Sequence record: OZ346205.1 | Source: a phage | Length of the DNA stretch: 64,000 nt | Strand: one strand, 5' to 3' | Shown here: piece by piece, positions 1 to 64,000 of the stretch | Position numbering within the stretch: position 1 is the first letter of the stretch | Layout of the letters: the number at the start of each line of letters is the position of its first letter | Position numbers and translations under genes: made by a program | Notes under the pieces: model-generated | What the model was told of the DNA's origin: nothing | Database searches by the model: none | The model's input: the letters and a program-made list of their open reading frames with translations, nothing else

Positions 1-221
1 CGGGAACTACTGCCGCTGTAGCTCACAAGATGAAAAGACGTTGGATCTCCATCGAGATTGGTGATCATTGCCATACCCATATTATTCCGCGCTTGGAAAA
101 AGTGATCGATGGGGAAGATCAAGGTGGTATTTCTAAGTCTGTAAACTGGCAAGGTGGTGGTGGCTTCCGTTATTACAAACTTGCCCCGACCTTAATTGCG
201 AAAGATAAGTCTGATCAATAA
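1..221 (+). CDS. DNA methyltransferase, C-terminal fragment (5' end outside window)
   Basis: Frame open to window edge; tail KRRWISIEIGD...NWQGGGGFRYYKL resembles the segment after the FxGSGTT AdoMet motif of beta-class N6A/N4C MTases. Confidence 0.45.
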   Translation, partial: GTTAAVAHKMKRRWISIEIGDHCHTHIIPRLEKVIDGEDQGGISKSVNWQGGGGFRYYKLAPTLIAKDKSDQ

Positions 222-234
222 AGAGTACAATCAA

Positions 235-540
235 ATGATGAAACGTTATAAACCATACACTTTTGAAATCGATTTCGAACTTGACGATATGTTCACTGTA
301 GAAGCTCAGGCAGTTGTCCAGTTGCCAGACCCGGAGTGCCGTGATTCTGATGTTGACTATTACGGATTTAGACAGATCACTGATGTGCATGTTTACCACA
401 ACGGTGAAGAGGTGGACTTCCACCAACTGCCAAACGATATTCGCCACTCAATTTACAAACGTGCAGCCCGTGAACTAGAGTCCTATCTGGATGCAGCGAC
501 GACAGCAGCTGCATTTGCCGAAGAAGTGGGAGGTTTCTGA
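235..540 (+). CDS. hypothetical protein
   Basis: ORF 196..540; start moved to ATG 235 (AAGAG 9 nt upstream), clear of upstream gene. Confidence 0.5.
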   Translation: MMKRYKPYTFEIDFELDDMFTVEAQAVVQLPDPECRDSDVDYYGFRQITDVHVYHNGEEVDFHQLPNDIRHSIYKRAARELESYLDAATTAAAFAEEVGGF

Positions 541-938
541 TGATTACAGGTGTGAAGATTCTCCAATACCACTTAACCAAATTGGAAGATGCTGAAAAAG
601 AGCTTGCAGAAGTTCTGAATAGTGGATATACTTTGCTATCATGCGCCTGCTCAGACACCTACGTTGTGTGGACACTTATCCGGAAGGAAGAGCCTGCAGG
701 GATCTTGGTGCCAAACCCTAAGATTATTAGTGAGGTGGATGACTATTCCCAGGACGGCCTGCCAGAAGGCTGGGAAGTATGGGAAGGTGGTGAAAACCCT
801 GCACCAGGTAAGTGGGTAAAATATAAACTACGTAGTGGTGCACAGTACGCTGACTACTCTGATGACCTAGACTGGAGTCATTCTTCACCAGGATCGTCTG
901 CAAGTTCATATGATATCGTTGCTTTTCAGGAAGAATAA
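540..938 (+). CDS. hypothetical protein
   Basis: ATG overlaps upstream stop (TGATG); GGGAGG RBS. Confidence 0.55.
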   Translation: MITGVKILQYHLTKLEDAEKELAEVLNSGYTLLSCACSDTYVVWTLIRKEEPAGILVPNPKIISEVDDYSQDGLPEGWEVWEGGENPAPGKWVKYKLRSGAQYADYSDDLDWSHSSPGSSASSYDIVAFQEE

Positions 939-950
939 GGAGATAGTGTT

Positions 951-1433
951 ATGTCAGCTTTTATGTGGAAAGTAGGTTACGCAGCTCCTGAAATGTGTGA
1001 GGCTTGCTTTGTGAAAATAGGCCGCGAGGATATCGACAAAGTGATCCTTAAGTTTCGTGATGTGGCTGTGATCGGCAACCGAGTGCTTAAGCACTTAAAG
1101 AATTTGAAGCTCACCAAAAAGAAATTCTTCGGGCTTTTCGAAGAGAAAGTTGATGCTTGGACCCATTGCATTCAGGAAGCTAAATCTCACTACAGCGCTA
1201 TCGTTACCCCAGAACGGGTAGCCAAGATGGAAGGATTCATCAACAGCACAGAGTTTGAGTGCCTGAAAGCTGCACTTGATAGTTATCCGAAATGCCTCAA
1301 GCACTTGGACAAGTATGTAGAAAAGGATGGGGAAATGTACCTAACCCTGGACGCATATTATGAGATGCAAGAAATTTTAAATTTAGATTTGACATTGGTA
1401 TCCACCGAGTATACAATAGGTATCCGGGTTTAA
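951..1433 (+). CDS. hypothetical protein
   Basis: AAGGAGA RBS 7 nt before ATG; 160 aa ORF. Confidence 0.6.
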   Translation: MSAFMWKVGYAAPEMCEACFVKIGREDIDKVILKFRDVAVIGNRVLKHLKNLKLTKKKFFGLFEEKVDAWTHCIQEAKSHYSAIVTPERVAKMEGFINSTEFECLKAALDSYPKCLKHLDKYVEKDGEMYLTLDAYYEMQEILNLDLTLVSTEYTIGIRV

Positions 1434-1440
1434 CACTAGG

Positions 1441-1466
1441 CCCTGCCCGAAAGGGTGGGGCTTTTT
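1441..1466 (+). terminator. rho-independent terminator
   Basis: CCCTGCCC-GAAA-GGGTGGGG hairpin followed by CTTTTT; identical hairpin recurs at 11839. Confidence 0.6.
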
Positions 1467-1484
1467 GCATTAGGAGACAGCAAA

Positions 1485-2249
1485 TTGAAATTTATCTACA
1501 AAGAACACTACCACAAAGGTGTTGTGTGGAGCCTGTTTGACGGATCTGGTGGTGCAGTCATTGACTGGGCAAAAGCTGGGTATCTGTGCCTGTGCTTTAA
1601 TGCAGAAGGTGCTGATCACGGCAGTTATGCAGAGGTGATAACCGATCATCCCAACATTCACTATGTGGATTATTGGATTGACCCATGGTTCCCTCAGGAA
1701 ACTTTTTGCATGTACCCAGCTCCAGACTTTATTCTTGCATTTCCTCCGTGCACGCATTTAGCGGTATCAGGTGCTGCACATTTTAAGAAAAAGCTGGCTA
1801 AGGATCCTTTGATCCAAATTAATGCTGTAAAGGATGCTCGGGTTGCGGAAGAGTTGGGAGAGATTTACGATTGCCCGTGGCATGTAGAGAATCCTGTAGG
1901 GGTTATGTCCACACTGTGGCGAAAACCTGATTACCGTTTTCATCCTTCGGATTATGGTGGGTATTTACCGGAGGATGATGTAAACCCCTGGTTTCCTGAA
2001 TTTATAGCTCCACGTGATGCCTATCCAAAAATAACTTGCGGCTGGATAGGCAATGGATTTATAATCCCGGCCACAAAACCTGTCCCGCAAATAGTTGACG
2101 CGGTTAGCGGGTATTCCATGCAACACGCCAAGCTGGGTGGAAAGAGTGCAAGAACGAAGATGATCCGAAGCCTCACGCCACGTGGCTGGGCAAAAGCCGT
2201 ATTCTTAGCAAACGAGCCTGTAGTAAGGAGCAGAATTAATGGGAAGTAA
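1485..2249 (+). CDS. DNA (cytosine-5)-methyltransferase
   Basis: Motif I LFDGSGG, motif IV FPPC (catalytic Cys), motif VI HVENP; start placed at TTG 1485 after GGAGA because track start 1455 lies inside the terminator stem. Confidence 0.65.
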   Translation: MKFIYKEHYHKGVVWSLFDGSGGAVIDWAKAGYLCLCFNAEGADHGSYAEVITDHPNIHYVDYWIDPWFPQETFCMYPAPDFILAFPPCTHLAVSGAAHFKKKLAKDPLIQINAVKDARVAEELGEIYDCPWHVENPVGVMSTLWRKPDYRFHPSDYGGYLPEDDVNPWFPEFIAPRDAYPKITCGWIGNGFIIPATKPVPQIVDAVSGYSMQHAKLGGKSARTKMIRSLTPRGWAKAVFLANEPVVRSRINGK

Positions 2250-4317
2250 ATTTATGGCATCTGCATACAACCGTTTCGGTGAGCCAAACCCGAAAGCAAC
2301 TAAGTATAAAAGTGGGGGAAGTGTGAAACGAGACTATCGTGATGAAAAAGAGGTTGAAACTGTAGAGACTGTTTTAGAAAATACTAAAATCGTCCCTGTC
2401 CCACAACAAAATATCGGTCTGATGGCTGCACAATATTTTGGTGTGCGATCAGCATTATCCCAAGAAGATGGTGTGACAGTCACTGCAACATATTTCCCAT
2501 ATTACGACCGCTACGGAAATCTGTCCGGTTTCAAAAAGCGTGACTGGACGATTCCTAAAGAGCAAAGAGGCCATTTCTCCGTTGTTGGCATAGTAAAGGC
2601 TAACTCTCAGATGTTTGGTCAAAAGCTGTGTGCATCTTCCAACAACCGTAAGCAGATTAACGTTTGTGAGGGAGAAGGTGATGTTATTGCAGCATGGCAG
2701 GCTGCATATCAGATACAAGTAAAAGGGATTCTCACCAACGCTAAAGCCCCGGCAAAGGTGAAACAGTGGGCTAAAGAGGTCCAGGACGGGATCGATGCAG
2801 TTATCAACGGTGGCGATCTGGCAGGAAAACCATGCCTGCCTTTTGTTGGAATTAACTGTGGATGTGCAAACGCAGTAGATACTTTTGCAAACAATGAGAA
2901 GTTTATCCGTAGCTATGGAACAGTTGTGCTGGCAATGGATAACGATGCAGCTAACGAGGTAGAGAAGCAAAAACACGTCATTAAAGGTGTTGAGGCCACG
3001 CACAATATCGCAGCATTTTTGATGGCTGATAACGTTTACCACGTAGAATACCCTGGTGAAGTAAATGACCCTGACGGGGTAAAAGATATCCGTGACATGC
3101 TGAAGGCTAAAAAGCTGGAAGATATTGTCAACATGTTCCGGCACCCTGTTAAATATGTGCCTGATGCTGTGTCGGATTTAGAAGACTTCTCTATCGAGTC
3201 TTTGCGGAAAAAGACTTCCAACGGGGTAGATATCAGCGCAGAGTTCCCAAAACTGCAAAAAATGCTAAAAGGCTTGCACAAAGGGACACTCGTAATGCTT
3301 ACAGGGCCATCAGGGGGCGGTAAAACAACTGTAGCTAAAAAACTGGAACATTGTATTGCAAGATACCTAATGGACCCGACATGCCCGAAGGCTGATGACT
3401 ATGAAGAGGATGATCGTCTATGTATGATCCATCTTGAGGAGGACCCGGAGGAAGCAATTAACTCCTTGTATGCAAACCAGTTAGGGTTTGATGTTAAAGA
3501 GTTTGTTGAAGATCCTAGCCAGTTTTTAACTGATCAAGAACACGCAGAGATTCACCAATCATGGGCAAAAGCTGGAAAAATCAAAGTGTTCAAACATTTC
3601 GGATCTATTCCGGTGGACGAGTTGATTACCAAGCTTAAGCAAATGGTTTGCCTGTACCATTGCCGTTATATTGTGCTGGATCACCTGTCCATGGTAATTT
3701 CAGGGCTTAATGTTAAGGATGAGCGAAAAGAACTGGACATGGCTATGACTCAGCTGGCTGCGTTTTGTAAGCAGTTTAACGTGTTTATCTTAGTGATCGC
3801 TCACCTCAAACGTACAGAGATTGTGCCTCCTAAGGACAAGGATGGTAACCCGTTACCTTTCTGGTATCCTGTGCGAAAAGAGAATTTGCGAGGATCGGCG
3901 GGGCTTGAACAGTTGAGTTGGGTAGTCATAGGTGTCGAGGCCGAAGAAATGGTGGATCGTTCTCGTGGACGTGTCCGTCTGGTAGGTCTTAAAAACCGTC
4001 CAGCAAAAACTTTAGGTATTGCTGACACTTTGGTTATGGACCCGCACACAGGTAAGTTCCATGATGCCAGTAATTGGTACTGGGACAAAGAAATGCAAAT
4101 GTTTACAGACGGAGAAGGTGGGGAGGTTGTTTGGAGACCTCAGGCTATGTTTGAGGATCAGGAGCATGCAGTTGTAGAAACACCTATGGGCAAGGTTGTG
4201 GCTGATAAGGTTGTAACTCCTACTGTTAAGCCTGTTGACACGCAGGAAGACCTCCAGTACGATGATCCATCCTCTGACCCGGTCCCTGGTTTTGAGGATG
4301 ATGAAACGCCTTTTTAA
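2239..4317 (+). CDS. DNA primase-helicase (TOPRIM + DnaB/gp4-like helicase)
   Basis: TOPRIM-like CEGEGD and MDNDA; Walker A GPSGGGKTT; Walker B IVLDHLS; acidic tail ...EDDETPF. Confidence 0.75.
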   Translation: MGSKFMASAYNRFGEPNPKATKYKSGGSVKRDYRDEKEVETVETVLENTKIVPVPQQNIGLMAAQYFGVRSALSQEDGVTVTATYFPYYDRYGNLSGFKKRDWTIPKEQRGHFSVVGIVKANSQMFGQKLCASSNNRKQINVCEGEGDVIAAWQAAYQIQVKGILTNAKAPAKVKQWAKEVQDGIDAVINGGDLAGKPCLPFVGINCGCANAVDTFANNEKFIRSYGTVVLAMDNDAANEVEKQKHVIKGVEATHNIAAFLMADNVYHVEYPGEVNDPDGVKDIRDMLKAKKLEDIVNMFRHPVKYVPDAVSDLEDFSIESLRKKTSNGVDISAEFPKLQKMLKGLHKGTLVMLTGPSGGGKTTVAKKLEHCIARYLMDPTCPKADDYEEDDRLCMIHLEEDPEEAINSLYANQLGFDVKEFVEDPSQFLTDQEHAEIHQSWAKAGKIKVFKHFGSIPVDELITKLKQMVCLYHCRYIVLDHLSMVISGLNVKDERKELDMAMTQLAAFCKQFNVFILVIAHLKRTEIVPPKDKDGNPLPFWYPVRKENLRGSAGLEQLSWVVIGVEAEEMVDRSRGRVRLVGLKNRPAKTLGIADTLVMDPHTGKFHDASNWYWDKEMQMFTDGEGGEVVWRPQAMFEDQEHAVVETPMGKVVADKVVTPTVKPVDTQEDLQYDDPSSDPVPGFEDDETPF

Positions 4318-4375
4318 TGTTTAACAAAGAGTGGGAGGGGTAGTACAACCGCCTCCCCTTTAAGGAGAACTGTAT

Positions 4376-6799
4376 ATGAGTATGTGGTCTTTCGATTTTG
4401 AGTCATCCGGTTTGCTGGAAGACCCAGATCTTTATTATCACTGCGGTCTGTTTAAAGAGCTGAATAAGAACCGTTTTATGCTGTTCCTTCCTCTAAATGA
4501 CCGCACACACTACTCCGAGGAGGATATAGAAAAGGCTAAGAACTTCATTCTGTCAAAGAAAACTCTTTATAAAGATTTTGAAGTTCGCATAGCAGATTTT
4601 TCGGAGTTGGAAGGTTGGCTTACAGGCAATTCTGACTGGTCACCAACAGCTTTGAACTGCCATAACTGCTACAGTTATGACTTTATGCTAATGGAAAGAT
4701 TATCCGGTATTCATTTTGATATGTTCCGTGATCCTAAATGCATGGGGACTATCAACGACCACCAGGTTAACCTGTTTGATACGTTGGCTATGAGCCGAAT
4801 CTTGTGGCCTGATCGCCCTTTACCAAAAGGTTGTCCGGACGCTGTATTCAACCCGGTTACTAAGAAAATGCAACCTGTTGGTCCTCACGGCCTTATGGCA
4901 TGGGGCTACGCCCTTGGTAACCAGAAAGTTCAAATTGATGACTGGCGCGATCTTCCGTTGTGGAAGTATGTGGATCGTGTATTCGAGGACGTTATCATCC
5001 AGGAGCTGCTCTGGAAAGAGCTGGTAGCGGAATCAAAAGGTGTATTCTACGGCAAATCTGACATGCAGAACTTTATGTACGATCCAGCCAAAGAGAAGCC
5101 GAAAGGGTTCAAGAAGATCACCTGGAAGAACGCATTACGTCGAGGCATGCTGCAGCACTTCCTGATGGAGCTGCAGGCCCGTCAGGGTGTATACTTCGAC
5201 ATAGATGGAGCTATTGCTTTACGTGACCGTTGCGATGCGTGGATGAAAGAAATCGCTGATCGTGTTGAACCACAACTACCTTTAAAAGAGCTGTCAATGT
5301 CTCAGCGGCCCAAGTTCCCTGAAAAGCCGTTTAACCAAGACGGGACAATCTCTAATAATGGTTGGAAATGGTTAAAAGATAAGCTTGGCTATCCTGTAGA
5401 CATGAGTGCTTTAGAGTTCAAAGCCCCGCCTAAGCGAGCATTTACCTCTACAGGAGATGTCAGCAAGATGGGGATAAAATGGTGTGAAGAGATGGGCTGC
5501 AAAGACCCCGATAAGATGGCTGATTTCTTGAGAGGCTATATTAAGGGCACCTCCACACCACAACCCTTACCTAAAGAGCTGATGGATCAGGCAATAAGTG
5601 ATCTGCAGCAGAAGCGAATGCCTGACTGCAAGATACCTATGAAAATCAGCAATCAGGACGACATCAAGCGATACCTAATCAGTGCTGGTTGGCTCCCAAC
5701 AATGTGGAGAACTAAAGATGTAACTAAAGACAGCAAGAAGAAAGCTTTACCTGATGCAGATGTTGATGCACGAGTATATGCATATATGGACGAGCTTTTG
5801 GAGTCAGAGTATTGTGACCTAATTATCAACTTCTGGAACAAAACTGATGCTAAGTTCCAGACAACCGTGCACAAGTTCCGAAGCTTTCCTAACTCCGAAA
5901 GGATTAAAAAGGAAGTATTCGGGAAAATACGTAGAAAAGCCAGGGCACTTATTACTTCTCCGCAACTGAAAGATACGTTTGGACACCTATGCCCAAATCT
6001 TGAAAAATTGAACGGAGAGATGGCTAAAGATATCGTCTTGTGGTTATCATTGCGAAACCGCAGATCGGTCCTTGATCCAATCAAGGAGGATAAGGTTGAT
6101 ACTGGTCTTCTTAATCACCCACGTTTGAAGATTGACCATAAGCTTCCTGCTAAAAGCTCTGGATTAACAAACACTTCCAGACAGAAACACAGTATTTGTG
6201 CAAACATGCCTAAACCATCTCCTAAAGTGGTTATGGGTAAAGAGATGCGTAGTCTGTGGGGTGTTCCTCCGGGATACTTTGAGATCGGTATTGACGGGTC
6301 CAACTTAGAGCAGCTTATCGGGGCTTGGGGTGCCTTTGAGTTCGACAACGGCCTGTATTATGATGTTGTAAGTAACGGAGACGCACACCAAAACAATGCT
6401 GAGGCATATACAAAAGTGGCAGGCAGAGAGGTGTCCCGTAACGACGGTAAACCTATCACGTATGGGGTTATGTACGGGGCACAAAAAGATAAAGTTGCAG
6501 ATATGTTGGACATCTCCCCAGAGTTGGGACAAAGGGTAATCGATGCACTCTGGGATGCCAACCCAGGTCTTAAGGGGCGCAAAGAGGATCTGGAGAAATT
6601 CTGGGAAGCAACAGGTAAGAAGTTTATCTACTCTTTTGATGGTCATGCTATCTGGACCCGATCTAAACACTCTTTACTTAATGCATACCAACAAAATGGC
6701 GGTGCATCGTTGTGTGACTTAGTTGGAATACTCATGCACCACCAGATGGTGAAGCGTGGGTGGTACGATGAAGGTGTTCGTCGTATTATTTATTACCAT
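4376..6799 (+). CDS. DNA polymerase, family A (Pol I-like), exon 1
   Basis: 3'-5' exo motif FDFESSG; motif A IDGSNLEQ; motif B R..GKPITYGVMYG; frame ends ...RRIIYYH just before motif C. Confidence 0.8.
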
Positions 6800-7075
6800 A
6801 AATAACATTGTGGCTTCATAGAGTAATCTATGTCGAATAACCTCTTTAACTGCGGGAAGCCTAAACCTTATGGCAAGGTAATCCGCAACGAAGCGCTCAA
6901 AAGAGCGAACGCTCAGAGGCCATTCCGAAAGGAAGTAGACCAGCAAGTGCGGTCGAAATGGGAGGATTCCTGTGGTTGCTTATCATAGGAATATGAGATG
7001 GTCCGATCCTACGTGAAAACGTATGGCTATGCACGTAATGGTGCGGGGTAGCTTAACGACCTACCTGAACTATTG
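6800..7075 (+). mobile_element. group I intron (no ORF) splitting DNA polymerase motif C
   Basis: P-like ACTGCGGGAAGCC (6848), Q-like AATCCGCAACG (6880), S-like GAGATGGTCCG (6995); follows exonic U, ends in G; exon junction YYH|DE restores motif C. Confidence 0.65.
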
Positions 7076-7429
7076 GATGAGTACCAACTTCAAGTGCCTG
7101 ACACACCGAAGTATAAGACTGTGTACACCTTCGACACAATTGAAGAACTGGAAGCATTTAAGGCAGAGCAGGAAGCCAAACTTCATGTGTTCGACGGTCA
7201 TAAGTACAAAAAGGCACGCAAGGATGAGGACGGAAACGAAGTGGTTGACAGAGACGGAAACACGGTGTACGATCCTATCCTGAACGATGACGGAAAGCTT
7301 GAACTTATCTGGAGCCCTGTGGGTGAAATGGTGGTACATTGCTTCTGGCAAGCTTCTAAAATGATGGGAGTCCCGTTCCAGATCACAGGTGAATACTTGT
7401 GTGGTCGTAATTGGGGTGATTGTCACTAA
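7076..7429 (+). CDS. DNA polymerase, family A, exon 2 (C-terminus)
   Basis: Begins DEYQ (motif C completion); ends ...GRNWGDCH like Pol I ...GENWDQAH. Confidence 0.7.
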   Translation, partial: DEYQLQVPDTPKYKTVYTFDTIEELEAFKAEQEAKLHVFDGHKYKKARKDEDGNEVVDRDGNTVYDPILNDDGKLELIWSPVGEMVVHCFWQASKMMGVPFQITGEYLCGRNWGDCH

Positions 7430-7478
7430 TGTAAACTATCAACACATGGAAGTGTTGTTGAGCAAAGAGGAGACTTTT

Positions 7479-7763
7479 ATGGTAGTAGAACCAACAAAAA
7501 CATTTACATCCATGACTATCCCTGTTATTATGCAGGTGGAGTGTGTTCAGGTATCTCAAGTGTGGCCTGGCACCAAAATCCCAACAGGGCCTGATTTCTT
7601 TCAGGTTGGGAAAGTGTACAATGTCTGGAAGGCACCAGATTGTTACCCTTTCATTAAAGATGACCGTGGGATGCTGTGGTATCTTGGAAATGACTTGACA
7701 CTGCACCTTGGGAATGCTATTATTGCAGTATTCAGACTTAACAAGAAGGAGACCGATCAATGA
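7479..7763 (+). CDS. hypothetical protein
   Basis: ORF 7389..7763; start moved to ATG 7479 with AAAGAGGAGA RBS, clear of polymerase end. Confidence 0.5.
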   Translation: MVVEPTKTFTSMTIPVIMQVECVQVSQVWPGTKIPTGPDFFQVGKVYNVWKAPDCYPFIKDDRGMLWYLGNDLTLHLGNAIIAVFRLNKKETDQ

Positions 7764-7987
7764 CGACTTTGGTTAAAGCCACCTTTGTAGAAGAAAAGAT
7801 GACAGACATGTCATTCTTTAAAGAAGGAAAGACCTACGAGGTTTATTACGATAAAGCTCGTGCAAACAAAATGATTAAAGACGAGGAAGGGGTTGACTGG
7901 TATATCTCTCACCTGGCAAACGGTGAGTATCATATCTACGGAACCACTTTGCTTGCCAAGTTTGTAGTTGTTGAAGAGGACCTATGA
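7760..7987 (+). CDS. hypothetical protein
   Basis: ATG overlaps upstream stop; AAGAAGGAGA RBS. Confidence 0.55.
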   Translation: MTTLVKATFVEEKMTDMSFFKEGKTYEVYYDKARANKMIKDEEGVDWYISHLANGEYHIYGTTLLAKFVVVEEDL

Positions 7988-8178
7988 AAGTAAAGTATCT
8001 TGCTGAAGGTATGAATAGGTATTTTACCCTTGGTGAAGAATATTGGCCCTTTACAAACAACGGCGATGTCTACGTGAAAGATAATTTCGGCACGCCGTGG
8101 TTTCTGCACTCTAATGGGCTGGGATACTCCATTTACTGCGGTGCAGTGAACAACACAACTCTTGCAGAGTTCGTTTAG
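7984..8178 (+). CDS. hypothetical protein
   Basis: Coupled start; GAAGAGGA RBS. Confidence 0.5.
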   Translation: MKVKYLAEGMNRYFTLGEEYWPFTNNGDVYVKDNFGTPWFLHSNGLGYSIYCGAVNNTTLAEFV

Positions 8179-8188
8179 AGGAGGTAGG

Positions 8189-8560
8189 ATGTTAGTAAAA
8201 GGTACCCACACAGTCAAACAACGTATTGAAGTTGAGATTGATGATTGTGAGCTGAAGCATATTTTACGGTCATGCTCCAACGTTTTGCTCCTTAGTATTC
8301 TTCAGGAGCGAGCGGAGAACGAGTTCTTAAATGCATTGGCAGGCCGTCCCGGTGACTTCTGTGTGCGTAAGCGTGGTGACAACAAGTCGTGGTTGTGGGA
8401 GATCGATGCCGACTGGGATTACCACAAAAATGAGGGTATAGATGAGCCTATTCGTGAACTGACGGACAAAGAGATTCAGATGTACAATGAAGTTTGTCAT
8501 TGGGCAACACGCCAACAAATTTACCTAGACCCTGTGTGGCTGATTGAAAATAGTCGTTGA
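8189..8560 (+). CDS. hypothetical protein
   Basis: ATG 8189 preceded by AGAGGAGG; track start 8162 is TTG. Confidence 0.55.
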   Translation: MLVKGTHTVKQRIEVEIDDCELKHILRSCSNVLLLSILQERAENEFLNALAGRPGDFCVRKRGDNKSWLWEIDADWDYHKNEGIDEPIRELTDKEIQMYNEVCHWATRQQIYLDPVWLIENSR

Positions 8561-8585
8561 CAAGAAGTAAGGTTAGATGTAAGAT
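8557..8585 (+). promoter_or_regulatory. sigma70-like promoter
   Basis: TTGACA - 17 nt - TAAGAT. Confidence 0.45.
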
Positions 8586-8636
8586 ACTCCTCACAAACAG
8601 AGTATTGATTGTTAAATAATTAAGGAGACCTCTAAG

Positions 8637-8891
8637 ATGAAAATCATGTTGAAACCAGAATGCGTTGCAAACGACCGAGCTTTTAAAGATTGCACACTTG
8701 GCGCTACTTATGAAGCAGAGTTTTGTGAGAACCCTTTGGTAAAAGCCCTTTTGGAAGAAGGGGCCCCTCTATCACAAGAAGAGCTTGATGAGCTGGAAAA
8801 CTCAGCACAGTGCCTTACCTTTAAAGATGATGAAGGAGACTCTGTCTGGTGCACTGTTAACGAAGTAGTTTTTGTAAAAACTGAACATTAA
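8637..8891 (+). CDS. hypothetical protein (paralogue of 8955..9215)
   Basis: AAGGAGA RBS; shares AF(K/R)DCT ... GD.V.CT pattern with next gene. Confidence 0.55.
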   Translation: MKIMLKPECVANDRAFKDCTLGATYEAEFCENPLVKALLEEGAPLSQEELDELENSAQCLTFKDDEGDSVWCTVNEVVFVKTEH

Positions 8892-8894
8892 TAC

Positions 8895-8923
8895 TTGACA
8901 ACAGCGATAGGACCTAATACAAT
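8895..8923 (+). promoter_or_regulatory. sigma70-like promoter
   Basis: TTGACA - 17 nt - TACAAT. Confidence 0.5.
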
Positions 8924-8954
8924 GGTCCTATCAAAACGAAAGGGGACCACAGCA

Positions 8955-9215
8955 ATGACCAAACAATATCAACGAATTAAAGCCAAGGTTAAGCCAGACT
9001 ATCTAGAGAAGGACTCTGCTTTTCGGGACTGCACAGCTGACAAAGTTTACACAGGGGCCGTCCTGTTGAACGATAAACTTGAAGTAGATGTGCTGGGTAA
9101 AGAGGCCGTTATCGAGGATGACAACGGTGACTGTGTTTTCTGCACCACACGAGAGCTAGAAGTCTTAGAATATTTCGGTGAAATCTTCAACTCCTTAGAC
9201 GACGAGGAAGCGTGA
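8955..9215 (+). CDS. hypothetical protein (paralogue of 8637..8891)
   Basis: ORF 8895..9215; start moved to ATG 8955 downstream of the promoter -10, AAAGGGGA RBS. Confidence 0.5.
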   Translation: MTKQYQRIKAKVKPDYLEKDSAFRDCTADKVYTGAVLLNDKLEVDVLGKEAVIEDDNGDCVFCTTRELEVLEYFGEIFNSLDDEEA

Positions 9216-9604
9216 TGAAAAATATTTGGGATATCGATATCTTTGAAGCCTCTAAGCTTGACGGTGCTGATGGAGTGATTATGGTGTCTGATGGCAAGGC
9301 AACACTAACTTCCGGAGATATCATCTATGCCTTGGACGAGCTGGCGCTTCTGAAATCTACCGGTAACACTTTGGAGGAGCGTCTTCAAGGATTCGCTTTC
9401 AAAGAAGGTACAAATACAGCCATGATGTGCACCACACGGACAGTCCAGGTTGGTAACGGTGTCTATATGATTATTGCTGTGTGTCCTAAATTCAGCAACG
9501 TCAACAAAGATGATGCTGACGCGGTCAACGATGTGGTTGTTCTCTTCGTGGGTGACGCTATGGCAGATCTGATGAATGCAGGAGAAGCAGCAAATGAAGA
9601 CTGA
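9215..9604 (+). CDS. hypothetical protein
   Basis: GAGGAAG RBS; ATG 9215. Confidence 0.5.
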   Translation: MKNIWDIDIFEASKLDGADGVIMVSDGKATLTSGDIIYALDELALLKSTGNTLEERLQGFAFKEGTNTAMMCTTRTVQVGNGVYMIIAVCPKFSNVNKDDADAVNDVVVLFVGDAMADLMNAGEAANED

Positions 9605-9896
9605 AAACATCACCCCAGCAGGGTTCTTAAAAGTATACCGTGAACTGCTATATACTACAGAGGACAGTGTTCTAGAGTATCCAGAATATCTTTTGCTGTA
9701 TAAGTATCTGCAGGAGGCTGGTGAAAATCTGCCAGTTAGTGCAGAAGGTGGTCCAAACTGGATATACAGCGCATGGAGAAAGGTTGACATTCTCCCAAAC
9801 CCAGGTAAAGATATGGTAGTTTGGCAGCTTATCAACAACATCGGGATTCCAATCTTTGATGAAGCTGTTAAAATCTATTTTGAACTTGACGATTAA
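9594..9896 (+). CDS. hypothetical protein
   Basis: ORF 9576..9896; ATG 9594 with GGAGAAG RBS. Confidence 0.5.
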   Translation: MKTENITPAGFLKVYRELLYTTEDSVLEYPEYLLLYKYLQEAGENLPVSAEGGPNWIYSAWRKVDILPNPGKDMVVWQLINNIGIPIFDEAVKIYFELDD

Positions 9897-9913
9897 TATC
9901 AGGAGACCTTAAG

Positions 9914-10159
9914 ATGACTGAAGCAGTTGCTCGCGCAGGACAGAAAGTACGTTGTGTTGAAGTAGGTTTTGGTGGCAAAGGGTGTCAAAACTTGACTCAA
10001 GGCAAGGAATATGCTGTTATCTCTGGTGGTGGCGACGAAAGTATTGTGTTCGAGGGTCACATCCTGGATGCTGAAAACTTTGAAATCTTTGACGACGATG
10101 GGGATCCGATCACCTGCCTGCTGGACGGGAATTGGGGAACTTTCGAAGTGATTGGCTAA
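9914..10159 (+). CDS. hypothetical protein
   Basis: AGGAGA RBS. Confidence 0.55.
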   Translation: MTEAVARAGQKVRCVEVGFGGKGCQNLTQGKEYAVISGGGDESIVFEGHILDAENFEIFDDDGDPITCLLDGNWGTFEVIG

Positions 10160-10242
10160 CAAATACCTATTGTAATTTACAGAAGGGGATGCTAAAATAG
10201 TGTCTCCTTCTATGTTGTTCAAATAAAATCGGAGATTCCATA

Positions 10243-10611
10243 ATGGAACAAATGAACGATCAAGAGTCGGTTGCGATGAACGAGCAAGAACAACCTCAAG
10301 AATTTTTCTTAGGGTTAAGTAAAGATCAAGTGTCTCTTTTGCTAGTGCTTTCTTCTTTCATGGGAAGACTTCAGGAGCTCACACAACAACCGGAGGCTGA
10401 ACAATTATTTCAGGCTCTGCGTGAAGAAGAAAAATATCGTCGTTTGGACTATGCCTTAGGTTGGGTAGCTCAACAACGAGATATGCTGATGGCCCTCTCT
10501 GGGACCACAAGTTTTGCAATGGGCCTGTTGGCTCAAGTTCAGGACAAATTAATTCAAGCAGGGTTTGCACACACGGCAAACACTAACGAAGAACAAGGAG
10601 ACAAAGAATGA
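10243..10611 (+). CDS. hypothetical protein
   Basis: GGAGAT RBS; preceded by terminator-like hairpin at 10168-10215. Confidence 0.5.
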   Translation: MEQMNDQESVAMNEQEQPQEFFLGLSKDQVSLLLVLSSFMGRLQELTQQPEAEQLFQALREEEKYRRLDYALGWVAQQRDMLMALSGTTSFAMGLLAQVQDKLIQAGFAHTANTNEEQGDKE

Positions 10612-11822
10612 GCGTTATTCAACAATTCGCTAACCCGATGAATCCGCGTGAAACTGTTTTACTGGCTCACGGCATGATTAAACGCGTCAGCATCAAGCCT
10701 ATCAAAGGTGCTGATCCTACAACAGGTATTAAAACCACTGTGTGGCAAGGTAAGAAAATTGAATCCAGCCACACCATCTCTTTACTGATTTCTGAACTGG
10801 ATTCCTCTGATAACCTACTTCAAGGTGGTGAAGAAGTTTGGATCAGTATGGGCGATAAGCTGCTTAAACCGGGTCATCAAGACTCTGTCTCTGTTAAAAT
10901 TGATGACAAGTGGGAAACCGTAACGCCAGGATGGATCGTAAATATTCCTTTGAAGGCAAACGAGCATAACGGTAAGACCTATTACAAAGGCTCACTGGCT
11001 AAGATGGTTAAGCTGGGTGTAGGAGAGGCTCCAGCAGCGACTCAGCAGCAAAAACAGCAACAAGGTGTACAATCACAAGGCCAGAAGCAGAATGCCAATC
11101 AGGACGTTTTACGCATCTATGGCGATGTGACTCAGATTGTTGGCAACGTGGTTACTGTCAATGACCACAAGATTGGCGAAGGTGCTATGGTTGTCACCGA
11201 TGAGCAGCTTAAAGATCTGGTGGTAGGTGGTCGTGTTGCAGCCATTGTTGACAAAGACACCGGAAACATTATCAGTGGTTTCAAAGCCTACCCCCCTAAG
11301 GCAGAGAACGGCACTCAAGGCTCCGGTGGCAAGCGTAAATCCTCTTACGACCCTATCGGTGTGGAAACGGGGCATAGCATCAATGCGTTGCAGATCATCC
11401 TGGATCGCGGGTTTAAGGTAGACGACCCACTGGGCGTGGCTAAAACACTGCACGTAGTCACCATTGAGCTTAAGAAAGAGTATGCTCAGGCCACCAACCG
11501 AACTGAAGATGAAGTAGGTGCCAGTGTCGGTAATGCGGTGTTGAACGCTTGTCGCCGTATTGACAAGAAAACGAAAGTTGATGATTTTGCAGCGGCAATT
11601 ACTGCAGAAGCAAAAGATGTCTTGACTAATCTGGCTGAGCCGTTGTACGATTGGATCAAGAACGGTGCTGGGTCAACTGACCATCAAGAACCTCAGGCTA
11701 CCAAACAGGAAGCAGCTCCACAGCAAAACACTGTAGACGCTCCTCCTGTAAATGATGAGGAAGATGACCCAATGGATCAGAATCCAGCACAGTACTCCTT
11801 TGATGATGACATCCCTTTTTAA
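10608..11822 (+). CDS. SSB-like protein with canonical SSB C-terminal tail
   Basis: C-terminus ...FDDDIPF matches the E. coli SSB tail; Q-rich linker; AAGGAGA RBS; OB-fold not verifiable by eye. Confidence 0.5.
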   Translation: MSVIQQFANPMNPRETVLLAHGMIKRVSIKPIKGADPTTGIKTTVWQGKKIESSHTISLLISELDSSDNLLQGGEEVWISMGDKLLKPGHQDSVSVKIDDKWETVTPGWIVNIPLKANEHNGKTYYKGSLAKMVKLGVGEAPAATQQQKQQQGVQSQGQKQNANQDVLRIYGDVTQIVGNVVTVNDHKIGEGAMVVTDEQLKDLVVGGRVAAIVDKDTGNIISGFKAYPPKAENGTQGSGGKRKSSYDPIGVETGHSINALQIILDRGFKVDDPLGVAKTLHVVTIELKKEYAQATNRTEDEVGASVGNAVLNACRRIDKKTKVDDFAAAITAEAKDVLTNLAEPLYDWIKNGAGSTDHQEPQATKQEAAPQQNTVDAPPVNDEEDDPMDQNPAQYSFDDDIPF

Positions 11823-11838
11823 CAATTAGTTAACATAG

Positions 11839-11866
11839 CCCTGCCCGAAAGGGTGGGGCATTTTTA
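11839..11866 (+). terminator. rho-independent terminator
   Basis: CCCTGCCC-GAAA-GGGTGGGG then CATTTTT; same hairpin as at 1441. Confidence 0.6.
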
Positions 11867-11884
11867 TATAAGGAGATCTGAAAA

Positions 11885-12301
11885 ATGACATTAGAAGATA
11901 TCATTGTTAAACCTGAGAACTATGACCAATACAACCTGTCAACTCAATCTGTAGACCTTGGATGCGCCACGGTCAGTGCGTGGCCGGTTAACGGAAAAGA
12001 GCTAGATAAATGCTTAGAAGCTCACATGTCTATTAACAAGTTTCTGGATGAAAATACTCACTGGCTTGAGGGTGCAGGAGTATATGCTTCATGGTTGGAG
12101 AGTATGGGATTCGACTACCAATCTGAAGAAGGGTGGTGGAGCTATTTAGCTATCTGTCCAGAGACGCTACAATGCTTCATGAAATACTCTGAAGATTTAG
12201 AGTACCGGGCGGTGGTTGATAGTGCTATTGCCCGTTATAGCCGTAAACCTTTTTCCCACGACATTAAAACTGTGGAAGAGTTTGTTGAAGTTTTCTGTTG
12301 A
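11885..12301 (+). CDS. hypothetical protein
   Basis: AAGGAGA RBS. Confidence 0.55.
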   Translation: MTLEDIIVKPENYDQYNLSTQSVDLGCATVSAWPVNGKELDKCLEAHMSINKFLDENTHWLEGAGVYASWLESMGFDYQSEEGWWSYLAICPETLQCFMKYSEDLEYRAVVDSAIARYSRKPFSHDIKTVEEFVEVFC

Positions 12302-12397
12302 CACAGGTTGAAAGGTGTGCAATTATAACTTCATATGACTGGAGGACGTGATGAACGAAGAAAACTGGGATGTATAACTAACAGGAGGCCACTGCCC

Positions 12398-12595
12398 ATG
12401 ATTTATCGAATCCGTGTAAGAGAAGATGCACCAGGCTGTTACTTTGACTGGCGTGGGTGGTGGTTTCTCCACCCAATGGATGGACTCACAGATAGAATGC
12501 TGGATGCTGCCCTTTATACAGATACCGACATAGAGTATAATCTCTATCTGAAGGACGGTATAGATAACGGCCTGTTTGAAGCAATTCCTGTGTAA
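12398..12595 (+). CDS. hypothetical protein
   Basis: ORF 12335..12595; start moved to ATG 12398 after AGGAGG. Confidence 0.45.
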   Translation: MIYRIRVREDAPGCYFDWRGWWFLHPMDGLTDRMLDAALYTDTDIEYNLYLKDGIDNGLFEAIPV

Positions 12596-12663
12596 GAGAC
12601 TGTGATAGCTATGTTTTATGATCTTCCTGTAGCGCCACCACCTGTTGAACCCGGAGAACTAAG

Positions 12664-13089
12664 ATGATCTATGAAATGCCAAAACTGATTCGTGACGATG
12701 CCCAAAACGCTCACACCATTATTATGGGCAAACGCATGGATATTATTTGTCATAAAGATTTCTGGGAAGGAAGTTACTTCACAGAGTATTTTGGTAAACT
12801 GGATAATGGTCTGCTGATCCAGTTCTACACCGATGCGGAAAACAACATTCCCTGGGAGTTCGAAACTGAAGATATTCATAAACTTTTCACCTTCCTCGAT
12901 ATTAAGGTTAAGGCCAAGTTTGAAGAGGGTGAGTGCGACGATTGTGGATTTTATGAGGTAACAGATTTCTATCTTCCAAGTGGTAAGAACCTTTACTATG
13001 AAAGCCACTTCGGTAACTCAAATATGCCACAGTGCTGGACTGAGTTTTTTGAAATTGTGGAAGAGGAGCTGGCATATCGTGATTATTGA
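12664..13089 (+). CDS. hypothetical protein
   Basis: GGAGA RBS. Confidence 0.5.
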   Translation: MIYEMPKLIRDDAQNAHTIIMGKRMDIICHKDFWEGSYFTEYFGKLDNGLLIQFYTDAENNIPWEFETEDIHKLFTFLDIKVKAKFEEGECDDCGFYEVTDFYLPSGKNLYYESHFGNSNMPQCWTEFFEIVEEELAYRDY

Positions 13090-13537
13090 TACTGTAGAGG
13101 GAGATTTAATCTCCCTTTTTAAGAGCGGTGCTGGTCACCTGATCCACGGTTGTAACTGCTTCCACACAATGGGTAAGGGTGTAGCAAAACAGATTGCCCG
13201 TGAGTTCCCTCAAGCATTGGAAGCTGATAAAATGACTATGCACGGTTGCCTAAGTAAACTGGGCGCGTTCTCCCGCTGGGAGCACTTATCTCCGAGAGGT
13301 ATTGTCTACGGAATAAATCTGTATACTCAGTTCTACCCAGGGCCTAATGCTGAATATTTCTCAATACTGAAAGGCTTTGAGCGAGTCAATGAAGTATTTG
13401 AGGGGTCGATTTTACCATTCTACATCCCTAAGATCGGGTGCGGCATAGGTGGTTTGAAGTGGGAACATGTAGAGGACATTATTAACCTTGCCACTTTTGA
13501 TATAGATATTATCGTGGTGGAGTACAAAGAGTGTTGA
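13079..13537 (+). CDS. macro-domain protein (ADP-ribose / Appr-1''-p processing family)
   Basis: IIDTVEGDLISL...HLIHGCNCFHTMGKGVAKQI resembles macro-domain N-terminus (GDIT...NAAN..GGGV..AI); GTG start after GAGGAG. Confidence 0.5.
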   Translation: MIIDTVEGDLISLFKSGAGHLIHGCNCFHTMGKGVAKQIAREFPQALEADKMTMHGCLSKLGAFSRWEHLSPRGIVYGINLYTQFYPGPNAEYFSILKGFERVNEVFEGSILPFYIPKIGCGIGGLKWEHVEDIINLATFDIDIIVVEYKEC

Positions 13538-13591
13538 CAGCTATATTTTAAGATGGTATAGTCGCCACAACGATTAAGACAGAGGAGCACT

Positions 13592-13786
13592 ATGGAGACT
13601 AAAATCTTAATTCTAGCTGTGATAGATACAACAGAAGGAGCCATGTTTGAATCTGCAGGAGGGTATTTCTACCTGCCCTATGGAAAAAGAACTTCCGAGC
13701 CGAGTAAAGATTCAATCCTTAAAGTGTTCCCGTGTGCTTTCTGGCTGGAGATCTTGGTAGAAGATTGCAGAGGACTAGGGAGATAA
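13592..13786 (+). CDS. hypothetical protein
   Basis: GAGGAG RBS; promoter TTGACA-N17-TATAGT at 13537-13565. Confidence 0.5.
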   Translation: METKILILAVIDTTEGAMFESAGGYFYLPYGKRTSEPSKDSILKVFPCAFWLEILVEDCRGLGR

Positions 13787-13788
13787 TT

Positions 13789-13983
13789 ATGAGAAACAAG
13801 AAAGAGCTTTACTCTGGTGAGTGGATAAACGATCAACAGGTAGGAGAGGTAACCTGCTTCCGGTGCTTTACTAGGTACAATCTTAAAACTGCACCAAAAA
13901 GTGTTCCAAAGACTGACGGTTATTACATAAAAGAACCTCATTGCCCAAAATGCAAATGCCGATTATACTGGAGTAACCTGTAA
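13789..13983 (+). CDS. zinc-ribbon protein
   Basis: ATG 13789 after GGGAGA; CFRC ... CPKCKC cysteine pairs. Confidence 0.5.
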   Translation: MRNKKELYSGEWINDQQVGEVTCFRCFTRYNLKTAPKSVPKTDGYYIKEPHCPKCKCRLYWSNL

Positions 13984-13987
13984 AAGA

Positions 13988-14015
13988 TTGACATCTGAAA
14001 ACTGCGGTGTATAAT
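13988..14015 (+). promoter_or_regulatory. sigma70-like promoter
   Basis: TTGACA - 16 nt - TATAAT. Confidence 0.55.
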
Positions 14016-14046
14016 ATAAACATAAACTAGCAGAGAGTGATATATT

Positions 14047-14238
14047 ATGGTAATTTTTAATCGAGACGGTATCATAGTTAGACAGCACCCATTCCTTGAA
14101 TACTATCAAATTGAGCAATGGTGCTACGGGGATTGCAGTCACTCCTATGGGCAAAGTTGGGGATATCGCACAGTTTTTGAATCAACAGATCTTGATAAGG
14201 TAAGACAGAAAGTTTTAGAACTTATTAACAACAAGTGA
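14047..14238 (+). CDS. hypothetical protein
   Basis: ORF with GAGAGTGA upstream. Confidence 0.45.
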   Translation: MVIFNRDGIIVRQHPFLEYYQIEQWCYGDCSHSYGQSWGYRTVFESTDLDKVRQKVLELINNK

Positions 14239-14245
14239 GTATGAT

Positions 14246-14581
14246 ATGGTAACATTAGAAAGACGTAAAGCTATCGCCGCCACACTGGCAGACATCTTTT
14301 GGGAGTGCAATTTAAAAGATACCCGATATTGTGGCGCATCTGTAGATGCATTATTCCCACGGCCCACTATTGTTGCAATGGGAAACCTGTCAAACGTGGT
14401 GTATGGAGCATGGGACAAAGAAGGTGGATTTTATATCTGGCAACCTGACTACGGGACCTGGAAAGAGGTAAGGGGTGCGGATGACTTTGGGCCTGCAGTT
14501 GCCAAAACGATGGATGGCTGGAAAATCTATGTCGGTAACGACATGAAGCTGAAAGGCGAGATTGTTTACTGGTTACCTTAA
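14246..14581 (+). CDS. hypothetical protein
   Basis: ORF track; weak RBS. Confidence 0.45.
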   Translation: MVTLERRKAIAATLADIFWECNLKDTRYCGASVDALFPRPTIVAMGNLSNVVYGAWDKEGGFYIWQPDYGTWKEVRGADDFGPAVAKTMDGWKIYVGNDMKLKGEIVYWLP

Positions 14582-14602
14582 TAAAACGCAGGAGATAAAG
14601 TT

Positions 14603-14848
14603 ATGAACAAAGGGTGGACATTTGTAGACGGCGTTAAAAACATGCCTCTAGGAAAGTATATTGTAGCCATGGCAGATGAGAATGGCAAGGTGGATTTCGG
14701 AGTTTGCGAGGTTGTTCTTGCAGGATCTGGTGACTATGCTCACAAAACTGGGATAATTAACGGTCATTTCTACTTTGATTACAACCCTGTTGTGGCGTAT
14801 ATGGCTATGCCAGAGTTCGAGCTCCCAAAGGAGGGTGCGGATGTTTAA
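14603..14848 (+). CDS. hypothetical protein
   Basis: AGGAGA RBS. Confidence 0.5.
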   Translation: MNKGWTFVDGVKNMPLGKYIVAMADENGKVDFGVCEVVLAGSGDYAHKTGIINGHFYFDYNPVVAYMAMPEFELPKEGADV

Positions 14849-15038
14849 GCTTAAATCTGCATGGAACATCGCTGTGGGGGACGAGATCCGCATCCCAGGT
14901 GGAAAGACCATTATGAAGATATCTCGTATCGAGTACGAAGGTGATCGTGTATTTCATATCTTTGCAGAAGATGGTCGAGAAATTTATATACAGGCAGGCT
15001 CTCACATCTATATTCGTAAGAAAGGGGACGACAAATGA
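14841..15038 (+). CDS. hypothetical protein
   Basis: ORF 14775..15038; ATG 14841 after AAGGAGGG. Confidence 0.5.
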   Translation: MFKLKSAWNIAVGDEIRIPGGKTIMKISRIEYEGDRVFHIFAEDGREIYIQAGSHIYIRKKGDDK

Positions 15039-15364
15039 CAGAGATCATCATTTCAACTGCAGGGTATGTGTTCCTGACAATCATTGCACTGACCATTCTG
15101 GTGGTGGTATATGGAATTGTTATTCTCCCTATTCTTGAGACAATTAGTTTGTGTCGGTGTTGGAGAAAGGCTTACGGTCCACAGCCGTGGAAGGACTGGC
15201 CCCACCTGGTGCACATAGCGTTCTCTTATGCTTATGATCACGCCAGCAGTGCATGCATAACCGGGTATCACGCCCACAACTGGAGCTGGGAAGGGTTGAG
15301 GAAATGGAATGTTACAAAGACCATACCTCTGCGCATGTACAAACCTAAAAACAAAGACAGCTGA
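15035..15364 (+). CDS. membrane protein
   Basis: AAAGGGGA RBS; N-terminal hydrophobic helix. Confidence 0.55.
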   Translation: MTEIIISTAGYVFLTIIALTILVVVYGIVILPILETISLCRCWRKAYGPQPWKDWPHLVHIAFSYAYDHASSACITGYHAHNWSWEGLRKWNVTKTIPLRMYKPKNKDS

Positions 15365-15395
15365 TACTTGAAAATCCCTGGCATATCAAGTGTAA

Positions 15396-15433
15396 GGAGG
15401 ATTTCTAAAATGGATTTCCTCCTTTTGATATTT
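15396..15433 (+). terminator. rho-independent terminator
   Basis: GGAGGA ... TCCTCC stem followed by TTTTGATATTT. Confidence 0.5.
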
Positions 15434-15677
15434 CACCGGGCCAGATATTTTAAAATTCTTAGAAAATCAGAAAATGGATCGAAAACTAAAATGGATTTTT
15501 CAAGACAGGCACGATAAGATGTGCTGCTCATTCTATCGTTCGCACCGTACTTTAAGTCACTATTCCAGATTTTTCCGCACATACTCTCACCCTTCTACCA
15601 GAACTTTCCCAGCTTACCTCTGACCTTTTATAACAATAAGTCCATTATTATCAGAAAGTTTCGGCACATCTCTTTCG

Positions 15678-15872
15678 GTACTCGATCTGTTTTTCATTTC
15701 AAAGACCTGATTTTCTGAAAATTTTTCTCGATAAATTTCTTAGTACTCGATCTGTTTTTCATTTCAAAGACCTGATTTTCTGAAAATTTTTCTCGATAAA
15801 TTTCTTAGTACTCGATCTGTTTTTCGTTTTCTGAATCGGATTTTCTGGAAATCGTTCCAGCTCTCGACCTGA
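15678..15872. repeat. tandem direct repeat, 65-bp unit x3 (third copy divergent)
   Basis: GTACTCGATCTGTTTTTCATTTCAAAGACCTGATTTTCTGAAAATTTTTCTCGATAAATTTCTTA repeated at 15678, 15743, 15808. Confidence 0.8.
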
Positions 15873-16030
15873 AATTTTTGGGGACGAAATCGATTTTTCG
15901 TTTTCAGAAATGGATTTTTAAAATTTCTATATGGGAATATTTTATGGGATACTGTTTTATAGGAAATTGTTACGGAGGGTAATTAGCATGCTAATTAAAT
16001 TTATTAAATGCGAGGAGTTCTCATTTAGAA

Positions 16031-16260
16031 TTTTGAATGATAATCATTCTCGTTTGCAGAATAACGGGCAGGCCCGGTGATTGTCTCCCGGCCCCTACTG
16101 CCCCGGCTTGTTATTATAGTATCACACAGGACAAAGAAAGCAAGGATTTTTTGCATAAATTTTTAAATGATAATGATAACCGTTCTCATTTTATGCAGCG
16201 CCCATCCCCGGTGGTTGTCTCCCCCGTCACCGGTGCCTGCCGTCCTTTCGATAGGTATAT
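16031..16260. repeat. twin GC-rich hairpin elements with conserved loop
   Basis: Two copies (about 16031-16110 and 16160-16260) share AATGATAAT ... GCAG ... CCGGTG(A/G)TTGTCTCCC ... CTGCC, each a long GC stem. Confidence 0.5.
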
Positions 16261-16446
16261 CGTGCCACCTGGCGGGGCCGCTGTCAACACTTTTCAAAAA
16301 ATTTTTCTAACCTGATGCGCTAACCGCTGCAACCTGGCGGGGTCAGCCTGGCAGGACCTAACTGACCGGGTAGGAGAGAATGAAGGCTTGTAAACCTGGT
16401 GGGCCTATGCTACAGGATAGGTAACAATTGAAGAGGAGGTACAAAA

Positions 16447-16614
16447 ATGAAAGGTAATATGATCCCCCTAGAAAATGTAGCTATTAATGACGCTGAGGCT
16501 ATCGCCCTGGTTGAAAAGGCTATGGCGGGAGCGTTGGAACATAAAGAAGAGTACGAAAAATGGTGGTTAACCTGGCGGGGGCGGCAGGTGGATTCTATCA
16601 TAAAAATAATTTAA
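16447..16614 (+). CDS. small protein (55 aa)
   Basis: Below the 60-aa track cut-off; GAGGAGG 7 nt before ATG. Confidence 0.45.
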   Translation: MKGNMIPLENVAINDAEAIALVEKAMAGALEHKEEYEKWWLTWRGRQVDSIIKII

Positions 16615-16700
16615 AATAGTCGTTGACAACAAGGTTAATCATGGTATTATTACCCTACAAGGTGAACAACACCGCACTAACCAGTAAAGAGGATAAATTT

Positions 16701-16898
16701 ATGAACGCATACGGGATCAAAGTACGTCGCAACACTCGCCAGGTGGTCACCAATCAAGTGATTTGCCGGGTGGATGTAACCATCAACAACGGGCAAGGCC
16801 TTTATAAATTTCGTCGCGGTCATAGCTATACCCTGCAACAGCTTAATCGTTGCGCCCTGACAAAAGGTCAGATCAACCATTGGTTTAATAAAAAATAA
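16701..16898 (+). CDS. hypothetical protein
   Basis: ORF 16623..16898; ATG 16701 after AAAGAGGA; upstream promoter TTGACA/TATTAT. Confidence 0.5.
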   Translation: MNAYGIKVRRNTRQVVTNQVICRVDVTINNGQGLYKFRRGHSYTLQQLNRCALTKGQINHWFNKK

Positions 16899-16962
16899 GT
16901 ATTGACATACAGTCCGACACCAAATACACTAAAAGCACAAAAGACACTAAGAGGATAAAATC

Positions 16963-17361
16963 ATGAAAACCACTACCTTTAATTTTGATAATGCAGACTT
17001 TTCTTTTTCTGATGTCAAGAACTGCCGCCGTGATCGTGGATTTTACAAGGCTTATAATCTGGTGGGCCTGGACGATGACAATAATTTGCACGAAGTAGCT
17101 GAGATCCGGTATTATGCCGCCGCCAGCGGTAACACTAACTACTGCGTTTTTTGGATACACGACAACAAGAACAATAAGTACGGTTATACTGGTGGCAAGG
17201 CGAGCGGTCACGGTTACGATAAAGCTAATGCAGCACTTGAGAGCGCATTAAATGCTATGGGGATCACTGCCAACGGCTGGATCTATGAAGAAGAGTTTTT
17301 GTCGGCACTTGCTGACCACCTGGGCTATAAAAAGCACATTGTAACATGCGCCCACGAATAA
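16963..17361 (+). CDS. hypothetical protein
   Basis: AAGAGGA RBS; promoter TTGACA-N17-TACACT upstream. Confidence 0.55.
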   Translation: MKTTTFNFDNADFSFSDVKNCRRDRGFYKAYNLVGLDDDNNLHEVAEIRYYAAASGNTNYCVFWIHDNKNNKYGYTGGKASGHGYDKANAALESALNAMGITANGWIYEEEFLSALADHLGYKKHIVTCAHE

Positions 17362-17367
17362 AAATTG

Positions 17368-17395
17368 TTGACACGCTGCAAAATTCAAGTAAACT
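17368..17395 (+). promoter_or_regulatory. sigma70-like promoter
   Basis: TTGACA - 16 nt - TAAACT. Confidence 0.5.
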
Positions 17396-17405
17396 AGTCA
17401 CAAAA

Positions 17406-17424
17406 GGCGGGAATGTTTCCCGCC
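17406..17424 (+). promoter_or_regulatory. 5' leader hairpin (conserved leader architecture)
   Basis: GGCGGGAA-TGT-TTCCCGCC just after predicted TSS, then AACACAAAGGAAAAAGATC-ATG. Confidence 0.45.
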
Positions 17425-17443
17425 AACACAAAGGAAAAAGATC

Positions 17444-17848
17444 ATGAATAAGAACGTACGCCGCATCATGAACGAACTGGCAAACGATGAAAAAATTATT
17501 GACATGCATTTGATCAACATTTGCCGCCGTTGTGTAACATACAACAACCGCGCCGCAAAAGCGCGTGAGATGAACGCAAAAGGCACCTTAAAGCCATTCC
17601 AGGTGGTGGTAAAGGCCATTAAAGATGTAACTAATACGGCAAACCAGGTACAGGGGAACACCAACGAGAGTACCAATATTGATCCGGCTTACATCATGAA
17701 ACGGATCCGGACCTGCAAGAACAAAGAGCAAGTGTATAATGTCATAGACTGGTTGGATTCTATGGGCGATGTGGTGTACAATAGATTCTCGGCAGCTATT
17801 GAGATCCAGCTTGACAGGTTAGACGGTAAAGTACTTAAAACTTACTAA
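17444..17848 (+). CDS. hypothetical protein
   Basis: AAAGGA RBS. Confidence 0.55.
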   Translation: MNKNVRRIMNELANDEKIIDMHLINICRRCVTYNNRAAKAREMNAKGTLKPFQVVVKAIKDVTNTANQVQGNTNESTNIDPAYIMKRIRTCKNKEQVYNVIDWLDSMGDVVYNRFSAAIEIQLDRLDGKVLKTY

Positions 17849-17859
17849 ATTTATTTTTA

Positions 17860-17883
17860 GATGGCCTTGACTCCAGGGCCATC
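17860..17883. repeat. palindromic element GATGGCC-N10-GGCCATC (copy 1)
   Basis: Directly after stop codon; loop holds TTGACT; followed by AATAAAGTAAAT. Confidence 0.6.
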
Positions 17884-17928
17884 AATAAAGTAAATTAATC
17901 TCAGCTAAGCGAAAAAGGGGGCTTTAAG

Positions 17929-18048
17929 ATGAGCACTACACGCCAATACACAAAGGTAACTATTATCGCCTGCGTTGTCGGTTACATCCTGGCGCAAATG
18001 TTAATGAGTAGCGCTAACAGTTTTGCAAAATTTTTCTTAAATTTTTAA
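17929..18048 (+). CDS. small hydrophobic protein (39 aa)
   Basis: AAAAGGGGG RBS 7 nt before ATG; predicted single TM segment. Confidence 0.4.
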   Translation: MSTTRQYTKVTIIACVVGYILAQMLMSSANSFAKFFLNF

Positions 18049-18076
18049 TTGACAAGCTAACTTAGATTGATATACT
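18049..18076 (+). promoter_or_regulatory. sigma70-like promoter
   Basis: TTGACA - 16 nt - TATACT. Confidence 0.55.
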
Positions 18077-18127
18077 TAAACACGTAAACGGGAAAACTTC
18101 CCAGAACACACAAAAGGAGAAAACACC

Positions 18128-18469
18128 ATGACTACTATGGCCGCCGCAGAAAAAGCTATTCAGATCGCCGCACTGAAAAAACAGATCGCAGACCTTGAGA
18201 ACAAGATCGATAACTTTGAAATCGACGAGGACAAGTACGACGAAAACTATGATGAATGGTTAGACGAGATCTACGGCGAAATTATGATCGGAAACATTTC
18301 TTTTCTTCCGTCGCGTATCCTCAAGGAGCTAGATCCTATCGCTTACCGCTGCGGATTTAGCGACTACATCGACAGCCTGGATATTGAGGACGATGAAGAA
18401 TACCAGGAATTACAGACAGAGTTAGAAGAAGCAAAAGAAGAGCTTGCAGAACTGGAAGAAAACGAGTAA
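18128..18469 (+). CDS. hypothetical acidic protein
   Basis: AAAGGAGA RBS; leader hairpin GGGAA-AAC-TTCCC at 18090. Confidence 0.55.
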   Translation: MTTMAAAEKAIQIAALKKQIADLENKIDNFEIDEDKYDENYDEWLDEIYGEIMIGNISFLPSRILKELDPIAYRCGFSDYIDSLDIEDDEEYQELQTELEEAKEELAELEENE

Positions 18470-18480
18470 GATTATTTTTA

Positions 18481-18504
18481 GATGGCCTTGACTCCAGGGC
18501 CATC
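18481..18504. repeat. palindromic element GATGGCC-N10-GGCCATC (copy 2)
   Basis: Same sequence as copy 1, directly after stop of 18128..18469. Confidence 0.6.
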
Positions 18505-18558
18505 AATAAAGTAAACTTTATACTGTTAACACTGAACTAATGCATAGGAGTTAAAACC

Positions 18559-18804
18559 ATGGCAGCACTAATCACCAAATATTATGCCCCTACCAACACC
18601 AAAAGCGCCCGTATCATGGTAAAAGGCTTCGGACGTAAAAAGGTGTACACCTGGGATTATGCCTTAGACACGGAAGACAACTACACCAACGCGATGACCG
18701 ATTTTATTAATGATCTGAACACGCGGATCTTGACAAATTATAAAATTACCGATATTGCCTATATAGGGGAAGGCGGGATCTGTTTTGTCGGTATCGTCAA
18801 ATAA
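18559..18804 (+). CDS. hypothetical protein
   Basis: TAGGAG RBS. Confidence 0.5.
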   Translation: MAALITKYYAPTNTKSARIMVKGFGRKKVYTWDYALDTEDNYTNAMTDFINDLNTRILTNYKITDIAYIGEGGICFVGIVK

Positions 18805-18879
18805 GCTGTTTTTTCGGTGGTCCTGGTAGCAGGGCCATCTATAAAGATAGTTTATCAATACAATGAAAGGAGAAAGTAC

Positions 18880-19233
18880 ATGATCAGCGGGGCAAGTTTT
18901 ATTATTGGCGCTATTGCTACGGCTTTAATTGTAAACAAGATCCAATCTAAAAACGAAAAAGATAGCAACGCCCTTACAGAATACCCGTTTTGGGTATTCA
19001 ACGACAATGAAGACTATATTATCAAGTACAAGAATGAGAAGGGCGACCAGGTAACACCGCGACCGATCCCGGCTTACAAGATGCAAGAAACACTATACCG
19101 CCTAAAGGCTGGAGGCGCAAAAATCGTAGACTTTTGGGGATACGATCACACAGATCAGGAAGTTATAAAGCGCCGTATCCGGGCTATTCAGGCCAATATT
19201 GAAGTTAGCAAGGGGGGAATATATGAAGATTAA
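18880..19233 (+). CDS. membrane-anchored protein
   Basis: ORF 18817..19233; ATG 18880 after AAAGGAGAAAG; N-terminal TM helix. Confidence 0.5.
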   Translation: MISGASFIIGAIATALIVNKIQSKNEKDSNALTEYPFWVFNDNEDYIIKYKNEKGDQVTPRPIPAYKMQETLYRLKAGGAKIVDFWGYDHTDQEVIKRRIRAIQANIEVSKGGIYED

Positions 19234-19420
19234 TTTTGAGAAGATTGTAAAGCGATCTCATGCTTCCGAAGAGCTGCCGGAACGCCGCCAGCGCAACAAT
19301 AAACTGAATAAGCCAAAAAGATTTGGGAAGATCTGGCGGAATCATTATGATCGCAAATTACCGGGCCTGCTTTTGGAACGTGAACGACAGGCGGAACGAT
19401 ACCGCCACAAAGGCAAATAA
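19223..19420 (+). CDS. hypothetical basic protein
   Basis: ORF 19199..19420; ATG 19223 after AAGGGGGG. Confidence 0.45.
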   Translation: MKINFEKIVKRSHASEELPERRQRNNKLNKPKRFGKIWRNHYDRKLPGLLLERERQAERYRHKGK

Positions 19421-19428
19421 CAACCAAC

Positions 19429-19456
19429 GCCCCGCCATTGTGCGGGGCTTTTTATT
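19429..19456 (+). terminator. rho-independent terminator
   Basis: GCCCCGC-CATTGT-GCGGGGC followed by TTTTTATTT. Confidence 0.65.
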
Positions 19457-19601
19457 TCTATCCTACGAATAGCGCCCCTGGTTGGCCCTGTAAGCGCCAA
19501 AAAGGCCCCACCTATGCAATCGCCCACCTTTAACCTGAAAACATCGCTTAGGGCCGTTTTATGGCGTTAAAAATATCATTGACAGTGATTTTATTTAAAG
19601 C

Positions 19602-19629
19602 TTGACATCTTAAACAGGTTAGCTATACT
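19602..19629 (+). promoter_or_regulatory. sigma70-like promoter
   Basis: TTGACA - 16 nt - TATACT. Confidence 0.5.
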
Positions 19630-19663
19630 AACCACATCAAAGAGAGAGAAAGGAGTAAACGCC

Positions 19664-19924
19664 ATGCGTAAATTAAAAAATTTTGATAAAGTTGATGTTG
19701 TCCTGAATAATTTTTACTACTGCAACAACAAGGCCATTTGGTGGCGTGATAGTTCCACCGATAAAGTCAAGGCGCGCTTTCTCCAGGGGCACTGGCAAGG
19801 CCGCCCAGTGATTAAAATCATGGGGCAATTGGTAGCGTTTAAAAATTGCCGCCGTGTTGATGACGTTGAAGAGATCTTGAATATTTTACGCCACAATAAT
19901 TTAAAAAATAGTGTTGACAAGTAA
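19664..19924 (+). CDS. hypothetical protein
   Basis: AAAGGAG RBS. Confidence 0.55.
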   Translation: MRKLKNFDKVDVVLNNFYYCNNKAIWWRDSSTDKVKARFLQGHWQGRPVIKIMGQLVAFKNCRRVDDVEEILNILRHNNLKNSVDK

Positions 19925-19941
19925 ATCTCAATAAGTATACT
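19914..19941 (+). promoter_or_regulatory. sigma70-like promoter
   Basis: TTGACA - 16 nt - TATACT, overlapping 3' end of upstream gene. Confidence 0.5.
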
Positions 19942-19951
19942 TAAGCACACA

Positions 19952-19970
19952 GGCGGGAAGTTTTCCCGCC
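19952..19970 (+). promoter_or_regulatory. 5' leader hairpin
   Basis: GGCGGGAA-GTT-TTCCCGCC (same arms as 17406) then ACTAACAAAGAAAATAGGAG. Confidence 0.45.
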
Positions 19971-19998
19971 ACTAACAAAGAAAATAGGAGAAAATATC

Positions 19999-20622
19999 AT
20001 GACCACCGTTAACATTACCACAGGTTGCAATTTATCTTTCGACGTGCTGACCGACGAACAAAAAGAAAAAGCTGTTGAAATGGTCCGCGAAAGAGAAGAA
20101 CACAGCGGGGATAACTTTTTTGCAGAAAGTGTAATTGAATACTATAAAGAATATGTTTTTCCAGAGTACGGGCTTGAAGATACCAAGGTACAGTGGTCCG
20201 GCTTTTGGTGTCAAGGCGACGGCGCATCAATTAGCGCTGAAAATGTAAACTTAGAAAAATTCTTGCGTAAGGTTAAAGCGCTTACAAAATTTCGCTCAAT
20301 TAGACACTTGTTCGGCACAATGCACGATGGCGAACTATCAGCCAGCGTTGAACGTATCCCGTTTAGCCATTATCATCACGAAAACACAATAGGCGGGTGC
20401 ATCGATACCAACTGGCTAGACCTGACCACCAAGCAAGAGGATAAAATTGAAGAGCTGGAAGAGCTGATCACCGAGACGGTACGGGAGCTATCCCGCAAGG
20501 TTTACGTAGACCTGGAGCAGGCCTATCTTGAACAATTCACTACCGAAAACCTGATCGGCCTTATCGAGGCCAATGATTGGCGGTTTGATGTGGATGAGTA
20601 TGGCGAGATGACTTTTTCATAA
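19999..20622 (+). CDS. hypothetical acidic protein
   Basis: TAGGAGA RBS; 207 aa. Confidence 0.55.
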   Translation: MTTVNITTGCNLSFDVLTDEQKEKAVEMVREREEHSGDNFFAESVIEYYKEYVFPEYGLEDTKVQWSGFWCQGDGASISAENVNLEKFLRKVKALTKFRSIRHLFGTMHDGELSASVERIPFSHYHHENTIGGCIDTNWLDLTTKQEDKIEELEELITETVRELSRKVYVDLEQAYLEQFTTENLIGLIEANDWRFDVDEYGEMTFS

Positions 20623-20630
20623 ATAAAGTG

Positions 20631-20658
20631 TTGCAATAACCTAAAAACCTGCTATATT
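20631..20658 (+). promoter_or_regulatory. sigma70-like promoter
   Basis: TTGCAA - 16 nt - TATATT; leader hairpin GGGGCAA...TTGCCCC at 20668. Confidence 0.45.
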
Positions 20659-20711
20659 AAAACTCAAGGGGCAAGACGTTTGCCCCCACACAAAACAAAG
20701 AGGAAAACATC

Positions 20712-21092
20712 ATGAAAAACACTACTAAAGCTATTGACACCGTTATGTTTAACCTGGTTACCTTTCGCGAGGATATGAAAGATCTTCCACGTGAAACAGT
20801 GTGCGATCACATTGAAAACTATCGCAAACTAATCAAAGAGTTGCCTTTAAAACGTGACCAGTATGCGGCTAACGCCATGCTTAATGCCATGATCAAAAAG
20901 ATGATTCAGTGTGATTTAACTCTGGCCTATGACTATGCGGGTGGTCGTTTTGCAGTATACAATCAGCCCGTGCCCGGTATGGGCACCACCGAAGAATTGC
21001 ACGCGCTCAATCTAAAACAAGACGTATGGGATAACATGCCCCGCGTGGTGGTGTGGGCAGAAAGCGGAAAGATTTACGGCGATAATTTTTAA
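20712..21092 (+). CDS. hypothetical protein
   Basis: AAAGAGGA RBS. Confidence 0.55.
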   Translation: MKNTTKAIDTVMFNLVTFREDMKDLPRETVCDHIENYRKLIKELPLKRDQYAANAMLNAMIKKMIQCDLTLAYDYAGGRFAVYNQPVPGMGTTEELHALNLKQDVWDNMPRVVVWAESGKIYGDNF

Positions 21093-21156
21093 TCAGGTAA
21101 CAGGCGGCATATTTGCCGCCTTATTGTTAAACAGAGTTGCAAAAGAGGTACATAGA

Positions 21157-21528
21157 ATGGAATTTATTATTTTGGCTGTAGTAGTTGCCTTGTTCAACGC
21201 CTGGATCGCTGGCAAGATGGGTAGATCCGCCTTTTTATGGTTTATTATATCTATTTTCCTGGGGGTGGTTGCAACTATTGTACTTGTTATCCTTGCAATT
21301 GTTGACAAGGGGAATAATAGAAAGGGTAAAGTATTTTCAGACCTGTACGACGCTCAAACGTTTGTCAACGCCTATTATAGTGATCTTCCAGTCTCCCTAC
21401 GCTGCAGCCTGGCACAACAAGTTTTCGATGAGGCTAAAACCAGAGATCAAGCCCATGAGATATGTTTAACTGAGGCGGATCGCCTATTTGAGAGGAATAG
21501 AAAATATGTGGGCCAACCGTTTAAATAA
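21157..21528 (+). CDS. membrane protein (2 predicted TM helices)
   Basis: ORF 21124..21528; ATG 21157 after AAAGAGG. Confidence 0.5.
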   Translation: MEFIILAVVVALFNAWIAGKMGRSAFLWFIISIFLGVVATIVLVILAIVDKGNNRKGKVFSDLYDAQTFVNAYYSDLPVSLRCSLAQQVFDEAKTRDQAHEICLTEADRLFERNRKYVGQPFK

Positions 21529-21751
21529 TGCCACGTTAATTAATCCCTTTAGTGAAGATTTGAAGCCAGCCGCCTGGCGTGATGGATTCAATAACGAACG
21601 CTTTATTTTCAAGCCTGATCTTGAGGAATTTTATAACAATGGATCGAACAACAGCGGAGATAATTTTTCTTGGGATGTGCGTGGTGATGGTACTCCTGGG
21701 GGCCATTGTAAACCACGTCACTACTACCAGGAGGAAAGAGGGAGACGATGA
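21506..21751 (+). CDS. hypothetical protein
   Basis: ORF 21488..21751; ATG 21506 after GAGAGGAA. Confidence 0.45.
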   Translation: MWANRLNNATLINPFSEDLKPAAWRDGFNNERFIFKPDLEEFYNNGSNNSGDNFSWDVRGDGTPGGHCKPRHYYQEERGRR

Positions 21752-21867
21752 CAACCAAGGATAAGCCCCGTACCGATAAGGCGCGCCGGGTTATGGTATG
21801 GCTTGAGATCATCGCCCTTGAAATATTGCTAGGCGTAGGGATGTACTTTATCGCTGTAAGTAACTAA
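21748..21867 (+). CDS. small membrane protein (39 aa)
   Basis: AGGAGGAAAGAGGGAG RBS; ATGA overlap with upstream stop; hydrophobic C-terminal half. Confidence 0.45.
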   Translation: MTTKDKPRTDKARRVMVWLEIIALEILLGVGMYFIAVSN

Positions 21868-21871
21868 GAGC

Positions 21872-21902
21872 GGCCCCCGATCATGGGGGCCTATCTTTTA
21901 AA
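21872..21902 (+). terminator. rho-independent terminator
   Basis: GGCCCCC-GATCAT-GGGGGCC then TATCTTTTAAAAAATTTTT. Confidence 0.6.
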
Positions 21903-22005
21903 AAATTTTTCTTCCGGGGTGTTGCAATCCGGTCCGGAATGTGGATAATAACAATCAACGGGGAGCTAATCCCCACCACCACAAAAACCAGAAAGGAGAA
22001 ACAAA

Positions 22006-22206
22006 ATGAGCAACAATATCCGCGTTATTAACTTCAAAAAAGAAGAAAAAATTGCCGTGCTGATTGACGGTCAAGAAATCTTCAAGGGCGACTATGAAGA
22101 TCATCAAACGGCGATTAGTATCACTCGCGTGATTGGTTATCATAATTTCTACCCCCAAGGCGCTGAGGCAGCAGTTAAACGAATCAAAGAGATTGTAGGC
22201 CTGTAA
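22006..22206 (+). CDS. hypothetical protein
   Basis: AAAGGAGA RBS; leader hairpin GGGGA-GCTAA-TCCCC at 21960. Confidence 0.55.
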   Translation: MSNNIRVINFKKEEKIAVLIDGQEIFKGDYEDHQTAISITRVIGYHNFYPQGAEAAVKRIKEIVGL

Positions 22207-22218
22207 AATTTATTTTTA

Positions 22219-22242
22219 GATGGCCTTGACTTCAGGGCCATC
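22219..22242. repeat. palindromic element GATGGCC-N10-GGCCATC (copy 3)
   Basis: After stop of 22006..22206; loop TTGACTTCAG. Confidence 0.6.
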
Positions 22243-22299
22243 GATAAAGTAAATTTAAACCCTGTTAAAATACCACGCAGTTAACAAGGAGTGATAGAC

Positions 22300-22599
22300 A
22301 TGTTTATCCAGGCTAATAATCTTTATTTCTTTGATGGTCAGATCGTAGATGGTGTGGAAGTGGAGATCACCGGGTGCCCTGGCGGTCAGGCTATGACTTT
22401 TCGGAATAATGCCTTTGATGATTCTCATATCGTTATGAGAATGGAAGTTACGAAGCTGGACGACAAGAAAACACTTATTGACTATTCTGTGAAAGATCAT
22501 CCAGACTACCGCATGATCCATGGTGATTTGTGCATTGTTGACCGTGACAAGGTGGGCGGCATTGTGATCGCTATTGTGAACGATGTTTTCTCAAACTAA
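22300..22599 (+). CDS. hypothetical protein
   Basis: ATG 22300 after AAGGAG. Confidence 0.5.
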   Translation: MFIQANNLYFFDGQIVDGVEVEITGCPGGQAMTFRNNAFDDSHIVMRMEVTKLDDKKTLIDYSVKDHPDYRMIHGDLCIVDRDKVGGIVIAIVNDVFSN

Positions 22600-22616
22600 T
22601 TTCAGCAGGCGATTTT

Positions 22617-22967
22617 ATGAAAGTCAAACTATATTACCTTAATGAGCTTAACCCCCTTGCCCAGGTCCGCGCCCTAGCTAATACCTTGATTTGTGAGAAA
22701 TCTGTATATTGTGTTGAGCTTAACGCCATGCGTGAACGTCTCAAAGGTGGTTACTTTGACATCCATGCTGCAATCAACGGCCTGAATATGGAATTTATAC
22801 GCTTACGTAACAGCCGCCGGAATCTGGCAAGAATGGAACAAGATCCGGCCCACCTTCGTAAGCTGGTTATTGAAAATCATCTGATGTTTAATGCCGAGGG
22901 TGATTATTACCATTTTCACCGCAAACGCTGGTACCGTGGCGGCAATACAGGCAAGAATGCAAAATAA
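22617..22967 (+). CDS. hypothetical protein
   Basis: ORF track; coupled to upstream gene. Confidence 0.5.
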   Translation: MKVKLYYLNELNPLAQVRALANTLICEKSVYCVELNAMRERLKGGYFDIHAAINGLNMEFIRLRNSRRNLARMEQDPAHLRKLVIENHLMFNAEGDYYHFHRKRWYRGGNTGKNAK

Positions 22968-23005
22968 GGCCCCTAGCAGGGCCTGCAGCAATATAATCAC
23001 ATAAA

Positions 23006-23036
23006 GGCCATGCGGTTGCATGGCCTTTATTATTTT
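23006..23036 (+). terminator. rho-independent terminator
   Basis: GGCCATGC-GGTT-GCATGGCC followed by TTTATTATTTT. Confidence 0.65.
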
Positions 23037-23169
23037 GGCGTTACAACGGCATACGGGGCGCTTAAAAAATTTTTAAAGAAGTACTTGCATCATTCCCGAC
23101 AATATGGATAATAAGAGTTGTCGAGGGGGAGGCCCCCAATCGTTGACCAGATAGATAGGAGTTAAAATC

Positions 23170-23454
23170 ATGGCTATTGTTACCGCTGGCGATGTAGTAG
23201 AAATGGAAGCAAAATACTTAAAAGCGGGTATGCACATCCTACGGAATGATCAAGAGCTATTATTAACGATGGTTGACTATAATCACGGCCAGGATTATCC
23301 AAGCATCGACTACTTTTTTGAGTATGTTGATGAAGAGTTGAAAGAGGATGAGGCCTATTGCGGTGAGTTCTGCAACTTCTTTTGTCCTGATGAGGTTGTA
23401 AAGGTTATTTATCAACCTGGCGTAGCTTTCCCGCTGCACGCTATCAATAAATAA
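23170..23454 (+). CDS. hypothetical protein
   Basis: TAGGAG RBS; upstream TTGCAT/TAATAA promoter-like pair. Confidence 0.5.
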   Translation: MAIVTAGDVVEMEAKYLKAGMHILRNDQELLLTMVDYNHGQDYPSIDYFFEYVDEELKEDEAYCGEFCNFFCPDEVVKVIYQPGVAFPLHAINK

Positions 23455-23509
23455 ACCTGGCGGGGCCGAAAAGGCCCCCAATTATGAAAATAAAGAGAGG
23501 CAAATCATC

Positions 23510-23743
23510 ATGATGGAACAAATTAAACGCGCCGAGGCTATTAATGGCAACGTGATCTATTTTGTCAGCAAAAACGAAAAAGGCGTACCATATGCGGCAG
23601 TAATAGTACAACCTGACGGCGATTATTGGTTTACTGTGTACGGCGCTTATTCTTTTGGGCGTCCAGTGCATGATAAAATTTTGAAAGTAGCGAACCCTAC
23701 CGGGAAGAATATCACAGCAGAAAAATTTTTTGAAAATAGTTGA
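23510..23743 (+). CDS. hypothetical protein
   Basis: AAGAGAGG RBS. Confidence 0.5.
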   Translation: MMEQIKRAEAINGNVIYFVSKNEKGVPYAAVIVQPDGDYWFTVYGAYSFGRPVHDKILKVANPTGKNITAEKFFENS

Positions 23744-23767
23744 CATGACCATATAAGACTGTAATAT
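23740..23767 (+). promoter_or_regulatory. sigma70-like promoter
   Basis: TTGACA - 16 nt - TAATAT; leader hairpin at 23778-23793. Confidence 0.5.
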
Positions 23768-23818
23768 ATAAATCAAAGGGGGCAACGAACCCCACCAACT
23801 ACAAAGAGGATAAAAATC

Positions 23819-23998
23819 ATGGCTATTATTGCAAAGACTGAGATCATAGGCTTAGATTCTATTCTCCTCGCATATGAGGAAGCTATAGAAATGTATGTGG
23901 TTTCCTATGGTGAGTATATCCGTGAATATAAATCTATTGATCTGGCTTTTGAATGTTATATCCGCCAGGTTAATAAAGCGTACGATGATTATCGTTAA
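23819..23998 (+). CDS. small protein (59 aa)
   Basis: Below track cut-off; AAAGAGGA RBS; own promoter and leader hairpin. Confidence 0.5.
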   Translation: MAIIAKTEIIGLDSILLAYEEAIEMYVVSYGEYIREYKSIDLAFECYIRQVNKAYDDYR

Positions 23999-24004
23999 AA
24001 TAGT

Positions 24005-24033
24005 TTGACAACAGCCATCTTACAAAGCATAAT
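24005..24033 (+). promoter_or_regulatory. sigma70-like promoter
   Basis: TTGACA - 17 nt - CATAAT; leader hairpin GGCGG...CCGCC at 24040-24058. Confidence 0.45.
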
Positions 24034-24085
24034 ACATAAGGCGGTGGAATGGTCCGCCACCTGGAACAAAGAAGAGGTAAACACC

Positions 24086-24331
24086 ATGAAAAGCAATAAA
24101 GGTTATAACGGTTACAAAAACAAAACTCATTGGAATGTAAGCCTTTGGATTAATAACGATGAGTCATTGTACCGGTTGGCCCAAGGCTTTATTAACGCCA
24201 ATGCTAATCGTAATGATGCGGCGCGGGATATGATGCTTTTTCTGGAGCTAACCGGACAAGATAAGACCCTGGACGGCTTCAAGTACAGCACTACGGCGAT
24301 CCGTGCCGCGATGGTTGGAATGAAACACTAA
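24086..24331 (+). CDS. hypothetical protein
   Basis: ORF 24005..24331; ATG 24086 after AAGAAGAGG. Confidence 0.5.
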   Translation: MKSNKGYNGYKNKTHWNVSLWINNDESLYRLAQGFINANANRNDAARDMMLFLELTGQDKTLDGFKYSTTAIRAAMVGMKH

Positions 24332-24386
24332 AAGCACATAGCTGCCTTACCCTGGGGCTGTGGTAGCGGCCCCATGAATAAGGTTA

Positions 24387-24869
24387 CTAACAGAAGAGAA
24401 TAAACACCATGAAACAGAAATTAATCGATGCAGTGATCTTGGTTATTGCCCTGGGTATTGGCCTGATTGCAACCATGTCTAATATGATCTTGTCTTCCAA
24501 CGGTATCGGGTGAGGTTGGCAAATGATCACTAACAAAACAGGCAAAACGGAATTTTTACGCAACTTACAGATCGGCAAGCCTGAGATCTGGTACTGCACT
24601 AAAACACCGCGTGACGAAATGGCTTCAAAAGGGGTCATGAACGAATAAACGGCATCATCATCTGCTTCAGGGAATGCTCCCAAAGACTTCATGTCTGAGC
24701 CCTTGACAAATACAAGGTTTTGATCAAAAGCTTCTTGGGGATCAATCCGATACATATTTCGTAGAATATCGCTTACCTCCTCATCAAGAGGTGAGTATGC
24801 TGTGCACGTTTTTCCGATCAAGCTTTGAGAATCAGGGTATCCACCTGAAGTTTTAAAATAAACAATCAT
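24387..24869 (-). CDS. hypothetical protein (extent uncertain)
   Basis: 160-aa ORF with GAGGTGA RBS; N-terminal 70 aa look protein-like, C-terminal part overlaps candidate + strand small ORFs. Confidence 0.35.
   Translation of the reverse strand: MIVYFKTSGGYPDSQSLIGKTCTAYSPLDEEVSDILRNMYRIDPQEAFDQNLVFVKGSDMKSLGAFPEADDDAVYSFMTPFEAISSRGVLVQYQISGLPICKLRKNSVLPVLLVIICQPHPIPLEDKIILDMVAIRPIPRAITKITASINFCFMVFILFC
24409..24513 (+). CDS. small hydrophobic peptide (34 aa), candidate
   Basis: Leader-type hairpin at 24354-24373 and AACACC-ATG context; conflicts with antisense ORF 24387..24869. Confidence 0.3.
   Translation: MKQKLIDAVILVIALGIGLIATMSNMILSSNGIG
24523..24648 (+). CDS. small protein (41 aa), candidate
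   Basis: GGGTGAGG 7 nt before ATG; conflicts with antisense ORF 24387..24869. Confidence 0.25.
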   Translation: MITNKTGKTEFLRNLQIGKPEIWYCTKTPRDEMASKGVMNE

Positions 24870-24904
24870 ATAGTATCACCTCTGGTAAGAGATGGGATTC
24901 CTTT

Positions 24905-24940
24905 CCCACAAATAATTACAAACCTTCCTTATCGAGGAAG
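24905..24940 (-). terminator. rho-independent terminator ending the minus-strand block
   Basis: On - strand: CTTCCT-CGATA-AGGAAGG followed by TTTGTAATTATTTG. Confidence 0.5.
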
Positions 24941-24959
24941 TATGCTAATCCAAGCAGGA

Positions 24960-25229
24960 TTATTCCTCTACAATCTCATACACATCAGGAGTTACAATCA
25001 ACTCTTCTCCGTTACCCGGTGCAATAAACACCACCAAACCTTCAGGTGTGTGCTTTTTAGCCATCTCGATAACATCTTCCCGCAGGGCTGGCTCCATCAG
25101 ATCAAAACCTTCACCCAGGGCATCACGAACCACCTTCATATAGTCCACTGGTTGTGCTTCAACAATCATGCCTTCAACCAGACCACAATTTTTGTCTGCC
25201 AGCTCAGTTTTGAATAATTTAATTTTCAT
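24960..25229 (-). CDS. hypothetical protein (MKxK..L paralogue family, divergent member)
   Basis: GAGGAGA RBS; N-term MKIKLFK, C-term IVEE as in paralogues at 26486, 26730, 30387. Confidence 0.5.
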   Translation of the reverse strand: MKIKLFKTELADKNCGLVEGMIVEAQPVDYMKVVRDALGEGFDLMEPALREDVIEMAKKHTPEGLVVFIAPGNGEELIVTPDVYEIVEE

Positions 25230-25255
25230 TTAGAGGTCTCCTCAATTATTTGATA

Positions 25256-25357
25256 TTAATAGCCGTAACCTAACACATTAACTACAACTGCGATTGCAAA
25301 CATAATTTCAAAGCATGCAATCTCTACATTTGGGACTAATTTCTTGATCACACCCAT
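25256..25357 (-). CDS. small hydrophobic peptide (33 aa), candidate
   Basis: GAGGTG RBS; fills gap between HPF and next gene. Confidence 0.3.
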   Translation of the reverse strand: MGVIKKLVPNVEIACFEIMFAIAVVVNVLGYGY

Positions 25358-25366
25358 TGTAGCACC

Positions 25367-25684
25367 TCATTCTCTAAAGTCAATCTTTACTTTGCCTTTC
25401 CCCTTACCTTTCTTTCCACCGCATTTAGCCAGTTGACGTGCTGCAACATCTACCATACGGTCAGTTGCCTCGTAAGCATCACTGCCTTTAGCTTTGGCAA
25501 TAACTTCTTTTCCAGAATTGTCAAAAATGAACGCCATAACTTCCTGGTGATCATTTTCAACTTTTACACTCACACGTGCATAGTTGGCAGAGGGATGCAA
25601 ACGCTCCAGCTTAGACATTTTGTGGGAAATGAAAGACACCATACCTTCAGGGATTTCTACGTTGCCAGTGATTTCAATTTGCAT
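25367..25684 (-). CDS. hpf: ribosome hibernation promoting factor / RaiA (YfiA) family protein
   Basis: MQIEITGNVEIPEG...KLERL...VSVKVEND...AKAKGSDAYEATD...ARQLAK aligns along its length with bacterial HPF/YfiA. Confidence 0.75.
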   Translation of the reverse strand: MQIEITGNVEIPEGMVSFISHKMSKLERLHPSANYARVSVKVENDHQEVMAFIFDNSGKEVIAKAKGSDAYEATDRMVDVAARQLAKCGGKKGKGKGKVKIDFRE

Positions 25685-25703
25685 AACGTGTTCCTTTTAA
25701 AGA

Positions 25704-25722
25704 AGAGGGAACCAAACCCTCT
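25704..25722 (-). promoter_or_regulatory. leader hairpin / bidirectional terminator-like stem
   Basis: AGAGGG-AACCAAA-CCCTCT between promoter and HPF RBS. Confidence 0.4.
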
Positions 25723-25731
25723 TTGAAAACA

Positions 25732-25760
25732 ATGATACTAAATCTGAAGCGTTGTGTCAA
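25732..25760 (-). promoter_or_regulatory. sigma70-like promoter for hpf
   Basis: - strand TTGACA - 17 nt - TATCAT. Confidence 0.55.
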
Positions 25761-25766
25761 CAGTTT

Positions 25767-26057
25767 TTACAGATTGTTGTCGATAGTTTTTAAAATATCC
25801 ACAGCAAGATCTGCCATTTTTCGAACATACTCTGCAAACTCAACAGGATCCTTGATCAAAGAATTCACAGGGTCGTACCCTAGAGCGTTCAAAATGGCTG
25901 CAGCATCTACAACCTTCTCATCATTTGCGAAGATCTCTCCATCAAACTTGTAGGTCCATTTTGAGTCAATCTTGGCAGGGAATGATTGGTCAACGCTTGT
26001 TACACCATCCTTTTTAAACGCTCCGGTGTTATCAGTGTCTAGAACTAAATCCATCAT
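25767..26057 (-). CDS. hypothetical protein
   Basis: ORF track; RBS GGTGAGG. Confidence 0.5.
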   Translation of the reverse strand: MMDLVLDTDNTGAFKKDGVTSVDQSFPAKIDSKWTYKFDGEIFANDEKVVDAAAILNALGYDPVNSLIKDPVEFAEYVRKMADLAVDILKTIDNNL

Positions 26058-26074
26058 GTTAGTACCTCACCGTT

Positions 26075-26473
26075 TCAGTTTAGCTTTTCTTCAACAACCC
26101 CATAGCTCGGGACAGAGTCAAGAGCTTTCTGGTTTAAAAGTGGTGTAGCAGAATCTGCAAACGGTGTCCAAGTTTTTGTTCTGGCGTTCCAGTAATGCTT
26201 CACTCTGGAATCTGGATGCACTATAACAAAAACTTTTTCACTTGTCAACACATTAATTTCTTCCACACCCCTGCTGATAATTTCTCCGTCATATCCCCCG
26301 GTCTGGTATCCTTCGTACCAGGTTCTTGCATAGGCATAGCCAGCCTGCCAGCATGCAGCCTCCTCCGAGGTGGAGACTACGTAGAAGTCTTTCTCAAATT
26401 CTGGGATACGCCCTTGCTTTACGCTCCAAGCTCCGCGAATTTTCATTGTAACTTTGAATAGTTTATTTTTCAC
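26075..26473 (-). CDS. hypothetical protein
   Basis: ORF track, 132 aa. Confidence 0.5.
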   Translation of the reverse strand: MKNKLFKVTMKIRGAWSVKQGRIPEFEKDFYVVSTSEEAACWQAGYAYARTWYEGYQTGGYDGEIISRGVEEINVLTSEKVFVIVHPDSRVKHYWNARTKTWTPFADSATPLLNQKALDSVPSYGVVEEKLN

Positions 26474-26485
26474 AACGGTTACCCA

Positions 26486-26740
26486 TCACAGTTCTACAAT
26501 ATCTGCATCTGACCCTGCCCCAAAGGCATAATAGGACTCTTCCCCGAAATAATATTCCGGTGCACCAGCAGCGATCAGGTCTGATCCCAAAATGAATACC
26601 ACGTTGTGGCCTACATAGCTGTGATTTTGCCGCACAGGATCATCCCACGGCAACCCTTCGAAGTATACCGCAGGGACGACCTTTCCTTTCAGGAAGGATT
26701 GCCCCAAGTAGACGTTAGAATCAAGAATTTTAACCTTCAT
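26486..26740 (-). CDS. hypothetical protein (MKVK..L paralogue)
   Basis: MKVKILDS...DLIAAGA...IVEL. Confidence 0.5.
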   Translation of the reverse strand: MKVKILDSNVYLGQSFLKGKVVPAVYFEGLPWDDPVRQNHSYVGHNVVFILGSDLIAAGAPEYYFGEESYYAFGAGSDADIVEL

Positions 26741-26957
26741 GATCGTCCTCCACTATCTCTACATCCTCACCTAGGGCAAAGTTGTAGGTCCACTGACTGT
26801 CAAAGCATTCCTGAGATGCACCAGCGGCAATAAGATCTGCCCCTTTTATTTTTAAAAGGTCAGGGTAATCTTCGTTAGGGACAGCAGTAAACACTTTCCC
26901 TACTAAAGGCTCCTGACCAATATAGAAGCTTGAATCTAAAACTTTAACTTTCATCAA
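26730..26957 (-). CDS. hypothetical protein (MKVK..L paralogue)
   Basis: MMKVKVLDS...DLIAAGA...IVEDD. Confidence 0.5.
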   Translation of the reverse strand: MMKVKVLDSSFYIGQEPLVGKVFTAVPNEDYPDLLKIKGADLIAAGASQECFDSQWTYNFALGEDVEIVEDDHEG

Positions 26958-27241
26958 CGGTCTCCATCAGGTGGTTGTGGGACGTAAACACTGTTACGAA
27001 TATCGTCCGCAGTATAGTAATAAGTGTCTCCAACCCTATCTCTGGCTGCAATGTACTCTGCTATACCAATAAGTGCCATTGATTTGGTGGCGTATCTTCC
27101 CCACTCGTTAGCTCCCCAGTAGAATTTAGACCAGTAGGGAATAATACCGAACAAATATACCTTTTGACGAACTTCCCAGTAAGTGCCTTTTCCGACAAGT
27201 TTAAACTCTACTTCACTACTGTTAATCTTTTTCATTATCAA
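26954..27241 (-). CDS. hypothetical protein
   Basis: ORF track; coupled stop/start. Confidence 0.5.
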   Translation of the reverse strand: MIMKKINSSEVEFKLVGKGTYWEVRQKVYLFGIIPYWSKFYWGANEWGRYATKSMALIGIAEYIAARDRVGDTYYYTADDIRNSVYVPQPPDGDR

Positions 27242-27534
27242 TCTCCCTCTACCGTGGTCGGATTGTCAGTAAGAAATTGAGCATTGGCTGGAGGCACGCC
27301 TGACATTTTCCACACAACCATAAGTTTGTAACCAGGAACTCTATTAAGTGCAGATCGAGTAGAGTTTGTGCACGTATACTTTCGCTTTCCAAACCCGTTC
27401 TCCATCATAATCCAGTACCCAGTATCTTTGTCACCAGGTATCGGTAGACCACCTTCATCAACCCACTGAATGGACCACGGCACGATGGCTACAGCTTTAT
27501 ATTTAAACTTTTTAAACCACTCAAAAAGTTTCAT
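27238..27534 (-). CDS. hypothetical protein
   Basis: ORF track; GAGGCTGA RBS. Confidence 0.5.
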   Translation of the reverse strand: MKLFEWFKKFKYKAVAIVPWSIQWVDEGGLPIPGDKDTGYWIMMENGFGKRKYTCTNSTRSALNRVPGYKLMVVWKMSGVPPANAQFLTDNPTTVEGD

Positions 27535-27537
27535 AAT

Positions 27538-27627
27538 TCAGCCTCGCATAGACATAATCACTATAAACAGGCAAACAATGAATCCGAATGCCACGCCACC
27601 CATAAACGTTAATATTGATGCAATCAT
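27538..27627 (-). CDS. small hydrophobic peptide (29 aa), candidate
   Basis: GAGGCTGA RBS identical to the neighbour's; fills inter-ORF gap. Confidence 0.3.
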   Translation of the reverse strand: MIASILTFMGGVAFGFIVCLFIVIMSMRG

Positions 27628-27629
27628 AG

Positions 27630-27827
27630 TCAATCAGCCTCGCTTGGCAACTCTTCTACCTTAACATGCCGAAAAGTGTTACCGTAATGGTTGATCCATG
27701 ACATCAGCTCGCTTTCTTGCTCTTCCTCTGGGATGAACTCTCGAATGCTGACAAGTTTTAAGAAAACCCAATCACAATCTGCACCCATTCTACCAGACAG
27801 GCAATAGTGCTTCATAAAACCCCCCAC
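27630..27827 (-). CDS. hypothetical protein
   Basis: ORF track. Confidence 0.45.
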   Translation of the reverse strand: MGGFMKHYCLSGRMGADCDWVFLKLVSIREFIPEEEQESELMSWINHYGNTFRHVKVEELPSEAD

Positions 27828-27832
27828 CTGGT

Positions 27833-28027
27833 TTAGAATATTGCTTCTTCCATTGCACCTGAGAGCAACAAAGAGGTGATCTGGCTAACATTCATCTCAG
27901 ACTCTACTTCCTCCCCTTTGAAAGGTTCGCGGCAGAATAGGACTGTTTCAGGACTTTTACTTCGAACAATATAATACAAATCATTCAATGTGTTGTAGTA
28001 ATAAGTGTTAAAACGTAAGTTTTTCAT
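27833..28027 (-). CDS. hypothetical protein
   Basis: ORF track. Confidence 0.45.
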   Translation of the reverse strand: MKNLRFNTYYYNTLNDLYYIVRSKSPETVLFCREPFKGEEVESEMNVSQITSLLLSGAMEEAIF

Positions 28028-28311
28028 TTTCTAGTCCCCTTCTTAGATTTTTGTGTAGAAACGCTTTCTGCAATACGAGACAAACGTTCTTCTGAAGCCT
28101 TGCCTATTCCAGGTTTTTTGAGTGGGTTATCTTTATGACCACAATCCAATTGGATATTGGATACCTCTCCAACCTTGTAAGTCAATTCTAGCAAAAGGTT
28201 GTCGTCCTTGTCAAATGTTCTTACGATAAATTTTTTATCGTTCTCCTGAACTTCGTATCGGGTACCCGCAGTATACAGCATGGTGCCATCCGCATAGGAT
28301 ATCCAGATCAT
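28024..28311 (-). CDS. hypothetical protein
   Basis: ORF track; coupled to upstream gene. Confidence 0.5.
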   Translation of the reverse strand: MIWISYADGTMLYTAGTRYEVQENDKKFIVRTFDKDDNLLLELTYKVGEVSNIQLDCGHKDNPLKKPGIGKASEERLSRIAESVSTQKSKKGTRK

Positions 28312-28655
28312 TGAACCTCCTTCTGCTGCAACAGCATTAACTCTTTGTTGGAGATTTTTACTGCTGTTTTTATTGTTCCATCTTCACGAAACCACGACCA
28401 GAACTCTACAGTGTCACCACTATCAAGTAAAGCATGCCCATGGTAAAAATCTTTGTCCTTAGACAGTTTCTCATCTATATCTGCATCAACACATTCGTGA
28501 TCCATAGCATTTTGCCTGAACGCATCGGTTATGCCAATGCACGCCTTGCTCTCAAGACTGGTATATCCGATATCTTTTAATTCAGTTTCCCAAGTCCAGT
28601 ACCCTATAAAAGCTAAAACAGCTACCCACAGTAATAACGTTTTAATCTTTGGCAT
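28308..28655 (-). CDS. secreted or membrane-anchored protein
   Basis: N-terminal hydrophobic segment LLLWVAVLAFIGYWTW. Confidence 0.5.
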   Translation of the reverse strand: MPKIKTLLLWVAVLAFIGYWTWETELKDIGYTSLESKACIGITDAFRQNAMDHECVDADIDEKLSKDKDFYHGHALLDSGDTVEFWSWFREDGTIKTAVKISNKELMLLQQKEVQ

Positions 28656-28717
28656 TCTCTCTACCTCTTTCTTAGTTTATTTCACTATGGCACATCCTTT
28701 GTGCCATATCTCAACTA

Positions 28718-29188
28718 CTACTTAAATAGTAGTTCAAAATAGTGCAAAATTAACAGAAGTTGAACTACACCTAGTGCAACGGCGAGTATGTTAATCTTAG
28801 AATCGAAAAACTTCTTAACTTTTACTCTAAAAGGTTCCTTAATGTCCTTTACGATCCTATCTATAGATGACCTCATATCTCTGATTACCATCCTGAACAT
28901 TAAAGACGGATGCTCCCCCATCTCTGTAACGGAATCAAAAACATACTCTCTTCGGTCATAAGGGCCGCCAGCTCTGCGTATTAACCTCTCCACAGAGACT
29001 TCGAACGTCACACCTGTAACGTAATCATCTATAACAAGTCGTGACGGGTCTTTACCTTTACTATCAAGAGGTATCAAAGTTATCTTTCCAGATTTTGTTA
29101 AAATTTCCCCTTTTTCAAGCAAGGTGTACCAATGCTCTCTGCCAAGACTGTTGAGGCACGTTTTTACATATTTAACAAACATCGTCAC
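28718..29188 (-). CDS. hypothetical protein with C-terminal TM segment
   Basis: ORF track; hydrophobic C-terminus; two perfect palindromes in the downstream gap 28660-28715. Confidence 0.5.
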   Translation of the reverse strand: MTMFVKYVKTCLNSLGREHWYTLLEKGEILTKSGKITLIPLDSKGKDPSRLVIDDYVTGVTFEVSVERLIRRAGGPYDRREYVFDSVTEMGEHPSLMFRMVIRDMRSSIDRIVKDIKEPFRVKVKKFFDSKINILAVALGVVQLLLILHYFELLFK

Positions 29189-29370
29189 CCCTCATCGCAC
29201 GTCTGATATAACCACTCTATAAAATCTTGATACCATTCGCCCTCTGAGCGCTCCGTAGGCCAATAATCTTCACCCTCTCGTGCATTAAAATCTGAGTATT
29301 CAACTTTCCACTCCTTTACCAGCTCGTGGAGAAGGTTTTCAGCCTGCTCTAAAGATTTATTTTTTACCAT
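29185..29370 (-). CDS. hypothetical protein
   Basis: ORF 29185..29388; start moved to second ATG after AAAAAGGAGA. Confidence 0.45.
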   Translation of the reverse strand: MVKNKSLEQAENLLHELVKEWKVEYSDFNAREGEDYWPTERSEGEWYQDFIEWLYQTCDEG

Positions 29371-29589
29371 TGCTGTCTCCTTTTTCAAGATAGTTATACA
29401 TCAGAACTGCACCACCTAAGATGGCTACCAGTAACAATACCCCAGATAGCATCTCAATAAACATGGCTTGAAACACTGGAAGGCCTCCCTAAATTAACGC
29501 ACCATTTTAAATACATGCTCTTTTCCCATAAAGGTGCCTGGCTAAGATCTGCGTAGAACGCAATCTCTTTAAGAACAGTATAAACAGTT

Positions 29590-29826
29590 TTAGGTGCGGT
29601 CTCCATCCCTACCCTCCTTTTTCTCCTTCCTGATATTCTTGTAGTAATCAACTAGGCACATTATTACGATGAAGATAACAACAGGCCAAAAAGGTGCAGC
29701 AGTGATGATGGTGATAAAATCATCAAACTTCACCCTTCGTCTGGACACGATGCATACACCTGTCAAGAATACCGCTGTTATAACGGACATTACCAGGTAA
29801 CCTATTAGCACAACATTTATACTCAT
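29590..29826 (-). CDS. small membrane protein (2 TM, charged C-terminus; holin-like topology)
   Basis: Two hydrophobic helices then KNIRKEKKEGRDGDRT. Confidence 0.45.
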   Translation of the reverse strand: MSINVVLIGYLVMSVITAVFLTGVCIVSRRRVKFDDFITIITAAPFWPVVIFIVIMCLVDYYKNIRKEKKEGRDGDRT

Positions 29827-29856
29827 TGGTCCTCCCTTTGTAGGTTAAATTGTATA

Positions 29857-30390
29857 CTACAAATGGTCGCTGAGGGTGTCAAGAAAATTATCCCGTTCTT
29901 TCTCAGAGTTTTCATGTGTGTAGCTGAAAAACATATCGAGAATAACCTTATTGATATATTCCAGCTCCTCTGTGTTCAGATGCTTAGCAGGATCTACAAT
30001 GACATCCCAAATATCATACAGACCACACTCATGATACCCATAACGCCACTCAATTGTCAAGCTGAGCGGCAAATCTTTACCTTCACAAACAACCTTCCAT
30101 CTACATATGTTGGTATCTGGTCGTACCTGTGCACGGTACACCTGCACAAAATCCAATTTGAATTTGAGGTACTCGTCATACAATTTAAGCACAAAGCTCT
30201 CGATTTGTGGAGACACTTTTGCAGCAAACTGTGCGTATTTGTACTTGCACTGGATGATCTTTCTGCGTTTTGCAGTTAAATTTTTTGCCGCCAGTTGTTC
30301 TTCAGTGTATCTCCACCTACGATCAACAAACGCAACAGGGTCTTTGTCCCCATAGAGGTCTTCCCAGTTAATCAGAAGCATACCTGTCAC
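29857..30390 (-). CDS. hypothetical protein
   Basis: ORF track, 177 aa. Confidence 0.5.
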   Translation of the reverse strand: MTGMLLINWEDLYGDKDPVAFVDRRWRYTEEQLAAKNLTAKRRKIIQCKYKYAQFAAKVSPQIESFVLKLYDEYLKFKLDFVQVYRAQVRPDTNICRWKVVCEGKDLPLSLTIEWRYGYHECGLYDIWDVIVDPAKHLNTEELEYINKVILDMFFSYTHENSEKERDNFLDTLSDHL

Positions 30391-30620
30391 TCCTCCACAA
30401 CTTCAAGGCCTTTACCGCCTCGCTCTGGCAGATTACTTAAAGATAGGTAATACATATAATCAGGAGAGATCCTGCCAGACTCTGCACCTGCAGCTAGTAA
30501 ATCCTTCCCTTTAACCAGGACAACATTCTCGTTTGCAGATAGCCGTTTTGCTTCCACAATTTTACCAACACAGTCAACCAAGGAAGGGTACCCTAAATCT
30601 GTAAGAAATTTAACTTTCAT
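30387..30620 (-). CDS. hypothetical protein (MKVK..L paralogue)
   Basis: MKVKFLTD...DLLAAGA...VVEE. Confidence 0.5.
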   Translation of the reverse strand: MKVKFLTDLGYPSLVDCVGKIVEAKRLSANENVVLVKGKDLLAAGAESGRISPDYMYYLSLSNLPERGGKGLEVVEE

Positions 30621-30657
30621 GCTACCTCCTACCTACCGTCCCTGGTAAGATAAATTA

Positions 30658-31056
30658 TTACTGAACAGAGCGCGGTGCTGGGAAGGATAACTCTTCTAAA
30701 GAGAAGATTTCATTTCCTACCACCCAAGTTGCTGGGTCATCTGGATCAACAGGTTGGATAATCATTACCTCATCCGCCTCGCACACACGTTTCCCACCCA
30801 TAGTAGCGTCAGCCACTAACATACGCGGCTCTTCAGAAATGCACAGGTAGCCACCTCGGCCCACTGTTCCTTCCACGGGATCCTGCCCTTTGACCACAAT
30901 GAATACCTTCTCTCCTGTGGAGATATTACTTTTCACACTAACAGTTTGACCAACTTTAGATGTACCGATCTTGGTGGCTTCAAACATTAAATCCCGAATT
31001 ACTGTTGCATAGTTGCCGGACACTTTCTTACCTTCTTTAGTAATCTCAATCTTCAT
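30658..31056 (-). CDS. hypothetical protein
   Basis: ORF track. Confidence 0.5.
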   Translation of the reverse strand: MKIEITKEGKKVSGNYATVIRDLMFEATKIGTSKVGQTVSVKSNISTGEKVFIVVKGQDPVEGTVGRGGYLCISEEPRMLVADATMGGKRVCEADEVMIIQPVDPDDPATWVVGNEIFSLEELSFPAPRSVQ

Positions 31057-31328
31057 AATCTAGGCTCCTTAAATGAATCTATGTAATCAATTAAATCCCA
31101 AGCATCGCGATGGGCTGTCAGAGGGTATACTTCTCCGAGAGGGATCATAGCAATAAGTCTATCAAAAACCCAGTCTGGACGCAACATTTTATGGTGATAT
31201 TCCCACTCACCTTCCACAGATTTTTTCTGAGTGATCAGGATCTCTGTGTAGTGTTTCGCCTGTCTTGAGTAGATTGAAAATGACTTGTACATAAATGACC
31301 CCCTCTTGTTGAAAACAACAATACACAA
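31053..31328 (-). CDS. hypothetical protein
   Basis: ORF track. Confidence 0.5.
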   Translation of the reverse strand: MCIVVFNKRGSFMYKSFSIYSRQAKHYTEILITQKKSVEGEWEYHHKMLRPDWVFDRLIAMIPLGEVYPLTAHRDAWDLIDYIDSFKEPRL

Positions 31329-31613
31329 CTACCAGGTTACTGTCAAGTAGGCAACCGTATTATTTTTCTCTGGGGAGATGCCAACAACATCTACCTGCAG
31401 ACCTCCTGCCCTTAAATCTCCAACAATGTGCGGGAAGTAATCTGAGAGATGCGAGGGTAGATTTATCGAAAATCCGCACCCCAGAAAGCCTGCTAACGCT
31501 TTATTTTGTATCTCCCCTACAATCGCATCATAAATGGAGTTAAGCTCGTCAGGGAGTGTTACAGGGCGTTTTAGCGCTAGCTGGTGTAATTTGTCCTTAG
31601 CACTCATTTTCAT
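31329..31613 (-). CDS. hypothetical protein
   Basis: ORF 31329..31643; start moved to ATG 31613 (ATGA overlap with upstream stop, GAGGT RBS). Confidence 0.45.
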   Translation of the reverse strand: MKMSAKDKLHQLALKRPVTLPDELNSIYDAIVGEIQNKALAGFLGCGFSINLPSHLSDYFPHIVGDLRAGGLQVDVVGISPEKNNTVAYLTVTW

Positions 31614-32143
31614 TTCAGGTCTACCTCTGGGGGTGCCAACCACATAAACGGCGGCAAGTCTAAACGGTTTTTCTTATCCCACACAAAATATGCATATGCT
31701 TGCCCGTCAGTTCTGCCGTTTGATTGAAATGATGGACGCTTAGATATTGTGATCACAGTAGTAGGTGCATTATCAAGCCACCATTCAAATCTGGCTTTGC
31801 TTTCCAGAAAATTAAGACGCAAAAGCATAATAACTACGTCAGCATCTTTCAACGCCTTGTCTACAAACTCACGAGCCAGGCTGTATGGTGGGTTGGTGAT
31901 AATACAGTCAACATGGTTGTATTCTGTATTCAGATAGTCAACACCTTCTTGTATTTCTCCCCATGCAGATCCTAACGGCATACGGGAGTAGAACACACCT
32001 GAGGCACTATTCCTGCAAGGCTCTAAGTAGGTCCAGTCTTCTGGGAACGGAATAAGGTCATACAGCCCTTCTGCACACCACTCCGGTGTCACATACTCAT
32101 CGTAGGCGTTACGTTGTTCATCAGGTTTTCTAGCACAAGTCAT
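31610..32143 (-). CDS. DNA methyltransferase, small phage Dam-like (NPPY)
   Basis: DCIITNPPY catalytic motif in a 177-aa protein. Confidence 0.5.
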   Translation of the reverse strand: MTCARKPDEQRNAYDEYVTPEWCAEGLYDLIPFPEDWTYLEPCRNSASGVFYSRMPLGSAWGEIQEGVDYLNTEYNHVDCIITNPPYSLAREFVDKALKDADVVIMLLRLNFLESKARFEWWLDNAPTTVITISKRPSFQSNGRTDGQAYAYFVWDKKNRLDLPPFMWLAPPEVDLK

Positions 32144-32194
32144 GCAAATCTCCAGATCATAAAAGCCCTCCGAAGAGGGCTTTAGAATTAATGT

Positions 32195-33244
32195 TTAAGC
32201 TTCTTCGACAATTCCTGCACCCAGGATTTTTTCATTGAGCTCTTTTGCTGTTTTAATAATATTGTCCACCAGACGCTTGCGAGTCTTATCTTTCACCTTA
32301 ACCTCTTCACCGCCGTTCAGAGTAGTCTTCAATTGAGACAGAATATCCTGAAGTTCAACGACAGAGAATCTCTGCAGATCTTCTGAAGTAATCTCACTCA
32401 GGGCAATTCTGACGGTCTCGCCACTTTCCATCTGCAGATTCAGGAACACAGTGTGAACATCACCTTTCGAACCACCCGCTTTTGCAGATTCAACAGCATG
32501 AACTAACTCATCTAAAGATGTGCACTGGTGAATCTCCGGAAGACCTGCTTCACCTAACACGCCTTCTTCATCACCTTTTGCCAGAAGCTTTTTCGGTTTT
32601 TGTCCGTTCTGGATGCGTTGTATGTTGCCTTCATCCAGAATAATAGCTCCAGTGCGTGCTGCCAGCTCTTCTCCGTCCAACCACACTTCGCCACCAGCTG
32701 TGATGGATGCGATCTCATCTTCTGTCAGCACCCCACCGTAGTATTTTTCGATCAGGCGTTCAAAACGTTTTTTCCAGTAGCTGACCTGAGTATTCATGTT
32801 CACACCGTTACCATAAGTGCCACCTTGATAGTAGTGGAACATAAACTCTGTGTCCGGAGCCACAGTACGTTCTTTACAACCAAGCCATAAGATTGTTCCA
32901 GCAGAGCAGCACATCCCTTCAGCATGTGCAACAACGCTTGCCTGAGACTCTCGGAATGCCTGCAGATAAGCCATTGCAATGTGCACGCAACCCCCAGGGC
33001 TATTGATGATCACCCGAATGCTTTCTTCCGGCTGAGCCATACGGATCGTCTGCAGACGAGACATATGATCTTGTAAGTCTTCCAAATCGTCGATATAAAG
33101 AACGTGGTCAACAACAGGTGTTGGGTAGCTGTATGTTTCCATGATACCGCCCGGCATACCAAACATTTTATTACTCATAGGTTCGAAACCGTTCTGTTTT
33201 TCTTTCATGCCGTGCACCATGGTTCTGCGAGGTGTTAAATTCAT
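32195..33244 (-). CDS. ClpP-like serine peptidase (S14 family) with C-terminal extension
   Basis: INSPGG and GMCCSAG (Ser) motifs, FHYYQGG His region. Confidence 0.6.
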   Translation of the reverse strand: MNLTPRRTMVHGMKEKQNGFEPMSNKMFGMPGGIMETYSYPTPVVDHVLYIDDLEDLQDHMSRLQTIRMAQPEESIRVIINSPGGCVHIAMAYLQAFRESQASVVAHAEGMCCSAGTILWLGCKERTVAPDTEFMFHYYQGGTYGNGVNMNTQVSYWKKRFERLIEKYYGGVLTEDEIASITAGGEVWLDGEELAARTGAIILDEGNIQRIQNGQKPKKLLAKGDEEGVLGEAGLPEIHQCTSLDELVHAVESAKAGGSKGDVHTVFLNLQMESGETVRIALSEITSEDLQRFSVVELQDILSQLKTTLNGGEEVKVKDKTRKRLVDNIIKTAKELNEKILGAGIVEEA

Positions 33245-33304
33245 GAGAAATCCTTAATATTGGAAGTTGAAAGCTATTTATTTAAACCTGATTCACATTT
33301 ACCT

Positions 33305-33616
33305 TTATTTAGCAATCACTATGGAATACTTACGATTGTCAGAAGCATCACAACTCAATGATTGCCAGTCTACCACATACCACGTATCATTGTCAACAAT
33401 TACTTTATCGCCTGTTCTGTAGCAAGTGCTGCTTTCAATAATTCGAGACTCGATAAAGAATCTGTGTCGGCGCTCACGTAGCAACGCTAAGTTAATTATA
33501 TTACCACCGCTGTCCTTGGTCCACACATTCTTGGATCCCTTATTTGCCAAAATTGTCTCGCCGTTATAGACAAACAGGCAGTATATTTTATTCAGTTTCT
33601 CTTGTATTGTAGCCAT
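33305..33616 (-). CDS. hypothetical protein
   Basis: ORF track. Confidence 0.5.
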   Translation of the reverse strand: MATIQEKLNKIYCLFVYNGETILANKGSKNVWTKDSGGNIINLALLRERRHRFFIESRIIESSTCYRTGDKVIVDNDTWYVVDWQSLSCDASDNRKYSIVIAK

Positions 33617-33717
33617 ACTGTCCTTCTCTCTGTTTTGTCCGATAATAATATCTAAAGCTTACCTATTTGTCAACAACTGTTTTAGATATTTAAGGGTGGA
33701 ATAACCACCCTTCTGTA

Positions 33718-34506
33718 TTACTCGGAAACAGGGGTCCAAATATGATTTGCACGATCCTCAATAAGATTGAGTGCGATCTGACGACCCAACCCAGAACGAA
33801 CGACATCGTCTGGACTATCAAAGCTGATCATTCCAACCTCAGGATCTGGATGACGAGTAAAGAAATCCGTCACCCATGCAAGGCCAGATTTACCAGGGAT
33901 GTCACGTTGGCTATTATCACCCATAATTACAAGGGTGGCTTGATCAGAGATCCTTGTGATAATTGACAACATTTCTTCAGGGTTAGTTTGCTGTGCCTCG
34001 TCAATCAGGACAAAGCATCGCTCATCGAAACTACGACCACGAATGCTTTCAACTTCACAAATCTCGATACGGCTGTTCTGACCGTCTCCCAGCATTGCGG
34101 CAAAAGCACCTTTGCCAACACGACGACAAATCGTGTCCATCATGCTTCGAAGATAGGGCCACAGTTTCTGCATTGCATTTCCAGGTTTAAATCCTGAAGT
34201 CTTTCCTGTCTGAACGTAAGGACGTGCAACAATAATCTTATCAATCTCGTTCTTACGCAGAAGATCACCTGCATATGCAGATGCCATGAATGTCTTACCG
34301 GATCCAAACACACCGTTTACAATAATAATCTTACGTGACCCTAGATAATCAAGATACTTTTGCTGCTTCTTATTCATTGGTCGGAGAGCTGGAGCGGTGT
34401 GCTCTCTTTCGTCAGCAAATTTCTCAGCAGCCTTACGCAGGCGATCAGATTTGCGAGCCTCTCTAGCTTCATCACGCATGCGTTTTGTTTCTTTAGCTCG
34501 ACCCAT
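33718..34506 (-). CDS. phoH: PhoH-like ATPase
   Basis: Walker A GVFGSGKT; Walker B FVLIDEAQ; PhoH-type architecture. Confidence 0.75.
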   Translation of the reverse strand: MGRAKETKRMRDEAREARKSDRLRKAAEKFADEREHTAPALRPMNKKQQKYLDYLGSRKIIIVNGVFGSGKTFMASAYAGDLLRKNEIDKIIVARPYVQTGKTSGFKPGNAMQKLWPYLRSMMDTICRRVGKGAFAAMLGDGQNSRIEICEVESIRGRSFDERCFVLIDEAQQTNPEEMLSIITRISDQATLVIMGDNSQRDIPGKSGLAWVTDFFTRHPDPEVGMISFDSPDDVVRSGLGRQIALNLIEDRANHIWTPVSE

Positions 34507-34544
34507 GTTGGGACTCCTTTCAGATTGAGATGTGCCAAGTACTT

Positions 34545-34895
34545 TTACTGCAACAGTTTTTCAATAGCCGCTTCCATGCTGCTTGCAACAGCCTGAACTC
34601 GGATATTCATCTCTTCTTGGTGGATCAGCTCCTTAAGCTCTTTAATGGTAAATTCTTTAGAGAAACCTTCCACCATAATCTTGTGCAAGGCTTCTTGCGT
34701 GTCTACTTGCAAGAACTTTTCCAGTTTGTTGGCAGAGGCTTCTAAATCAGCCCGAATACGAGGGTCATCTGTGCGATTCAGCATTAGGCGTAAGCCATCA
34801 AGATTAGTAGAAATAGCATCTGCATGTTGAGTAACTAACCGTGGCAAAATGAGATCTACAAACTTATTAGCCAAATCGATACGTTCTTGTGTCAC
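34545..34895 (-). CDS. hypothetical protein
   Basis: GTG start overlapping upstream small ORF stop. Confidence 0.5.
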   Translation of the reverse strand: MTQERIDLANKFVDLILPRLVTQHADAISTNLDGLRLMLNRTDDPRIRADLEASANKLEKFLQVDTQEALHKIMVEGFSKEFTIKELKELIHQEEMNIRVQAVASSMEAAIEKLLQ

Positions 34896-35005
34896 TGTTG
34901 CACCCCCTCTTCATCTTCATGATGTTTCTTTTCACGCTTGTGTTTTTTCTTAAGCTCAAGCGCAATCTCTTTCTTGTACGCCTTCTTCAAGGCTTTTTTA
35001 GCCAT
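34892..35005 (-). CDS. small lysine-rich protein (37 aa), candidate
   Basis: GAGGAGGTG RBS; own promoter; GTGA overlap with next gene. Confidence 0.4.
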   Translation of the reverse strand: MAKKALKKAYKKEIALELKKKHKREKKHHEDEEGVQQ

Positions 35006-35034
35006 TTGGCACCTCCTCTGCTTTCATTACGGCA

Positions 35035-35064
35035 ATTATAACCAACTCAACAAAGCTTTGTCAA
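35035..35064 (-). promoter_or_regulatory. sigma70-like promoter
   Basis: - strand TTGACA - 18 nt - TATAAT. Confidence 0.5.
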
Positions 35065-35067
35065 CAA

Positions 35068-35541
35068 CTAGTCTACCTGAACCCAACCGCCTGATACTTT
35101 TTTAAACATTCTTTGGTTATCACTGCCTCGGAACGGTTTCTTGGTTGGTAAATCTTTTACATACTTACCGTCAATGATGATATCAGCCAGTTTAAGAACA
35201 TCACTAGAGATATGGTCAAATGTGAACCCAGTATATACAAGAATAGTTTTCTTGTCACCAAATTTTTCCTTAATTTTCTCCATCAGGCTAATAATATCTG
35301 GCTCATTATAGTATGCTAAGGGTTCTCCACCCAGTAGAGAGATACCGCACACAGACGGGTTATCTAAATCTGACAAGATTTTTTGCAAGTCTTCTTCAGT
35401 GAACTTCCTCCCCTTATCTTTTGACCAAAATGCCTGATTAAAGCAACCAGGGCAATCGTGTGGGCACCCAGATACCCACAAGGCAGTTCTAATACCTGGT
35501 CCTTCGGTGTAAGATATTTCTGTGTATCCAGCAATGTTCAT
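35068..35541 (-). CDS. nrdG: anaerobic ribonucleotide reductase activating protein (radical SAM)
   Basis: CPHDCPGC radical-SAM cluster motif; adjacent to nrdD. Confidence 0.8.
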   Translation of the reverse strand: MNIAGYTEISYTEGPGIRTALWVSGCPHDCPGCFNQAFWSKDKGRKFTEEDLQKILSDLDNPSVCGISLLGGEPLAYYNEPDIISLMEKIKEKFGDKKTILVYTGFTFDHISSDVLKLADIIIDGKYVKDLPTKKPFRGSDNQRMFKKVSGGWVQVD

Positions 35542-35654
35542 AGATACTCCGCATCACATTTAGGGCAATGCCAAATAAAATCGTCTAGTGCCTTGCACCA
35601 ACGAAGATTACAACTACAGCCGCACTTGCAAATTTTATAAATACCTGATGACAT
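35538..35654 (-). CDS. small cysteine-rich protein (38 aa, 8 Cys), candidate
   Basis: AGGAGGTG RBS; ATGA overlap with nrdG start; CKCGCSC ... CPKC. Confidence 0.45.
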   Translation of the reverse strand: MSSGIYKICKCGCSCNLRWCKALDDFIWHCPKCDAEYL

Positions 35655-35717
35655 ACTGCACCTCCTAGCTCACTGTGTGTCAATAATATGCCACATCCTT
35701 GTGGCTTTTGTCAAGAA

Positions 35718-37841
35718 TCAGCAACCACAACTTCCGTAGTGCTTAACTCGCTCGATAACTTCCGCTTGCTTACCTTTATTGTAAGGACGGGAGTTAGGAC
35801 TGGAAAGGTATCCAGACACACGTCGAATTACACTGATCGTTCCCTCTTCATGGTTTCCACACTCTGGGCATACAAAGCCTTTAGCTGTTGCACTGAACTC
35901 ACCAGAGAAACCACACTTGAGACATTTATCCACAGGTTGGTTAATACCAAAATACATAATGTGTTTATACCCGAAGTCAACAAGAGCCTCTAAAGCATCC
36001 AGGTTGTTTTTCAGGTTAGGTGTTTCTACGTATCCGATGTTGCCACCAGAGGAGATCATAGCAAAACCTTCCTCATACTCCCACTTATCAAAAGGAGAGC
36101 TATTTATCCATACTGGCTGATGGAAACTGTTGGTGAGATATTCATGCTCGTGCTTCAACACTTCCGGATATTCACGATCCAGACAGGTTGCAGCTTTATA
36201 GCATAGACTCTCAGAAGGAGTGCCGTACAAGCTAAATGCTAGTCTACTTTCCTTCTTGTATCGCTCACAAGCATCTCTCATGTGCTGAAGGATTCCAAGA
36301 GCTAAAGCCTTGTCACCCTCTCTGCCCAAAATCTGACAGGTTTCATACACACCGATATACCCAATACTGATGGAAGCGTACCCGTCATAGAAGAGTTTAT
36401 CAATACTCTCTTCAGGATCCAGGCGAGCAAGAGCGCCTTCACACCACATGATGGGGTTCTGCCCTGCCTTTGTTCCTTTTAGACGATTAACCCTTACAAG
36501 GTGAGCCTCGTATGCAAGATCCAAGTATTCGTCAAGAACTGCAAAGAAATCAACACCTTCCGTCTTAGCTTTTGCCGCAATCATTGGCAGGTTAAGGCTA
36601 ACAACGCCTAAGTTAAATCTGCCAAGGTATTTCTCCTCGCCTGTTTCCAAGTCATTGTATTTGCTAAGAAAACTCCTGCAACCCATGCTAGTTACTTTGC
36701 CATCTGTCGAGCCTGTCACTTTTCTATTTAGTGGTACAGATACGAAGTCAGGATAGATACGTTCTGCACAGCATTCCAGAGCTAATCGTTTCAAATCATA
36801 GTTAGGATCCCCAGGGTTCATGTTGACACCCTCTTCCAGGAAGAACAGCACTTTAGGGAACACAGGTGTGATACGTTCTTCACCAAGACCCATTTTGTGG
36901 ACTTTCAGGTAGTTTTTGGTAATCATTCTACCAAAGACCGAGGTATCCAGTCCTAAACTCAATGTGATGAATGGAGTTTGCCCGTTGACAGAAGTTAACG
37001 TGTTGATTTGATAGAGCAAAGTCTGCATGCTGTCAAATACGTCTTTATCTGTCATTTGCATTGCAACAGTTTCAGCATCCGGCAACCAATGTTCCTGGCA
37101 AAATTTAAGGTTCTTCTCATAGGTTGCTTCAGCATACTGTGCCAGATAATGATCAATATGGCTCATAGTCTGACCACCATATTGAGCACTAGCTACCGCA
37201 CTAGAGATTTGGCTAAGGATTGTTGTTGCAACCCCTATTGACTTCGGCTTACTGACATGGGCGTTACCAATGTTGAATCCGTTTTCCAACATATCTGGAT
37301 AATTTACCAAACAACAGTTTGTTAACGGACTGATCAAGTAGTCAAGATCATGCACATGGATGAATCCTTTATTGTGCTCTTCGGAGACACGGTCTGGCAG
37401 GATCTGTGTTGATGCAAGGTGTTTGCTAAGAATACCTGCAAGCAGGTCGCGATGAGTGTGTACATGATTAGTAGGCTTATTTGCGTTTTCTTTTGTAAAT
37501 TCATCACAAGTTCGATCCAAGAAGCCACTAATATCTGCAAGCAGTTTTCCACCTGCCTCTCTGTTATTATCTCTTGTCTGTCTATACTGGATGTATTCTC
37601 TGGCTGCACATTTTAAACCCATATCCATAAGAGCATCTTCAACAAGGATATGGATATTTTTTACAGAGATCGTGCACTGGTCGGTTGGTAGATTGTTAGC
37701 AACAACTTCATTAACCGCGCAGGCGATCCGGTAAGCTTCTTCTTCAGTATGTCCAGACTCAAGTAAGGCGGACTCTGCCGCCTTGATCACCTTAATTCCG
37801 TTATAGAACTCTTCTCTACCGTCCCGTTTTACAACTTTCAC
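35718..37841 (-). CDS. nrdD: anaerobic ribonucleoside-triphosphate reductase (class III)
   Basis: C-terminal Zn site CLKCGF...CPECG and glycyl-radical motif RRVSGY; 707 aa. Confidence 0.9.
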   Translation of the reverse strand: MKVVKRDGREEFYNGIKVIKAAESALLESGHTEEEAYRIACAVNEVVANNLPTDQCTISVKNIHILVEDALMDMGLKCAAREYIQYRQTRDNNREAGGKLLADISGFLDRTCDEFTKENANKPTNHVHTHRDLLAGILSKHLASTQILPDRVSEEHNKGFIHVHDLDYLISPLTNCCLVNYPDMLENGFNIGNAHVSKPKSIGVATTILSQISSAVASAQYGGQTMSHIDHYLAQYAEATYEKNLKFCQEHWLPDAETVAMQMTDKDVFDSMQTLLYQINTLTSVNGQTPFITLSLGLDTSVFGRMITKNYLKVHKMGLGEERITPVFPKVLFFLEEGVNMNPGDPNYDLKRLALECCAERIYPDFVSVPLNRKVTGSTDGKVTSMGCRSFLSKYNDLETGEEKYLGRFNLGVVSLNLPMIAAKAKTEGVDFFAVLDEYLDLAYEAHLVRVNRLKGTKAGQNPIMWCEGALARLDPEESIDKLFYDGYASISIGYIGVYETCQILGREGDKALALGILQHMRDACERYKKESRLAFSLYGTPSESLCYKAATCLDREYPEVLKHEHEYLTNSFHQPVWINSSPFDKWEYEEGFAMISSGGNIGYVETPNLKNNLDALEALVDFGYKHIMYFGINQPVDKCLKCGFSGEFSATAKGFVCPECGNHEEGTISVIRRVSGYLSSPNSRPYNKGKQAEVIERVKHYGSCGC

Positions 37842-38116
37842 TTTTTCTCTCCAAAACCATTCTTAACAAAAGAGATGAAATCGTCGGCACCGCCTATATG
37901 GACACTGTCAAGATCGCTTTCTAAGAAGATCTGTGGCAACGTTCTGGGGACAATTGGACTGCACTTCTCAATAAGCTCTTCTTTTGTGTAGCCCTCGCCA
38001 AGTGTCTTATATACAAAAGGCAGACCTTTGCTGATTGCAAATTCTTTTGCTCTGACACAATGTGGGCAGTTATCCTTACCGTAAATGATGATGAAAAAAG
38101 ATTTTTCGCAGCTCAT
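37838..38116 (-). CDS. glutaredoxin / NrdH-like redoxin
   Basis: CPHC active site in a 92-aa thioredoxin-fold-sized protein between nrdD and nrdB. Confidence 0.7.
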   Translation of the reverse strand: MSCEKSFFIIIYGKDNCPHCVRAKEFAISKGLPFVYKTLGEGYTKEELIEKCSPIVPRTLPQIFLESDLDSVHIGGADDFISFVKNGFGEKK

Positions 38117-38119
38117 ATA

Positions 38120-39208
38120 TTAAAACTCCCAAATTTCTTCTTCAGCGTCGTTAACAGTTGTGTTGACGCGGTAGTCAGTGTTCGACATTTCTTGGTTCGC
38201 CGTCTGTTGTAATGAAGGTTTCATCCACACCTGCATAAACGGTAGCGGGTCCTTTGTTGGCGGCACAAAGTCTTTGTCGATGTCGTAGTAATCATAAATC
38301 GGTGAGCAGTTATAGTCAACCCACTCTTTAAGCAACGGTGAGTTAAGACCTATAATCGCTCTTCCTTCGCTGAAAATATAGTCACTCCAACCGTACTCTT
38401 TGGTTCGTACTTCATCAAGAATCTCTTTTAACTCCCCCTTTATCTCAAGGAAGCTTTTCTCCCATGCGGGATCATTAAGCAAGATATCAATGATGGCAAA
38501 ATCACCTTTCGAATGTAGCATTTCGTCAAGCATGATTTTTTGAACAAGCTGCGCCACCTGAACAAAGATACCCTGTTCAGCTACTGCGAAAGTGCATGCA
38601 AAACTTGCAATAAACTCAATACTTTCCAGAGCTAAAAGCGCAAAAAGCGCTCTAAGAATGCATTTCCGCACAATATCTTCTTCAACACTAGAAGGATCCA
38701 GGCGGTATTTTGCACCAATAACCTCAAGCTCTTGCATGTATTTGACAATAACGCCGGATCTGCTCAGAACGTTTTGGTTTTCCTGAATCTCTTCTATAAT
38801 CTCACGGGCATTGGGGAGGCATTGTCTAACAATCTCTGAGTAAGTTAGTGCGTGAAGAACTTCAATCTCTGACTGTTTCATCAATAGAGTGAAAAGCTCA
38901 CTATTAGTGATGAATGGTGAAAAGAGGCAGATGATCGATCTTGCCGCAACGCTATCAGCCTCCCATTGCCACATCAAGGTCTGCACCATCACGTCATAAG
39001 TTGACTTTGAGCATGTTACAAAATCTGAAATAGATTGCGACAAATCCACTTCATCCTCTGCCCAATCTTGCTCTTTTTGTTTTTTGTATAGTTCAAACAG
39101 TTGTGGATATTTTTTGTTGATAGAGTCGTACATACCCATTTGCTGTCCCAGAAACAGCGGATAGTCACCAGTTTTATGAGCGGTGTTCTCAGCATTAAAT
39201 ACAGCCAT
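38120..39208 (-). CDS. nrdB: ribonucleotide reductase class Ia small subunit
   Basis: Di-iron/tyrosyl radical protein length and C-terminal ...EEEIWEF tail; start moved to ATG 39208 after AGAGGTAG. Confidence 0.85.
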   Translation of the reverse strand: MAVFNAENTAHKTGDYPLFLGQQMGMYDSINKKYPQLFELYKKQKEQDWAEDEVDLSQSISDFVTCSKSTYDVMVQTLMWQWEADSVAARSIICLFSPFITNSELFTLLMKQSEIEVLHALTYSEIVRQCLPNAREIIEEIQENQNVLSRSGVIVKYMQELEVIGAKYRLDPSSVEEDIVRKCILRALFALLALESIEFIASFACTFAVAEQGIFVQVAQLVQKIMLDEMLHSKGDFAIIDILLNDPAWEKSFLEIKGELKEILDEVRTKEYGWSDYIFSEGRAIIGLNSPLLKEWVDYNCSPIYDYYDIDKDFVPPTKDPLPFMQVWMKPSLQQTANQEMSNTDYRVNTTVNDAEEEIWEF

Positions 39209-39246
39209 TATTCTACCTCTAAAATGGGGCCGAAGCCCCTTTAAAA

Positions 39247-41562
39247 TTATAGTGCACAGCTTTCGCAATACGGATCTTCAACTGAACTATCTGCAATCAA
39301 AGGATAGTTCTTTCTGGTTTCATCTTCAGCCTGTTTCTTGGCATGAAGTTCCTCTGCCAAGGAGTCACCAGCACCAACCCTAGAGTTTAAATAATACCAT
39401 GTCTTCATCCCGAATTTAGTGGCACGGATAAGGTACCCTAACTGCTCCTTCATTGAAATTTTACCATCTTTCAACTTGGTGTAGTCTATGTATAAATCCG
39501 CGCTGATTGCCTGACCTGTGAATTTTTGAATCACGGCATACATATCGATCATGTCGTTAGTATCAACGTCCCAAGCCGAGGTGTAATACTCTTTCAACTC
39601 ATCATAGTCAGGAACGATAAACAGCACCTGCCCTTGTGGCGACTTTTTAAAGATAATGTGCTCACGGACAGGATAAACCCCGTTAGTGGTGTTTGTTGCC
39701 AGCGAAGAGCTTTCATTAGGCATATATGCTTCAAGAACGCTATTACGTAGCCCACCATTCTCAATGATTTCTTTACGTAACCCTTCCCAATCCTGTTTAA
39801 GAGAAGGATCTTTCACCACGCTATCGACCTCTTTGTTATAGGTGTCGATTGGTAACCAACCTTCTGGATATTTTGTTTTATGCATCCACTCGCAGACACC
39901 ACGCTCTTTTGCCAACCGTAAACTTGCCTTATGCAAGCTGTAGCTGTGAAGTTCTGCAAGATCGTGAACGAGCTGTTTACTTTCAGGAGACCCGTAAGTA
40001 ACCTTGTGGCTGGCAATAAAATGTGCAACATTGGTAAGGCCAACCCCGATGGATCTGCGTTTTTTAACTGTGCTTTCCATATTTTCATACGGATATGTCA
40101 TGATTTCCATAACATTGTCAATCATAAGCACCGTATAGTATGCAACATCCTCATACTCCTCTGGAGTAACCCTCCCAGCTACAAGAGATGACAGGAAGCA
40201 CAATGCAACCTCTCCATCATCAGCATCGTACTTGAAGATATTACGCATATCTGAATAGCCTTTTGTCGGGAGGGCTATTTCTGCACACAGGTTGCTTGAA
40301 TAGATCACATCTTTAAAAGGTGTATGTCTATTCATCTCATCTGTCCAGTATACGTACAGCCTTCCCACCTCAGTGCGCTGCGTGATCAGTTCAACAGCAA
40401 GATCTCTAGCTCGGATCCATGTTTTAGGAATACTGTCATCTTTAGCAATACGATCAACCTCTGCATCAAACTCCTCCATAGACATGGTGAAGATACCCTC
40501 ATGCAGTTGAGGCGCGTGCTTATAAGAAACAAGCATCCAATCTAAATTCTTAGCCACACGGTTGATAAACGACCTATTAATACCGATGGAGTAGTCCATG
40601 GTGTTGATTCTTTTTGAAGCAACAGTCATAGGGTTTCTCAAACGGATTAGCTCATCAATCTGCGGGTCCAGTGCAAGGAATGATACTGTTGCAGAACCAC
40701 CACGTGATTGTTGTCTGTTCTCCTTAACCCCAGCATCAATACCTCGATAATATGGAATCTTACCCATATGTTTAATAGTGTTACCACGAACACCATCGCC
40801 TGCAGATCTTGAGGATAAGTAGTAGCCGATACCTGCTTGGTTAACCGTCATTGTGTACGCAACTTCACGTGCCACACCAATAGATTTTGCTGTATCGTCA
40901 GCTTTTATTACACAACAAGATGCATACCCTGTCTTACCTGTGCGCAGCCCGTTTAAGTACGGTGTTGGGGCATTGATCTTTAAGTCGGACAGATAAGTGT
41001 ATAATTTTACAACATCGTTGATACGACGTTCTTTCGGCATATTCTTCATGACAGCCATTGCTATCCCCATAAACATCATCTGGGGAGATTCAAACAAGGT
41101 GTCTTTAAGAGTATCCTTGATCCCGTATTTGTCGCGAAACTGTTTAAGGACTGCATAGCCATAACCGAGATCTTTACTGTGGTCAATAACAGCGTCTAAA
41201 GTGTTTAGCTCGGTAAAGCTATAACCCATATCCTCCCAATAACCTTTCTCAACCATGTCATTGTAAAATGATGGTAAGGAAGGGATCTTTGTAAACCCTC
41301 CAAAAGCCTCTTTATAGATCTGACCAATAAGAACACGACCAGCCATACGGGAATGTGCTTCGTCTTTACGGCTAACACAAGAGTCTATAATAGCTTGGTT
41401 AACTTCTTTGGTTGTACATCCATCATACAACCGCTTGTAGGCATCCAGTGCAATATGTGACCAATTGCCGTTACCATCGTCACCGAAAATAGCTGCCTTA
41501 TTTAAACGTTCTGGATCGAATGCCACTTCACATCCGTTGCTTTTAATTACCTTGGTGATCAA
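39247..41562 (-). CDS. nrdA: ribonucleotide reductase class Ia large subunit
   Basis: N-terminal ATP-cone (VIKSNGCEVAFDPERL); 771 aa. Confidence 0.9.
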   Translation of the reverse strand: MITKVIKSNGCEVAFDPERLNKAAIFGDDGNGNWSHIALDAYKRLYDGCTTKEVNQAIIDSCVSRKDEAHSRMAGRVLIGQIYKEAFGGFTKIPSLPSFYNDMVEKGYWEDMGYSFTELNTLDAVIDHSKDLGYGYAVLKQFRDKYGIKDTLKDTLFESPQMMFMGIAMAVMKNMPKERRINDVVKLYTYLSDLKINAPTPYLNGLRTGKTGYASCCVIKADDTAKSIGVAREVAYTMTVNQAGIGYYLSSRSAGDGVRGNTIKHMGKIPYYRGIDAGVKENRQQSRGGSATVSFLALDPQIDELIRLRNPMTVASKRINTMDYSIGINRSFINRVAKNLDWMLVSYKHAPQLHEGIFTMSMEEFDAEVDRIAKDDSIPKTWIRARDLAVELITQRTEVGRLYVYWTDEMNRHTPFKDVIYSSNLCAEIALPTKGYSDMRNIFKYDADDGEVALCFLSSLVAGRVTPEEYEDVAYYTVLMIDNVMEIMTYPYENMESTVKKRRSIGVGLTNVAHFIASHKVTYGSPESKQLVHDLAELHSYSLHKASLRLAKERGVCEWMHKTKYPEGWLPIDTYNKEVDSVVKDPSLKQDWEGLRKEIIENGGLRNSVLEAYMPNESSSLATNTTNGVYPVREHIIFKKSPQGQVLFIVPDYDELKEYYTSAWDVDTNDMIDMYAVIQKFTGQAISADLYIDYTKLKDGKISMKEQLGYLIRATKFGMKTWYYLNSRVGAGDSLAEELHAKKQAEDETRKNYPLIADSSVEDPYCESCAL

Positions 41563-41789
41563 TTTGCTTCCTCCACTTCACTAACGTATTTATCAAGGCA
41601 GGTATCAGTATCTTGCTGGATAAAAGTATCCTCTTCTACAGAGATATTTATAATTTTACCTGTATACTCGTCATAATAGACATCATCATACATTTTAATA
41701 TCGTTTGTCAGGCCATTGAACCAAAGCCAACCAACATACTCTGCCCGACTTGCAAAACCAAGATCCTTCCACTTGGAGTTATGACTCAT
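41559..41789 (-). CDS. hypothetical protein
   Basis: ORF 41559..41867; start moved to ATG 41789 after AAGGTGGTG. Confidence 0.45.
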   Translation of the reverse strand: MSHNSKWKDLGFASRAEYVGWLWFNGLTNDIKMYDDVYYDEYTGKIINISVEEDTFIQQDTDTCLDKYVSEVEEAN

Positions 41790-41799
41790 CTTCACCACC

Positions 41800-42300
41800 T
41801 TAGCTTTCAATACCGAATAATTTTTCCAGGCGATGCAGATCTTCAAAATTGAAAGGTTCATCAACAATATGAATATCTTCAGCCTTTTCAGATTGTTTTG
41901 TATACTTTCTTACATTAACACGATCCTCTACGGGGATATCATACGGGAGATCTTGAACAAGCATTGCCTCACCAGGTGCTTTATCTACATCTAAAATATC
42001 TACACCGTTATACATTTGTGGGTATCTAAAGTCTGCACGCATGACACCAGCAAATACATCTGCCTTTCGATAATGTGTTGGCTTATTTTTGCATCGAACG
42101 TTTTTTCCACGAAGAACATCAATACTTTTTAAATCAAACCCTACGGCAAAGAGTGCAGCTCGGAGACCGTTTCGTGTGCGAACGTTAAACCCGGGGACGG
42201 TAGATAGAAAATCTAAAGTAACTGAAATAAATGTCTTTTTAGGAATCATAACATTACTCATATCTGTCTCCATTTCTGGCTCACCAACAAAGTGAGCCAT
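41800..42300 (-). CDS. hypothetical protein
   Basis: ORF track, 166 aa. Confidence 0.5.
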   Translation of the reverse strand: MAHFVGEPEMETDMSNVMIPKKTFISVTLDFLSTVPGFNVRTRNGLRAALFAVGFDLKSIDVLRGKNVRCKNKPTHYRKADVFAGVMRADFRYPQMYNGVDILDVDKAPGEAMLVQDLPYDIPVEDRVNVRKYTKQSEKAEDIHIVDEPFNFEDLHRLEKLFGIES

Positions 42301-42359
42301 TATTATAGATTATCTAATACTATTAGTCAACACAAAAGTTACCTATCGCTGTGATAGGA

Positions 42360-43343
42360 TTAACCTTTCACGAAGTGGTTATTAAGCAGTTGTCTGTGCT
42401 GAACCCACCCACAAAAGTTGGCAGACCAGAATTTACCATCACGGTCTTGATGGGTTACACCTTCCTGCCAAGTACTGATGTCTTGTGTGATTTCACATGA
42501 AGACAGGTAGTAGTTTAAACGTTCCATTGCGTTATCGTGATCCATAGGTGTTGCCTGGTGCTCGTAAGGGCTTGCATGAATACGATCCCCACCAATCAAT
42601 TTTTTAGCCACACTATCTGCCTTTTCAAACGTGCTGTCAATATTTCGATAAGATACTTGTGCACAGCAACTAGCACTGATAGACAGAGCTTCTTTAGTAT
42701 CGAGAATGCAGAGCTTTCCTTCTGTGTCACGTACAGCGTAGTTAAACTCTCCGTCCAAATAAACGTGCTCTACATATGGGGTGTGCCATTGACCCGGTTT
42801 AAGGATTTCAGGAGTGCTATTCTCAAGAGCCTCCCACATACAATTAGCTAACATCTGAATCGTAGGATCCGCATCGTGCCAGCAACGGAGGTGGAAAAAA
42901 TTATTCCACTCGGTGCTTGTTACAACTGTTTTCATGCGCTGGAACGGCTCCACTAAGCGGTTACATACTTGCTTATGGTAACCAGCAAGGGCGAACTTCT
43001 CTGCATGCCAAGCGGCGTTTTTTGCAGCTTCTTTCCAAAACTCTTCAGGAGTTAGCTCCATGTCAGTGTACTCTACACGGATCTTTTGATCGTGTTCCCC
43101 ACCATCTTCCATTCCTCGCTTATTTACACCGAAGCGAACTGGCATTGCCGGATTCTCCACAATCTGTTGCAGCATCTTGCCGACAGGTACTGCACGGGAA
43201 GACATGGCGTTTCGGCTGAACACTCGGTGCGTCATAAGCTCTGAGTGAATAATTCGAGGATACTCTAGTTCAAAAGTGGTGATACGCTTACCTTTCTCGG
43301 AAATGCTGTCAGCAATAATCTTTGCAGTGCACAGTTTTAGCAT
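42360..43343 (-). CDS. thyX: flavin-dependent thymidylate synthase
   Basis: ThyX motif ELMTHRVFSRNAMSSRAV. Confidence 0.8.
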   Translation of the reverse strand: MLKLCTAKIIADSISEKGKRITTFELEYPRIIHSELMTHRVFSRNAMSSRAVPVGKMLQQIVENPAMPVRFGVNKRGMEDGGEHDQKIRVEYTDMELTPEEFWKEAAKNAAWHAEKFALAGYHKQVCNRLVEPFQRMKTVVTSTEWNNFFHLRCWHDADPTIQMLANCMWEALENSTPEILKPGQWHTPYVEHVYLDGEFNYAVRDTEGKLCILDTKEALSISASCCAQVSYRNIDSTFEKADSVAKKLIGGDRIHASPYEHQATPMDHDNAMERLNYYLSSCEITQDISTWQEGVTHQDRDGKFWSANFCGWVQHRQLLNNHFVKG

Positions 43344-43543
43344 TATTTAGCTCTCCTTGTTTTAATTTTGGAAATTTCGTCTGGGTTTATGTTGGCCTTA
43401 AATGCAAGGTATCTGTTGAACATGTCAGAGCACATATCTTGGGTGATCCTAGAGGCATACACTAGCTTACCTCCTAGATCATACACCTCTAGCCAGTCAC
43501 CGTATCTGACTACAGGATCGCCACCTTTAGAACATCTGCCCAT
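43343..43543 (-). CDS. hypothetical protein
   Basis: ORF track. Confidence 0.45.
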   Translation of the reverse strand: MGRCSKGGDPVVRYGDWLEVYDLGGKLVYASRITQDMCSDMFNRYLAFKANINPDEISKIKTRRAK

Positions 43544-43544
43544 T

Positions 43545-44138
43545 TCAAATACCTTCTAAAAATTTTCCTATTTTATACCAGCTATTAGCGGTATAGTCAA
43601 CACTGACCTTTAACTCCTCGAATTGCTCATAAGGCGTATCTTTTAGGATTTTAATAACTTCAGGTCGTGAAGCGAATTGGTTCAGGTATTCATGCCTGTC
43701 GTCAATTATAACATCTACAGCCACATTCCCTTTGAAATGTGTGGCGTAGAAGCCGTGGCCCTGGGTGTGATCGTCCAGATCCATAAAATCACTGGTCCAA
43801 CGCTTTAAGAACCTTGATTTAGATGCAAGGTGACCTTTCTTGCATACCGAGATAAATGCAAGCTTGTGACCACGAGCCACCAAATCTTTCATAACCTCAA
43901 TAGCCCCCTCTTCAGGCTTAAGGAAGTCGTAGAGGAACGGATCACTCCAGAAATCAAAAGGTCCTATGATGTTTTCTTTGGGACGATCAGGCCAATACTT
44001 TGACAGATCGTAATACATTAGCCCATTAGAAGGTTTAGCTACTGTCTTACTGGCTGGACCATACAAACGCTCCAACCACTCCCACCATGCTGTTCCTGAA
44101 TCTACCAGTGTCAAATCTACATCAATTCCGATTAACAT
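43545..44138 (-). CDS. HAD-family phosphatase (possible 5'-deoxyribonucleotidase)
   Basis: N-terminal IGIDVDLTL (DxDxT) motif. Confidence 0.5.
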   Translation of the reverse strand: MLIGIDVDLTLVDSGTAWWEWLERLYGPASKTVAKPSNGLMYYDLSKYWPDRPKENIIGPFDFWSDPFLYDFLKPEEGAIEVMKDLVARGHKLAFISVCKKGHLASKSRFLKRWTSDFMDLDDHTQGHGFYATHFKGNVAVDVIIDDRHEYLNQFASRPEVIKILKDTPYEQFEELKVSVDYTANSWYKIGKFLEGI

Positions 44139-44749
44139 TCTTCTTGGGCCTCTTTAGCATCAATATACTTGAACACAATCTCCGATGCACACTCCCAAGG
44201 TGCACCTTCAGGGTTTACAACATCAAACTCAACCCCTTTTATTCCGTTCTTTTCCAGACTTAGATAGGTTCTGGAATCATTTCCCCAGTCATATCCTACA
44301 CGGTGAATACGGAACAACAACAGATCTCCACCTGTGCTGTATGCGTACTCGCTAAGGCATGCCAGCTCCTCTTTGAATCCACCATCGGAGTAAACAACAG
44401 CCCCTTTACCTTCAGGGAAATCTTTCTTCAAAGATGCGACTGCGGCTTTACCGAAAGCATCTTCACCAAAGATAGGTTTAATCAGATTTTCACTACAATG
44501 GATCATCCATTCTCGCGGAGAAACATGCTTGCCGTCTATCATTAAGAAAGGGCAAGGCTCTTCTTTGTAGTGGCGGTCATAAAGTGCATTCCAGAGTTGA
44601 GGAGTTACACCAGCTGCCTTAATTGCCACACTGAAGAGCATCTCCTTAACCTCACGGTGGTGTGAGTTAGGAATAGCTTCCAACAAGAGATCTGCAATGT
44701 GATCCTTACCACTGCTAGGTGGGGCGTTAAGAACAATAATATCCATCAA
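44132..44749 (-). CDS. P-loop nucleotide kinase (possible dNMP kinase)
   Basis: N-terminal LNAPPSSGKD P-loop like T4 gp1 ...SGKD. Confidence 0.45.
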   Translation of the reverse strand: MMDIIVLNAPPSSGKDHIADLLLEAIPNSHHREVKEMLFSVAIKAAGVTPQLWNALYDRHYKEEPCPFLMIDGKHVSPREWMIHCSENLIKPIFGEDAFGKAAVASLKKDFPEGKGAVVYSDGGFKEELACLSEYAYSTGGDLLLFRIHRVGYDWGNDSRTYLSLEKNGIKGVEFDVVNPEGAPWECASEIVFKYIDAKEAQEEC

Positions 44750-44949
44750 AAACCTCCGTGGTATTCTTCAACTGCATCAATAATACTTTTACACTTATCT
44801 ACCAGCTCGTTAGCCACTACAGCATCGTCTTCCCAAACAGCTTCCTCAATCTGATCAAGCAATGATCGCATCTTACCCATCATTTCTGGGATAAAGTTTT
44901 CTGAAAAGCTGTCTGGAATTGTTAACTTTAGTGTCATTGTGGTCTCCAA
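44746..44949 (-). CDS. hypothetical protein
   Basis: ORF track. Confidence 0.45.
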   Translation of the reverse strand: METTMTLKLTIPDSFSENFIPEMMGKMRSLLDQIEEAVWEDDAVVANELVDKCKSIIDAVEEYHGGF

Positions 44950-44964
44950 TCATACTATGCGTTA

Positions 44965-45423
44965 TTAGAAGTTTGTTTTTACACGTCCCTTCTCATCAAC
45001 CTCGTTGTTAGCTAAAAGCGTTACAAAGTCTGTGAAACGAACATGAAGAACCCTTTTCTTATCAAGGTATCCTAAAGCCACCCCTGAGAAATTTAGCATC
45101 AAAGGGGCTAAAGAAGCTCTGGCACTGAAATGCTGTTGTTCTACCCTTCCAACACCCTTAGTGTAGGATGGGTTAAGATTGTAAGTTCTGAATCCCAGTT
45201 TTGTTGGAGCTTTAGAATTAAAAACGACTTTATAGCGTTTCTTACTCAACTTATGCTCCAGGATAAGCATTCCCTTATCACCTTTGATAAGTTGAAAATC
45301 TGTAAAGTGCTCTTTTAAGACGAAAGGTAGTGCCAGTCCCATCGCCTGTCCTCTTTGTACCGCTGTCTCACCAAAAGCTTTTGCATCAGTAAGTTCTTTG
45401 GTCAAGTCTATGCTTTTGATCAT
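44965..45423 (-). CDS. hypothetical protein
   Basis: ORF track. Confidence 0.5.
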   Translation of the reverse strand: MIKSIDLTKELTDAKAFGETAVQRGQAMGLALPFVLKEHFTDFQLIKGDKGMLILEHKLSKKRYKVVFNSKAPTKLGFRTYNLNPSYTKGVGRVEQQHFSARASLAPLMLNFSGVALGYLDKKRVLHVRFTDFVTLLANNEVDEKGRVKTNF

Positions 45424-46234
45424 ACCTGGTCTCCAAAATGTATTGTAGTTCTTTCTTACCTATACTCTTCATTCCAGCAGTCTTACCTGCTTCTTCTTGA
45501 AAAGAAGAATAGCATTCAGCAAACACTCTGTCAACACCGTTAACTAAAGATTTTATGAAATATGTTGATTCTTCAGATTTTGGGTCATCATCCCCCAATA
45601 CTTTTCCAGCATTATACCCAACACGTCTTACACAGAAGTCGTAGTCATCTGGTGTGCTAAAAGAAAATAACTTATTCTCTCCAATCTCTACAGGATCCCT
45701 ATTGCACGCCTTTTTCTCCCAAATTTGGAAAACACATGGCACGTCATAAGGTTTGCCATTAAGTAAAAACGAATTCTTAGGGCACCTTTCGCTGTAGACA
45801 AGGTGCATCGACATGTCCAGTTTGTTTGCAAAAAATATTTTTTCAAATGTCCGTGGCAAGATGAAGGCTATAGCCCCTCCAAGCTCTAGCAATGATGCAC
45901 AATGGTTAAAGAATTTGCAAGCTAAGGATGAATTCTTGCCAAATGGTGGGTTACCTATGAAGACATCTGCCTTGGGATGCACCTCCAAGAAGTTTGCCTG
46001 AATGCACGGTGTTGGTCCTTCAAATTCAGGATCTGGTACTAAATCGTACGACAGTATCTCTGAAAATAGTTTTGAAAAAGAACCCCTTCCAGCAGAAGGC
46101 TCAACGTATGCACAATTCCCATACTTATCTTTTACTTTACCAACAAGATATTCTGCATACTCAGGGTTTGTGTAGTATTTGTCGTTGGACTCTTTCTTGC
46201 TCAAAGTGCCTCCAAAAGGAAAAGGGAGGCGCAA
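45386..46234 (-). CDS. DNA N6-adenine methyltransferase
   Basis: Motif I VEPSAGRGSF, motif IV FIGNPPFG. Confidence 0.6.
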   Translation of the reverse strand: MRLPFPFGGTLSKKESNDKYYTNPEYAEYLVGKVKDKYGNCAYVEPSAGRGSFSKLFSEILSYDLVPDPEFEGPTPCIQANFLEVHPKADVFIGNPPFGKNSSLACKFFNHCASLLELGGAIAFILPRTFEKIFFANKLDMSMHLVYSERCPKNSFLLNGKPYDVPCVFQIWEKKACNRDPVEIGENKLFSFSTPDDYDFCVRRVGYNAGKVLGDDDPKSEESTYFIKSLVNGVDRVFAECYSSFQEEAGKTAGMKSIGKKELQYILETRYDQKHRLDQRTY

Positions 46235-46249
46235 GCCTCCCTATAATTG

Positions 46250-47233
46250 TTAGATTATCTGAATCAGGGTATTTTTCATTTCTTCTCTGGTGCGGATGTT
46301 GTTACGGTCACGAACAACAGATCCACAACCTTCGCAGCGGTATGTTTTAAATGCACTCAGTTGAGTATACGCCAAAGCTTCTTCCTCGTGAAGGTGTTCT
46401 CCACCACAGCGTGGGCAACGAACTTTTGGCTCCTCATCCTGGTAGTACAATGACATGTTGGGGTGCTGCTTAGCAAACGGGCGAGCCAGCAAATACAGGC
46501 CTTCCAGAGATAGGATATCGCCAACATTGTACTCCCGCATCTGTTTAAACGCCTCAAGATCACCGTGAACACACTTGATCCACATTTCAAATGTGTGGTC
46601 AATCAGTTTCTGTCGGGCAAGTTGGAAGTATTTGCATGCATACTCCAAAGTGTTTGCATTCAAACGGAATGCCTTCTTGATCATTTTAAGGGTGTCAACC
46701 TCTTTGTAGGGGCTTGTTGGAGGCAATCCGTGAAATGCAAATCGTTGGTTGGCCCACCCACAGTCAAAACCTGAATTGTGGGCTACTGCGACATCACATT
46801 TATCCAGATAATACCACAAATCCTGAATCAATTCGAGATCATTGTGAATATCCTCATCCCACATTTTGTAATCAGGAAGAGCGCAGTCAACCACACTAGG
46901 ACTGTCTAACCACTTACCTGCGAAAGTTAGCATGTAGGGCATAATTTCAATACCGCAGGTTTGAATGTTGGTCTTATAGTGCCCAAAGAACCAGCCGTTT
47001 GTTGGAGATGTCTCTGTATCATACACCCAAACTTTAGCACCTTTGTGCTCTTCAAGGAAGCGCTCCGTTGCTTCTCCTACAATCTCTGACATATTCTCTT
47101 GTGCACGTTTAAGCTGTAGTCGGATCCAGCTCTCACGTGACTCACGGCCTAAAAATTCACGAGCAATTTGTCTATTAGTGTATCCCTGTTGCTTTAGTGT
47201 TAAAATTTGCTCAAGAGTTAACTTTGTCATCAT
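46250..47233 (-). CDS. DEDD-family 3'-5' exonuclease with N-terminal HTH and C-terminal Zn ribbon
   Basis: Exo I VYDTETSP, Exo II AHNSGFD, Exo III H....D; CPRCGG...CEGCG. Confidence 0.6.
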   Translation of the reverse strand: MMTKLTLEQILTLKQQGYTNRQIAREFLGRESRESWIRLQLKRAQENMSEIVGEATERFLEEHKGAKVWVYDTETSPTNGWFFGHYKTNIQTCGIEIMPYMLTFAGKWLDSPSVVDCALPDYKMWDEDIHNDLELIQDLWYYLDKCDVAVAHNSGFDCGWANQRFAFHGLPPTSPYKEVDTLKMIKKAFRLNANTLEYACKYFQLARQKLIDHTFEMWIKCVHGDLEAFKQMREYNVGDILSLEGLYLLARPFAKQHPNMSLYYQDEEPKVRCPRCGGEHLHEEEALAYTQLSAFKTYRCEGCGSVVRDRNNIRTREEMKNTLIQII

Positions 47234-47245
47234 CGTTAAGATTCC

Positions 47246-47467
47246 TTAGTAAAACTGAAGAATGTCTTTTAAAGCGAAGTCACGATATTCGCCCTTGTCT
47301 ACATCGAAGGCACGCATCAACCACTGCTCTTCTTTATGATACTCTGTAGAGCCAAACCATAAATTAGGCTCAGTAACGCAGCGATCTGCAACAACACCTT
47401 TCCAGTTACGGTATTTCATCCTGATCAGAACTGAATCGCAAGGATTGAATACCTTTTTCATCCCCAT
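47246..47467 (-). CDS. hypothetical protein
   Basis: ORF track. Confidence 0.45.
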   Translation of the reverse strand: MGMKKVFNPCDSVLIRMKYRNWKGVVADRCVTEPNLWFGSTEYHKEEQWLMRAFDVDKGEYRDFALKDILQFY

Positions 47468-48011
47468 AGAAATCTCTCTCCTCAGTTTTCTTTATAAACT
47501 CCTGCATGTAGAACTCAATAGCCTCATGCTTGGTGCACTCCGGATTAATGACAAGATTGAGATCTGATTCTGCTCGTGCAATGATCGTAGCTTTAGAGCA
47601 TCTCCTCAAGAACTTTGTCATATCATCTCTGTAGTTTTTGTGGAGCGGGAAGTCGCTGTAGTCTTTCTCCAAATAGTCAGCCATCCGGCGCAACGCCTCT
47701 GATAAACTGCAATCTGTATACTCGTTACAGTATTTCATCCAGTATTTAAGCACATACCCCTCAAAGGTATTAGTGCATTGGGACAAAACACCCCTGCAAC
47801 GACCAGTCAGATGGTCATGATCCAAACAAGGCTTACGAAGTGGCTCGCACAAGATAGGATCAAGACCATCCTGCTCCTCTGACAATTCTTTTCGAAAGTT
47901 GGCTATGTCCTTAGAATCTTTTAACCACCCGTTATGAACGGGGGCTTTGACAGCTTTCTTTCTTATTTTACGCTTTGCGATAATCCCTCCAGATGCGCCC
48001 TGCCTATCCAA
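47406..48011 (-). CDS. endonuclease VII-family (HNH-like) nuclease
   Basis: C..C...DHDHLTGRCRGVL..C motif as in T4 endo VII; true start may lie downstream of 48011. Confidence 0.55.
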   Translation of the reverse strand: MDRQGASGGIIAKRKIRKKAVKAPVHNGWLKDSKDIANFRKELSEEQDGLDPILCEPLRKPCLDHDHLTGRCRGVLSQCTNTFEGYVLKYWMKYCNEYTDCSLSEALRRMADYLEKDYSDFPLHKNYRDDMTKFLRRCSKATIIARAESDLNLVINPECTKHEAIEFYMQEFIKKTEERDFYGDEKGIQSLRFSSDQDEIP

Positions 48012-48592
48012 TAAGCATCTGCGAGATCGGCCTTACCTTGTACCAAATTGATCCCATCTAGGAACCCAGGTTCAGATACTTCGCAGGCCTTAACCATCAA
48101 CTTTTTATCCATCGTAACAGGTTTCTTCACAGTATGCTCTTTACCTGTCTTTTTGTCAAGCTTTTTCTTCTCCTCGAAAGCAAGTTCCTCAGGAAGATGA
48201 CCACGAGCAAACTTTTTGGCAGTTGTTGGTGTCACTGTGTGGACCTTAAACAGGCCGTCATTTTCACAATCCGCTAAGGCATCCCAAAGCATAACTTCAA
48301 GACCGTAAAACAACCCAGCCAGTTCACGTGTGGCATCCCCGCGTGATCCAAAGGAAAGCCCTTCCATAACTACAGTGTCAACGCCGTGCGTGTGGATATA
48401 ATATCTGACCTGTTTGCAGATCCAGTCAATACGCTCAGCAGCTGTTGCAAAAGAAACCGTCCCTGGTTTCTTCTCTTTTGCAGATGAGCTTTGAGTTCGT
48501 AACACAACCTTATGAACAGGCTTTCCATCGTCCCATACAACGCAAGCTGTGTGTGTCAACGACTGGTCTATGGATAATAGACGCTCTCTCAT
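47963..48592 (-). CDS. RuvC-like Holliday junction resolvase
   Basis: N-terminal LLSIDQSLTHTACVV, MEGLSFG, ADAYWIG resemble RuvC catalytic segments. Confidence 0.5.
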   Translation of the reverse strand: MRERLLSIDQSLTHTACVVWDDGKPVHKVVLRTQSSSAKEKKPGTVSFATAAERIDWICKQVRYYIHTHGVDTVVMEGLSFGSRGDATRELAGLFYGLEVMLWDALADCENDGLFKVHTVTPTTAKKFARGHLPEELAFEEKKKLDKKTGKEHTVKKPVTMDKKLMVKACEVSEPGFLDGINLVQGKADLADAYWIGRAHLEGLSQSVK

Positions 48593-48924
48593 GCTTCCTC
48601 ATCCTCCTCTCCTTCATCAGGAGCATAAGCCTTATCTTTGAACAATACGAGAGAGCAAAGCTTAACATCTGTTTCCACACTGGTGAACATGCATAACCGC
48701 TCGCCCTCAATCAGCTCACAATCCTCTTTTAAAACAGCAGACCATACACGGTCATCTGCGTAATCATCCGTGTACAGGATGTATGAAATGGTGTCATCTT
48801 CATACAACCGCCACATACCTGTGGCAACAACGAATGTATTTTTTGTTTTAAGTGTCCCTGTTGTGTGATCATCCTCAAAAACAGCTTCCATAATTGCGTT
48901 ATCTACAGAATTTTTAGTCATCAA
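48589..48924 (-). CDS. hypothetical protein
   Basis: ORF track; acidic C-terminus. Confidence 0.45.
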   Translation of the reverse strand: MMTKNSVDNAIMEAVFEDDHTTGTLKTKNTFVVATGMWRLYEDDTISYILYTDDYADDRVWSAVLKEDCELIEGERLCMFTSVETDVKLCSLVLFKDKAYAPDEGEEDEEA

Positions 48925-50060
48925 ATTGCTCCAACATTTCTAAGAACGTTAACAAGTTTTGTTTGATCATTGAATGTTCGCTTCATATACAAACAGTCAA
49001 AAATTATACTCATCCATTGACCTACGGAGATTCTACGATCAATACCATTGAAGTCAGTATACTTAACAACACCTTTCGGGAACCACTTCTTGTACTGATC
49101 AATAATAGCCACCCACATCTCCTTTGGAGTGCTGCACTGAGACAGTAGGTAGAATGCTGAGGCATCTCCGAACTTACCCTTACCGATAAGTCCTTGATAC
49201 GGCTTGATGTTGTCAGCAGAGTCACCACACAGCATTTGGTATCCGAAGAACAGCATTCCGTAACCACCAACCTCTCCATTAGGCTTCATGAAGATGTTCC
49301 CCATACCGTTATCGATCAGCATAGGGGTTTCCCTTACAAAATCTCCCTTATCGTTTCGCATGGGATCGAACACAAGCCCCGGTAGTGTTCTTTGGTCCTT
49401 ATCAATAGAGATAATAAACTTGTTGAACTTACCTGTTTTTTGGTAGTGGTTCCAACCTTCAAATTGCTGGATAGCTAACCAGTCATCAGCCTCGATACCG
49501 TTGATCACTTGAGCATTATACTGCTTTTGGAGATACTGTCTTGCATCTCCAAGCAGCAGTGGTCGAAGAGTATTGTTACGGTTGGCTTTGTATCTTTCCG
49601 GCATTGGAAGATCTAGTCTGAAGTTACCTGTGCCTCCCAACACCCCGACACATCGCTCTTCCGGAATACCAAGATAGTTAAGAACTGCATTTGCCTTACA
49701 TTTTATTGTGTGCAAGCAGTTCTCTACAGGGTCAGGTGTTTGGATATCCAAGACATCAAAATCTTCACGTGTCCACGGAATAAACTCCTTACCAGACTTT
49801 TTACATGCGGCTTCACGGTTGGTATTCTCAGCTTTTAGCCAACCACCAACGGTGTTCTTCTGCCGCCCCCAGAACTCTGTTCGTGTTTTAAACATCTTCT
49901 TACGTCCGGAGGCTTTGTGTGTTACCTCAATTGTCCTTTTTTCACAACTTGCTGCAGCTTGATATGCAACCTGATCGAAGTCATAATAAACTATAGCGTC
50001 AGGTTCAAGAAGATCAGCCAGACAATCTATGGACTCAATAAGTGGATATTCTCTACTCAA
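48921..50060 (-). CDS. 5'-3' exonuclease / flap endonuclease (FEN, RNase H-like)
   Basis: GIEADDWLA and ISIDKDQ motifs typical of T5 D15 / T4 RNase H family. Confidence 0.55.
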   Translation of the reverse strand: MSREYPLIESIDCLADLLEPDAIVYYDFDQVAYQAAASCEKRTIEVTHKASGRKKMFKTRTEFWGRQKNTVGGWLKAENTNREAACKKSGKEFIPWTREDFDVLDIQTPDPVENCLHTIKCKANAVLNYLGIPEERCVGVLGGTGNFRLDLPMPERYKANRNNTLRPLLLGDARQYLQKQYNAQVINGIEADDWLAIQQFEGWNHYQKTGKFNKFIISIDKDQRTLPGLVFDPMRNDKGDFVRETPMLIDNGMGNIFMKPNGEVGGYGMLFFGYQMLCGDSADNIKPYQGLIGKGKFGDASAFYLLSQCSTPKEMWVAIIDQYKKWFPKGVVKYTDFNGIDRRISVGQWMSIIFDCLYMKRTFNDQTKLVNVLRNVGAI

Positions 50061-50361
50061 AGACCCTCCTGTTAGTTATTCTGCAAGATGGTTGGATGCT
50101 GTAATGGAATGCATCATCACTCTCTGCAATAAGTGACTCAACATCCCAATACTTTTCAAAAAGGAACGGATTAGACCCCCAGTGGTGGGTTATTTTCATC
50201 AAGGAGTCTGGTATCATATAACCACAGATCTTAATTACATCGCCAGGTTGAATTGTGTTTTCATGAAGGTTGCTTGCCTTCTTCAGAATCATACCTTTAT
50301 GATTCTCGTTTGCATACAACTGGACAATATCTTTATCTTCAACAATAAAAATTTTAAGCAT
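50053..50361 (-). CDS. hypothetical protein
   Basis: AGGAG RBS; own promoter. Confidence 0.5.
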   Translation of the reverse strand: MLKIFIVEDKDIVQLYANENHKGMILKKASNLHENTIQPGDVIKICGYMIPDSLMKITHHWGSNPFLFEKYWDVESLIAESDDAFHYSIQPSCRITNRRVFE

Positions 50362-50394
50362 ACCTAGTTCTCCTAGTTTATAGATATCTGACCG

Positions 50395-50424
50395 ATAATA
50401 TCAGATTAATAACACTTTTGTCAA
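50395..50424 (-). promoter_or_regulatory. sigma70-like promoter
   Basis: - strand TTGACA - 18 nt - TATTAT. Confidence 0.5.
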
Positions 50425-50714
50425 GACTTTTTAGTCTTTCTTGGAGAGCTTTTTGTTGATCTTTTCCTTTTGTGGTAGATTCCAAGTGCAGCGTTTTCTT
50501 GGGCGCACGTTTTAACAGTTCTCAGACAAGAGCTTTCAGCTTTAGGCAGGTTTAACTCCCACCAACCAAGCCAGTAAAGTTCTGATTCAGACAACTGCTC
50601 AGATTCAGCCTTCCGATACAAGGCTTGCATACCCCTGATGATATCGTCCAGAGGTGTATCGAATACAAAAGCTGTCTTATCGAATTTCTCTTTTACAGAT
50701 CTCTTAGCCATCAA
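50421..50714 (-). CDS. hypothetical basic protein
   Basis: ORF track. Confidence 0.45.
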   Translation of the reverse strand: MMAKRSVKEKFDKTAFVFDTPLDDIIRGMQALYRKAESEQLSESELYWLGWWELNLPKAESSCLRTVKTCAQENAALGIYHKRKRSTKSSPRKTKKS

Positions 50715-51168
50715 GGTAACCCTCTATCCACGAAAAGTCAGTCTTCCATTCTGGAACTTTACTAAGCTCGCGCCACTCTGCAAAGCAGTCTCGGTAATAC
50801 GCCTCTGCCATACCTCTGGTGATCTTATTCACCTTAGCCAACTGATTAACTGCCTGAGCATACTTTCCACGGATATTTGCTAATCCAGGATGTACCGATG
50901 TGTGACAATCTGGGCACAACGCTATCAGTCCGACAAGCCGGATCACTCCCTCTTCGAAAGTGTAAAGTTCATGACACTCCACTGGATGTTTGCTGCCTTT
51001 ACCGCCGCACACCTCGCAAGTGTAGTTTGCCTCTCTGTAGCACTTCTTACGGATCTTATCCCACTCACTCTTCTTCACAGCGTTTCGGAGGTTATTATAC
51101 CAAGCTGTTTCTGGGATCAGTTGCACAATAAGCCTGCGTTCAGACCTCATTAAACGTCCGTCTTCCAC
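50704..51168 (-). CDS. HNH-type endonuclease (putative free-standing homing endonuclease)
   Basis: CEVCGG...HPVECHE...CPDCH Zn-knuckle/His pattern. Confidence 0.4.
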   Translation of the reverse strand: MEDGRLMRSERRLIVQLIPETAWYNNLRNAVKKSEWDKIRKKCYREANYTCEVCGGKGSKHPVECHELYTFEEGVIRLVGLIALCPDCHTSVHPGLANIRGKYAQAVNQLAKVNKITRGMAEAYYRDCFAEWRELSKVPEWKTDFSWIEGYLDG

Positions 51169-51177
51169 GTATCCCCC

Positions 51178-51384
51178 TTATTCAAAGAAATGGGTGCGAG
51201 GGCAGGAACCTGCCTCGCCTTGTTTCACAAGCTCGTAGAGCTCACCTTGGCTTGTCTCATAAAGGCAAATACGTTTACCATTGTCCCGATACACATCGAC
51301 AAGATACGCTGTTTCACCTGCAAACACGACACCACAGGCCAGACATGCTGCCATGAACAAAATTGCCAACAGAAAATCTTTCAT
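51178..51384 (-). CDS. small lipoprotein-like secreted protein
   Basis: ORF 51178..51399; start at MKDF; signal peptide with Cys near cleavage region (AACLAC). Confidence 0.45.
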   Translation of the reverse strand: MKDFLLAILFMAACLACGVVFAGETAYLVDVYRDNGKRICLYETSQGELYELVKQGEAGSCPRTHFFE

Positions 51385-51447
51385 GGTTAAACACTCCATA
51401 ACATTTTATGAGGTAACAATACCACGTCCGTGTGGTTATGTCAATGA

Positions 51448-51918
51448 TCAATCCAGGACAATGCCGCCTGCCTTTTTAAACACCTCGATCAACTTCTCGA
51501 TCTTCTGTTCATGCTGACCATATCCAGCGCCGGGTAACGAAGCCCAGCGGGAACGGCATTTGCGGATAGCTTCGTGGATACGCCCTTCGTCAATGTCGGC
51601 GAGAGCCTTGCACTCACGGATCAGTTGCAACGCAATCTTGTCCTGACTGGCAGGGCCAAAATCTGGTAATCCTAGCTGTTTCATGTAGTGTTTAGCAAAC
51701 TTCTCCAAAACCTGGTAACGACCAGCAGCGGAGGAGGTAAGTTTAGCATTTAGCTTAACGTAAACACCTGGATGCTTGCTGTAATCGCTGAACAGCTTGC
51801 CGCCGACTATGACATCGTACCCCCGATCCTTGGTAGGTTGTCTACCATTATCTGTTCCTTCCGAATATGCGATCATATCCAAGAAAGCTTTTCGTTGAAC
51901 ATTTTTATCAAGTTTCAT
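51448..51918 (-). CDS. endolysin, lambda R-type lysozyme (lytic transglycosylase)
   Basis: QRKAFLDM..SEGTDNGRQ...GYDVIVGG...AGRYQ...WASLPGAGYGQ matches phage lambda R along its length; start moved to ATG 51918 (GGAGAG RBS). Confidence 0.85.
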   Translation of the reverse strand: MKLDKNVQRKAFLDMIAYSEGTDNGRQPTKDRGYDVIVGGKLFSDYSKHPGVYVKLNAKLTSSAAGRYQVLEKFAKHYMKQLGLPDFGPASQDKIALQLIRECKALADIDEGRIHEAIRKCRSRWASLPGAGYGQHEQKIEKLIEVFKKAGGIVLD

Positions 51919-52041
51919 TTTCATACTCTCCAGTTTGCTCATAACTAACCCGATCAACAACACTGCATAGTGTGGTTATGTAGGTGCCAATTGAAAAACC
52001 ATCATTCAATTGGCTACCGTTACCTACTAAACCATCCTACA

Positions 52042-53325
52042 TCATTCCAGAACCTCCCAAGTATCTGGGTTAACATTTCGGACGCAGATACCGACAGGGA
52101 ATTGGTAGTTGTTGTCTTCTGTCCTTGCTTGATATTTGAAGGTGACAAACTTGCCGATCATTTCCTGCATCCTGTCATAGCTACGCTCCTCGTGCGTGCC
52201 TTTCATCTTCATTTTAACAACAACACCTTCCTTGTCAACACAGATAAGAACACCTTCATCATTCTTATCTTTCTCAACGTCAATAACTTTCACCTCTGCG
52301 TCGTTGAACTTTTTCCATTTCAATGCTTCAGATGTTCGCTGACCATACTCATATTTACCACAGAAGTTACGCATAATGGTACCTTCATATCCTTCAGACA
52401 TAAATATACCAACAGACTCTTCGCACCGATCAACCGTATATGCAAGCTCTGCATCAACAACCTTAATATGATCAAGCATCAAAGAAGTAATAGCACCGTT
52501 TGCCTCCATAAGATCCTTACAGCGACCAGACTCTGTTTCAGGATCCCACCACACCTTATCGCTAGGAATATCGAAAATATGATACTCTAAGTCGTAGCTG
52601 CAGTACCCTTCGTAACGCAAATCATCACGAACAGGCTCAACATCAACAGGAATGTCCACCTTGTTGAAGTTTTTGTATGTTGCTAAACCTGCTTTAATCG
52701 CAGCCTGACGGCGTTTTTTATCTGCCTTGTAGTCTTTATCGATCTCGGCCTGAATTTCTTCCTGTGTGCGCCACCGTTTAGCAAGAGACACTATTTTCTG
52801 CAGAGGTAGACCATGAATATAGAGCTCTCCGTCGAGCTGTTTAATCCCGGTGGTTAGGTGGAAAGAGCGAAGTTGCTCCAGAAGCTTTCCTTGAATAGGG
52901 TAGGACTTATTACCACGGGAAATAAATTTAGGCTCACCATTCTGGAAAACAACAAGTAGACGAAGGCCATCTAACTTACGCAAGATCCAGCAAGGTAATT
53001 TAAGTGCCTTGCCACGCTTCAGGTAGTCATGCACCAACATGGGTAAAAGATCAACACCTTGCTCACAATCTTCCATACTCTCCACGTACCCGAGTCGGAC
53101 CTGTTTTTCCCACTTACTGATCGCTTCCAGCTCGGCCTGTTGCTCAGCTGTAGTTTCATTGGCGCGACCCACGTTCTTAGGTGTGCAGATCGTCTCTTTG
53201 TATTGCAGTTTACCATCAAGCTTGCCAAACTCTACGATAACCTTATCACCATCCGTGAATACTTTCCACTGTTGGTAGCTGCCATCTTTGTTCAGTGCGT
53301 ACAGTGTTGTTTTGATTTGATGCAT
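52042..53325 (-). CDS. ATP-dependent DNA ligase
   Basis: Motif I KLDGLR, motif IV SEGYEGTIMR, motif V ALKWKK. Confidence 0.7.
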   Translation of the reverse strand: MHQIKTTLYALNKDGSYQQWKVFTDGDKVIVEFGKLDGKLQYKETICTPKNVGRANETTAEQQAELEAISKWEKQVRLGYVESMEDCEQGVDLLPMLVHDYLKRGKALKLPCWILRKLDGLRLLVVFQNGEPKFISRGNKSYPIQGKLLEQLRSFHLTTGIKQLDGELYIHGLPLQKIVSLAKRWRTQEEIQAEIDKDYKADKKRRQAAIKAGLATYKNFNKVDIPVDVEPVRDDLRYEGYCSYDLEYHIFDIPSDKVWWDPETESGRCKDLMEANGAITSLMLDHIKVVDAELAYTVDRCEESVGIFMSEGYEGTIMRNFCGKYEYGQRTSEALKWKKFNDAEVKVIDVEKDKNDEGVLICVDKEGVVVKMKMKGTHEERSYDRMQEMIGKFVTFKYQARTEDNNYQFPVGICVRNVNPDTWEVLE

Positions 53326-53594
53326 TACTCGGCCTCTTCCTTAAAAATTTTAAACATCTCTTCTTTACTCATTACCAACCAGTCCCCCATAAAATCAACA
53401 AGCCAATCACCCTGGTACAAGACTAGGTTACCAAACGGCTCTACAAGCTCACACATGCGACGAAGATCTCTGGTCCGAACAGGTGACGATGTAAACACAC
53501 CTGTATCAATCCACCGTTGCAGATCAGATACTGATGAAGAGCTTCCGTCAAACTGGTGTGCTTCTACAGGTTTAGCAAGATTAAATAACGGCAT
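53325..53594 (-). CDS. hypothetical protein
   Basis: AAGGAGG RBS. Confidence 0.5.
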   Translation of the reverse strand: MPLFNLAKPVEAHQFDGSSSSVSDLQRWIDTGVFTSSPVRTRDLRRMCELVEPFGNLVLYQGDWLVDFMGDWLVMSKEEMFKIFKEEAE

Positions 53595-53889
53595 TGCAGT
53601 CCTCCTTATCTAATAGATCTTTTATTGGGTAAACAAGCAGGTGTGGATCGTAATAATTTATAGTTTTATTCTGCCACACTATGAACTTAATTACAACTAA
53701 ATTTACCACATCTTTATCTCCATGTAGTCCAACACACAGATTTGTCCATATTTTGTGGTTGAATACTTTGCTGTCGATGTAGATCTTAGTGTCAAACTTA
53801 TCCTCTATCCTGCCTATAAGTTTAACCAACTCTTTCATCTGATCCCCAAACACAGCATCGTTTTCAAGATCTCTAGAGTGCTTGTACAT
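53581..53889 (-). CDS. hypothetical protein
   Basis: ORF 53581..53919 (GTG); ATG 53889 after GTGAGG preferred. Confidence 0.45.
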   Translation of the reverse strand: MYKHSRDLENDAVFGDQMKELVKLIGRIEDKFDTKIYIDSKVFNHKIWTNLCVGLHGDKDVVNLVVIKFIVWQNKTINYYDPHLLVYPIKDLLDKEDCNAVI

Positions 53890-53952
53890 AACTATCTGCC
53901 TCACTTGCATACTTTCCACAACAAGTAAAGCCGGGTAATCCCGGCCATGTTG

Positions 53953-54666
53953 TTAAATATACTCTGCTACATCCTTGAAGCTCGAAGGCTTCATGATCTT
54001 ACCTTTACTGTCAAGGAATATGATAACTTTATTACCGTTGTAGAATTCTTCCTTAGCAACAAAACCTTCATATCGACCATCAAAGCGTCGCTCAAGATCT
54101 TTAATCTCCAACTCTATGAGTTGTTCAGCAGGCATATCTGCACTGGCACCGTGTGAATACCGTAGATGGTTGACCCGTGCAAACTTGCTGTCATTCGATT
54201 TGAGAACCTTACGCATCATCCCGCACACATCGCCGCGAAGCTGGAACAGCAAAGCTGTTGACAACTCCGCTAAACGGTAAGCTGACGCTCTTTGCTTGGA
54301 TGTGTTTTTCGCAGCGATCAGTGTGTCATAGAACTCACCGATCTTGAACTTAAGACCTCGTGGATTATCAAACAGGTTTGACCACTTTTCGTGATTGTCA
54401 TTAACAAGATAAGCTGCATAACTTGTGACAACGTGAAGATCGCAGGCCTCCTTTAGCAGGTGATCTCCACCATCACCTTTCTCCAGCTCTTCCAAAACTT
54501 CATTGAACTCTTCCTCAATGAAGCTAAGCTGTAATTCGAATGGTGTGTATGATTTTTTCACTTTAGCTGCCACACGGTTCCAGTTTTCCACCCAGTTGGC
54601 AGACCAAAGGTAGTTTTCAGGTTGGGATAGTTTTTCCAGGTTGTCAATTAATTTAGTATTCAGCAT
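53953..54666 (-). CDS. MazG-like NTP pyrophosphohydrolase domain protein
   Basis: EEEFNEVLEELEKGDGGDHLLKEACDL resembles the MazG E..E..E...E.GD...E metal-binding helix. Confidence 0.4.
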   Translation of the reverse strand: MLNTKLIDNLEKLSQPENYLWSANWVENWNRVAAKVKKSYTPFELQLSFIEEEFNEVLEELEKGDGGDHLLKEACDLHVVTSYAAYLVNDNHEKWSNLFDNPRGLKFKIGEFYDTLIAAKNTSKQRASAYRLAELSTALLFQLRGDVCGMMRKVLKSNDSKFARVNHLRYSHGASADMPAEQLIELEIKDLERRFDGRYEGFVAKEEFYNGNKVIIFLDSKGKIMKPSSFKDVAEYI

Positions 54667-54679
54667 TAAAGGTCTCCTT

Positions 54680-55441
54680 TTAAAGTTCCATAAAGTTTTC
54701 TACAGTCTCAATGAATGTTTTATCAGAGAAGGCATCAACCGCACCGTTAAACCAAACTGGGATGCCACGATCCTCATACTGGTAAATATCACTACGTGAA
54801 ATGCCATTCTCCTCTAGATGCTGTGAGTCGTATTTATTAACGATCAGTAGTTTGGTTCCCTTATTGCAGGCAGGGAATAGCTCCCAGTTAAAATTGATAA
54901 CTGTGTTGGAGCACCCTACAAGGATAACCATATCATTGCTCGTAAGAGAAGTCAACAGGTCATACATGTCTGTATACTTCGGAGCTACTTCTCCGAAGAA
55001 CACCACATTAGGCTTAACCCAGGTATACTTTCCTGCGTCTACCTCAGAGTATCCAATGTCCTTAATGACGTCACTTCCTTCATCGTCCTCATAGACTATT
55101 TCTGGCAAATACCCGTGGACATGTAAAATATCTTCATGTTTTACACCAGCACGCTCCAGCAAATCATCTACATTGGTGGTAAGGTTGATCACACGACCAG
55201 ACCAGCGGGAATACCACTCAGCGATCCGAAGATGTGCAAGGTTAGGCTCAACACTGCCTAAAGCTACACGACGTGCATTGTAAAAGTCATGCACCTTATA
55301 GTAGTTCTTGGCAAAGGTGTGGATGTTGCACACCTCATCGATGCTGAAATTCTCCCACATTGCAGTGCTACCAGATCGGAAAGTGGGAATACCAGATTCA
55401 GCGCTCAAACCAGCACCGGAGATAATAATCAGTCGTCGCAT
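54680..55441 (-). CDS. Sir2-family NAD-dependent protein (sirtuin-like)
   Basis: GAGLSAESGIPTFR, TTNVDDL, catalytic HG (LHVHGY), FFGE; no Zn-ribbon cysteines. Confidence 0.7.
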   Translation of the reverse strand: MRRLIIISGAGLSAESGIPTFRSGSTAMWENFSIDEVCNIHTFAKNYYKVHDFYNARRVALGSVEPNLAHLRIAEWYSRWSGRVINLTTNVDDLLERAGVKHEDILHVHGYLPEIVYEDDEGSDVIKDIGYSEVDAGKYTWVKPNVVFFGEVAPKYTDMYDLLTSLTSNDMVILVGCSNTVINFNWELFPACNKGTKLLIVNKYDSQHLEENGISRSDIYQYEDRGIPVWFNGAVDAFSDKTFIETVENFMEL

Positions 55442-55449
55442 AAGTGTCC

Positions 55450-55800
55450 TCAGTAGATGTTTTGTTTAATCTCTATTCCAAACTTTTTAAACGAGTCAGC
55501 TGCAAGCATGAATTTACGAGCCGCTGATGGGTTAGAAGTATGCACGAAAATCTTCACGTTGTCAACTACAGGAGGCTTACCAAATACAAATTTTTCCTCC
55601 AACATAGATAGGCAATCGTACCCTTCGAATACCTCTCCAAGGTCGTTGTCCATATGCCACTCAGAAACGCGTCTGTAGAGCTTTCTATTATCGTTAATAA
55701 AATCTATAAACTCGGAGGAATTCTTTAGCCAAACAGCGTCTTGGAGCCCGTACTTTGACGGATCTCTCAAGTCATCTAGCCACACAATCAACTTCTTCAT
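55450..55800 (-). CDS. hypothetical protein
   Basis: ORF track, 116 aa; coupled to flanking genes, no recognisable motif. Confidence 0.5.
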   Translation of the reverse strand: MKKLIVWLDDLRDPSKYGLQDAVWLKNSSEFIDFINDNRKLYRRVSEWHMDNDLGEVFEGYDCLSMLEEKFVFGKPPVVDNVKIFVHTSNPSAARKFMLAADSFKKFGIEIKQNIY

Positions 55801-56732
55801 TGCATATAGTTCTCGTTGTGGAAATAGTAATCGAGTATCTCACGGCGTTCCTGCTCCAGGAGGCAGTTCCATACATCCTCTGTGTAGTTGTTACGAATGA
55901 AGTTTACCATGCCGTAAAACTCTTCGTCAACACGTTTAAAGATATCATCATCCCAAATCTTCCAAGCTTTACCCCTCATTACGGCCTTCCGTGCCAGATA
56001 GTATGGAGACTTAATCTTCAGCTGCAGATCATAAGGGTAGTAAGGCTTACGAATCATATACCCTTCACCTCTTGTTTCTGCAGCTAATTCTTTTGCATAA
56101 CTGAACGGAATTTCACGCACAGTGTGAGGACGTTTTGCACCAAGGTATTTGGCAATCCCATCTAAAGCTGCTTCTGGTAGCATTATTCCAGAATCATTAT
56201 ATCTGCAACCTATCAAATATGCGCCACGATCTTCCTGAACAATATGCGGATCTGAGGGGTGACAAATTTCAAACATGAATGTCATATTTTCATTGCCCAT
56301 AACCTTCTTGATAAGATCTAAATTACCACATTGCTCCTGGATGGTTTCCTTTGCAAGGTTACAATATGGAGAATCAAGAGACCCGGTTGTTGAGAACAAT
56401 AGTTCACCTTTATGAGATGACACCACACCAAGGAATCCGTTCTTTTTCTCTACCGCCGTCACAAGCTTATTGTCAGGCAGGTTGGTGGAGTTTTCTCCCA
56501 AGTTAAACACTTTTGTAAAGGGCCATGCCACAACATTTCCTTCATTACCGACAACAATGCCTCGGCACTCCAGTAATCGAGGAGACAAATGCCATAAGTT
56601 GTTGTAGAATACTTTTCTGGCATATTTATAGATCTTTAACCCAAGGTCTGGGTGATATCTGCTGGTTACAAGACCTTTGTCAACTAGGTCGTCTGCATTA
56701 AAATACTTCATCATACGTTCCTCATTTGTCAT
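55797..56732 (-). CDS. RNA ligase (nucleotidyltransferase; Rnl-like)
   Basis: Motif I EKKNG, motif IV GEGYMIRK, motif V LQLKIK; a separate DNA ligase exists; flanked by kinase/phosphatase genes. Confidence 0.55.
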   Translation of the reverse strand: MTNEERMMKYFNADDLVDKGLVTSRYHPDLGLKIYKYARKVFYNNLWHLSPRLLECRGIVVGNEGNVVAWPFTKVFNLGENSTNLPDNKLVTAVEKKNGFLGVVSSHKGELLFSTTGSLDSPYCNLAKETIQEQCGNLDLIKKVMGNENMTFMFEICHPSDPHIVQEDRGAYLIGCRYNDSGIMLPEAALDGIAKYLGAKRPHTVREIPFSYAKELAAETRGEGYMIRKPYYPYDLQLKIKSPYYLARKAVMRGKAWKIWDDDIFKRVDEEFYGMVNFIRNNYTEDVWNCLLEQERREILDYYFHNENYMQ

Positions 56733-56775
56733 TTTGTCAGTCTATCCTGCCACACAAATAACCTAGTGTCAACAC

Positions 56776-56804
56776 TTGAAATTAACAAAACAGTTAGGTA
56801 TACT
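56776..56804 (+). promoter_or_regulatory. sigma70-like promoter in divergent region
   Basis: TTGAAA - 17 nt - TATACT. Confidence 0.5.
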
Positions 56805-56832
56805 ATCGTTGAAATTAAAACGGAGGATTACT

Positions 56833-57243
56833 ATGTCTAAAATGCTATATATCGTGCGTGGTCTACCAGGGTCTGGCAAATCAACACTGGCAAGTGCGCT
56901 ATCTTTAGAAGGTCTGTATCCACATTTTGAGAACGACATGTTCTGGTACGACGATGATGGAAATTACAACTGGGATGCAAGTAAAGTAACACTTGCAGCA
57001 AAATGGTGCAAAGATAACGTAGAAGATATGATGCGTATGGGATACGACCGTATCGTGGTAAGTAATACATTTACAAAAGAAAAATATGTGCAAGAATATA
57101 TTGACATGGCGATCAGTCATGGGTATAGTTATACCGTAATCGTGGTTGAAAACCGCCATGGTAGTAAAAGCATTCATGATGTTCCAGACAGGGTTGTGGA
57201 TCGTATGGAACGCCAGCTTAAAAACTGCATTAAACTTAAATGA
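56833..57243 (+). CDS. polynucleotide 5'-kinase (P-loop, Pnk-like)
   Basis: ORF 56776..57243; ATG 56833 after ACGGAGG; P-loop GLPGSGKST. Confidence 0.6.
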   Translation: MSKMLYIVRGLPGSGKSTLASALSLEGLYPHFENDMFWYDDDGNYNWDASKVTLAAKWCKDNVEDMMRMGYDRIVVSNTFTKEKYVQEYIDMAISHGYSYTVIVVENRHGSKSIHDVPDRVVDRMERQLKNCIKLK

Positions 57244-57250
57244 GGAATGT

Positions 57251-57805
57251 ATGAAATACTTTGTAACAAGCGACACACACTTTCTCCACCAGCGGGTCAT
57301 GGAGTTTGACTCATGTCAAAAACACAGATCTCAGTATGATCACAATCTTGACAGTATGAATGCGGGGATCATCACCAAGTGGAACTCTGTTGTGTCACCT
57401 GCAGACACTGTGTTTCACTTAGGAGATATTGCGTGCACTAATGATAAGAATATTAACAAATTGCTCCCAGATGTTCTAAATATGTTGAACGGACATATTA
57501 TTCTTGTTCGTGGTAACCATGACACAAGGACGACTGTCAGAATTATGAAAGAGTTCGGTCATGAGGTTGTAGATTATTACGAGCTTCGCCACAACAAGAA
57601 TTTGATCTGTATGAGCCATTACCAGTTTGCAAAGTGGAACAGAAAGCCTCACGGATCGGTCCAACTGTTCGGTCATGCTCACGGAACCACACAGCAGTTG
57701 TTTGGCAGGCAGTTTGATGTCGGTTGGGATGTGTGGGGGAGACTCTTACCATTAGAAGAGGCATACCGTATTGCAATGAGTCTTGCTATTGACAGCGTGG
57801 AGTAA
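57251..57805 (+). CDS. calcineurin-like metallophosphoesterase
   Basis: ORF 57146..57805; ATG 57251 after GAGGAA; motifs DTHF, GDIA, GNHD, GHAH. Confidence 0.65.
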   Translation: MKYFVTSDTHFLHQRVMEFDSCQKHRSQYDHNLDSMNAGIITKWNSVVSPADTVFHLGDIACTNDKNINKLLPDVLNMLNGHIILVRGNHDTRTTVRIMKEFGHEVVDYYELRHNKNLICMSHYQFAKWNRKPHGSVQLFGHAHGTTQQLFGRQFDVGWDVWGRLLPLEEAYRIAMSLAIDSVE

Positions 57806-57852
57806 TCCCTGCTATTTTAAAGAAAATTGCCACACAAGGAGAATCAGGAGAT

Positions 57853-58203
57853 ATGAAAGATGGGGATAAGCTGCTATATCTTAAAGTCCCCCTTGAAATA
57901 CTGTCTATGTCAAAAGTTTTGAATGACACAACTGGTGAGGTTGTTGTTCTTGACTTATATGACAAGATCGTATACTGCTACCTGCACAACTGGTATAAGC
58001 TTGGAGGAAATTCACGCTTCACGCCCAGCACAAGGAAAATTGCAGCAGATATTGGGATAAAGAAAACAAAAGCAGCAGCGTGCGTTAAAACTTTAGAATG
58101 TGCAGGAGTGGTTGAAATATCCACGCAAGGGAGAGGTAAAAGATGCACATTTTCCAAAGTTTTGCCACCAGAAGAAGTTATTCGAATGTCAACAACTGGT
58201 TAG
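57853..58203 (+). CDS. putative winged-helix DNA-binding protein
   Basis: HTH-like STRKIAADIGIKKTKAAACVKTLE; immediately upstream of a palindromic iteron array. Confidence 0.4.
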   Translation: MKDGDKLLYLKVPLEILSMSKVLNDTTGEVVVLDLYDKIVYCYLHNWYKLGGNSRFTPSTRKIAADIGIKKTKAAACVKTLECAGVVEISTQGRGKRCTFSKVLPPEEVIRMSTTG

Positions 58204-58277
58204 ACCAGTAAAAACTTAAATATCTGTACTATAAGGATTCGTATGTTTTATGTTCACTCTGGAACAGAGGTTAGTAA

Positions 58278-58360
58278 CTGTCCGTGATACGGACACTACT
58301 GTCCGTCACGCGGACACATCTGTCCGTAATACGGACACTAACTGTCCGTGATACGGACAC
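58278..58360. repeat. iteron array: 4 tandem palindromes TGTCCGT-N5-ACGGACA
   Basis: Copies start at 58278, 58299, 58320, 58342 (21-22 bp period); followed by an A/T-rich stretch and further inverted repeats to about 58470. Confidence 0.8.
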
Positions 58361-58499
58361 ATAAAGAATATAACTAAAATAACTAAATAATAAAAAAAAT
58401 AAAAGATCTAGTACTTATGGTACTAAGTACATATACTTAACTTATGTAGAATATACTAGATCCTAAGTACCATGTTTTAAATTTATTACTTACTATAGG

Positions 58500-58790
58500 T
58501 AGTGTCGGCCCTTCATTGGCACTCGCCTACGAGGGGGCGAGATGCCGGGCCTCCTTGGTGCACACAATAACAGAAGTGCATACATGAAGGTCTGTTAACA
58601 TGTGTGGGAGCGAAGCGATAGCGCAGGCCAAAGGCCGAGCACTGATGTGGACCACCGACGAAAGCTTGCCAGCGCCGTAAGGAGTCGGTTGAGAGTCTCC
58701 CGCGCGAGCTTGGATGAAGTTTATGTGTGGAAACGGACAAGAAGGCCCCTAAATCGCTCCACAGCTATATAAACTATACCAGGTAAGGCA
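58500..58790 (+). other. GC-rich structured non-coding island (candidate ncRNA or leader)
   Basis: No credible ORF; nested inverted repeats, e.g. CCTTCAT/ATGAAGG, GGCACTCGCC/GGCGAGATGCC, GGGAGCGA/TCGCTCC. Confidence 0.3.
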
Positions 58791-58866
58791 ATCGCACCAG
58801 TTTGATAGAAAAGCTCGTTACAAAGCGATACAGTGAGTTTTTCTATAACTTGAAGAGGAGGCAGCT

Positions 58867-59445
58867 ATGAGTCCACGCAAAGATGACCGTGAAAAGATTG
58901 CAAAACGTTATCAGAATGAAGAACAGATGGAGAAAACTTTCAAGTGGAAGCCAGGTTTCCAGCGTAATCATTCTAACGCTCGTGATCGTAAGCATCCGGA
59001 TAAGTGGTTAACACCGCCAAATGATGGCATGCAGGTTGGGGATGAGAAGGAGCTGTCACCTGGAAAAGATGGCAACTACATTCGCACTAAGGAAGCAGGT
59101 CCAAAGGATGACAGCTATCTTGTAGATAAGGTTCTTGACGGTGTTGATGTAGGTGTTGACACTGTACGAAACCTTTTTCTTGGTTGGTATCGCACAGGGT
59201 TTTTCGACATCAAGGCTATTCGTCGTGTTTGTGATATTAAAAAGTCTGCCTACGATGATGATTCCCTACATCGCACTCTGAGACAATACTCAGAGAGGTA
59301 CGGTCATCCAGTTATCACTCTTGACGATATTAACGAAGTTATGTATCATGTAGAGGTTGTTGCAGGTAGGTTCGGTGATGCATATCTCGGTATTCTTTCT
59401 GCAAAGGATGAGGTAATGTTAAATAAGATTTACTATGAACGCTGA
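58867..59445 (+). CDS. hypothetical protein
   Basis: GAGGAGG RBS; 192 aa. Confidence 0.55.
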   Translation: MSPRKDDREKIAKRYQNEEQMEKTFKWKPGFQRNHSNARDRKHPDKWLTPPNDGMQVGDEKELSPGKDGNYIRTKEAGPKDDSYLVDKVLDGVDVGVDTVRNLFLGWYRTGFFDIKAIRRVCDIKKSAYDDDSLHRTLRQYSERYGHPVITLDDINEVMYHVEVVAGRFGDAYLGILSAKDEVMLNKIYYER

Positions 59446-59455
59446 GGGGCGATTA

Positions 59456-59644
59456 ATGAACAATCCGGTAGCAAAGAACTGTAATAAATTCAACAAGTCT
59501 GCGATTCACACTGACAGGAAAAAGAGTTGGTTTCCTGACATTGACGAGGAGCTTGAGAGTTACTTTGAAGATTTAGTCACCAATGCAGATGAGGTTGCGA
59601 TTAAAGAATACGCAGACAGGAGGGATAAGGCCGGAATCTGTTGA
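59456..59644 (+). CDS. hypothetical protein
   Basis: ORF 59435..59644; ATG 59456 after GAGGGG. Confidence 0.45.
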   Translation: MNNPVAKNCNKFNKSAIHTDRKKSWFPDIDEELESYFEDLVTNADEVAIKEYADRRDKAGIC

Positions 59645-59720
59645 CAAAAATAATGTTACCTGATAAGATCTGCAATATGATGTGATACAATTTTAACTTA
59701 CGAGGTCTACAGGTAATGCT

Positions 59721-59963
59721 ATGTTTAAGGTTAAGCTCGTTTTTCGTTCCATGAATGAGGATTATTTAGAAGATGAAGGTGAATTTCGTGCACTGGATGA
59801 TGCAATAGATTTTGCCAACGACTTAGCTTGTATGAATACGGGTTATGGGCTATGCTGTTGGGATGGTGGTGTTCAGATCGGTGATAGCAAGATCTTCTAC
59901 TTCTACCCTGAGCCTGATAACAAACAAATTAAGTATGTTTTATTTATTTGTGCTTTACAATGA
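59721..59963 (+). CDS. hypothetical protein
   Basis: ORF track; promoter-like TTGACA/TGATAA pair upstream. Confidence 0.5.
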   Translation: MFKVKLVFRSMNEDYLEDEGEFRALDDAIDFANDLACMNTGYGLCCWDGGVQIGDSKIFYFYPEPDNKQIKYVLFICALQ

Positions 59964-59989
59964 GGTTGTTTTCGTGTATCATGATGAAT

Positions 59990-60250
59990 ATCCAATTTAA
60001 AGATGAATTTGATGGCTTTATCTCCGGATGCTTTGAAACAGGGTTCGGAGAAGGCTGAGTTCCCCTTAGAGGGCTTGATAGTGCACCACACTTAAAATGG
60101 TAGGGGCAGCCAGCACATGACGATGTGACCCCAGCCAACCTGTAATAAGGTCGAGCCAAAGTGCGGTAATGGGCTCTGGTAACCCACTTGTTGGGTCTTG
60201 CTGGTCCAGGACGCTGGACAAGTCGCAGGGAATACCACCCTGCGGCGAAC
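59990..60250 (+). other. GC-rich non-coding island (candidate ncRNA or leader)
   Basis: About 340 nt without credible ORF between two genes; GC-rich relative to surroundings. Confidence 0.25.
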
Positions 60251-60279
60251 TTGACAATCAGTATTTGCTATGATAAAAT
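60251..60279 (+). promoter_or_regulatory. sigma70-like promoter
   Basis: TTGACA - 17 nt - TAAAAT. Confidence 0.55.
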
Positions 60280-60307
60280 CCACCTATCACGTGATAATGG
60301 AGGAAAC

Positions 60308-60646
60308 ATGGCGGATACAACTAAAAAGCGTCGCCGTAGAGGCAGACCTCTGAAAGAGGAGTCCAACGCCATTCAGCTAGAGAAGAACATCCTTGATATG
60401 AAGGAATCTTTTATAGCGATGGTTCCAGAAGCTCACAAAGTTTTAAGAGAGCTGATGTTGGACCCGAAAACCAAACAAAATATTCGTCAAAGCATTGCAG
60501 AGTATGTTCTTGATAAGGCAGACCGAATGCAGGAAGAATATGATGAGATGTTTGGTGAAGAGGAAGAGGTGGTAGTGGAAGAGGCTGAAAAACCAGCACC
60601 TTTTATGCCATTTACTACAGAAATACAGCCTGTTAGCAATAGCTAA
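60308..60646 (+). CDS. hypothetical protein with basic N-terminus (possible DNA-binding; terminase small subunit candidate)
   Basis: ORF 60188..60646; ATG 60308 after GGAGGAA; KKRRRRGRP N-terminus; position upstream of terminase large subunit. Confidence 0.45.
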   Translation: MADTTKKRRRRGRPLKEESNAIQLEKNILDMKESFIAMVPEAHKVLRELMLDPKTKQNIRQSIAEYVLDKADRMQEEYDEMFGEEEEVVVEEAEKPAPFMPFTTEIQPVSNS

Positions 60647-60655
60647 AATATTTTC

Positions 60656-60684
60656 TTGACAAACTTTGCTTAACAGTGTAATAT
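60656..60684 (+). promoter_or_regulatory. sigma70-like promoter for tRNA cluster
   Basis: TTGACA - 17 nt - TAATAT. Confidence 0.55.
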
Positions 60685-60742
60685 TGTAAACATGGTCTCC
60701 CACCTTTTCTGGCGGCTAAGGTGTAAAAGAAAGCCACCCAGT

Positions 60743-60817
60743 GCCCTGTTAGCTTAGTGGATAAAGCAGCGGCCTTCTAAGCCGTTGACACTGGTTCGAG
60801 TCCAGTACGGGGTGCCA
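60743..60817 (+). tRNA. tRNA-Arg (anticodon UCU)
   Basis: Cloverleaf by eye: acceptor GCCCTGT/ACGGGGT, anticodon loop CTTCTAA, T-loop TTCGAGT, encoded CCA. Confidence 0.8.
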
Positions 60818-60821
60818 AATT

Positions 60822-60908
60822 GGGGAGTTATCCCGTAGAGGTAGCGGTGTAGACTGTAAATCTATTGTCATTGCGACTCGGGTGGTTCGACTCCACCACT
60901 CCCCACCA
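60822..60908 (+). tRNA. tRNA-Tyr (anticodon GUA)
   Basis: Acceptor GGGGAGT/ACTCCCC, anticodon loop CTGTAAA, long variable arm, T-loop TTCGACT, CCA. Confidence 0.75.
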
Positions 60909-61022
60909 AATTTATATTTTTAGATGCATAAATAATACAGATAATGGCATTGATATTTATCGTCGTTTATACTAGTCACTAACTGCTCGAAAATCAGTGT
61001 CATTATCAGTATAATTTATAAA

Positions 61023-61113
61023 GGAGGGTAGGGAGCAATGGTGCTCAAGCGGTATTGAAAACCGTCCCGTTGAGGATGACTCGATGATGGTTCGATTCCA
61101 TTACTCTCCGCCA
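61023..61113 (+). tRNA. tRNA-Ser (anticodon UGA)
   Basis: Acceptor GGAGGGT/ACTCTCC, anticodon loop ATTGAAA, long variable arm, T-loop TTCGATT, CCA. Confidence 0.65.
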
Positions 61114-61211
61114 CATTGTTGACCTTGTAATTAAGCGAAAGCCGGAAGCAGAACCGGATTATCAAATGTTACAGTCGTCATCGCCGACTAGCAACATGGT
61201 CAACATACTGA

Positions 61212-61310
61212 GCTAGGTAAGCCCTTTGGCAAGGGCGAGGATTTTTAATCCTGAAAATAGACGAGGTAGTCGTTGAATACATAGGTGGTTCGATTCCATC
61301 ACCTAGCACC
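61212..61310 (+). tRNA. atypical tRNA-like gene (99 nt; anticodon loop TTTTTAA, UUU?)
   Basis: Acceptor GCTAGGT/ACCTAGC, D-arm GCCC...GGGC, T-arm GGTGG-TTCGATT-CCATC, but 30-nt extra region and imperfect anticodon stem. Confidence 0.4.
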
Positions 61311-61315
61311 TTTTT

Positions 61316-61391
61316 GCTGATGTAGCACAATCGGTAGTGCAATTGATTTGTAATCAATAGGTTGTAGGTTCAAGTCCTGCCATCAGCACCA
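61316..61391 (+). tRNA. tRNA-Thr (anticodon UGU)
   Basis: Acceptor GCTGATG/CATCAGC, anticodon arm ATTGA-TTTGTAA-TCAAT, CCA. Confidence 0.8.
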
Positions 61392-61392
61392 A

Positions 61393-61467
61393 GGCCCTGT
61401 AGCTGGAAGGTTCAAGCAAGCGACTCATAATCGCCAGACGGTGGTTCAATTCCACCCAGGGCCACCA
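61393..61467 (+). tRNA. tRNA-Met (anticodon CAU; could be Ile-lysidine type)
   Basis: Acceptor GGCCCTG/CAGGGCC, anticodon loop CTCATAA, T-loop TTCAATT, CCA. Confidence 0.75.
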
Positions 61468-61478
61468 AATAGTAAATA

Positions 61479-61555
61479 CTCCGCGTAGCTCAGCTTGGTA
61501 GAGCGCCTGATTTGGGATCAGGAGGTCGAGTGTTCGAATCACTCCGTGGAGACCA
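61479..61555 (+). tRNA. tRNA-Pro (anticodon UGG)
   Basis: Acceptor CTCCGCG/CGTGGAG, D-arm GCTC...GAGC, anticodon arm CCTGA-TTTGGGA-TCAGG, T-loop TTCGAAT, CCA. Confidence 0.8.
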
Positions 61556-61601
61556 CTTTCAGTTATACTTTAAACATATATAAACAAAAGGAACCTTTAA
61601 A

Positions 61602-61871
61602 ATGTATACACTTAAAATTGTAGAGCGTGTAAATCCAACTCATACCGTAGATTTTCGTGACGATTTCAATCCTCTGGCTGTAAATCTTCGAGAGTCATAT
61701 CATGAACTCAGCTGCGATGCAGTGGTGGTCTTTTTTGAAGACAACTCTGAAGGGGCGGTAGCTTGTGTTGTTGATAGTGAGCAGAAGTTTTATATTTACA
61801 GAGATGTAGATGCATACTTGATGAATGAAAATGCAGTTACTGTTAGAATCATCCACCGAGTGCCTCGATAA
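61602..61871 (+). CDS. hypothetical protein
   Basis: AAAGGAAC RBS; 89 aa. Confidence 0.5.
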   Translation: MYTLKIVERVNPTHTVDFRDDFNPLAVNLRESYHELSCDAVVVFFEDNSEGAVACVVDSEQKFYIYRDVDAYLMNENAVTVRIIHRVPR

Positions 61872-61923
61872 GTATTAGTCTCCTTTTAGTTAGTTTCGAT
61901 CTATTTAGGTTACTCAATTTTAA

Positions 61924-61958
61924 CCCGCCCCGTTAGCTGTATAGCTGCGGGGTTTTTT
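61924..61958 (+). terminator. rho-independent terminator
   Basis: CCCGCCCCG ... CGGGG stem followed by TTTTTTCG. Confidence 0.65.
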
Positions 61959-61976
61959 CGTTTCTGGAGCCTTAAA

Positions 61977-62375
61977 ATGATTTCAGTTTTAACATGGCTG
62001 AGCAGGTATAAAGGGATCATAAAAGGTTTAGTTTTTGCAGCTGCGATAGGTACAGCTTATCTTGGGGCCGTGTATTGGTTTAACTCTAAGCTTAATGATG
62101 CCTACCAAGAAGGTGTGTCAGCAACAGAGTTAAAGTGGGAACGGATCCTTGATCAGCAACAAAAGCAGGCCGACAAAATTAAAATGGGCCACGCAGAGGA
62201 GGTTAAAAACCTTGAAAAATCCCTTTCTGATCTGCAGGATAAATTAAATATAGCTGAGAAGGCAGGTAAAGAAAAGCAGATTATCTACCTCCAGTCACCT
62301 GAAGGCAAGAAGTCAACACTTCCTGATCAGCTTATAGATATTTATAATGAGAGTATCAATCAGGAGGATCAATGA
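61977..62375 (+). CDS. i-spanin-like protein (Rz-like)
   Basis: N-terminal TM helix then coiled-coil-rich periplasmic region; directly followed by lipoprotein gene. Confidence 0.5.
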   Translation: MISVLTWLSRYKGIIKGLVFAAAIGTAYLGAVYWFNSKLNDAYQEGVSATELKWERILDQQQKQADKIKMGHAEEVKNLEKSLSDLQDKLNIAEKAGKEKQIIYLQSPEGKKSTLPDQLIDIYNESINQEDQ

Positions 62376-62659
62376 GAGTTGCTACACTGTTTATTGTGTG
62401 CTTGTTATTATGTGGGTGTGCAACCAGCGTTGAGAGAGAATACAAGATTGACCCTCCTGATGTAGGAAGGTTGATTGTTAAACCCCCGGAAGGTGCCATG
62501 AAACCACCTGCTAAAGCTATGCCTTTGAAGAAAGGTGCGCCAGATGCAGTGAATTCTGGCATTATGAGGGATAATAATCTGTCTTGTAGCAATGATAGAG
62601 CTAAATTGATCATTTTGCAAGACTATATTAGAACACTTTTTCCAAAGGAGAGAGGTTAA
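62372..62659 (+). CDS. o-spanin-like outer-membrane lipoprotein (Rz1-like)
   Basis: Signal peptide with lipobox LLCGC, Pro-rich mature part; AGGAGG RBS. Confidence 0.55.
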   Translation: MRVATLFIVCLLLCGCATSVEREYKIDPPDVGRLIVKPPEGAMKPPAKAMPLKKGAPDAVNSGIMRDNNLSCSNDRAKLIILQDYIRTLFPKERG

Positions 62660-63084
62660 TGTCTAAGATTTACGGACCGTGTTCTGAAAAGCAGAAGATG
62701 ATCCTAGAAAACGATGCAGATATTTTGGTAATCGGCGGTGCCGCAGGGTCTGGCAAGTCGTTCCTCTTGCAATTGATGCCACTTAAAATTATTGATGACC
62801 CCCACAGCTCTGTGGTTATGTTCCGAAGAACAACCCCACAGTTGGAAGGTGAGGGTGGATTATGGCCTAAAGCAGTAGCTATTTATAGTGATCTGCCTGA
62901 AAACATTAAGCCAAAGTTTAGAGAGAAGGATCATAAGTTCATTTTTCCACGGTTTGATCCGAACACTGGCAAGTGGGATAGAAGCAAAAAGGGAGCTGTT
63001 GTAAAATACTGCCACATGGAGTATGTACAAGATAAGCTTAACCATCAGGGGCTTGAGTACACCATGGTTTGCTTCGATGAGGGT
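62659..63084 (+). CDS. terminase large subunit, exon 1 (ATPase N-terminus)
   Basis: Walker A VIGGAAGSGKSF; Walker B-like MVCFDEG at the exon end; frame interrupted by intron. Confidence 0.5.
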
Positions 63085-64000
63085 TAATTTGTAGCTCTCG
63101 TAAAACCTCCCTAATTGCGGGGAAATCTTTATTATTGACACCACCAACCTGTCATGGTAACATGACAGAGGCTTCGAAGAGAGATCGAAGGTATGGTAAC
63201 AGTGTGTTAATTTAGATAATCCGCAGCGAAGCATCCGAGAGGATGAACGTTCAACGACTAGTCGAAAGACGTAGAATCAAGCGATTCGAAACGGGAGGGT
63301 GAATGTGTAATACTAAGAAATGTATGGATTGCCAAAGAGTTCTACCTATTGATGATTTCTTTTTATCATCTAAGAGCAAGGATGGATACTCAGGTACATG
63401 CAAGGAATGCTATATGTACTACAGGAAGGGTGGATCTCGTAAAAACAAAAATATGGTTAAGAGAGATGATGCAGCATTGTTTATTCAAGACTTGCTGAAG
63501 AAAGGTGAACTTTTTGAATGCAAATCTTGTCATGAAAGTATGCTCGCTGATAGTTTTTACACAAAACGTGACTATGGTAAAGTATATCTGGTTACGAACA
63601 GGTGTAAGATGTGTGAAAAGTTTTATCAGATTGAGAAGAAATTTCACATAACAAAAGATGAATACTATCGTCTACTCTCAGATCAAGATCATAAGTGTGC
63701 CATTTGTAGAATATCCCTTGATGAGTATAGGACGCAAGGGTATAGAGATTTCTTTTGTGTTGATCATGACCATAAAACTGGTGCTGTAAGAGGGTTGCTT
63801 TGTGATAAATGCAACAGAGCTTTAGGTTTCTTCCAAGAGGATGAGGAAACTATTCTTAGAGCGGCAGAGTATTTACACATTCATAAGATATAGTCTGGTC
63901 TGCATGGAGACATGCAGCTGCCTGAAAATGGCGGGGCAAGACTAGCGACCTTGCCCGAACATAAACGACACAATTCGAATGGGAGCAGATAGACTACCTG
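63085..64000 (+). mobile_element. group I intron with homing-endonuclease ORF in terminase gene (3' end beyond window)
   Basis: P AATTGCGGGGAAATC (63113), Q AATCCGCAGCG (63228), R GTTCAACGACTAGTCG (63249), S AAGATATAGTCTGG (63884); ORF 63303..63893 lies between R and S. Confidence 0.65.
63303..63893 (+). CDS. intron-encoded endonuclease VII / HNH-family homing endonuclease
   Basis: CAIC...DHDHKTGAVRGLLCDKCN motif; N-terminal CxxC zinc-ribbon repeats; GGGAGGG RBS. Confidence 0.6.
   Translation: MCNTKKCMDCQRVLPIDDFFLSSKSKDGYSGTCKECYMYYRKGGSRKNKNMVKRDDAALFIQDLLKKGELFECKSCHESMLADSFYTKRDYGKVYLVTNRCKMCEKFYQIEKKFHITKDEYYRLLSDQDHKCAICRISLDEYRTQGYRDFFCVDHDHKTGAVRGLLCDKCNRALGFFQEDEETILRAAEYLHIHKI

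Follow-up and report, generated by a model that had tools for sequence, protein, structure and literature searches.

A palindrome array next to a winged-helix protein gene as the best candidate to date for the replication origin of rV5-like coliphages

The window analyzed here, a stretch of 64,000 nucleotides (sequence record OZ346205.1), belongs to an rV5-like coliphage (Vequintavirus) with a genome of ~137 kb. A non-coding gap of 663 bp (58204–58866; about 64.7–65.3 kb in the coordinates of rV5) lies in it between two genes of the + strand. The upstream gene (57853–58203) codes for a winged-helix protein of 116 amino acids, the proposed origin-binding protein, and the downstream gene (58867–59445) codes for a genus-restricted protein of 192 amino acids that belongs to PHROG 12226 (unknown function). 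The gap has three parts: four direct repeats of 21–22 bp (58275–58360), which are the proposed iterons, an A/T-rich tract (58361–58500), which is the proposed DNA-unwinding element, and a G+C-rich (55%) non-coding block (58501–58800, + strand), which features covarying helices and may be a structured RNA or a single-strand element. A hypervariable spacer of 20 bp (58255–58274) is found immediately left of the repeats. At the other end, just 5' of the ribosome-binding site of the 192-aa gene, an inverted repeat can form a hairpin (58805–58846, + strand) with a 12-bp stem, ATAGAAAAGCTC / GAGTTTTTCTAT, whose base pairs are retained in 10/10 aligned genomes. The closest predicted promoter upstream of the gap is the sigma-70-type TTGAAA-17-TATACT at 56776–56804 (+ strand), which was found by promoter scan and corresponds to P081 of the rV5 paper (PMC3606486, Table S4). 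The coding-strand scan, which does not cover phage-specific promoter types, gave no sigma-70-type promoter in 58204–58866, the same Table S4 lists none within the gap, and no terminator was predicted there. Since the promoter at 56776–56804 is the nearest one predicted upstream, transcription that starts there probably reads through into the gap.

The first-pass annotation had described the repeats as four copies of TGTCCGT-N5-ACGGACA. A four-fold palindrome is present at this place, but the N5 spacer does not hold as written: the literal pattern has no match even when 2 mismatches are allowed, and what is repeated is in fact a 17-bp palindrome, TGTCCGT-N3-ACGGACA, which is the same as TGTCCG-N5-CGGACA. 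Its copies occupy 58279–58295, 58300–58316 (1 mismatch), 58321–58337 and 58343–58359, a count of 4 versus 0.08 expected that was reached in 0/100 shuffles. Their distances of 21, 21 and 22 bp from start to start, roughly two helical turns, are as first annotated, and so is the location downstream of the winged-helix gene, the array beginning 72 bp past its stop codon. Viewed as direct repeats, the array consists of four 22-nt units across 58275–58360. No further palindrome site (≤2 mismatches) was found in the window or in the remaining ~73 kb of the genome, which were taken from a 99.7%-identical genome, and a palindrome scan of IMG/VR returned scattered single chance matches and no further arrays.

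Comparison with related genomes, which had been proposed as a check of the annotation, revealed invariant palindrome cores and a joint exchange of protein and repeats that is described further below. All 75 sites compared from 19 genomes share the core TGnCCG-N5-CGGnCA, which is kept in lineages whose proteins differ by 12% and stays fixed while the palindrome spacers and the left flank vary. Nucleotide diversity in the array is 0.016–0.046 versus 0.12–0.16 at third codon positions of the flanking genes, 3–10-fold below synonymous positions, whereas the spacer at 58255–58274 reaches 0.35. As judged from these values, purifying selection is shown to act on the palindrome motif. Repeat copy number among the 19 genomes is 2, 3, 4 or 6, always in whole units spaced by 21–22 bp; note that copy numbers from short-read assemblies are possibly imperfect and that two metagenomic contigs break within the array. 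Variation in whole units is a typical trait of iterons and is seldom seen in operators bound at promoters. Together with the hypervariability of the neighboring 20 bp, it is also what a functionless tandem duplication born from replication slippage would display, but the array is found in all 119–120 database genomes of the genus, its cores are held constant between diverged lineages, its diversity is well under that of synonymous positions, and analogous arrays lie next to analogous proteins in other genera, which leaves a duplication devoid of function with a negligible probability.

The pattern of substitutions within the palindromes bears on whether they act as DNA or as RNA. Four hairpins formed in the mRNA, engaged in processing, stability or attenuation, would be consistent with a gap that is probably transcribed and has no predicted terminator, with the very strong folding of the array single strand (z = −8.0) and with the copy 2 of one lineage, where both innermost arm positions have changed, from T-A to C-G. 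However, any palindrome array automatically folds strongly, no U-tract is found 3' of this one, and its motif changes together with the DNA-binding protein. Furthermore, 16 of the 75 sites carry a C at arm position 3 facing an unchanged A at position 15, and further sites have C facing A at positions 7 and 11. Because these arm mismatches are uncompensated, the half-sites evolve independently around the invariant TGnCCG core, which is the behavior that contacts of a protein with duplex DNA would produce. A role as RNA hairpins is considered very improbable.

The protein encoded upstream had been annotated as winged-helix-like, an assignment on which Pfam, the AlphaFold2 model and Foldseek agree. 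It matches PHROG 12838 'replication initiation protein' (3e-80), whose cross-matches are all to 'replication initiation protein' families. In Pfam it matches DUF6945 (4.5e-6; 27.1 bits for a curated cut-off of 28) and HTH_36 (1.5e-5), DUF6945 being also matched by 8/12 aligned relatives (best E 1.7e-12), while Pfam RepA_N (PF06970) gave no match at E up to 1 and Phage_rep_O none. The best hit of a PDB sequence search is 4RO3 (E 1.8e-6), and the family profile aligns to this structure over the whole domain (E 1e-12), an E-value better by seven orders of magnitude than that of the next match. The AlphaFold2 model is of moderate quality (pLDDT 70); its best Foldseek match is again 4ro3 (E 8.7e-5, TM 0.60, 28–29% identity), followed by the amino terminus domains of staphylococcal RepA (4pql, 4pt7, 5kbj, 4pta) with TM ~0.5 and 19–24% identity over ~89 residues. 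4RO3 is the N-terminal domain of RepA from the Vibrio cholerae phage satellite PLE (PMC7145576). By sequence comparison, the 116-aa protein is a stand-alone homolog of the N-terminal DNA-binding domain of RepA_N-type initiators, and modeling predicts a winged-helix domain at its N-terminus that has the RepA_N/DnaD-N fold. The protein has no C-terminal domain beyond the winged helix, and its homologs in relatives have 105–143 amino acids. Note that the same DNA-binding domain is also present in non-initiators, for instance fused to a GIY-YIG nuclease. Distant homologs were sought by a word-indexed search of 5.8 billion proteins, by a full HMMER scan of 1.84 billion representatives and by tblastn against phages, all of which returned only the genus-level cluster and weak generic winged-helix proteins; covariation between protein and sites was therefore drawn from synteny and not from a protein tree.

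Another reading gives the locus a role in DNA packaging, in which the array would be a pac site and the winged-helix protein the missing small terminase subunit of a headful-packaging phage. No small terminase is annotated beside the large terminase gene at 62659, which is preceded by spanin genes, the genome is circularly permuted (PMC3606486), and one GenBank record begins exactly at the array. In addition, plasmids that carry capsid and tail genes and the G+C-rich block but have no annotated terminase (see below) could borrow the packaging signal of a helper phage. Yet the protein fits initiator-type families by sequence, profile and fold and matches no terminase family in Pfam or PHROGs, the large terminase gene is 4.3 kb away with unrelated genes and a tRNA cluster in between, assemblies are expected to break at a short tandem repeat, where records and contigs then end, and the G+C-rich block of the plasmids comes without palindromes. 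A packaging site is very unlikely.

The protein and the repeats are linked by the cases in which both have been replaced. In the divergent contig L129 the proteins flanking the cassette are 88% and 83% identical to those of the window, the latter value being that of the 192-aa protein, but the winged-helix protein is only 27% identical and the repeat motif is GATACA-N4-TGTATC. The 192-aa gene thus remains conserved where the protein-plus-array cassette is swapped. Mydovirus and Seunavirus have other small winged-helix proteins (PHROG 8453 and PHROG 8102 'replication initiation protein', 3e-36), the Seunavirus homolog also having weak PHROG 'O-like' matches. Each of their genes adjoins its own repeats and a related A-rich/GATC tract that is a local A/T maximum, the repeats being positioned immediately 5' of the winged-helix gene, in the divergent promoter region. 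In the divergent region of phAPEC8, clusters of GATC and of GTAC lie in an A/T-rich tract, and no adjacent winged-helix gene was identified there. Judging by the joint exchange, protein and sites make up a specificity cassette that can be exchanged as one, and the protein encoded just upstream very probably binds to the palindromes.

The array is directly followed by the tract 58361–58500 (80% A+T), in agreement with the A/T-rich stretch of the first-pass annotation. It has the highest A/T content of the window and the remaining genome at 60, 100 and 140 nt, and its nucleotide diversity is 0.047. It includes GATC at 58405 and 58459, four GTAC in 57 bp, an A-run and nested inverted repeats. The annotated GTAC-containing inverted repeats were recovered, one pairing 58417–58427 with 58463–58473 and the other, GATCTAGT/ACTAGATC, pairing 58405–58412 with 58455–58462. 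As single-stranded DNA these repeats fold no better than shuffles (z = −1.4), so that a cruciform in the tract is unsupported. The sequence GATCTTTTATTTT at 58396–58408 (− strand) is the sole match with zero mismatches to the E. coli oriC 13-mer consensus GATCTnTTnTTTT when both strands of the 64 kb are scanned, a mere resemblance in a tract that is T-rich anyway. DnaA boxes and IHF sites gave one-mismatch matches only, at background density; such sites are common in plasmid origins and not obligatory for phage origins. A resemblance to a T7-like promoter at 58484–58503 was dropped because this stretch varies among relatives. The tract would qualify as a DNA-unwinding element by composition only.

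The most serious alternative to a replication function is a transcriptional operator only, bound by a winged-helix repressor or roadblock that controls its own operon or read-through. In many database records the protein is labeled 'putative transcriptional regulator' and, beyond 4RO3, its winged-helix part resembles regulators of the MarR/SlyA/LexA/CodY type. A protein bound in the probably transcribed gap could block elongation, and the downstream genes open to such read-through control comprise unknown ORFs, tRNAs, lysis and late genes. The repeats of Mydovirus and Seunavirus, placed upstream of the winged-helix gene in a divergent promoter region, could be a simple autoregulatory operator. 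In the window, however, the sites are downstream of the gene, no sigma-70-like promoter overlaps or adjoins them, the motif is restricted to a single locus, its copy number ranges from 2 to 6 among relatives, and the array lies next to the A/T maximum of the genome. The full-length homology of the protein is to an initiator domain and to no repressor family. Moreover, autoregulation by an initiator would give identical operator-like features. An operator without any replication role is for these reasons regarded as unlikely, though less so than the alternatives weighed above. Since initiators often autoregulate through their own iterons, the origin and operator readings do not exclude each other.

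The first-pass annotation had left the choice between an iteron-type origin and a multi-site operator. This proposal is supported, more firmly for the pairing of protein and array than for the origin. The repeats are four in number, phased at 21/21/22 bp, unique in the genome and invariant in their cores, and the adjacent gene encodes a homolog of an initiator DNA-binding domain. The joint exchange, the invariant cores, the uniqueness of the motif, the 4RO3 homology, the A/T maximum and the lack of a predicted promoter favor an origin over a plain operator, and the gap 58204–58866 is, with moderate confidence, likely to be an iteron-type replication origin whose origin-binding protein is the 116-aa product. 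In large virulent myoviruses, replication may start from several origins or depend on recombination. The cumulative GC-skew minimum of the window, at 56791, is only 1.5 kb away, which fits an origin here, but it is confounded as an origin signal because it is inseparable from a switch in transcription direction. The rV5-like origin was never located and the sole published attempt, a skew analysis, was inconclusive, all skew switches being ascribed to transcription direction (PMC3606486).

The kind of element proposed is already known from other systems. Experiments have shown that PLE RepA binds semi-palindromic iterons and that it drives replication at the origin of PLE (Barth et al., NAR 2020, PMC7145576). 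Its similarity to staphylococcal RepA is not detected at the BLASTP level, its family placement being founded on structure, electrostatic profile and function, and iterons of RepA_N systems are direct repeats that each contain an inverted repeat (PMC7145576). The rV5-like protein shares with PLE RepA homology across the whole N-terminal DNA-binding and dimerization domain, and both loci are non-coding, belong to a mobile element of a Gram-negative host and carry semi-palindromic direct repeats. The differences are that the rV5-like protein has only 116 amino acids, lacks a C-terminal domain and is 28–29% identical, that its phage is a virulent myovirus of 137 kb and not a satellite, that the iteron sequences are unrelated and that the origin role is here putative. 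The RepA_N C-terminal domain is specific to the genus and possibly has functions tied to the host (PMC7145576). Staphylococcal RepA proteins bind semi-palindromic iterons as winged-helix dimers (PMC7145576). Those of the multiresistance plasmids pSK41 and pTZ2162 (4pql, 4pt7, 4pta, 5kbj) have the winged-helix fold and are the second-best match, but the phage protein matches neither Pfam RepA_N nor their C-terminal domain organization. The origins of these plasmids lie within the rep gene. The lambda origin comprises four dyad-symmetric sites of ~19 bp, each occupied by one dimer and recurring about every two helical turns, which directly adjoin an A/T-rich unwinding region; transcription through the region helps activation. 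Lambda O and its sites make up a specificity pair, which is not the same in related phages; the origin is inside the O gene, and the O C-terminal domain recruits the P-DnaB complex. Unlike in lambda, the array described here starts past the stop codon and the protein has no Phage_rep_O match. In staphylococcal pathogenicity islands (SaPIs) the origin, formed by short iterons beside an A/T-rich region, is immediately 3' of the initiator gene, a description that also applies to the sites found here 3' of the proposed initiator gene and next to an A/T-rich region. The SaPI Rep is itself a helicase and SaPI iterons lie to either side of the A/T-rich region.

In the proposed mechanism, dimers of the winged-helix protein would bind the four 17-bp palindromes and, given the spacing of 21–22 bp, would be aligned on one face of the helix. 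The resulting nucleoprotein array may stress or bend the DNA and thereby open the adjoining 140-bp A/T-rich tract. Because the protein has no recruiting C-terminal domain, loading must come from elsewhere: helicase and primase would be loaded by other phage replication proteins, perhaps with a contribution of read-through transcription from the upstream promoter.

The G+C-rich block (58501–58800) completes the gap. Its nucleotide diversity is 0.065 and a missed gene was ruled out, variable sites having no 3-nt periodicity (16/20/21). Homologs of the block occur in circular E. coli plasmids of ~13 kb that carry capsid, tape-measure and baseplate genes together with their own iterons and have no annotated terminase. 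They have the block in common with the phage but not the palindromes, and their 303-aa HTH protein shows weak links to initiators. Conserved helices pair 58518–58527 with 58536–58546, 58650–58652 with 58695–58697 and 58654–58659 with 58684–58689. When plasmid copies are included, pairing holds in 100% of cells for all 19 pairs tested, 5 of which show compensatory changes, and 0/500 shuffles reach this result. The covariation came only from the plasmid comparison because variation within the genus is too low, RNAalifold of the block in the genus yielding 1 compensated pair. Folded as RNA from a single sequence, neither strand of the block reached significance (z = −1.4 and −1.7), and Rfam gave nothing in the gap at gathering thresholds and noise-level matches at E up to 10. 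An 18-mer of the block scanned across genome contigs had chance matches in G+C-rich bacteria only, and contig L128 is likewise a chance match. A composite modular origin, made of the cassette and of an undescribed structured RNA or single-strand element of ~300 nt (58501–58800) shared with plasmids, is a speculative and rather doubtful extension of the origin reading. If true, the block would be a portable module for priming, replication control or packaging, and the ~13-kb plasmids would be mini-phages or satellites with functional ties to the rV5-like group.

With E. coli as host, rV5-like phages (Vequintavirinae) belong to those isolated most frequently, and they find use in O157 typing, biocontrol and therapy collections. 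The locus is the best candidate to date for the replication origin of this group and would give a handle on how replication starts in virulent phages of 137 kb. For engineering and reporter constructs, it would yield a minimal replicon that depends on infection. Close relatives have exchanged protein and iterons, and this naturally occurring swap of specificity could help to test recognition rules. The block common to the phage and to capsid-encoding plasmids hints at an unrecognized link to small mobile elements. Finally, the candidate would extend RepA_N-type recognition, rare in Gram-negative systems, to large coliphages in the form of the N-terminal domain only.

The palindrome array at 58275–58360 of the rV5-like coliphage sequence OZ346205.1 lies in the non-coding gap 58204–58866 and consists of four copies of TGTCCGT-N3-ACGGACA, located by pattern search at 58279, 58300, 58321 and 58343. 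The first-pass annotation had recognized the four-fold TGTCCGT palindrome correctly, but its N5 spacer has zero matches as written, the real spacer being N3. The spacing of 21–22 bp that it gave holds: each palindrome forms the core of a 22-nt unit, and the four units are direct repeats at intervals of 21, 21 and 22 bp. By chance ~0.08 matches would be expected, and none of 100 shuffles has as many as four. There are no further sites with up to two mismatches in the window or in the other ~73 kb of the slur16 genome, and isolated half-sites occur at background frequency only. The proposed comparison with related genomes shows that the cores are invariant. Positions 1, 2, 4–6, 12–14, 16 and 17 (TGnCCG-N5-CGGnCA) are the same in all 75 sites of 19 genomes; the spacer and inner arm positions are variable. 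Arm changes are often uncompensated (C opposite A in 16 of the 75 sites), a pattern that argues against RNA hairpins, a highly improbable role for the array, and that is better explained by a protein making independent contacts with duplex DNA. Copy number changes by whole units only, with the spacing retained: two copies are found in phage navn, three in V18, JES2013 and L232, four in most genomes and six in O157 typing phage 14. Some of these numbers may be assembly-dependent and possibly unreliable because two Logan short-read contigs, L009 and L014, terminate within the array. GenBank record MG065672.1 starts exactly at the array. Such ends are assembly breaks and are not to be taken as physical termini.

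The array is found 3' of gene 57853–58203 (+), whose 116-aa product had been read as winged-helix-like. An AlphaFold2 model of moderate confidence (pLDDT 70) agrees with this, with a beta-hairpin at the N-terminus and a winged helix-turn-helix after it. The protein matches PHROG 12838 ‘replication initiation protein’ (3e-80), and its weaker matches are only other initiator PHROGs, Pfam DUF6945 (27.1 bits; cut-off 28) and HTH_36. It is limited to Vequintavirus according to tblastn, an index of 5.8 billion proteins and a full HMMER scan of 1.84 billion representatives, the latter adding just weak relatives of DUF6945, HTH_36 or DnaD_N type. The closest solved relative by sequence is 4RO3 (E 1.8e-6, residues 12–90). 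A family profile including the syntenic proteins of relatives matches this PDB entry over the whole domain (E 1e-12), followed by MarR/SlyA with 1e-5 at best and over the winged-helix part only. Foldseek ranks 4ro3 first for the model. Staphylococcal RepA N-terminal domains come next (4pql, 4pt7 and 5kbj, of which 5kbj is a Rep-iteron complex), ahead of LexA. 4RO3 is the N-terminal domain of RepA from the Vibrio cholerae satellite PLE, a RepA_N-type initiator whose binding site is a repeat of the PLE origin and which is sufficient for replication from this origin during ICP1 infection (Barth et al., PMC7145576). RepA_N iterons are typically semi-palindromic direct repeats (PMC7145576), a description that fits the rV5-like array. 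The phage protein differs from PLE RepA in being a homologue of the N-terminal domain only, without the C-terminal domain; nor is it by sequence a member of Pfam RepA_N, whose C-terminal domain it lacks.

The 3 kb around the array are 99.7% identical to Escherichia phages rV5_ev147 and slur16 and match ~120 database genomes, every one a Vequintavirus. A complete 137.6-kb rV5-like genome (CP057073.1, PLSDB) is entered as a ‘plasmid’, the source being E. coli cultured from cattle faeces, which may reflect a carrier state or contamination. In annotated relatives the array region is an unannotated gap, tagged just ‘repeat_region’ in a few records, and the upstream 116-aa gene is a ‘putative transcriptional regulator’ in some records and a ‘replication initiation protein’ in RefSeq. 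The gap is followed by a 192-aa hypothetical gene, a tRNA cluster, spanin genes and the large terminase gene. That the array is a pac site and its neighbour a small terminase is very doubtful: the protein matches no terminase family, 4.3 kb separate the array locus from the large terminase gene, and assembly breaks account for the contigs and the record that end or start at the array. The terminase gene itself (62659–63893) appears split and is annotated as two CDS in slur16. The window has an intervening ORF there (63303–63893) with cysteine-/histidine-rich motifs, read from the sequence as HNH-like, which suggests that a mobile element, either an intron or a homing endonuclease, has inserted. 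At 6790–7025 (+) the group I catalytic intron model of Rfam matches with 64.7 bits, over its gathering score. The tRNA cluster (60743–61552, +) includes low scorers at 61212–61308 (35.5 bits) and 60824–60903 (29.9 bits), one of which is annotated inconsistently: slur16 has it as undetermined, anticodon ‘atcc’, and RudolfGeigy as tRNA-Lys. No description of an origin or of iterons in Vequintavirinae was found in the literature. The rV5 genome paper sought the origin by skew analysis and found switches only where transcription direction changes (PMC3606486), GC-skew evidence being confounded by this direction.

Within the gap, a 71-bp left segment precedes the array (86 bp, 52% G+C). The A/T-rich stretch with inverted repeats that had been noticed after the array corresponds to a tract of 140 bp (58361–58500) with 20% G+C. 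It is followed by a G+C-rich block (58501–58800, 300 bp, 55% G+C) and by a 66-bp right segment in which a hairpin with a 12-bp stem stands ahead of the ribosome-binding site of the next gene. The A/T-rich tract is the A/T maximum of the window and the rest of the genome at 60, 100 and 140 nt (for 100 nt, 0.82 A+T, against maxima of 0.76 in other parts of the window and 0.73 outside it). Within the tract are two GATC, nested inverted repeats and four GTAC packed into 57 bp. It also has, at 58396–58408 on the minus strand, the only perfect match in 64 kb to the E. coli oriC 13-mer consensus GATCTnTTnTTTT, which is regarded as no more than a resemblance. Neither DnaA boxes nor IHF sites show enrichment at the gap. 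Neither a sigma-70 promoter nor an intrinsic terminator was found there by our own scan and in the rV5 promoter/terminator table, and the nearest upstream promoter is P081 (56776–56804); transcription of the gap is therefore probably by read-through. With 366 GATC sites, the 64-kb window has 5.7 per kb, above the ~3.7 per kb roughly estimated from base composition, and the phage encodes several DNA methyltransferases. A divergent-transcription gap of phAPEC8_ev052 (1360–1600) is also very A/T-rich, with several GATC and a dense GTAC cluster, gtacggagtacagtacttgagtacagagtac, that recalls the one at 58411–58467; no winged-helix gene adjoining this gap was identified in phAPEC8-like phages.

Nucleotide diversity among 12 genomes across the genus is 0.12–0.16 at third codon positions of both flanking genes, 0.016–0.046 in the outer array copies, 0.047 in the A/T-rich tract and 0.065 in the G+C-rich block. 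This conservation contradicts a neutral tandem duplication, which is scarcely credible as an account of the repeats. The 20 bp directly left of the array (58255–58274), at the end of the left segment, are hypervariable among relatives (diversity 0.35). Their variability among close relatives is 2–3x the synonymous-site level in surroundings that are all conserved, and they may represent a recombination or slippage scar at the array edge.

A divergent rV5-like 137-kb viral contig (IMGVR_UViG_3300010279_000001; L129, the same contig as L231) has the gene order of the window, with flanking proteins of 88% (phosphoesterase) and 83% (downstream 192-aa protein) identity. The slot between them codes for a 143-aa winged-helix protein with just 27% identity to its counterpart, and 3' of this gene the TGTCCGT palindrome is replaced by four to five copies of GATACA-N4-TGTATC, the exchange being noted at 2211–2340 of the contig. 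An A-rich tract and the G+C-rich block follow. The sister genera carry a different small winged-helix gene in a divergent promoter region: that of Mydovirus KB57 belongs to PHROG 8453, and that of Seunavirus KE22 to PHROG 8102 ‘replication initiation protein’ (3e-36), its product being 38% identical to the window protein across 48 residues. Each gene has repeats of its own as immediate neighbours, three copies of TATTCC-N6-GGAATA in KB57 and two copies of GCCTAnnCTCAAATTGATA spaced at 23 bp in KE22. In both, the repeats adjoin an A-rich, GATC-containing tract that is a local A/T maximum; the two genera have ‘aaaaacaataaaacataagatct’ in common there, and the tract resembles ‘aaaaaaaataaaagatct’ of the window. 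A lineage-specific protein and repeat beside a more conserved A/T-rich element is as expected of initiator-iteron pairs. The same situation exists in lambdoid phages. The position of the repeats upstream of the winged-helix gene in the sister genera, together with the generic, regulator-like character of the winged helix, could also indicate that the array is an operator only. This is unlikely, since no sigma-70 promoter is predicted at the array sites, the motif occurs at a single locus in variable copy number next to an A/T maximum, and it is an initiator domain to which the protein is homologous over its full length. The operator and origin readings would both hold for an initiator that regulates itself.

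The G+C-rich block (+) is non-coding, its substitutions being without codon periodicity; it has zero matches to Rfam families and, taken alone, no thermodynamic folding signal. Two of its segments recur with 84–87% identity in circular E. coli plasmids of ~13.2–13.7 kb, three times in the 39.6-kb plasmid p3RM10740, which is probably a trimer of the ~13-kb element, and in metagenomic contigs of the same two kinds. The plasmid family, of untyped replicon, includes NZ_CP020521.1 (L126/L227; 13,689 bp, circular), NZ_CP035869.1, CP148565.1, NZ_CP178698.1, NZ_CP043822.1 and the metagenome contigs L228 and L230. Between phage and plasmid copies, all 19 tested pairs of three helices are paired in all sequences and five show compensatory double changes, a number reached by 0 of 500 shuffles, this covariation representing essentially a single phage-plasmid divergence. 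The G-U wobbles fall on the + strand. A GUAA-to-GGAA loop change and UUCG loops of the plasmid copies suggest an RNA. The block is thus a candidate for a structured RNA or single-strand element not described before, which may serve replication (priming or control), packaging or gene expression. The plasmid copies are found within 1.6 kb of non-coding DNA that has iterons of its own (five copies of CGGTAAATATTTCCG and three of a 27-nt repeat) and repeated TGTGTGGG-plus-hairpin modules, and that lies upstream of a gene for a 303-aa HTH protein with weak initiator-PHROG matches. These plasmids encode major capsid, tape-measure and baseplate genes and may be mini-phages or satellites.

Beside the anatomy, uniqueness, constraint, homology and joint protein-site exchange observed at the locus, sequence, comparative and structure-prediction evidence is the basis for its functional assignment. 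The evidence leans towards the gap being a replication origin of the rV5-like phage, and considerably more strongly towards the adjacent protein having its cognate binding site in the array. Protein dimers would bind the phased palindromes along the same helical face, in a complex that would open the adjoining A/T-rich tract, a mode of action like that of RepA_N/PLE-type iteron origins. The layout also resembles the lambda origin and SaPI origins. Because the protein is without the usual recruiting domain, the replisome would be loaded by other phage proteins, and read-through transcription may help. DNA polymerase and helicases are encoded in the genome, and rV5 codes for a primase/helicase and a PIF1/RecD-like helicase (PMC3606486). 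The modular exchange of the cassette and the structured block shared with plasmids are the less ordinary parts of this locus.

What the first reader, a model, noticed from the sequence alone, without database searches (positions are those of the whole stretch)
58500..58790. GC-rich structured non-coding island upstream of gene 58867
About 290 nt with no credible ORF (only a low-complexity antisense ORF) and much higher GC than the flanks, with nested complementary segments (CCTTCAT/ATGAAGG enclosing GGCACTCGCC/GGCGAGATGCC and GTGCA hairpins; GGGAGCGA pairing with TCGCTCC 140 nt later). This pattern suggests a structured RNA: sRNA, riboswitch-like leader or ribozyme.
Basis: seen in the sequence. 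Interest (0 to 1): 0.6.

Follow-up and report, generated by a model that had tools for sequence, protein, structure and literature searches.

The report
Conserved hairpin element beside phage origin
The GC-rich island is a real, conserved, non-coding hairpin element that always sits next to an origin-like array of repeats in rV5-like phages, and it is also carried by small E. coli plasmids that look like satellites of these phages, so it is probably a cis-acting handle for phage replication (or packaging) rather than a riboswitch.

Summary
The window is an rV5-like (Vequintavirus) phage. The island at 58497-58800 is real: 55% GC against 19% in the stretch just upstream. It matches no Rfam family. 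Its only ORF is broken by stop codons in two relatives.

Folding energy alone is not significant (z = -1.7). Comparison with relatives does support structure.

The core is single-copy. It stays about 87% identical in a divergent phage whose upstream gene and repeats cannot be aligned. It is still detectable in a more distant roughly 140-kb phage lineage.

The element is also the strongest, and the only extended, DNA similarity between these phages and 13-14 kb E. coli plasmids. Those plasmids encode a capsid protein, a tape measure and tail or neck proteins, so I read them as satellites.

In every lineage the element follows a lineage-specific array of palindromic repeats and an AT-rich stretch, while the flanking genes differ.

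Best reading (about 0.4): it is the conserved, strand-specific part of a lambda-like origin, used by the phage replication machinery and copied by the satellites. Rivals are a cis-acting RNA leader, a packaging site and a protein-binding RNA.

The parts
57853..58203 (+). 116-aa winged-helix protein resembling the DNA-binding part of replication initiators.
   Evidence: PHROG 12838 'replication initiation protein', E=3e-80. Pfam HTH_36 and DUF6945 score near their cut-offs. A divergent 143-aa counterpart occupies the same place in the IMG/VR relative.
58275..58360 (.). Four tandem 21-22 bp repeats, each a palindrome TGTCCGT-N3-ACGGACA (iteron or operator array).
   Evidence: Other lineages carry different repeat sequences at the same place.
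58363..58496 (.). AT-rich stretch (19% GC) containing an imperfect long palindrome. Candidate DNA unwinding region.
58497..58800 (+). The GC-rich element as a whole. Conservation against the divergent relative begins sharply at its 5' end.
   Evidence: Identity to the IMG/VR relative is 34-42% upstream, against 86% for hairpin A and 87% for the core.
58507..58551 (+). Hairpin A: outer stem GGCCC/GGGCC, inner stem GGCACUCGCC/GGCGAG(A)UGCC.
   Evidence: 15 pairs, 100% paired in 6 sequences, with 2 compensatory swaps in plasmid NZ_CP020521.1.
58558..58581 (+). Variable, dispensable GTGCA hairpin.
   Evidence: An 18-nt deletion in rV5 and Pr121LW; not kept in the IMG/VR relative.
58601..58608 (+). 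G-box TGTGTGGG. There is one copy here and 3-5 copies in the plasmids and in the distant phage lineage.
58645..58651 (+). Conserved box ATGTGGA, just 5' of stem S.
58654..58689 (+). Stem S (ACCGAC/GUCGGU) enclosing the conserved 24-nt loop GAAAGCUUGCCAGCGCCGUAAGGA.
   Evidence: 95.8% of cells paired; 5 of 6 pairs changed on both sides; 0 of 500 shuffles reach the observed value. Five stem versions are seen.
58693..58705 (+). Conserved box GAGNCUCCCGCGC.
   Evidence: Invariant across the phages and plasmids except position 58696, and CUCCC becoming CUUCC in the IMG/VR relative.
58747..58758 (+). Conserved box CCCCTAAATCGC.
   Evidence: A related CTAAATGC is present in the distant lineage.
58805..58846 (+). 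12-bp hairpin ATAGAAAAGCUC/GAGUUUUUCUAU, just upstream of the ribosome-binding site of the 192-aa gene. It may be a separate feature.
   Evidence: I2. The segment is 92% identical in the IMG/VR relative. In Aya a C-to-U change gives a U.G pair.

Best explanation
The island is the conserved half of a lambda-like, iteron-type origin module.

The module reads, in order: an initiator-like winged-helix gene; four cognate palindromic repeats; a 19%-GC unwinding stretch; then this GC-rich element.

Proposed mechanism. The initiator and its repeats are lineage-specific. The element is common to all lineages. Once the region is single-stranded (melted DNA, or the + strand transcript that reads through from the early promoter), it folds into short hairpins. 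These hairpins display fixed single-stranded boxes: UGUGUGGG, AAUGUGGA, the GAAAGCUUGCCAGCGCCGUAAGGAG loop and GAGNCUCCCGCGC. A conserved phage factor, most plausibly the helicase-primase or its loader, recognises these boxes and starts DNA synthesis there. This would resemble the ssi hairpins of RSF1010 oriV, or a primer or R-loop RNA as in ColE1 and T4. The 13-14 kb plasmid satellites place the same element next to their own repeats and Rep gene, so that the helper's machinery amplifies them after infection.

Shown: the anatomy, the conservation, the covariation, the single-copy status, the sharing with the plasmids, and the constant neighbourhood.

Inferred: that the repeats form an origin, that the element acts in priming or loading, that a helper factor reads it, and that the plasmids are satellites.
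For: 1. Constant neighbour. In the rV5-likes, the divergent IMG/VR phage, the distant roughly 140-kb lineage and every plasmid, the element lies 3' of an array of 3-5 palindromic repeats plus an AT-rich stretch. The repeat sequence differs between lineages and the flanking genes differ as well.

2. Conservation boundary. Identity to the IMG/VR phage is 34-42% across the winged-helix gene, repeats and AT-rich stretch. It is 86-87% across hairpin A and the core.

3. Adjacent proteins. The phage protein matches the DNA-binding domains of replication initiators. The plasmid 303-aa protein hits replication-initiator and O-like PHROGs weakly.

4. Structure. Stem S and hairpin A covary. Wobble variants occur on the + strand. 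The + strand folds 2-19 kcal/mol better than the - strand in all 9 homologues.

5. Copy number. There is one copy in the window, one in a whole rV5-like genome and one in each plasmid.

6. Link to the plasmids. The element gives the strongest, and the only extended (54-68 nt), DNA matches between the plasmids and the phage. The plasmids encode a capsid protein, a tape measure and a Dit-like protein, plus a neck protein that is 48-54% identical to rV5-like proteins.

7. GC skew. Cumulative GC skew turns about 1.5 kb upstream. The rV5 paper reports the same turn (PMC3606486).
Against: - No experiment maps an origin in these phages.
- The GC-skew turn coincides with a switch in transcription direction, so it is confounded.
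- The phage winged-helix protein (116-143 aa) is only a DNA-binding domain. With its four palindromes it could equally be a repressor with an operator array.
- No DnaA boxes lie in the region.
- UUCG tetraloops, wobble pairs and co-orientation with the flanking genes in every context fit a transcript at least as well as single-stranded DNA.
- Most of the covariation reflects a few deep splits (phage, plasmids, distant lineage), not many independent events.
- The model-fitted alignment A6 leans towards the structure it was fitted to.
Confidence: 0.4

Rival explanations
1. It is a cis-acting RNA within the early-to-late transcription unit. The + strand transcript would fold and act on the polymerase or on the message. 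Possible actions are processive antitermination (as HK022 put or lambda nut do), an RNA processing or stability site, or a helper-dependent switch that satellites use to turn on their operon.
For: - The element has the same orientation as the flanking genes in all four contexts.
- Wobble pairs fall on the + strand, and the + strand folds better.
- UUCG tetraloops occur in the plasmid modules.
- The rV5 paper predicts no promoter or terminator between P081 and this region, so it should be transcribed.
- The long unit must read through the tRNA genes into the late genes.
Against: - The downstream genes differ between contexts. Sigma-70 promoters separate the element from them in the plasmids and in the distant lineage.
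- This reading does not explain why a repeat array plus an AT-rich stretch always lies just upstream.
- No global fold or covariation is seen beyond the local hairpins.
- No Rfam match.
Confidence: 0.2
2. It is the packaging recognition (pac) site of these headful-packaging phages. Satellites that depend on the helper's terminase and portal have copied it.
For: - Satellites classically share the helper's packaging site (P4 and P2 cos; established knowledge).
- The plasmids encode a capsid protein but have no annotated portal or terminase.
- rV5-likes are reported to be circularly permuted with headful packaging (PMC8407724, PMC13211470).
- The element is single-copy.
- It lies 1.5 kb upstream of a 112-aa protein with a weak small-terminase hit (7joq, E=0.06) and 3.9 kb upstream of TerL.
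- The repeated TGTGTGGG boxes could be terminase-binding boxes.
Against: - Compensatory stem changes are not expected for a duplex DNA binding site.
- The constant pairing with a repeat array and an AT-rich stretch is unexplained.
- No GenBank record start clusters at the element.
- The small-terminase assignment is weak.
Confidence: 0.15
3. It is a trans-acting non-coding RNA that displays several UGUGUGGG boxes between variable hairpins. It would act as a sponge or assembly platform for an RNA-binding protein, in the manner of CsrB or RsmZ, or more remotely phi29 pRNA.
For: - Short conserved boxes are separated by hairpins whose sequences are swapped between relatives while the boxes persist.
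- The 8-mer TGTGTGGR is over-represented in the window: 12 copies against 4.6 expected.
Against: - No conserved promoter lies upstream and no terminator lies downstream.
- The rV5-likes have only one full box plus two partial ones.
- No binding protein is known.
Confidence: 0.1
4. It has no function of its own. It would be a recombination scar or selfish hairpin repeats exchanged between the plasmids and the phages, or a small protein gene (rV5 ORF 78).
For: - Similar hairpin triplets and G-boxes occur in a 2.5-kb non-coding region of other rV5-likes.
- Plasmid NZ_CP020521.1 has a composite, apparently recombinant, upstream region.
- GenBank records annotate ORFs in this region.
Against: - The core is the best conserved part of the locus.
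- It is single-copy.
- It is kept in three deep lineages, with compensatory changes.
- The ORF is broken in two phages and has no counterpart in the plasmids.
Confidence: 0.05

Closest known systems
Bacteriophage lambda ori (four iterons bound by O, an AT-rich stretch, then a palindrome)
   Same: Both have four palindromic direct repeats at about two helical turns, followed by an AT-rich stretch and then a palindrome-rich segment. Both have an adjacent initiator-type winged-helix protein. In both, the initiator and repeat specificity varies between relatives while the rest is conserved.
   Different: Here the repeats lie outside the gene. The protein is only 116-143 aa and lacks a loader-binding half. 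The conserved flank is about 300 nt with sequence-specific boxes. Nothing has been tested experimentally.
RSF1010 (IncQ) oriV with its ssiA and ssiB hairpins read by the plasmid primase RepB'
   Same: Both have iterons, GC-rich and AT-rich segments, and then strand-specific hairpins with conserved flanking bases. In RSF1010 these hairpins act as single-strand initiation signals for a dedicated primase.
   Different: No sequence similarity was tested, because no reference sequence was available here. Only one orientation is present, not a pair on opposite strands. The primase involved is unknown.
Primer or R-loop origins (ColE1 RNA II, T4 oriF/oriG, mitochondrial LSP with its conserved sequence blocks)
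   Same: In both cases a G-rich, hairpin-forming transcript next to an unwinding element is read in one direction.
   Different: No promoter or RNase H-type processing site was identified here. The presence of iterons is unlike ColE1 or T4.
Cis sites shared by satellites and helpers (P4 and P2 cos; PICI and SaPI packaging sites)
   Same: A short non-coding sequence is the main DNA similarity between a small element that encodes capsid-remodelling proteins and a large helper phage.
   Different: The helper here is virulent. The satellite-like element is a plasmid. The shared site is hairpin-rich and lies next to replication repeats.
HK022 put and lambda nut antitermination RNAs
   Same: All are cis-acting stem-loops in the leader of a long phage transcription unit.
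   Different: This element is much larger, with different motifs, and a constant link to a repeat array. There is no similarity by Rfam.

Membership tests
Any Rfam 15 family (sRNA, riboswitch, ribozyme, intron, tRNA-like) | The covariance-model score reaches the family's gathering threshold. | tested here: not met
   There is no hit in 58150-58950 at gathering thresholds. At E<=10 the best hit is rli43, 22.8 bits against a cut-off of 100. ARAGORN finds nothing here.
Riboswitch-like or regulatory leader | A conserved structured domain directly upstream of, and co-inherited with, the gene it regulates. | tested here: not met
   The downstream genes are a 192-aa protein in the rV5-likes, an HNH endonuclease in the distant lineage, and small ORFs plus Rep in the plasmids. 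Promoters intervene in two of the three contexts.
Protein-coding gene (rV5 ORF 78 and the BASEL small ORFs) | The reading frame is kept open among relatives. | tested here: not met
   Stop codons occur in B9-1 and in the IMG/VR relative. The plasmids have a 1-nt indel in the core.
Iteron-type (lambda-like) replication origin | Three or more direct repeats in helical phase. | tested here: met
   Four repeats of 22 nt, spaced 21, 21 and 22 nt. Analogous arrays occur in the other lineages.
Iteron-type (lambda-like) replication origin | An adjacent AT-rich unwinding stretch. | tested here: met
   58363-58496 is 19.4% GC.
Iteron-type (lambda-like) replication origin | A cognate initiator is encoded next to the repeats. 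| tested here: inconclusive
   A winged-helix protein with hits to initiator DNA-binding domains is present, but it is only 116 aa. The plasmid 303-aa protein hits O-like and initiator PHROGs at E of about 1e-3.
Iteron-type (lambda-like) replication origin | Replication initiates there. | not testable with these tools
   This needs marker-frequency or 2D-gel mapping.
Single-strand initiation (ssi) signal | A strand-specific hairpin with conserved flanks next to an origin. | tested here: met
   Stem S and hairpin A covary. The flanking boxes are conserved. Orientation relative to the repeats is fixed.
Single-strand initiation (ssi) signal | It is recognised by a primase or primosome and primes DNA synthesis. 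| not testable with these tools
   This is a biochemical property.
pac site | It marks the first terminase cut, that is, the start of a series of headful ends. | not testable with these tools
   Only position can be assessed: 1.5 kb upstream of a weak TerS candidate and 3.9 kb upstream of TerL.
CRISPR repeat mimic (RNA anti-CRISPR, solitary repeat unit) | The repeat-like sequence keeps the repeat's stem-loop. | tested here: not met
   20 of 29 bases match the E. coli I-E repeat (recalled from memory) at 58693. This is the best match in the window, and 1 of 2000 shuffles reaches it. However, two of the six stem pairs are C.U mismatches. The plasmids share only the first 13 nt.

The most novel reading that the evidence does not exclude
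The element is the cis-acting handle through which an undescribed family of 13-14 kb plasmid-borne satellites exploits virulent rV5-like phages. It would act as a folded single strand, RNA or DNA, whose conserved boxes are read by a helper replication or packaging factor. In the boldest form it would be an RNA cofactor or scaffold of that machine, as pRNA is for phi29.
Probability: 0.35. Interest if true: 0.85.

Novelty: new variant of a known kind. Interest (0 to 1): 0.7.

Why it matters
rV5-like phages are widely used therapy and biocontrol candidates, yet their origin, packaging signal and non-coding elements are unmapped.

This element gives a concrete, testable candidate for a cis-acting replication or packaging site.

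It also exposes small E. coli plasmids that encode capsid and tail proteins and share this site. If these are satellites of a virulent myovirus, that would be a new kind of satellite-helper pair in E. coli. It would bear on phage therapy outcomes and on plasmid annotation.

No paper describing either the element or the plasmids turned up in the library searches.

Tried and rejected
- **Rfam and tRNA scans:** Rfam at gathering thresholds and at E<=10, and ARAGORN, gave nothing.
- **Folding energy alone:** z = -1.7 and -1.8 on the two strands, not significant.
- **Host origin of the sequence:** there is no E. coli chromosomal match, only plasmid matches.
- **Coding reading:** rejected because of stop codons and an indel.
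CCTTCAT/ATGAAGG and GGAGCGA/TCGCTCC are chance-sized and broken in relatives.
- **A closing helix between GUGUGGG and CCCGCGC:** no covariation. It is mismatched in B9-1 and Aya, and no partner exists in the distant lineage. CCCGCGC can also pair with downstream GUGUGG boxes, so the pairing is left open.
- **A global fold from the phages alone:** the covariation term is about zero.
- **CRISPR I-E repeat mimicry:** the stem is not kept.
- **DnaA boxes:** none in the region.
- **Direct similarity between the phage winged-helix protein and the plasmid Rep or the distant lineage's 224-aa protein:** not significant.
- **AlphaFold of the 192-aa downstream protein without an alignment:** pLDDT 36, unusable.
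- **Pattern scans:** two of three IMG/VR scans found nothing and the third found one divergent rV5-like contig. The first genome-collection scan found nothing. The 18-mer genome scan returned 80 listed (95 counted) chance hits in unrelated, mostly non-enterobacterial genomes.
- **GAP31-like contigs:** they show no homologue of the core.
- **Literature:** no transcriptome or origin mapping exists for rV5-likes.

Full report
**Source and setting**

The window is an rV5-like phage of the genus Vequintavirus. The stretch 58200-58870 matches 119 phage records at 90-99.7% identity. It lies in a rightward transcription unit with this order: polynucleotide kinase, phosphoesterase, a 116-aa winged-helix protein, a 660-nt intergenic region, a 192-aa protein, small ORFs, tRNA genes, spanins, TerL. 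The rV5 genome paper predicts no promoter or terminator inside this intergenic region. It places the region in the unit that starts at promoter P081 (PMC3606486).

**Checking the observation**

- The island 58497-58800 is 54.9% GC, against 19.4% for the 134 nt just upstream and 43% for the window.
- No Rfam family matches and no tRNA or tmRNA is found.
- The ORF 58602-58772, annotated in rV5 and in the BASEL phages, has stop codons in B9-1 and in a divergent relative. The plasmid homologues carry a 1-nt indel in the most conserved part.
- Predicted folding energy is only 1.7-1.8 sd below shuffles on either strand. The sequence by itself therefore does not prove structure.
The GTGCA hairpin is dispensable, since it carries an 18-nt deletion in rV5 and Pr121LW. 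The two 7-mer long-range pairings are chance-sized and are broken in relatives.

**Relatives outside the phage genus**

A sensitive search of complete E. coli genomes hit only small plasmids, always in unannotated DNA. PLSDB and one metagenome scan added more.

These 13.2-13.9 kb circles include NZ_CP020521.1, NZ_CP035869.1, CP148565.1, CP134895.1 and NZ_CP178698.1. There is also a 39.6-kb record with three copies. They encode:
- a major capsid protein;
- a tape measure whose best phage hits are rV5-like tape measures, at 25% identity;
- a Dit-like protein 52-54% identical to the rV5-like 'tail tube initiator';
- a neck protein 48% identical to an rV5-like protein;
- a 303-aa protein with weak replication-initiator and O-like hits.

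No portal or terminase is annotated. I read them as plasmid-borne satellites of rV5-like phages. That is an inference.

Within the window, the element is the only DNA these plasmids share with the phage. Against a whole rV5-like genome it gives the strongest and only extended matches. The other matches are a few short stretches of 24-68 nt, mostly in structural genes and in a 2.5-kb non-coding region that the window lacks.

**Structure**

*Hairpin A (58507-58551).* It has 15 pairs and is fully paired in five phages and one plasmid. The only stem substitutions are two compensatory G-C to U-A swaps. All other differences fall in loops.

*Stem S (58654-58659 with 58684-58689).* It exists in five versions:
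- ACCGAC/GUCGGU in most phages;
- GCCGAC/GUCGGU, with a G.U pair, in Aya and the IMG/VR relative;
- GCUGCC/GGCAGC in seven plasmids;
- GUCCGGAU/AUCCGGAC in CP134895.1;
- GACGGC/GCCGUC in a distant phage lineage.

For stem S, 95.8% of cells are paired, 5 of 6 pairs changed on both sides, 0 of 500 shuffles reach the observed value, and slid registers drop to 53% or less. Two caveats apply. These counts reflect a few deep splits, not many independent events. Alignment A6 was fitted to the model.

*Strand evidence.* Wobble variants appear on the + strand: in stem S, in a small AAC-loop hairpin near 58768-58783, and in the hairpin at 58805-58846. The + strand also folds 2-19 kcal/mol better than the - strand in all nine homologues, although G-rich composition contributes to that difference.

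*Global fold.* None is supported. The RNAalifold covariation term for ten phages is 0.16 kcal/mol. A tempting helix between the G-box and CCCGCGC has no covariation and is mismatched in two phages.

**Grammar of the element**

Short conserved boxes are separated by small, mostly perfect hairpins, often with 3-4-nt loops. The hairpin sequences and their number vary between relatives. The boxes are:
- UGUGUGGG;
- AAUGUGGA;
- the loop GAAAGCUUGCCAGCGCCG(U/G)AAGGAG;
- GAGNCUCCCGCGC;
- CCCCUAAAU(C/G)GC.

The core model R1 finds exactly one copy in the window, one in a complete rV5-like genome and one in each plasmid.

**Context, the main clue to function**

In the window the element follows four tandem 22-nt repeats. 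Each repeat is a palindrome TGTCCGT-N3-ACGGACA, and they are spaced 21-22 nt apart. The 19%-GC stretch lies between the repeats and the element. The gene just upstream encodes a winged-helix protein that matches initiator DNA-binding domains.

*Divergent rV5-like contig from IMG/VR.* It has a different 143-aa protein of the same kind, different palindromic repeats and an unalignable AT-rich stretch (34-42% identity). Yet hairpin A and the core are 86-87% identical, and conservation starts exactly at the 5' end of the island.

*More distant roughly 140-kb phage lineage (three contigs).* These have four AAGGGCCAAATAATGGCCC repeats, an AT-rich stretch, hairpins, four UGUGUGGG boxes, AAUGUGGGA, a covarying stem S with a related loop, and then a sigma-70 promoter and an HNH endonuclease gene.

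*Plasmids.* Each has its own repeat family, a short AT-rich CTAATAGATAAAG segment, the box and hairpin array, the core, and then promoters with operators and the Rep operon.

The constant partner of the element is therefore a lineage-specific repeat array plus an AT-rich stretch. It is not any particular gene.

**Interpretation**

This is the layout of an iteron origin of the lambda type, with a variable initiator and repeat pair and a conserved flank. In RSF1010, such a flank carries hairpins that a dedicated primase reads on single-stranded DNA. In ColE1, T4 and mitochondria, a structured G-rich transcript primes synthesis. Both statements are established knowledge, not tested here.

I therefore favour an origin-associated priming or loading signal, read by a conserved phage factor and copied by the satellites (confidence 0.4). 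I cannot tell whether the active form is RNA or single-stranded DNA.

The rivals are:
- a cis-acting RNA in the early-to-late unit (0.2), which fits the orientation and the wobble pairs but not the varying downstream genes or the constant repeat array;
- the pac site shared with satellites (0.15), which fits satellite logic and the nearby terminase genes but not the compensatory stems;
- a multi-box protein-binding RNA (0.1);
- a scar, selfish repeats or a small gene (0.05).

A 20-of-29 match to the E. coli I-E CRISPR repeat at 58693 is the best in the window. However, the repeat's stem is not kept and the plasmids share only its first 13 nt. I treat it as probable chance.

**Verdict**

The finding is a real, conserved, structured non-coding element with no described family. 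The riboswitch and ribozyme flavours are not supported.

Noticed in passing
L005 (NZ_CP020521.1, whole record); also L004, L006-L011: 13-14 kb E. coli 'plasmids', typed as non-mobilizable, encode a major capsid protein, a tape measure, a Dit-like tail protein and a neck protein related to rV5-like proteins, plus an iteron and Rep replicon. They look like plasmid-borne satellites of virulent rV5-like phages. No paper on them was found.
   Followed up: partly
window 60030-60260: A second GC-rich (50-52%) non-coding island lies just upstream of a strong sigma-70 promoter (TTGACA-17-TAAAAT, rV5 P074) and of a 112-aa protein with a weak small-terminase hit (7joq, E=0.06). It is partly conserved in the distant lineage (L117 4200-4500). 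GAP31-like contigs have tRNA genes at the equivalent place, so it may be a tRNA-derived or tRNA-like RNA.
   Followed up: partly
window about 24619-24621; AlexBoehm MZ501048.1 87,952-97,737 (L019/L020): The window lacks about 9.8 kb that is present in phage AlexBoehm. The missing part includes a 2.5-kb ORF-free region (the 'non-coding' box of the rV5 paper). That region carries the same hairpin triplets and TGTGTGGG boxes, several repeat families, and two short (24 and 51 nt) matches to the plasmids.
   Followed up: partly
window 58805-58846: A 12-bp hairpin (ATAGAAAAGCTC/GAGTTTTTCTAT) sits directly upstream of the ribosome-binding site of the 192-aa gene. It is almost invariant in all phages, and the segment is 92% identical in the divergent relative. 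It may be a translational or mRNA-stability element in its own right.
   Followed up: partly
window 6790-7025: Rfam reports a group I intron (64.7 bits, cut-off 50). The relative AlexBoehm has a split DNA polymerase gene with a homing endonuclease in the matching region.
   Followed up: no
window 62659-63893: The TerL reading frame ends after 142 aa, and similarity to AlexBoehm stops at 63083. An ORF rich in Cys and His (63303-63893) follows. This suggests an insertion, an intron or intein with a homing endonuclease, in the terminase gene.
   Followed up: no
window 61212-61310: A 99-nt tRNA-like gene is called by ARAGORN with a four-base anticodon (atcc) and by Rfam at 35.5 bits. Relatives annotate it as tRNA-Lys or 'tRNA-OTHER'.
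   Followed up: no
window, whole: The 8-mer TGTGTGGR occurs 12 times against 4.6 expected (0 of 100 shuffles reach 12), on both strands. Only 58601 and 58724 are clustered.
   Followed up: no
window 58693-58721: GAGTCTCCCGCGCGAGCTTGGATGAAGTT matches the E. coli type I-E CRISPR repeat (recalled from memory) at 20 of 29 positions. It is the only match of 19 or more in the window, and 1 of 2000 shuffles of the island reaches it. The repeat's stem is not preserved.
   Followed up: partly
L005, upstream of the element (reverse strand; about 1400-2300 of the 2989-nt stretch printed): This plasmid carries two origin-like repeat regions in tandem, each with different repeat families. The phage-like hairpin A follows only the second. 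This suggests recombination between the plasmids and the phages at this locus.
   Followed up: no

Follow-up and report, generated by a model that had tools for sequence, protein, structure and literature searches.

Phage structured RNAs and the rV5 locus

Among the non-coding RNAs of phages are the stable RNAs rnaC and rnaD of T4, which lie near tRNA genes, and the RNA anti-CRISPRs, small non-coding RNAs that act as decoys against host defences. GOLLD and ROOL, phage RNAs of 500-800 nt and of unknown function, are likewise found beside tRNA genes and are represented by Rfam families (PMC12286853). T4-type phages also carry PeSL cassettes, each a simple stem-loop joined to a promoter, which occur in many copies per genome and whose sequence is lineage-specific (PMC2839356, PMC4122927). 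Phage phiTE, a relative of rV5, deploys pseudo-ToxI as an RNA decoy against host defence (PMC3475682).

The window considered here, a stretch of 64,000 nucleotides from sequence record OZ346205.1, is that of Escherichia phage rV5 (DQ832317, Vequintavirus), with 99.7% identity over 59400-60750. Ahead of a tRNA cluster it holds an element with a 45-nt core set within ~100-190 nt. Like GOLLD, ROOL, rnaC and rnaD, the element is phage-borne, structured, placed in or near tRNA clusters and probably processed together with the tRNAs. Unlike GOLLD and ROOL it is short, and the window and related loci match neither family; unlike rnaC and rnaD, its T4 representative lies outside the tRNA cluster, in the denV-vs.8 spacer. 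It resembles the PeSLs in being intergenic and conserved, in occupying plastic early regions, often directly before a sigma-70 early promoter, and in having apparently been exchanged between genomes, but differs in its number (1-2 per genome), in the absence of an internal promoter and in a large invariant unpaired stretch that is maintained across phage families. Identity with a PeSL cassette was accordingly rejected, given one copy in the 64-kb window, 1-2 per locus, and a promoter-free element.

The element shares with riboswitch aptamers and mRNA operators a short junction in which near-invariant unpaired nucleotides are framed by covarying helices, as well as alternative pairings of the core and, in T4-like phages, a position just upstream of a start codon. 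It departs from them in having no consistent downstream gene, a promoter being interposed in rV5 and an ORF being absent in Klebsiella phages. Finally, as a small non-coding RNA of virulent phages it recalls pseudo-ToxI and the RNA anti-CRISPRs, decoys whose sequences are fixed by the host component that they imitate or bind. Unlike ToxI and pseudo-ToxI, which consist of tandem repeats of ~34-36 nt, it forms no repeat array (Tandem Repeats Finder returned zero tandem repeats over 59900-60350) and has no match in E. coli genomes. With moderate confidence, we regard it as a small plus-strand RNA of ~185-255 nt that belongs to an undescribed family in virulent Enterobacteriaceae phages and would be a separate RNA acting in trans.

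Composition and boundaries of the gap

The gap that contains the element runs from the end of ORF75 (59721-59963) to the start of ORF74 (60308-60646). The sequence-only reading had put it at about 340 nt and called it GC-rich, and both descriptions hold: it measures 344 nt, and its GC content is 0.517 in 59990-60250 and 0.559 in 60040-60250, against a mean of 0.430 (sd 0.035, 261-nt windows) for the window as a whole. An equal GC content is reached by 0.7% of 261-nt windows and by 0.16% of 211-nt windows. Among these few is a second island near 58500, to which the gap had been likened. That likeness does not extend to the sequence level, and the covariance model described below finds no second copy of the element in the window. 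The 58500-58780 island (GC 0.55), with the annotated ORF78 and its GTG start, occurs only in Vequintavirus (119 records); it has zero motifs in common with the RNA element, and its sole Rfam match is weak and a chance one.

Two plus-strand promoters, one of them a candidate, flank the region. Inside the gap the rV5 GenBank record annotates only P74, the promoter of ORF74 (60251..60279; TTGACA-17-TAAAAT with an extended -10), which scores 11/12 in a consensus scan. Its position is conserved in a divergent rV5-like clade (L033/L079, L068 and L080, ~66% identical to rV5 here), and it bounds the RNA on the 3' side. The same kind of scan yields a candidate sigma-70 promoter on the 5' side (59954..59982; TTTACA-17-TATCAT, 10/12 matches), which would place a transcription start near 59989. 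It is kept in rV5-like relatives, with the variant TATGAT in L090, and overlaps the start of a micro-ORF.

This plus-strand micro-ORF (59981..60058) is taken from the ORF list and encodes 25 aa, or 36 aa when read from the TTG at 59948. It matches PHROG 6828 (E 3.5e-9), so that the earlier description of the gap as free of ORFs fails at the 5' edge while standing for the GC-rich part, where neither Pfam nor PHROGs gives a match. The micro-ORF includes a 21-mer, AAAGATGAATTTGATGGCTTT (59999-60019), which encodes KDEFDGF and is identical in rV5 and the divergent clade. In that clade the 21-mer forms an 8-aa ORF, MKDEFDGF*, upstream of the clade's own promoter; a single synonymous GAA-to-GAG change is seen in this stretch in L019 and L096. 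The micro-ORF probably lies outside the RNA core.

That the GC-rich part itself encodes protein, as a small gene or as an N-terminal extension of ORF74, is extremely improbable. Several GenBank records do place a "hypothetical protein" over the region, the vs.8 annotation of T4T begins inside the core, and an in-frame TTG at 60188 extends ORF74. Against this, ORFs in 60060-60283 have zero Pfam or PHROGs matches, and indels of +1, +3, +1 and -6 nt separate close relatives in the GC-rich part, a pattern incompatible with a reading frame. Furthermore, vs.8 starts ~100 nt downstream in most T4-like records, and the ATG within GGUAAUGGG is missing where the sequence reads GGUAAAGGG or GGUAAGGGG. 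The T4T gene (L002 1491-1603) has its annotated start inside the RNA core, and since other T4-like records begin vs.8 ~100 nt further on, the long T4T start is probably wrong.

Conserved core

The conserved core occupies 60129..60181 on the plus strand, as defined by a match to covariance model R1 (69 bits, E 4e-18) that is the only one within the 64-kb window. Comparison across phages points to a closing helix, P4 (CCA 60135-60137 with UGG 60170-60172), which has 3-5 bp across the family. Stacked directly on P4 is a hairpin, Pa, in which ACCU (60138-60141) pairs with AGGU (60148-60151) around the loop GUAAUA. The 3' side of the core is formed by an invariant 18-nt stretch, CGAGCCAAAGUGCGGUAA (60152-60169), with the consensus CGAGCC-N-AAG-Y-GCGGUAA. 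Over 41 distinct aligned segments, ~30 of the 45 core positions are invariant or nearly so.

In the P4 plus Pa model, 93.7-93.9% of cells pair, compared with 85-85.8% in shuffles, and the observed pairing or covariation was reached by 0 of 500 shuffles; these statistics come from sequences that are mutually related and in which Pa and the unpaired stretch hardly vary. The result is reproduced with 50 distinct rows that the covariance model retrieved. With this model 62 instances score 45-75 bits, and decoys that carry the pattern alone are rejected. The closing pair of P4 takes five forms (AU, CG, UA, UG and GC), and G-U pairs appear as UG at alignment columns 8-45 and 9-44. These G-U pairs, together with the constant orientation of the element relative to neighbouring genes, place the RNA on the plus strand. 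Because the flanking helices keep pairing while their sequence changes, the comparative evidence indicates that the element is a structured RNA, with base pairs maintained through compensatory changes beyond controls. The structured RNA proposed for this gap from its sequence is thereby borne out, as a conserved core with covarying helices common to hundreds of other phages, and the comparative alignment put forward at the same time as a check for covariation was productive both for P4 and Pa and for the outer helix P1, described below.

The core can also be drawn as a nested alternative fold (ACC/GGU, GUA/YGC and GGU-CGA-GCC) that pairs equally well, and the core may thus be bistable; a few one-sided changes fit the nested alternative. 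In the rV5 sequence RNAfold places a local hairpin, Pb (GAGCC/GGCUC); this was rejected, as it has zero covariation and 73% pairing, and the P4 closing helix is therefore preferred. The single-sequence folding energy is no better than that of shuffles (z -1.2 for the plus strand and -1.7 for the minus strand), so that the structural case rests on comparison.

Peripheral helices

In nearly every lineage a further helix, P1, ends 1-5 nt upstream of P4, with a sequence that is different each time. In rV5, P1 pairs GGGG (60103-60106) with CCCC (60129-60132) and encloses a 7-nt internal loop, CAGCCAG (60107-60113), and the hairpin P2. Compensatory changes across clades, all read on the plus strand, give GGAAC/GUUCC in the divergent rV5-like clade, GGGAA/UUCCC in T4, GGGAG/CUCCC, AAAGG/CCUUU, AAAGC/GCUUU and AAAGA/UCUUU in other T4-like phages, GAGGG/CCCUC in EcoPhCCP1, and GAGUG/CACUC and GAAUG/CAUUC in Klebsiella phages. 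When a fixed 5-nt window is used, a perfect Watson-Crick partner is present in the sequence's own upstream 60 nt for 11 of 16 distinct 5-mers, as against 9% in cross-controls; a free longest-helix test of the upstream region against the core flank is without power. P2 (CACAU 60114-60118, loop GACG, AUGUG 60123-60127) shows a compensatory change between clades as well, from CACAU/AUGUG in rV5 to CUACG/CGUAG in the divergent clade, with the GACG loop unchanged.

On the 5' side lies a module (60063..60101, plus strand) that hardly differs between rV5 and the divergent clade, despite an overall identity of only ~66%. By comparison it comprises H1 (CCCU/AGGG, 60063-60073), the sequence GGCUUG (60072-60077) and H2 (ACCA/UGGU, 60085-60101). 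RNAalifold predicts pairing between GGCUUG and the core's invariant CGAGCC, both strands being without variation. Further upstream, a hairpin H0 (CUCCGGA...UUCGGAG, 60022..60050, plus strand), present in the MFE and centroid folds, is found only in rV5, its place in the divergent clade being taken by a promoter.

The 3' region (60176..60204, plus strand), as seen in folds and by-eye pairing, contains CUGG (60176-60179), H5 (ACCCA/UGGGU, 60182-60196) and GCUGG (60200-60204). Inspection by eye suggests a candidate pseudoknot, P3, in which CCAG(C) of the P1 internal loop would pair with CUGG or GCUGG after the core. Analogous loop-to-tail pairings can likewise be read in L033 (GUGAGGG/CCCUUAC), L080 (UGAGG/CCUCA) and EcoPhCCP1 (CUCCGG/CCGGAG). 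Two plus-strand hairpins of the MFE and centroid folds follow, H6 (GUCCAG-GACG-CUGGAC, 60204-60219), which has the counterpart GCUGG-GGACGGA-CCAGC in the divergent clade, and H7 (GUCGCAGGG-AAUACCA-CCCUGCGGC, 60222-60246). On the 3' side of the rV5 RNA there is no U-tract after H7, and a terminator scan was empty.

Distribution among phages

A BLAST search with the gap as query, run on 50,697 phage records, gave 805 matches, 119 of them full-length and rV5-like. The other ~690-700 cover only positions ~163-209 of the query (60131-60173), at 90-97% identity over 38-47 nt, and have unrelated flanks. The T4-like carriers include Tequatrovirus, Dhakavirus, Jiaodavirus and others, with T4 itself among them, and in them the element always occupies the spacer that precedes vs.8 and follows denV or an internal-protein gene. 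Further carriers came from pattern scans of IMG/VR and metagenomes. Among the carriers are the Klebsiella N4-like phage KpCHEMY26 (Schitoviridae), ~46-kb Klebsiella phage contigs, the 44-kb coliphage EcoPhCCP1, in which the element is 3' of the endolysin gene, contigs of 75 kb and 96 kb, and the divergent rV5-like clade. Two copies are present in PKO111, and tandem pairs in one T4-like clade. A core of 45 nt that is ~95% identical across phage families sharing nothing else implies very strong selection. Eighteen records labelled "Campylobacter phage" (within MG065635-MG065690) are 98.6-99.6% identical to rV5 here; mislabelled hosts or contaminating coliphages seem likely.

Bacteria gave a different picture. 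BLAST of the element against 5,426 E. coli genomes found zero matches, and a pattern scan of 185,579 representative bacterial genomes found 12, all without the upstream half of the motif. Against the covariance model, 11 of the 12 fail the E 0.01 cut-off and L048 is marginal (21.5 bits, E 0.004). With the rest of the motif absent and covariance scores unconvincing, these are taken as chance matches.

Patchy spread through unrelated phages, as near-identical sequence within unrelated flanks, could also mark an element that works as DNA, such as a site of recombination or homing, a site bound by a protein or the footprint left by a small cassette moving between phages, with the RNA fold incidental. 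The duplicated copies in PKO111 and one T4-like clade, and the HNH endonuclease gene that adjoins the element in L041, are in keeping with this idea. The compensatory changes, the one-strand G-U wobbles and the constant orientation to transcription, however, point to selection on RNA; terminal repeats or target duplications were not seen, and neither bacterial genomes nor E. coli prophages yielded the element. A purely DNA-level role is thus very improbable.

The Rfam search proposed for the gap identified no known family: Rfam 15 on 59964-60307 was empty both at gathering thresholds and at E <= 10, and the homologous elements of T4T, JS10, PKO111, L029, L031, L033, L034, L037 and L041 had zero family matches. 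Over the window and these nine related loci the search yielded only tRNAs, weak matches ascribed to chance and, elsewhere, a group I intron. No description of the element was found, by sequence or in the literature on rV5 and T4 non-coding RNAs and on PeSLs; the supplement of a catalogue of 10,006 candidate phage RNAs (PMC10690425) was outside this search. The element would accordingly constitute an undescribed family of phage structured RNAs, for which an earlier listing in that catalogue is possible.

Separate RNA or leader

The genomic setting bears on whether the RNA is made for itself or as part of an mRNA. In rV5 the near-consensus P74 (60251-60279) separates the RNA from ORF74, and the divergent clade has the same layout. 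In that clade H1 is preceded at ~8 nt by a second strong promoter, TTGACA-17-TATACT, and the 3' end of the RNA lies immediately ahead of P74; with a promoter of its own and this 3' limit, the unit is self-contained at ~170 nt. In L034 the core is followed, ~35 nt on, by an intrinsic terminator. In Klebsiella phages the element is enclosed in a perfect ~20-bp stem formed by repeat arms, which also enclose the acceptor piece of a two-piece tmRNA next to it, after which tRNAs follow; judged from sequence, this arrangement looks like RNase III-type excision of separate stable RNAs. rV5 itself has upstream only the consensus promoter at 59954-59982, and is without a terminator after the RNA.

Linkage to tRNA genes is common, with 7 of 9 lineages outside the T4-like group carrying them within 1.3 kb on the same strand. 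In the window, ARAGORN and Rfam place 7 tRNAs at 60743-61555, of which the first, tRNA-Arg, starts at 60743. Neither program finds a tRNA or tmRNA in the gap, and the two-piece tmRNA of the Klebsiella phages is a separate neighbouring module. The genes downstream of the element are mutually unrelated (vs.8, ipII, ORF74, a 629-aa ORF, an HNH endonuclease, or none), and beyond the rV5-like phages the element never adjoins an ORF74 homologue. Examination of vs.8 and of the neighbouring ORFs 74-77 gave zero functional clues from protein families.

The two-piece tmRNA was noted at L037 1737-2330 and L043 2400-2650, in the ~46-kb Klebsiella phages and KpCHEMY26, where it is missed by ARAGORN. Its tag frames read ANEEMYLAVA* and ANDDVVLMAA*, and its pieces are bracketed by the same repeat arms as the RNA element.

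Taken together, the promoters, the L034 terminator, the Klebsiella stems, the tRNA linkage and the unrelated downstream genes favour a separate RNA over a dedicated leader. From this context we infer a separate stable RNA, which would be made or cut out alongside the tRNAs and would not be the leader of any one gene. The sequence-only reading had offered, as one option, a long 5' leader of the basic protein encoded by ORF74. This proposal finds no support, given P74 between the RNA and ORF74, a promoter that is kept in the divergent clade, and given that elsewhere the same RNA precedes unrelated genes or none.

A more general cis-acting role, in which a leader or riboswitch-like element would present the core as an aptamer or protein-binding operator for the downstream gene (vs.8 or ipII in T4-like phages, ORF74 in rV5), is rather unlikely. 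Its best ground is the T4-like lineage, in which every instance ends 15-45 nt before the start codon of vs.8 or ipII, ahead of the Shine-Dalgarno sequence and ATG; for that lineage a cis role is plausible. The order in L034, of element, intrinsic terminator and then ORF, is that of a classic attenuator, the two mutually exclusive core folds (built from two ACC/GCC and two GGU strands) would suit a switch, and core conservation is as high as that of an aptamer. However, rV5, the divergent clade and EcoPhCCP1 all have a sigma-70 promoter separating the element from the ORF that follows, while in the Klebsiella phages no ORF follows and a processing stem encloses the element among tRNA and tmRNA genes. 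The downstream genes are also functionally unlike one another (vs.8 a P-loop protein, ipII an internal head protein, the 629-aa ORF and the HNH endonuclease), and Rfam riboswitch matches are zero.

The same surroundings could accommodate a module for RNA processing or stability, a compact fold that would punctuate polycistronic early transcripts, protecting the 3' end of the upstream mRNA or directing cuts by RNase III, E or P, and would thereafter be functionless. The element always lies between transcription units, right after the stop of a gene (denV, ORF75, endolysin) and often directly before a promoter; in the Klebsiella phages it has long flanking stems, and the RNAs that neighbour it depend on processing. 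A plain structural block, however, has no need of ~30 nucleotides that are invariant across phage families, and ordinary PeSL terminator/promoter cassettes do vary in sequence between lineages (PMC4122927). A role confined to processing is therefore distinctly unlikely, and a separate RNA that acts in trans remains the preferred reading.

Possible trans-acting function

Action in trans is suggested by the extreme degree to which the element is conserved between phage families with nothing else in common, by its absence from hosts and by its place among tRNA and tmRNA genes. The RNA would be produced or excised as a separate stable species beside the tRNAs and would then offer its invariant stretch to a factor that all these infections share. 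The likeliest candidates for this factor are a protein or RNA, conserved in enterobacteria, that belongs to the translation or tRNA machinery, and a component of host defence. A bolder proposal, unlikely as it stands, is that of a universal decoy or effector, in which the invariant loop would bind up a single factor conserved among enterobacteria (such as an enzyme or nuclease directed at tRNA, or a component of translation or ribosome rescue), and the same RNA would have passed horizontally into unrelated virulent phages (T4-like, rV5-like, N4-like and others) as a tool for host takeover or anti-defence.

The core and the T4 and rV5 elements were compared with E. coli rRNA, tmRNA, RNase P RNA, 4.5S RNA and 6S RNA, and neither similarity nor complementarity was better than with shuffles. 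Likenesses that had been picked out by eye, to the 16S 530 loop (GCGGUAAU), to RNase P (GUGCGGUAAG), to the tmRNA PK region and to the 23S GAC, are all at the level of shuffled controls. A match of 4.5S RNA positions 60-79 with GCAGCCA-GCACAUGACG (60107-60122, P1-P2), at 16 of 17 nt with a 2-nt gap, was set aside as rV5-specific and post hoc: other clades do not have it, and its p is ~0.03 when the whole island is considered.

Two cases of possible mimicry were also rejected. The Pa loop equals the tRNA-Tyr anticodon loop CUGUAAA/U, an identity to be treated as a lead and not as evidence, and CGAGCCAAAG resembles a class II D-loop; mimicry of tRNA-Tyr is contradicted by the wrong order of these parts, by a loop of 6 nt and not 7, and by T4 being without a tRNA-Tyr. 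The sequence GAGTTCCCC has, at 60058-60066, a 9-nt identity to the E. coli type I-E CRISPR repeat, but is not kept in the divergent clade.

Were the decoy or effector proposal true, T4, the most studied phage, would have a functional non-coding RNA that went unnoticed, at a place where the T4T record reads the start of vs.8. Action in trans would also reveal a host factor with which many virulent coliphages and phages of Klebsiella have to cope, and would supply a compact handle for phage engineering or therapy. Even a cis element would mean corrected gene starts in many GenBank records and a candidate RNA family for the databases. Direct tests are within reach, as T4 and rV5 genetics and E. 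coli hosts exist.

Other features of the window

Three further features were noted in the window. Just downstream of ORF79, a putative GntR-like regulator, four tandem repeats of 21-22 nt (58275-58360), each with the palindrome TGTCCGT-N3-ACGGACA, look from their sequence like an operator array. Within the tRNA cluster, a tRNA-like gene at 61212-61310, absent from the rV5 annotation, is assigned a 4-base anticodon (atcc) by ARAGORN and scores 35.5 bits with the Rfam tRNA model. The group I intron reported by Rfam lies at 6790-7025 (64.7 bits), and the rV5 record joins the large terminase gene from three pieces.
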